A DNA stretch of 13,367 nt from Thermodesulfobacteriota bacterium (lineage in GTDB: Bacteria > Desulfobacterota > Binatia > Bin18): NCBI GenBank assembly GCA_964291405.2, contig OZ219925.1:1-13367 (forward strand), read 5' to 3'. The notes under the pieces were generated by a model. It ran no database searches, had not been told where the DNA came from, and saw nothing but the letters and a program-made list of their open reading frames with translations. A program made the position numbers and the translations under genes. Every line of letters starts with the position of its first letter. The first letter of the stretch is position 1. Shown in pieces: positions 1 through 13,367 of this stretch.

Positions 1-436
1 TGATGACCGGAATGGTGGCATGGCGCGCCCATTCCTCCAACGTGGATTGCTCGAACGTGCGAATCACGAGCCCGTCGAGGTACCGGGACAACACCAGGGC
101 GGTATCGCCGAGACTCTCGCCCCGGCTGAGTTGGATGGTATCCGACGGCAGGAACAAGGCCTGCCCGCCCAATTGATGCATGCCCGTTTCAAAGGAGACT
201 CGCGTGCGGGTCGAGGGTTTCTCGAACAGCAGCCCCAGCGTCAATCCCGCCAGCCATTGCGAAGCCGAACCGGATCGCGGGGCGGCTTTGATCTCGCGGG
301 CAATGCGGAACAAGCGGAAGATCTGACTGCCGGACAAGTCGGCAACGGCCAACAAATCCTTCATGCCGCCGGCCGGCGTCGCGGGCGGAGCCGCGGAAAC
401 GCCGGGCTCCGGAATGGATTGTCCCAAGAGTGTCAT
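1..436 (-). CDS. argF: Ornithine carbamoyltransferase, N-terminal part (runs off the window edge). Start at ATG 436 or in-frame ATG 364.
   Basis: My translation of the minus strand: MTLLGQ...MKDLLAVADLS...LGLLFEKPSTRTRVSFETGMHQLGGQALFL...QLSRGESLGDTALVLSRYLDGLVIRTF...IPVI. It has the carbamoyl-phosphate-binding STRTR motif and lies directly downstream of argD. Confidence 0.93.
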   Translation of the reverse strand, partial: MTLLGQSIPEPGVSAAPPATPAGGMKDLLAVADLSGSQIFRLFRIAREIKAAPRSGSASQWLAGLTLGLLFEKPSTRTRVSFETGMHQLGGQALFLPSDTIQLSRGESLGDTALVLSRYLDGLVIRTFEQSTLEEWARHATIPVI

Positions 437-462
437 ATAGGGGACGGCCCCCGTGCCGTCCA
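437..462 (+). repeat. GTAG-type REP hairpin, empty copy (ATAG variant)
   Basis: ATAGGGGACGGCCCCCGTGCCGTCCA, stem GGACGGC/GCCGTCC. Nearly identical to the 5481 copy once that copy's 24-nt insert is removed (GTAGGGGACGGCCTGTGTGCCGTCCC). Confidence 0.8.
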
Positions 463-503
463 TGATCCCAATTGAATTATGTGCAACATCATTTTTCGCG
501 TCT

Positions 504-1715
504 TCATGAATGCGGAAGCGACTCGAGCCGTTTTTGCAAGACGCCGGCCAACACGTCCAACAAGCGATCGATCTCGCCGTTGGTCACGATCAACGGCGGC
601 ACGAACCGGAGGACGTTGCCCACGGTGCAATTGATCAATATGCGCCGGGCCAGACAGTCATGGACGACCGGTTGCCCGTCTATGGATAATTCCATGCCTT
701 GCAGGAGACCCAGGCCGCGAACCGCGGTGACCACGGACAACCGGTTCTGCAAGGATTGGAGCCCTTTGTGCAGGTAGGTCCCGGCTGCCCGGCAGCGTTC
801 GAGCAATTGGTCGTCCAACAACGCGTCAAGCGTGGCAAGGGCGCCGGCGCAGGCCAGGGGGTTCCCGCCGAACGTGGACGCATGGGAACCAGGCCCGAAC
901 GCTTGCGCCACGGCGTCGGTGGCGAGACAGGCGCCGATGGGAAGCCCACCGCCCAAGCCCTTGGCCAGGGTCATGATATCCGGCTGCACGTTGTAGTGTT
1001 CATACGCAAACAGGGCGCCGGTTCTGCCCATGCCCGTCTGGACCTCGTCGAAAATCAACAGCACGTCGCGCTTCCGACAGAGCGCGTGCAGTTGTTCCAG
1101 AAACTTCTCCTCGGCCACCACCACTCCGCCCTCGCCCTGTAGGGGTTCAAGCATCACCGCGGCGGTGCGACCATCCATCTGGCGTTTGATCGAGGAGAAG
1201 TCGTTGAAGTCGGCATATTTGAATCCTTGCGGCAGCGGCGCGAATCCCTGCTGTACTTTGGCCTGTCCCGTTGCCGTGAGGGTGGCCAGGGTCCGGCCGT
1301 GAAACGAGTTGTTCATGGTGATGATCTTGTGCCGGTCCGGGCCGTATTTTTCAAAAGAATACTTGCGGGCGAGCTTGATGGCGGCTTCGTTGGCTTCCGC
1401 CCCGCTGTTGCAGAAGAACACCTTGTCGGCAAAGGAATGCGCGACCAATCGCTCGGCGAGCCGCACTTGCGGTTCGGAATAATACAGGTTCGACGTATGC
1501 AGGAGGTGACGGGCCTGTCGCTCGATAGCCGTGACCAGGTCGGGATGGCCGTGCCCCAGCGCATTGACCGCGATGCCGGCCACAAAGTCCAGGTATTCCC
1601 GGTCCTCCGCGTCATAGACCTTACACCCCTTGCCCCGCACCAGGCTGACGGGAAACCGGGCATAGGTATTCATGATCGTCCGGGCGGAACGCTGTTGAAG
1701 ATCTTCAGTCAGCAT
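504..1715 (-). CDS. argD: Acetylornithine aminotransferase (class III PLP enzyme)
   Basis: MLTEDLQQ...MNTYAR...YLDFVAGIAVNALGH, NSGAEANEAAIKLAR, FHGRT, LIFDEVQTGMGRTG, TLAKGLGGG (PLP lysine), HASTFGGNPL. A GAGG SD precedes ATG 1715 and argF is adjacent. Confidence 0.95.
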   Translation of the reverse strand: MLTEDLQQRSARTIMNTYARFPVSLVRGKGCKVYDAEDREYLDFVAGIAVNALGHGHPDLVTAIERQARHLLHTSNLYYSEPQVRLAERLVAHSFADKVFFCNSGAEANEAAIKLARKYSFEKYGPDRHKIITMNNSFHGRTLATLTATGQAKVQQGFAPLPQGFKYADFNDFSSIKRQMDGRTAAVMLEPLQGEGGVVVAEEKFLEQLHALCRKRDVLLIFDEVQTGMGRTGALFAYEHYNVQPDIMTLAKGLGGGLPIGACLATDAVAQAFGPGSHASTFGGNPLACAGALATLDALLDDQLLERCRAAGTYLHKGLQSLQNRLSVVTAVRGLGLLQGMELSIDGQPVVHDCLARRILINCTVGNVLRFVPPLIVTNGEIDRLLDVLAGVLQKRLESLPHS

Positions 1716-1744
1716 GGCGACGAAACCTCGCGTGGAAAGAGGCG

Positions 1745-1774
1745 AATCTAGCACAGGGCCTCTCAGAGGTGCAA
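1745..1774 (-). promoter_or_regulatory. Putative sigma70 promoter for argD-argF
   Basis: Minus strand TTGCAC (1774-1769), 18-nt spacer, TAGATT (1750-1745) with an extended -10 TG. Confidence 0.45.
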
Positions 1775-1844
1775 CGGAACGGGGCCTTCTTCTCCGGCGT
1801 TGACGCGGCATTCGCCCGCCCGGTGGCCATCCGGAACAGTCGCA

Positions 1845-1853
1845 TGGTATAAC
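1845..1853 (+). promoter_or_regulatory. Extended -10 promoter (TGGTATAAC) of a probably leaderless gene
   Basis: TGnTATAAC ends 7 nt before ATG 1861, and no SD sequence is present. Confidence 0.5.
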
Positions 1854-1860
1854 CCCAACC

Positions 1861-2553
1861 ATGAGAGCGTGCGAGTCCTGCGAACAACAGAATCCCGATG
1901 ATGCCCAGTTTTGCCTGCGCTGCGGGAAGGAGTTTCCTCCGGAAACGGCGGCTGAGGCTGCCCCAGAGACGGATCAGGAGGAGCAGTATTGGCGGACGTT
2001 GATCGGTCCCGGGAGGTGTATCCAATTCACGTTGACGAGCGGCTGGTCGTGGAAACCCGCGTGGGATTATTACCAACGCGTGTTTCAACGGTTTCACACC
2101 GCACAAGGCCCCCGCTTTTCGCTCACGTGGAACTGGGCCCCGTTTTTGGTCGAACCCTTTCTCTGGTTTCTGTATCGAAAAATGTACCTGTTTGCGTTCG
2201 TGTACTTTATCGGTCCCATTGTGTCCGTGTTTATCACCAGCGATATCACGGTGCCGATCGTGTGGTCGATCATCGCCAGCGCGAGCGCCAATTACGTGTA
2301 TTACTGGCACCTGAGAGACCTGTTACTGAAAGCGAAAGCCCGGACCGGCCTGGACCACGCGGCCCGCATGCGGCAGCTCATGGATGAAGGCGGCGTCCAA
2401 TCCTACGTGTTCTGGTTGGTGGCGGCGTCATTCTTGTTGAAGATCGGCGTCTTCTTTGCCGTGCTCGGCGAAGCGCCGCTCGAAGACGAGTTTCCCTTGC
2501 CTGACGGGGAGCCCGGTGGGGAGGAGACGGAGGGCCGCCGGATGATTCTGTGA
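1861..2553 (+). CDS. N-terminal zinc-ribbon plus DUF2628-like membrane protein
   Basis: CESC...N...AQFCLRCG zinc ribbon; WNWAPFL...WFLYRKMY and ANYVYY segments typical of DUF2628; hydrophobic helices. Confidence 0.75.
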   Translation: MRACESCEQQNPDDAQFCLRCGKEFPPETAAEAAPETDQEEQYWRTLIGPGRCIQFTLTSGWSWKPAWDYYQRVFQRFHTAQGPRFSLTWNWAPFLVEPFLWFLYRKMYLFAFVYFIGPIVSVFITSDITVPIVWSIIASASANYVYYWHLRDLLLKAKARTGLDHAARMRQLMDEGGVQSYVFWLVAASFLLKIGVFFAVLGEAPLEDEFPLPDGEPGGEETEGRRMIL

Positions 2554-2574
2554 CGGCCGTGAACGAGTCGGAAA

Positions 2575-3411
2575 TCAGCGGCCGGGGCCGGTCGGTTGCG
2601 ACAGTTCCCACCCGAACCATGATTGGAACCATTCATAGTCGCTTTGGTAGGCCGTATGCACCGTGGGCAATCCGTCGTCGCTTTTCTCCTTCAACAAGGT
2701 ATAGGTCCGCGGCCAGTTTTTGGTCCACCAGGATTTGAGTTCGCCCGGGGTAAACGGATGGTCATTGGGTTGACGAATGCCGGCGGCCGTAATCACATCG
2801 GTGAGCAGCGGCCAATAGCGGTCTTTCCCCAGGTTCAGGGTGCGGAAATGCTCACGGAGCAGAAACACGACCCACAACTCGGCGCTGTGTTTTTTATTGT
2901 GTTTGAACGGTTGCGTTTGCCGCAGGGGAATGGGGTCGAAATTCTTGATGGTTGACGTATAATCCGGCCCGCCGTAACTGCCCGCGACCTTGGCAATGTC
3001 CTGCAACATGTTGGCCAACTCGACCTCGACCACCGGTGAGGCAGACGGCGCCGGCTTGGGCTCAAAGGGGTTGACCGTCGTCAAGAGGTCAATCAGGGGT
3101 TTTAATTCGCGCAGGCGCGTCACTGCGGCATTCAGGATCTGCGCCGATTCCAACCAGTAATCCGGATCGTGTTTGGAAACGCGTTCACGACCCGGCGGGG
3201 GCAACACGATGGGGATCCAATGGCGCACCAGGACGAACAGGATGTACGGCATGTCCCCATCGACTTCCGCTACGCGGTCCAACACGTTGTGGGGCGTGGC
3301 CGCGTTGTCAAAGAACTGCTCGACCTTCTCCCGGATGTGGAGCCGTTGCCCGAGCGCGATCCACCACCGTGCGTCGAGGTGAGGTCGGTCGGGTCGAGTC
3401 ATAGGCGGCAT
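2575..3411 (-). CDS. Hypothetical protein (about 275 aa; start ATG 3411 or 3402)
   Basis: Long protein-like ORF. The 5' extension to 3708 in the ORF track runs through the repeat and gpmA and is not credible. Confidence 0.7.
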   Translation of the reverse strand: MPPMTRPDRPHLDARWWIALGQRLHIREKVEQFFDNAATPHNVLDRVAEVDGDMPYILFVLVRHWIPIVLPPPGRERVSKHDPDYWLESAQILNAAVTRLRELKPLIDLLTTVNPFEPKPAPSASPVVEVELANMLQDIAKVAGSYGGPDYTSTIKNFDPIPLRQTQPFKHNKKHSAELWVVFLLREHFRTLNLGKDRYWPLLTDVITAAGIRQPNDHPFTPGELKSWWTKNWPRTYTLLKEKSDDGLPTVHTAYQSDYEWFQSWFGWELSQPTGPGR

Positions 3412-3520
3412 GACGGTTGTCTCGGAGGCGTGATCCTGTCGGAACTGACGGGGAGCGGGACGTGCTTGGCATGGTACGGGGTGCGGCCGAGCAAAGCAAG
3501 GGGAGAGCACCAGGCGGCCT

Positions 3521-3594
3521 GTAGGGGCGAACCGGAGCCTGCCCTGCCTGTCCTGAGCGAAGTCGAAGGAAGCGAAGTGAATGGGTGTTCGCCC
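3521..3594 (+). repeat. GTAG-type REP carrying two nested 24-nt inserts
   Basis: GTAGGGGCGAACCGGAG [CCTGCCCTG [CCTGTCCTGAGCGAAGTCGAAGGA] AGCGAAGTGAATGGG] TGTTCGCCC; REP stem GGGCGAAC/GTTCGCCC. Confidence 0.9.
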
Positions 3595-3616
3595 GGTTTG
3601 CACATGAGGAGGACGC

Positions 3617-4222
3617 ATGAAACAACTCGTCTTGATTCGCCACGGTGAATCACAATGGAATCTTGAAAACCGGTTTACCGGGTGGGTGGACGTCCCCCTC
3701 AGCCCCAAGGGCGAGCAGGAAGCGAGGGAAGCAGGAGAGAAACTCCGGACTTTCCGGTTTGATCACGCCTTTACCTCCGTGTTGACGCGGGCCATCAAAA
3801 CCCTGGAGATCGTGTTGGACGTGATCGGCCAATCCGGGCTGCCGGTCGAACAAGACCAGGCGTTGAACGAACGTATGTACGGGGATTTGCAAGGCCTCAA
3901 TAAGGCCGAAACTGCCAAACAATACGGAGAGGCCCAGGTGAAATTGTGGAGAAGAAGTTACGACGTGCGGCCCCCGGGTGGAGAAAGTCTCAAGGACACG
4001 GCCGAACGTGTGCTGCCCTATTACCGGGACCGGATCTGGCCGTGCCTCGCCAAAGGCGAAACGCTTCTGGTGGCCGCGCACGGGAACAGCCTGCGCGCCC
4101 TCGTCATGCACCTCGACCAACTCTCACGAGAAGAAGTGCTCGAACTGAACATCCCCACCGGCGCCCCGCTGCTCTATGAGCTGGACGACGAGGGCCAAGC
4201 CGTCGCCCACCGGTATCTCTAA
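3617..4222 (+). CDS. gpmA: 2,3-bisphosphoglycerate-dependent phosphoglycerate mutase
   Basis: [68 protein letters not shown]; strong GAGGAGG SD. Confidence 0.96.
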
Positions 4223-4274
4223 CCCCCTTTTTTTGCCGTCTGTCAGCCCCGATGAGCATTCCGTTTACTACGCA

Positions 4275-4302
4275 TTGACAAATAGATTGATCTGCGTATA
4301 CT
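4275..4302 (+). promoter_or_regulatory. Near-consensus sigma70 promoter
   Basis: TTGACA (4275-4280), 16-nt spacer, TATACT (4297-4302). An inverted repeat TACGCA (4269-4274)/TGCGTA (4293-4298) brackets the -35 box and overlaps the -10 box. Confidence 0.7.
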
Positions 4303-4308
4303 GCGAGA

Positions 4309-4590
4309 AGTTGTTCCGCGAAGTGAATTCCAGGTGAGTCCGGCAGGCAAACAACAGCAGCCTGAGGACCACGGCGTCCGGCGACCGGGCCATCTGGGAA
4401 TTCTGAAAGTTCCCCCGGGCCAAGATGTCCTACGAAAAGGCCACGGTGACAGGGGAACGTCAGCCTCGGAAAACAAAAACGAGAGTGGAAGGGGATCGCT
4501 CACGCCTCGGTGTGGCTCGTGAGAATCAGGTCCACGTCACTTTTTACGCAGACGTAGCACGAATTTAGCACAAAGAAGAGAACACACCGG
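4309..4590 (+). ncRNA. Candidate structured ncRNA or long 5' leader; I recognise no family
   Basis: Follows the strong promoter, has no credible ORF, and contains many short helices with purine-rich loops (see findings). Boundaries are approximate. Confidence 0.4.
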
Positions 4591-4630
4591 TTACAACGTG
4601 AGGGAAGGAACGGTCGAAGAAAGGAATACG

Positions 4631-4882
4631 ATGGAAGCCCCGAAGTTTAGCATCGCCCGCATTGTTATTGATGGAAACACCCGACAAATCACCGCGGAGT
4701 GCGCACTGGAGCATTCCGGGCACTCGATAAAACAAGCGAGCGTGACCCTCCCCCACACGGACGCGCTCGACTCGTGCCGGGAGTACGTCTTCAAGCACGT
4801 TTATCAGACGCTGTTTGAAGTGATCCGATTTGGCGCTCAAATTCCGAAAGCGCCCGAAGGACATGATCACGAACCGTCGTAG
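4631..4882 (+). CDS. Small hypothetical protein (83 aa)
   Basis: AAGGA SD 5 nt before ATG 4631; MEAPKFSIARIVIDG...; hairpin CCGTCGT/ACGACGG (4874-4892) overlaps the stop. Confidence 0.6.
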   Translation: MEAPKFSIARIVIDGNTRQITAECALEHSGHSIKQASVTLPHTDALDSCREYVFKHVYQTLFEVIRFGAQIPKAPEGHDHEPS

Positions 4883-5010
4883 GCCACGACGGGTCGGTCG
4901 CCTTCGCAAAATCCGGAAACATCTCCAGCAGCGACGGTAAATTCTCGTGCTGAACGGGCCTTTGTCTGGCGTGCGATACGTGTTTATGGTACGGTCTGTA
5001 TCACTCTAAG

Positions 5011-5472
5011 ATGAAGAGGAAACTTCACCTCATTGGGAAACTACACCCCGCTGCCGGGGGGCTGGCGCTTCTGATTATCGCGGCGTTCTGGGTCTCGACG
5101 CTCGGCTCGGAACTCTTCGGCACGGAGGACGACATCAGGACCGTCAAGCTGATGATTCCCTGGGGCTTCTTGGTGCTCATTCCGTCACTCGCCCTGGCAG
5201 GAGGTACGGGCCATGTGCTCGGTCGCGGTCGAACAGACCGATTGGTCGCTCGCAAGGGCAAGCGGATGCCGTTCATCGCCGCCAATGGCATCGTCATCCT
5301 GATTCCGGCCGCGCTGTTTCTGGCCTACAAGGCCGATGCCTACGCATTCGACACAACCTTCTATGCGGTACAGGTCCTGGAACTGGTCATGGGGGCGCTG
5401 AACATCGCGCTCCTGGGCCTGAACCTGGTCGATGGCCTTCGGCTGACGGGCCCGCGTGCTCCTACATCATAA
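5011..5472 (+). CDS. Conserved hypothetical four-helix membrane protein
   Basis: Four hydrophobic segments; HPAAG..., IPWGFLVLIP, KRMPFIAANG and FYAVQVLEL resemble a widespread uncharacterised family. Confidence 0.75.
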   Translation: MKRKLHLIGKLHPAAGGLALLIIAAFWVSTLGSELFGTEDDIRTVKLMIPWGFLVLIPSLALAGGTGHVLGRGRTDRLVARKGKRMPFIAANGIVILIPAALFLAYKADAYAFDTTFYAVQVLELVMGALNIALLGLNLVDGLRLTGPRAPTS

Positions 5473-5480
5473 TCATATTT

Positions 5481-5530
5481 GTAGGGGACGGCCTGTGCCT
5501 GCCCTGAACGAAGCCGAAGGGTGCCGTCCC
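5481..5530 (+). repeat. GTAG-type REP with one 24-nt insert
   Basis: GTAGGGGACGGCCTGTG [CCTGCCCTGAACGAAGCCGAAGGG, 5498-5521] TGCCGTCCC; stem GGGACGGC/GCCGTCCC. Confidence 0.9.
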
Positions 5531-5535
5531 GTCTG

Positions 5536-5606
5536 AACCCCCCTGCCCCGCTTGTCAGGGGGGAACGGAGGTCTGCGTCCCCCTGATAAGGGGGATTGAG
5601 GGGGTT
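5536..5606. repeat. Inverted pair of C/G-run palindromic repeats
   Basis: AACCCCCCTGCCCCGCTTGTCAGGGGGGA (5536-5564) is an imperfect match to the reverse complement of 5578-5606 (AACCCCCTCAATCCCCCTTATCAGGGGGA). Confidence 0.75.
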
Positions 5607-5632
5607 ATCCCTACGACATTGCTGCTGCCGAC

Positions 5633-5660
5633 GTAGGGAACAACGATCGTTATTCCCTAT
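5633..5660. repeat. Double-ended GTAG-type palindrome
   Basis: GTAGGGAACAACGATCGTTATTCCCTAT, a near-perfect 28-nt palindrome between convergent genes. Confidence 0.75.
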
Positions 5661-5670
5661 GGGCTGAGAA

Positions 5671-6012
5671 TTAGAAGCGCCGTCGCTTGACCGGAAGGGA
5701 CTCGGCAAACTTCGCCGCCCGGCGCACCCACGTTTTCAAATCCTTGTCCGATTCGATGCCCGACGGCTCAACCAGCGCCCATCCTTTCATGATTCGTCCC
5801 GTGATATCGAACGGCTTCGTGTGCGGTATCGCCAGAGTCTCGTCGTGATGTGTTCTATCGAGCCGTACGATGAGCGACCTCTTCCAGGCGCCCACGCACA
5901 TGTTCCCGTTGATCATGAAACAGACGCCGCCGAACATCTTCTTCTCGGAGAATCCCTTGCGCTGCGAGAGTATGGGGCGGATCCGTGCGGCCAACGCATC
6001 CTCGTTCCTCAT
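5671..6012 (-). CDS. TfoX/Sxy N-terminal domain protein
   Basis: EKKMFGGVCFMINGNM...LIVRL...PFDITGRIMKGWALV...DLKTWV...FAESLP is the typical TfoX_N pattern. Confidence 0.85.
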   Translation of the reverse strand: MRNEDALAARIRPILSQRKGFSEKKMFGGVCFMINGNMCVGAWKRSLIVRLDRTHHDETLAIPHTKPFDITGRIMKGWALVEPSGIESDKDLKTWVRRAAKFAESLPVKRRRF

Positions 6013-6028
6013 ATCCGTTCTCCCATAC

Positions 6029-6526
6029 CTATCGCAGGGTTTCCTCGAGTTCGGCGACGAGTTCGCCGATCTCGTCGATCGGGACCAGGTCGAGCAAAAC
6101 CGCCAGCATGTGTTGCCGGTCGTGGGTCGCGATCACGTCGTCCTCCTCCAGCCCCTCGGCGGCGTCACTCAGGACCGCAATGGGTTCGCCGCCCTGTTGC
6201 GTGATGTCCTCCCAGGTTCGGTGCTTGCGTTCCATCGCGGCATAAAACTCATCGATGGGCACGTGAACCAGCCCGAACCGGCTGCCCCATTTGTCACGGA
6301 TCTGTTCGTGAATGACTTGGTGCATCCGGCTGCAAACGGGTTCGGGAATACTCACGCGTACGGCGCAGGTGATCCAATACAGGCTCAGGGCCAACAGTTC
6401 TTTGGTGAGGGCTTGCGCCTGTTGGGCGGTGAGGGTCAGTCCGTATTCTTCGAGGAAATCGGGGGCGACGGACGGGGGGATGAGTTGAACGAGAGCTTTC
6501 GCGGTCTCTTGGGCGTGTTCGGTCAT
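6029..6526 (-). CDS. Hypothetical acidic helical protein (165 aa)
   Basis: MTEHAQETAKALVQLIPP...; protein-like composition; stop lies 16 nt before the TfoX start, suggesting an operon. Confidence 0.7.
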   Translation of the reverse strand: MTEHAQETAKALVQLIPPSVAPDFLEEYGLTLTAQQAQALTKELLALSLYWITCAVRVSIPEPVCSRMHQVIHEQIRDKWGSRFGLVHVPIDEFYAAMERKHRTWEDITQQGGEPIAVLSDAAEGLEEDDVIATHDRQHMLAVLLDLVPIDEIGELVAELEETLR

Positions 6527-6690
6527 GGCGTGCTCGGGTGAGGGCTTTCGATGATCGCTTGGCAGCATACGCAGCAGGGCGTGGCTGAGGCAAGCCCTTC
6601 TCTTGACACTGAAACCCGGTGAATGCCACGCTTGCCCTGGCGATTTCTTTGATATCATCCTGATACAGAATAGACGGGGCAAGCACAGCG

Positions 6691-7068
6691 ATGTCCTATC
6701 TCCTGATGGCCATTGCGGGCTTATGGATGGCCGATGGGTTGGCCTTATTGGTGGCGCCCCTGTGGATCGTCGGACAGGTCAGGCAGGCCCTCGCGACCTC
6801 GCCTTCTCTCGCGAAATGGTCGGGGCTCACCCTGGTGGGAGGCATGATCCTGCTCCTGCAAGCGTCCGATCTGCCCTACCAGGTAGTATGGATGGTCACG
6901 GGGCTGGCCATGGTGGTGAAGGGCGGATTTTTTCTGTTGTCGAACGACGACGTTCGTCAGTCCGTGTTGCAGTGGGGCTTGAGCCGGGAGGCGGTGGATT
7001 ATCGGTTTTGGGGGCTTGGGTTGTGTACGCTCTCACTGTTGTTGATTCATGCGTGCGGGTGGCTGTAG
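6691..7068 (+). CDS. Small four-helix membrane protein (possibly DUF2065-like)
   Basis: Four hydrophobic segments; the stop TAG is supplied by the GTAG of a REP. Confidence 0.75.
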   Translation: MSYLLMAIAGLWMADGLALLVAPLWIVGQVRQALATSPSLAKWSGLTLVGGMILLLQASDLPYQVVWMVTGLAMVVKGGFFLLSNDDVRQSVLQWGLSREAVDYRFWGLGLCTLSLLLIHACGWL

Positions 7069-7114
7069 GGGTGGACCGGAGCCTGCCCTGAGCGAAGTGA
7101 ATGGGTGTCCGCCC
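7065..7114 (+). repeat. GTAG-type REP with one 24-nt insert
   Basis: GTAGGGGTGGACCGGAG [CCTGCCCTGAGCGAAGTGAATGGG, 7082-7105] TGTCCGCCC. The insert is identical to the outer insert of the 3521 copy. Confidence 0.9.
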
Positions 7115-7142
7115 TATCAAGGAAAGGGGCGTTGACGGGTTG

Positions 7143-7526
7143 ATGGCAGACCTCTTCATGGGAGTGACAAGTTTGGCTTGGGGGGTGGCCGGGTTGACGA
7201 TCGCCGTCGTGCCTGCGCTGGCGCCCGTCTGGTCCCGGCGGATTCTCCTGGATCCCTGGCCGCGGTTCTGGTTCGGGCAGGCGCTCCTGCTGATCGGGCT
7301 GTTGTTGATGATCGGCACCACGGGGCTCATGGGGTTTTGGCTCTGGGCGGTGTGCGGCGCGGTGGCCGCGATCAAGGCCTGCCTGTTGCTCGGGGCTCCG
7401 GTGTCGTGGCGGGAGCGAATGCTGCATTGGCTCGGCACGTGGCCGCCGTGGCTGTACCGGGTCGGCGGAACGCTCGATCTGGCCCTCGCGGTGGGCCTGG
7501 CCGCGGACCTCATACTCCATGGCTGA
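7143..7526 (+). CDS. Small four-helix membrane protein, probable paralog of 6691-7068
   Basis: Hydrophobic, with the same W..GL...P / W.V.G.....K / R...L.W / YR..G pattern as the upstream gene. Confidence 0.75.
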   Translation: MADLFMGVTSLAWGVAGLTIAVVPALAPVWSRRILLDPWPRFWFGQALLLIGLLLMIGTTGLMGFWLWAVCGAVAAIKACLLLGAPVSWRERMLHWLGTWPPWLYRVGGTLDLALAVGLAADLILHG

Positions 7527-7538
7527 GAAGGACGCCAT

Positions 7539-7591
7539 GCCGCATCAGATGCGGCTCCCTCACCCCTTCCCTCTCCCAGTGGGAGAGGGTG
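7539..7591. repeat. Two adjacent palindromes, including a CCCTCACCC..CCCTCTCCC/GGGAGAGGG-type dispersed repeat
   Basis: GCCGCATC-A-GATGCGGC (7539-7555), then CCCTCACCCCTT leading into CCCTCTCCCA-G-TGGGAGAGGG (7569-7589). Confidence 0.7.
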
Positions 7592-7618
7592 AACGGAGTG
7601 CCTGATGAGGGTGGCTTC

Positions 7619-7918
7619 ATGACTCAAGAGCACAATCAGGACCTGACCCGGCTGTGGGAGATCCACCAGGCGGCGAAATGGCCGGCCGGGGTGGGCTCGC
7701 GTGAGGGCGAACTCATGACCCTGGACACGGTGATCAGCGGGTGCGTCACCTATTTCTTCGAAGAGCGCGACCTCGACCCGCAACGCGTGGCGATTCTCGA
7801 AGATTGCCTCTCCGATCTGGAGGCCGCGCTGCCGGAACTGAGCGAGGAGTCCCTGGACTATTTCCAGCGGGTCAAACAGTTGGGCGCGTTGCTGCTGGAA
7901 ACAGGTCGCCGACCATGA
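7619..7918 (+). CDS. Hypothetical acidic helical protein (99 aa)
   Basis: GAGGG SD before ATG 7619; MTQEHNQDLTRLWEIHQAAKWP...LDTVISGCVTYF...YFQRVKQL. Confidence 0.7.
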   Translation: MTQEHNQDLTRLWEIHQAAKWPAGVGSREGELMTLDTVISGCVTYFFEERDLDPQRVAILEDCLSDLEAALPELSEESLDYFQRVKQLGALLLETGRRP

Positions 7919-7919
7919 C

Positions 7920-8951
7920 ATGAAACGCCGGCTTGCAGCGGCATGCGTTATCGCGTGCCTCGCCCTCACGACCACAGCAAAGGCCGCGGAGTTCACGTTC
8001 GTGGCCTTGGGCGATATGCCCTATGGTCCGCAAGAGCAGGCCTACCCCGCGTTCAAGGCGTTGATCGCGGAGATTAATCGCCGGGCGCCCGATTTTACCA
8101 TCCACATCGGCGACACCAAATCAGGCGTGGAACCCTGTTCAGACCAAGAGTTGCTCGCTCAGCGGGATTTCATGAACAGCTTCGCGTCGGCCCTTATCTA
8201 TACCCCGGGCGACAACGAGTGGACCGATTGTCACCGCTTACTGGCCGGTGCGTATGATCCGCTCGAACGGCTGCACTTCATCCGCAGGCACTACTTCCCG
8301 GCGGACGAGAGTCTCGGCGGGCAGCCGATCCGCATCGAACGCCAAGCGGACGTCATGCCCGGATTCGAGCCGTTTGTGGAAAACAGCCGTTTCAACTGGA
8401 GAGGCGTGTGGTTCGTGACCGCGCACGTGGTCGGCTCCAACAACAACTTCGACGCCGTCGAGGGTTCCGATGCCACCGTGGAATTCCTCGCGCGCGACGA
8501 GGCGGACCGGGTGTGGCTCGCGGACTCCTTCGACAAGGCCGAGGCCGCGGACGCCGATGCCGTGGTGGTCGCCATTCACGCGGACATGTTCGGCGACGGG
8601 TTCGATCCGAAACAGGAAACCTTTTCGCCGCATTCCGGGTACAAGCGCTTTGCCGAGACCCTCGTCAGGAAGGCAAAGTCCTTCCGGAAACGGGTTTTCC
8701 TGCTCTTCGGGGACAGTCACGAGTTCCGGGTCTTTCACCCTTTTCCCCGTTCGGCCGAAAACCTGACTGCCGTGGAGGTGTACGGCGCGGAACTCATGCA
8801 CGCCGTCGAGATCACGTTCCGCCTGGACCCGACCCCCATGTTCACCTTCTCCCCCTTGCCGAACCCCGCCCTGCCCGCACCGTCCCGGCCCAGGACATAT
8901 GTCATCGGTGACTTGTTGCACTTCCCCGCCCTTCCCGCGTCCCTTGATTGA
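7920..8951 (+). CDS. Secreted calcineurin-like metallophosphoesterase
   Basis: Signal peptide MKRRLAAACVIACLALTTTAKA; motifs GDMPY, HIGD, TPGDNEW, HVVGSNN, GDSH. Confidence 0.85.
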   Translation: MKRRLAAACVIACLALTTTAKAAEFTFVALGDMPYGPQEQAYPAFKALIAEINRRAPDFTIHIGDTKSGVEPCSDQELLAQRDFMNSFASALIYTPGDNEWTDCHRLLAGAYDPLERLHFIRRHYFPADESLGGQPIRIERQADVMPGFEPFVENSRFNWRGVWFVTAHVVGSNNNFDAVEGSDATVEFLARDEADRVWLADSFDKAEAADADAVVVAIHADMFGDGFDPKQETFSPHSGYKRFAETLVRKAKSFRKRVFLLFGDSHEFRVFHPFPRSAENLTAVEVYGAELMHAVEITFRLDPTPMFTFSPLPNPALPAPSRPRTYVIGDLLHFPALPASLD

Positions 8952-8976
8952 CTGGTCAAAACCCCTATGCTACGTT
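8948..8976 (+). promoter_or_regulatory. Sigma70 promoter for the mrp operon with an overlapping palindrome
   Basis: TTGACT (8948-8953), 17-nt spacer, TACGTT (8971-8976) with an extended TG; palindrome TTGAC-TG-GTCAA at 8948-8959. Confidence 0.55.
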
Positions 8977-9013
8977 TTTCGTTTGAGCCGAAACCTTTGG
9001 TGAAAGAGTTTCC

Positions 9014-9928
9014 ATGGAAAAAGACCTGAAAAGCATTCTGGGAAAATTGCAATACACCGACGACGCCAAGGTCGTCCAGCAGATCACCCAGCAGACCCGG
9101 CAGGTGCAGGACCGCATGTCGGGGATCAAGCACAAGATTGTGGTGATGAGCGGCAAAGGCGGCGTCGGGAAAAGCATGACCACGGTCAATTTGGCCTTGG
9201 CCTTGGGACGGCAAGGCCACAGGGTCGGGATCATCGACGTGGATCTCAACGGGCCCTGTGTGCCCCGCATGATGGGGATTCTGGGCAAGGGGCTTGAGGT
9301 CACGCCGGACGGGGCGCGACCGCCGGAAGGTCCGTACGGCATCAAAGTGGCGTCCATGGATTTCCTGCTCAATGAGACGGCTCCCGTGCGGTGGAAAGGC
9401 CCGATGGATTTGAGTCCCGTGTGGCTCGGGCTCATGGAGATGAACGTGATCCGGGAATTCCTCGCCGATATTCTCTGGGGCGACCTGGATTATCTGTTGG
9501 CCGACCTGCCCCCGGGCGCTGCGGCGGATAAGCCGCCGGTCATCGCCGGATTCCTGCCGGATCTGGCCGGTGCGGTGGTGGTCACGACGCCGTCGGAAGT
9601 GGCCTCGAACGTGGTGCAGAAGTCCATCGGCTACGCCACGGAACTGGGGATCACCGTGTTGGGGGTCGTGGAGAACATGAGCCAATACCGCTGCCCGTCA
9701 TGTGGCGCCGAGAATGAGCTGTTCGAGGGCAACACCGAGGGCATGTGTGAAGCCCTCAACCTGCCGTTGTTGGGCCGCATTCCCTTTGACCGGAACTTTG
9801 CGAAAACGTTCGATAAAGGGACCCCGTTGCTGGATGGGGAGTATCCCACGAACCGGCGCTATACGGATATTGTCGGCCGCATTCAGTCGATGTTGGATTA
9901 CAAGAAAGTCCTGGCCGAGAATTTGTAG
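9014..9928 (+). CDS. mrp: Mrp/NBP35 (ApbC) family P-loop ATPase, Fe-S cluster carrier
   Basis: Deviant Walker A SGKGGVGKS, DVDLNGP, WGDLDYLLADLPPG, VVVTTP, GVVENMS..CPSC, LLGRIPFD. Confidence 0.9.
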   Translation: MEKDLKSILGKLQYTDDAKVVQQITQQTRQVQDRMSGIKHKIVVMSGKGGVGKSMTTVNLALALGRQGHRVGIIDVDLNGPCVPRMMGILGKGLEVTPDGARPPEGPYGIKVASMDFLLNETAPVRWKGPMDLSPVWLGLMEMNVIREFLADILWGDLDYLLADLPPGAAADKPPVIAGFLPDLAGAVVVTTPSEVASNVVQKSIGYATELGITVLGVVENMSQYRCPSCGAENELFEGNTEGMCEALNLPLLGRIPFDRNFAKTFDKGTPLLDGEYPTNRRYTDIVGRIQSMLDYKKVLAENL

Positions 9929-9943
9929 GGGAGGTGTCCGCCC
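9925..9943 (+). repeat. Internally deleted GTAG-type REP
   Basis: GTAGGGGAGGTGTCCGCCC has both REP ends (GTAGGGG and TGTCCGCCC, as in the 7065 copy) but is 7 nt short. It supplies the mrp stop codon. Confidence 0.6.
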
Positions 9944-9998
9944 TCTTGAACGATGGAACGTATCTTTCTTACCTTTAACTCTCCCGCGTGAGGCCATT

Positions 9999-10742
9999 AT
10001 GAAATTCGTCTGCTTAAACTGTGAAACCTATATGAGTTTCGAAAAAGTCGAGAAACCCGCCGAAGGGTCACTCGGGGTGTTCTTCGCCTGCCCCTCCTGT
10101 GAGGCGAAGGTGTCCATGGTGACGAATCCGGGCGAAACCCAAATGGTCAGTTCCCTGGGCGTGCAGCTTGGCGGCCGGACGGTGGAACCTTCTCCATTGG
10201 AAATGACGCGGGGCACGTTGAAGGAAGACGTCGGGACTCCGGCGCCGTCCGGGTCCATGGCGGCCTATCTGAACGAAAAAATTGGCGCCGGGCAGAGCGC
10301 AACCCCCGCACCCGGTGCCACCGCCAAAGAGGGCGAGTCCGGCGGTTGTCCGTTTTCCGCGATGGTCGCGCAGATGGGATTGACGAGCGGCGAGTCCTCC
10401 ACCGGCACGCAACCGGCCGCGCTGCAATGGAGCCCCGATGCGCAGGAACGGTTGGACAAGCTGCCGTCGTTCGTGCAGCCGATGGTCAAGGGCAGCGTGG
10501 AAACGTTTGCGCGGAAGAACGGTTATACCACCGTGACACTGCAGGTCATGGATGATTCCAAGAATTCATCGAACGGCTTGAGTTGGTCGCCGGAAGCCGA
10601 GCAGCGCCTGCGCAACATCCCGGACTTCATTCAACCCATGGCCAGGAAGGAAATCGAACGGCTAGCCCAGGAACGCGGCGCGAGCACGGTCTCCGCCGAA
10701 CTCATGGACGAAGCCAAAGAAAAGTTCATGAAGTTCATGTGA
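9999..10742 (+). CDS. Zn-ribbon protein with two C-terminal PCP_red (BchB/ChlB C-terminal-like) domains
   Basis: CLNC...CPSC N-terminus; repeats WSPDAQERLDKLPSFVQPMVKGSVETFARKNG and WSPEAEQRLRNIPDFIQPMARKEIERLAQERG; GAGG SD. Confidence 0.8.
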   Translation: MKFVCLNCETYMSFEKVEKPAEGSLGVFFACPSCEAKVSMVTNPGETQMVSSLGVQLGGRTVEPSPLEMTRGTLKEDVGTPAPSGSMAAYLNEKIGAGQSATPAPGATAKEGESGGCPFSAMVAQMGLTSGESSTGTQPAALQWSPDAQERLDKLPSFVQPMVKGSVETFARKNGYTTVTLQVMDDSKNSSNGLSWSPEAEQRLRNIPDFIQPMARKEIERLAQERGASTVSAELMDEAKEKFMKFM

Positions 10743-10932
10743 CGCGGGACCAATGCTTCAGCAAGGCCCCCAATACCCTTTACTTGCTTGCCACTTTCAC
10801 TCCGCTGGTTTCATGGCGAACCTTCAGTGGCCTCTTCTGAGAAGGAGGCGATGCAGGGACATGCCGTGACTTCTTGGCAGCCATCATTGCACTCCGTGTG
10901 CATTAAGTCTTAAAGAAGATACAGCTTTCGTT

Positions 10933-11553
10933 ATGAAACTACCGGAACACCAAAGAACTGAATATCGACACAATATCCTCTTTCAGGTTATTTTTCAGGC
11001 TCGTTTTCCGCGGATCATGAAGATTTCGAACGAGCAACCCGTAAACTTTCAGGATCAAATAAGGAAAAAGGGCTTCCCGGAAACCAAGATAAAGAAAGCA
11101 GGGGATTTTCCTGCTGCTATCCCTATACCTGAGCAAATACGCAAAGCTTTATCAGGATTAGGCGATGATGAATATATGTTTTTTTCCGAAGATGGGACGT
11201 GGCAAATTACCCTGACAAAAGATTTTGTTGCTCTTCAATGTACGGGCTACAGAAATTACACTGAATTTGAAGAACGCCTGAGAACCATGTTGGAGATTTT
11301 TTGGAAGGAATATGACCCCAACTATTTTAGCCGCATCGGACTCAGATATCGAAATTTGGCAAACAAAAGTATATTGGGGACCGACAATGACATTCGGAAG
11401 TTTGTTCCTCCACATATCGCTCCGGAATTACAAGAACCCATAAAAGATGAGATAGAAGTCATTGAAAAAACGCTTCTGTTAAGAGATGAAGCTTCCACGG
11501 TCAACGTACGCTACATTTATAGAGCACTCTCAGAGGTGGCTCGGTTATTTTGA
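10933..11553 (+). pseudogene. TIGR04255-family-like protein, 3'-truncated by an IS3 element
   Basis: Y..N.L.QVIFQARFP, YMFFSEDGTWQITLTKDFVAL, Y.NYTEF..RL and RIGLRYRN recall this family. It is AT-rich. There are 199 native codons, then SEVARLF* is read from the IS inverted repeat. Confidence 0.7.
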
Positions 11554-11592
11554 ACAGGTTGCGGACTGTTGATAAGTGGATCTCCGCTCGGG

Positions 11593-12421
11593 TTATGCCG
11601 CCGCCGAGATTGGCGTGGGCTGGTTGAAATATGCCTGATCGGGCGTTTGTCCGCCAAGTGAGGAATGCGGTCTGCGCCGATTGTAGAATGCCAGATAGCG
11701 GGCCAGACCGCGACGCGCCTCCGAGACGCTCCGGTAAGCGCGCAGATAGACTTCCTCGTATTTGATCGTCCGCCAGAGCCGTTCGACAAAGATGTTGTCG
11801 CGCCACGCGCCCTTGCCGTCCATGCTGATGGCGATCTTAGCGTCCTGTAAGACCTTGAGAAAGGCGACGGAGGTGAACTGGCTGCCCTGATCCGTGTTCA
11901 TGATTGCAGGCAGGCCATACCGAGCTAGCGCGTCGCTCAATGCCTCCACGCACGGCCCCGTCTCCAGCGTAATCGAGAGTCGCCACGCGAGCACCTTGCG
12001 GCTGAACCAGTCGAGGACCGCCACCAGATACACGAACCCCCGCGCCATGGGCACATACGTGATGTCCATCGCCCACACGTGGTTCGGGCGGGTGACGGCC
12101 AGCTTCCTTAACAGATACGGGTAAATCTGGTGGCCCGGCGTCGGGGGCGACGTGGTCGGGCGCCGATACAGCGCCGCGATCCCCATCCGCTTCATCAGCG
12201 TGGCGACATGGAGGCGGCCCACCTCATGACCTTCCTGCCGGAGCAAGCAACATCATCCGACTGCCGGCAAAGGGATACTCCAAGTGCAACTCATCGATCC
12301 GGCGCATCAAGGCCAACTCGGCTACGGAGGCGGGACGGCGTTGGTAATAGACACTGCCGCGACTCATCCCCAGCAGCCGTGCTTGGCGGCTGACACTCAA
12401 GCGGTGCTCGCGGTCTATCAT
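11593..12421 (-). pseudogene. IS3 transposase OrfB (DDE), frameshifted near 12247
   Basis: The N-part MIDREHRLSVSRQARLL...EYPFAGSRM and the C-part LLRQEGHEVGRLHV...WAMDITY...NTDQGSQF...DNIFVERLWRTIKYE are in different frames. Confidence 0.85.
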
Positions 12422-12729
12422 CGTCTTGCGCTCGGCAACAGACCGGCCTTGCTGAGCGCACCCTCTAAAAAATCGTTCTCAAGGGTCAACTGCCCGATTT
12501 TTGCATGCAGCGCGGTGACGTCGCACTCGGGTATCGCCCCCTTCGTCACCCCTCCAGCGAAGACATCCGTCATGCCCGCCAGGAGTTGCTCCTTCCACTG
12601 CTTGATCTGGTTCGGATGCACGTCAAACTGCTGGGCGAGTTCCGCCAGCGTCTGTTCCCCGCAGATAGCCGCCAGCGCCACCTTGGCCTTAAAAGCCGGG
12701 CGATGGTTTCGGCGTGGTCGTCTCGTCAT
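12418..12729 (-). CDS. IS3 transposase OrfA (HTH)
   Basis: MTRRPRRNHRPAFKAKVALAA..GEQTLAELAQQFDVHPNQI..WK...LHAKIGQLTLENDFL; GAGGAGG SD; ATGA overlap with orfB. Confidence 0.92.
   Translation of the reverse strand: MTRRPRRNHRPAFKAKVALAAICGEQTLAELAQQFDVHPNQIKQWKEQLLAGMTDVFAGGVTKGAIPECDVTALHAKIGQLTLENDFLEGALSKAGLLPSARR
12466..12472 (-). promoter_or_regulatory. Candidate -1 ribosomal frameshift heptamer T-TTT-TTA for the OrfAB fusion
   Basis: In the orfA frame GAT TTT TTA; the -1 frame reads open FRGCAQQGRSVAERKTMID directly into orfB. Confidence 0.6.
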
Positions 12730-12814
12730 GATTCCTCCTCATTGACGGCAATGATGCCGTTCGTGAGCAGAAATGTCACTTATCCCCCTTGTTCAGATTT
12801 CCCGAGCCACCTCT

Positions 12815-13279
12815 GTGACCCAGGATCATGTCTCCGATGAAGAGGAACTCTACCGAAATGTTCGGGGAAATTTAGAATATGAAGAATACTCCCACGATAG
12901 TACTGGACGTTTGACCTTCCTACCGAAGGCCTTCCAAGACAAAGAAAAAGAACCTTCTGTTGATCGTGCTAAATTAAGAAATTTTGATCCAGAACAATCT
13001 AGGATGAGTGAAGAAAATGGGATTGTTACCCTTATTACTGAGGAGGTACGACAGATTGGTGACGTTAAAACCAATAACGATAGGGGGAAACCAGTCAAGC
13101 ATGTCGTTGATATAAGTCCGGATCCGATTCGTGGAAATAAAGCCCATGCTCTAATAGTCGTTGATCCGGATTTTTTCGGAACTGAAAGTAAGAAAAATAA
13201 AGCCTTTAAACTTTTGAGAAAAGCCCTTGCCAGATTGGCTACACAAAGAGGCTGGACGCTGGAACCAAGAAGTCCTTAA
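12815..13279 (+). CDS. Hypothetical AT-rich protein (154 aa), possibly ADP-ribosyltransferase/RES-like fold
   Basis: In-frame GTG at the IS junction; ELYRNV...KAFQD...PSVDR...NKAHALI pattern. The fold assignment is inference. Confidence 0.65.
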   Translation: MTQDHVSDEEELYRNVRGNLEYEEYSHDSTGRLTFLPKAFQDKEKEPSVDRAKLRNFDPEQSRMSEENGIVTLITEEVRQIGDVKTNNDRGKPVKHVVDISPDPIRGNKAHALIVVDPDFFGTESKKNKAFKLLRKALARLATQRGWTLEPRSP

Positions 13280-13290
13280 GAGGTACTCGC

Positions 13291-13367
13291 TCATTTCCCG
13301 GAGCGTACTTCCGAGATCACGGACTTGACGTCGGCCCGCTTCAAGCCGGCCTTTCTCGCCTGCTTTC
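13291..13367 (-). CDS. C-terminus of a probable AbrB/MazE/SpoVT-family antitoxin (partial)
   Basis: My translation of the minus strand: ...KQARKAGLKRADVKSVISEVRSGK*, which resembles the C-termini of AbrB-type antitoxins. Only 24 residues are visible. Confidence 0.5.
   Translation of the reverse strand, partial: KQARKAGLKRADVKSVISEVRSGK

Follow-up and report, generated by a model that had tools for sequence, protein, structure and literature searches.

The stretch of DNA analysed here (the window, 13,367 nt) comes from a sponge-associated bacterium with a genome of 4.95 Mb and contains three REP hairpins whose loops are extended by a 24-nt unit. The question is whether this unit is a mobile piece of DNA in its own right or part of a REP variant with a long loop.

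Filled REP hairpins in the window

As read from the sequence, the GTAG-type REP hairpins at 3521, 5481 and 7065 all begin with GTAGGGG, and each carries a 24-nt unit after REP base 17, with inserts starting at 3538, 5498 and 7082. Once 24 nt are removed in silico, a hairpin of 26 nt remains, its loop being 6 nt long. The features are listed below; the unit boundaries are precise to no better than about 1–2 nt.

437..462, plus strand: empty REP-like hairpin, arms GGGGACGGC / GCCGTCC, 6-nt loop CCCCGT
3521..3537, plus strand: 5' part of GTAG-type REP (tag, arm GGGGCGAAC, loop start CGGAG)
3538..3546, plus strand: outer 24-nt unit, 5' nine bases; with 3571-3585 equal to 7082-7105
3547..3570, plus strand: inner 24-nt unit, genus type with T at position 5, nested between CCCTG and AGCG
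3571..3585, plus strand: outer unit, 3' fifteen bases (scripted joining)
3586..3594, plus strand: last loop base and REP 3' arm (GTTCGCCC)
5481..5497, plus strand: 5' part of GTAG-type REP (arm GGGGACGGC, loop start CTGTG)
5498..5521, plus strand: 24-nt unit CCTGCCCTGAACGAAGCCGAAGGG, crossed by an X22 short-read contig
5522..5530, plus strand: last loop base and 3' arm (GCCGTCCC)
7065..7081, plus strand: 5' part of GTAG-type REP (arm GGGGTGGAC, loop start CGGAG)
7082..7105, plus strand: 24-nt unit CCTGCCCTGAGCGAAGTGAATGGG, crossed by an X22 contig with 0 differences
7106..7114, plus strand: last loop base and 3' arm (GTCCGCCC)

These coordinates and sequences agree with an earlier note on this DNA, which had described the insert after base 17 in three REPs and had likened the REP restored by its removal to the copy at 437. 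The note had seen no clear target duplication, and none is seen at the window units. The empty hairpin at 437-462 and the filled copy at 5481 have identical arms. Relative to the REP at 3521, that at 7065 shows one compensated pair and one G-T wobble, while the 5481 copy diverges in its arms and loop flanks and, at 5/24 positions, in its unit. The GTAG-tagged palindromic stem is a feature of the host hairpins and is absent from the 24-mer itself.

The pattern CCTGYCCTGARCGAAG has 3 matches in the window (mean of 200 shuffles, 0.00), and its matches in the whole 4.95 Mb genome are confined to the same three places. The first 23 bases of the unit at 7082-7105, together with the preceding G, were found again in an Anaerolineales MAG (L063). 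In addition, a fourth composite, with degenerate arms and double nesting like that at 3521, is located on contig C1 near 7112-7174. The copies at 3521, 7065 and C1 probably descend from one composite; for the first two, the earlier note had made the same suggestion.

Window loci in related strains

It is quite possible, even if we lean slightly the other way, that the filled hairpins are a REP variant with a long loop, copied or acquired in this genome as a whole composite, with no independent movement of the 24-mer; the three window copies would then be uninformative on its insertion. The common loop flanks and nearly identical arms of the 3521, 7065 and C1 copies fit this reading, as does the comparison with a diverged strain (run X1), where the entire REP region is missing or replaced at 3/3 sites. 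Its contigs pass directly from 3504 to 3602, skipping the whole REP region, and carry 103 other letters in its place between 5452 and 5673 and 20 other letters between 7064 and 7128. An allele with the REP alone was found at none of the three window sites among the contig matches listed, with only contig-covered parts counted as evidence; a further 36 indel rows and 32 joint rows may contain a 24-nt allele. The REP+unit composite is absent from all 27 other genomes of the genus (0/27), in which the only orthologue of window positions 2600-7700 is the histidine-phosphatase gene (64–70% identity). On the chromosome (C3), 0 of 52 strand-wise matches to GTAGGGG-type short-loop hairpins contain the unit, perfect palindromes being counted on both strands. 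Variable loop lengths, up to 27 bp, are reported for GTAG REP families in the available text of Di Nocera et al. (2013, PMC3733652), which makes long-loop variants a known phenomenon.

On the other hand, the unit stands alone at about 10 chromosomal sites and behaves there as a precise 24-nt indel. Moreover, since the 5481 composite differs in arms, loop flanks and unit (5/24), at least two composites were formed. Metagenome REPs with the 5481 arms have a 6-nt loop in 107/132 matches and are free of the unit in 132/132 matches, which argues that this composite was once made by insertion.

Orthologous empty sites and copies in other phyla

The genus-wide variant of the unit, CCTGTCCTGAGCNNAGTCGAAGGG, stands by itself in intergenic spacers. 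The genus pattern has 9 matches in genome G000 and between 0 and 16 in each other genome of the genus, being present in 19 of these 24; the reversed control gave 0. The earlier note had proposed looking for the 24-mer outside the composite and for exact empty orthologous sites, and both were found: precise presence/absence of 24 nt between species was observed at 3/3 chromosomal sites tested. At C3:2908865, 5 of the 22 readable genomes are filled and 17 are empty. At C3:2934109 (26 readable genomes), 6 have the 24-mer, 16 including the outgroup clade are empty, 2 have other spacers, and 2 (G002 and G022) have extended forms, with 10 and 25 extra nt, in which a pentamer period is kept. At C3:3648794, G000 alone is filled and 9 of the 10 readable genomes are empty; the G000 copy has the same sequence as the copies at C3:2908865 and C3:4665159. 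The patchy distribution of filled sites on the flank tree could reflect recombination between species and not repeated insertion and excision.

Beyond the genus, at least 120 genome stretches, drawn from many phyla, contain a near-identical 25-mer, GCCTGCCCTGAGCGAAGYCGAAGGG, which is often located in the loops of unrelated hairpins; an Edaphobacter genome is among the carriers. Perfect inverted flanks of at least 6 bp surround 26/124 copies, compared with 27/620 in the permuted control. A Terriglobia REP (GTCGGACA..TGTCCGAC) has 284, 231 and 76 copies in three genomes, of which 28, 24 and 4 contain the unit, always at the same position and in the same orientation (filled and empty numbers tallied from match rows). 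The family is therefore mostly empty, with about 5–10% filled, and orthologous Terriglobia REPs are filled in one species and empty in another in 2/2 cases. A search of plasmids gave 7 weak or short matches, including 25 nt on a Nostoc plasmid (92%, E 0.8). The family was not found described in a literature search by concept, and a search by sequence strings returned only unrelated primer matches.

The almost unchanged sequence across many phyla would also be expected if selection acted on the unit as a functional motif (a binding or processing site in RNA or DNA, for example, or an aid to translation start), its conservation being due to function and its spread to gene transfer and recombination as opposed to selfish mobility. 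Four chromosomal copies point in this direction: in sense orientation and with GAAGGG as their last bases, they occupy the short gaps that separate a stop codon from the next ribosome-binding site. We nevertheless consider this explanation unlikely. Other copies are antisense to neighbouring genes (gene-relative orientation in G000 is mixed, according to naive ORFs), many are located in REP loops or inside other repeats, and one lies in frame in a transposase gene. In addition, the whole window yields 0 Rfam matches at E up to 1, and the closest relatives lack the unit at orthologous sites.

Nested units

Units nested in units occur at window positions 3538-3585 and on C1 near 7112-7174. Scripted joining of 3538-3546 and 3571-3585 gives a sequence equal to 7082-7105 at 24/24 positions, in agreement with the previous observation that a second unit sits inside the first at 3521 and that its excision restores the 7082-7105 unit. 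At 3547-3570, the inner unit matches the genus consensus except at its last base (23/24).

Local slippage or template switching on pentamer-periodic, hairpin-prone sequence could in principle generate such structures with no transfer between loci. The 3' half of the unit indeed consists of three pentamers (AGCGA AGTCG AAGGG), the longer forms at C3:2934109 preserve this period, and tandem 24-mers are present at C3:980061-980108. Slippage is nonetheless improbable as a general explanation: identical 24-mers are held by unrelated loci with unrelated flanks, empty orthologous sites contain no partial unit able to slip, the order of the nest is A1-A2-B-B' and not tandem, and both reconstituted units match independent members of the family (outer 24/24, inner 23/24). 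It is hardly credible that misassembly produced the nest at 3521: the X22 and X23 short-read contigs do end at 3572 within the nest, with no bridging among the pieces listed, but contig breaks are expected at repeats, the second contig C1 shows identical nesting with different flanks (92% identity), and independent X22 contigs cleanly cross the composites at 5481 (3 differences) and 7065 (0 differences).

Search for an associated enzyme, structure or RNA

The earlier idea of an HUH/Y1 partner was not borne out. Y1 genes do not track unit numbers, and 8 genomes of the genus with 3–15 units have 0 Y1 matches. In G000, the sole Y1_Tnp match (C3:982103-982333) is interrupted by a MITE of ~175 nt and flanked by REPs of another type; C1 and C2 contain no Y1_Tnp match, and no RAYT gene flanked by window-type REPs was found in G000. 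Y1 genes are present in the three Terriglobia genomes, so that a Y1 enzyme may still play a role there. Orientation relative to replication shows no strand bias in G000 (22 vs 23, a small sample with the origin placed from GC skew alone). No transposase or nuclease is enriched among neighbouring genes in the 130 of 184 candidate flanking ORFs scanned (naive calls), whose products represent 137 Pfam families, the commonest being found in 3 ORFs.

Neither target duplication nor terminal inverted repeats were seen at the junctions read (chromosomal and Terriglobia sites). Nearest-neighbour folding gives the unit alone a weak fold, -0.6 to -0.9 kcal/mol with a z of about 0.4 to 0.9, and shuffled sequences fold equally well. 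Two candidate identities were rejected: the core motifs of a hammerhead or k-turn do not fit CCUGAGC...GUCGAAGG, and an origin from rRNA or another universal RNA was dropped, as all places matching with at most 5 mismatches belong to the repeat family.

Comparison with known repeat systems

Compared by description and not by the SDR1-8 sequences, the closest known kind appears to be the small dispersed repeats of Nostoc punctiforme and its relatives (SDR1-8), reportedly described by Elhai et al. in 2008. These are said to be 21–27 nt long, dispersed and non-coding, with insertion differences between related genomes, mutual nesting and no known enzyme; the units described here are 24–25 nt long. 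The Nostoc repeats are reportedly almost limited to heterocyst-forming cyanobacteria, whereas the present unit, almost unchanged in sequence, occurs in a sponge-associated genus and across many phyla. The fixed landing place in REP loops is likewise a feature of the 24-mer family, unlike the Nostoc repeats.

The window host hairpins resemble REPs and REPINs in being GTAG-tagged palindromes; such repeats are mobilised by RAYT (Y1) transposases according to the available portions of PMC3733652 and of Bertels and Rainey (2011, PMC3116915). The 24-mer, in contrast, is non-palindromic, lacks the GTAG tag and is also found far from any REP. Repeats with unusual loops were left out of the counts by Di Nocera et al., and the available text of that paper does not treat long loops as a separate passenger crossing families (PMC3733652). 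As far as the accessible part of Quentin et al. (2018, PMC6006769) describes them, IS200/IS605 elements and their non-autonomous derivatives share with the unit the lack of target duplication and the preference for hairpins or single-stranded DNA. The unit differs from them in that it lacks a pair of subterminal hairpins and a conserved tetranucleotide target, and shows neither strand bias nor co-occurrence with Y1 genes. It also differs from MITEs, as it has no terminal inverted repeats or target-site duplication at the junctions read. Finally, the commonest cross-phylum forms contain GCGAAGC, or CGAAG twice, in their 3' half, which recalls the mini-hairpin DNA GCGNAGC / GCGNNAGC. In the portion of PMC13037366 available, however, this is a physical property of oligonucleotides and not a genomic element, and the unit at 7082 has GCGAAGT.

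Proposed origin of the 24-nt inserts

The unit is discrete and recurs across phyla, orthologous sites differ precisely by its presence or absence, and units nest within units; in other genomes, the unit occupies a fixed position in the loops of mostly empty REPs. We therefore think it likely that a very small, non-coding, non-autonomous dispersed module, pasted into exposed places of single-stranded DNA, gave rise to the inserts. The module consensus (24–25 nt) is (A)GCCTG(C/T)CCTGAGC-NN-AG(T/C)CGAAGGG. New copies would be pasted, with no target duplication, into the 3' side of REP hairpin loops, short intergenic spacers and copies of the same family. Copying may be carried out in trans by a host-encoded activity for which DNA structure weighs above flanking sequence, and the CGAAG/GCGAAGC mini-hairpin core may help to define the unit ends.

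The REP+unit composites of the window most likely arrived ready-made, one ancestor giving rise to the 3521, 7065 and C1 copies and a second one to the 5481 copy; the composites would have formed by insertion and then spread, or been acquired, as whole REPs. The earlier proposal of a hairpin-targeting micro-transposon thus holds for a non-autonomous unit that is precisely gained or lost and occurs outside the composite, and its fixed place in mostly empty REP loops is supported by evidence from other genomes. In situ insertion at the window sites, where the X1 strain lacks or replaces whole REP regions, is not supported, nor is hairpin targeting exclusive, as most copies in this genome are located in plain intercistronic spacers.

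Meaning of the finding

Mobile DNA is usually held to require at minimum terminal repeats and a transposase. Since the present unit is gained and lost exactly, as one piece, it is among the smallest mobile pieces of DNA known. A broader reading is that one family of 24–25 nt is an active pan-bacterial mobile element of the smallest class, with no dedicated transposase, pasted by a universal host process. We regard this as conceivable but rather doubtful; it draws on the near identity of copies from Acidobacteriota to Chloroflexota, Patescibacteria and the sponge symbiont. If true, replication or repair at extruded hairpins would paste the unit into loops and intergenic single-stranded spots, building the nested 'Russian doll' repeats of many genomes.

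Exact gain and loss, letter-for-letter recurrence across phyla and preference for hairpin loops would together indicate an undescribed route of DNA movement, which would account for the nested look of REP loops and intergenic repeats in many genomes. In practical terms, the unit is a very short natural marker for strain typing, and annotators should be aware that a short insertion within a reading frame or upstream of a gene may be a mobile module. Where a copy separates a stop codon from the following ribosome-binding site, gene expression could be altered.

Composite hairpins of the window

The genome under study (G000) consists of three contigs, C1 (38.7 kb), C2 (13,367 bases, the window) and C3 (4.9 Mb). 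In the window, three hairpins opening with GTAGGGG were found; their arms are 8–9 bp long, and each carries an insert, the unit, after its 17th base. The composites (a REP with the unit in its loop) and one empty hairpin are as follows.

3521: GTAGGGG hairpin; outer unit (3538-3585) split after its ninth base by the nested unit CCTGTCCTGAGCGAAGTCGAAGGA (3547-3570)
5481: GTAGGGG hairpin containing the unit CCTGCCCTGAACGAAGCCGAAGGG (5498-5521)
7065: GTAGGGG hairpin containing the unit CCTGCCCTGAGCGAAGTGAATGGG (7082-7105)
437-462: hairpin with the arms of 5481, 26 nt with a 6-nt loop, empty
C1, near 7112-7174: fourth composite, with double nesting as at 3521, 92% identity and decayed arms

A scripted comparison showed that the outer pieces at 3521, when rejoined, are identical to 7082-7105 at 24/24 positions. 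A 16-nt core pattern matched the window three times versus a mean of 0.00 in 200 shuffles, and genome-wide it was detected at these three sites only. These results confirmed the earlier note's observation of 24-nt units in REP loops, one of them self-nested. Its statement that removal of 24 nt gives a normal REP also agrees with the data: each hairpin then measures 26 nt and has a 6-nt loop, and REPs sharing the arms of 5481 and 437, which are common in JGI metagenomes (132 matches), have a 6-nt loop in 107/132 cases and the unit in 0/132.

The host hairpins correspond to GTAG-tagged REPs as defined by Di Nocera et al. (2013, PMC3733652). Variable-length REP loops were noted in that paper, and repeats with unusual loops were dropped from its counts; the passages considered describe no passenger module common to several REP families.

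The window sequence is present in sequencing runs whose label is sponge metagenome or the name of a coded organism. One run, X22, contains 0.97 of the sampled words and is possibly the source sample; its short-read contigs span 5481 (3 differences) and 7065 (0 differences). Contigs break at 3572, within the nested copy, as expected since this site is a repeat, and no bridging piece was present among those listed. The second nested copy, located on C1, speaks against an assembly artefact at the 3521 nest.

Gain and loss of the unit at orthologous sites

The earlier note had suggested searching the genome for the unit and comparing orthologous loci for its precise presence or absence; copies outside composites and precise presence/absence differences were both found. 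According to relaxed searches, an inner-type unit, CCTGTCCTGAGCNNAGTCGAAGGG, stands alone at about ten intergenic chromosomal sites of G000, one of them a tandem pair. Its two central bases vary freely. The inner-type pattern was detected in 19/24 other genomes of the genus (0–16 matches each when the two orientations are added); the reversed pattern, used as a control, had no match in any of them. The unit is part of a wider set in G000 whose members have the ends CCTGAGC and GTCGAAGG with 2–3 to about 21 more bases between them, often forming a small hairpin. In addition, 21 sites of C3 (e.g., 79912 and 1070486) contain a perfect 28-nt palindrome family, GTAGGGGCAATTCATGAATTGCCCCTAC, with a 4-nt loop and no copy carrying the unit.

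Three chromosomal copies of G000 were compared with orthologous sites in other species of the genus, and precise 24-nt presence/absence was observed at 3/3 sites. At C3:2908865, in the spacer separating a stop codon from the following ribosome-binding site, 5 of the 22 readable loci are filled (G000, G010, G023, G015 and G013) and the other 17 are shorter by exactly 24 nt, including that of G007, whose flanks are 99–100% identical to those of G000. The 26 readable loci at C3:2934109 comprise 6 with the 24-mer, 2 longer forms (+10 nt in G002 and +25 nt in G022), 16 empty loci and 2 unrelated spacers; the empty state is considered older here because the deep-branching clade is empty. At C3:3648794, G000 alone is filled, with a copy of exactly the same sequence as the ones at C3:2908865 and C3:4665159, and the 9 other readable loci are empty. 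Neither a target duplication beyond a 1-nt ambiguity nor a common motif was found at the junctions of the three sites.

In a tree constructed by a quick method from 1.7 kb of flanks, filled loci are scattered, and the sister pairs G000/G007, G010/G042 and G015/G018 are discordant; therefore, several gains, several precise losses, or interspecies recombination are required. The distribution of two unit haplotypes at C3:2934109 conflicts with this tree and suggests some recombination. The filled genomes at C3:2908865 except G000 (4/5; loci L179, L181, L187 and L193) also have in common an approximately 85-nt insert, AAAAGAGTAAACGTGTCC..., located farther upstream; it is a hairpin-like repeat that recurs in G041 at C3:3648794.

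As for Terriglobia, the REP GTCGGACA-loop-TGTCCGAC is present in 284, 231 and 76 copies in three genomes, with a 4-nt loop, (A/G/T)GAG, in most copies. By our count, 28, 24 and 4 of these REPs, respectively, contain the unit in the loop, always in one orientation and at one position, the filled form being 25 nt longer. Two REPs filled in one genome (G044) were followed to matching gene neighbourhoods in other species: the first carries the unit in G046, where the arms show a compensated change, and is empty in G045; the second is empty in G045. Existing REPs therefore gain or lose the unit in place.

Origin of the window composites

The window region was sought in other species of the genus and was found in none. 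Run X1 represents a diverged relative, its contigs possibly deriving from a related organism since the likeness threshold was 85. In these contigs, entire REP regions are skipped or replaced: 3504 is joined to 3602, 5452 to 5673 with 103 other letters in between, and 7064 to 7128 with 20 other letters in between; at 437, 18 letters are missing. In another run (X2), two contigs terminate within the 7082 unit, one per side, which fits a filled REP at 7065. Among the indel and joint rows listed, no allele with the REP present and the unit absent was found at the window sites, the composite was found in 0/27 other genus genomes, and none of the GTAGGGG-type short-loop hairpins of C3 carries a unit. 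Therefore, the data favour the arrival or spread of ready-made composites in the window, and insertion into its REPs as proposed earlier gained no support.

The copies at 3521, 7065 and on C1 were counted as one origin because they share their loop flanks (CGGAG and T) and have nearly identical arms, in which only a compensated pair and a single wobble differ. The 5481 composite was assigned to a second origin since its arms and loop flanks are different and its unit differs at 5/24 positions.

Directly after the 5481 REP, a further short repeat with C-rich and G-rich hairpins (5536-5606) was noted, which was found again in several genus genomes; the bin with this repeat has a summed contig depth of 3,000–14,000 in four runs versus about 10–250 for most other bins. 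Two more repeats of about 33 nt, at 7557-7589 and 4068-4101, have many copies across the genus (85–100% identity), which argues for C2 being part of the genus though no species representative has the region. A histidine-phosphatase gene (3617-4222) is a second, diverged copy of the chromosomal one (C3:2125977-2126466, 67% identity), and the contig has an IS3-family integrase fragment at its end (11593-12246). C2 is possibly accessory or acquired DNA.

Occurrence of the unit across phyla

Among species-representative genomes, the pattern GCCTGCCCTGARCGAAGN{1,2}GAANGG matched at least 120 stretches, the chance expectation by arithmetic estimate being well below one match. According to record titles, Acidobacteriaceae and Terriglobia are the most frequent hosts among the matches listed, which also include Anaerolineae, Dehalococcoidia, Chloroflexia, Verrucomicrobiota, Planctomycetota, Patescibacteria, Nitrospirales, Alpha- and Betaproteobacteria, Gemmatimonadales, Armatimonadota and others. 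Just two forms account for 104 of the 139 cross-phylum copies tallied (15 from viral contigs); the preceding base is A in 114/139, and the following base is not conserved. Perfect inverted flanks (≥6 bp, within 12 nt) surround 26/124 genomic copies versus 27/620 in the permuted 3' flank control. At least a dozen unrelated hairpins are represented among the stems, and the unit usually adjoins the 3' arm. Some of the remaining copies are located within related CCTGAGC...CGAAGG elements, right after GAAG.

The Trichlorobacter lovleyi plasmid NZ_CP058410.1 has 6 places matching the unit. One copy (locus L424, 3001-3029) is embedded in the 3' portion of a gene annotated as an IS91-family (Y2_Tnp) transposase; the gene reads through the copy and adjoins an ISL3 transposase, qacEdelta1 and sul1.

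Possible mechanism

Y1 (HUH) transposase genes were found in 13/28 genus genomes. Their presence does not track unit numbers in these 28 genomes, 8 of which have 3–15 units and no Y1 match, which gives no support to the HUH partner suggested in the earlier note. The single Y1 gene of G000 is disrupted by a MITE and flanked by REPs of another type. The MITE, about 175 nt long with the ends CTAGAGC...GCTCTAG, splits this Y1_Tnp (RAYT-like) gene at locus L173 (C3:981616-982400) and internally carries CCTGAGC...GTCGAAG modules; the MITE core, CCTGAGC...GTCGAAGG, has at least 6 copies in G000, and the REPs flanking the gene are of the GGGAGTGCGGGCTTCCAGCCCGC type. Beside this repeat-rich region, C3:980700-981300 contains an ORF composed of numerous tandem repeats, each of about 45 nt (peptide repeat ...DIEALRQETK...).

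A Pfam scan of 130 ORFs flanking the copies gave 137 families, none enriched, and no Rfam family matched the unit. Unit orientation in G000 shows no replication-strand bias (22 vs 23). Copies directly upstream of ribosome-binding sites may have a selected function, but unit orientation is mixed. Replication slippage accounts for the long forms with pentamer periodicity but does not explain identical units at unrelated loci.

The unit is sharply bounded and nests in its own family, its new copies are identical to resident ones, and its landing places are structurally exposed and dissimilar in sequence. With moderate confidence, we propose copy-and-paste by a host activity that would act in trans on single-stranded DNA, recognising structure and pasting copies of the unit. 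The 3' half of the unit contains CGAAG twice, and half of the cross-phylum copies contain GCGAAGC there, the motif of very stable DNA mini-hairpins (PMC13037366). Such a mini-hairpin may stall synthesis or mark the unit ends.

A literature search of main texts by sequence string and by concept found no account of this unit family. Of the known kinds, the small dispersed repeats of Nostoc, reportedly described by Elhai et al. in 2008, come closest. The micro-transposon reading of the earlier note is supported in part: in evolutionary terms the unit is mobile, and it lands in REP loops and in itself.
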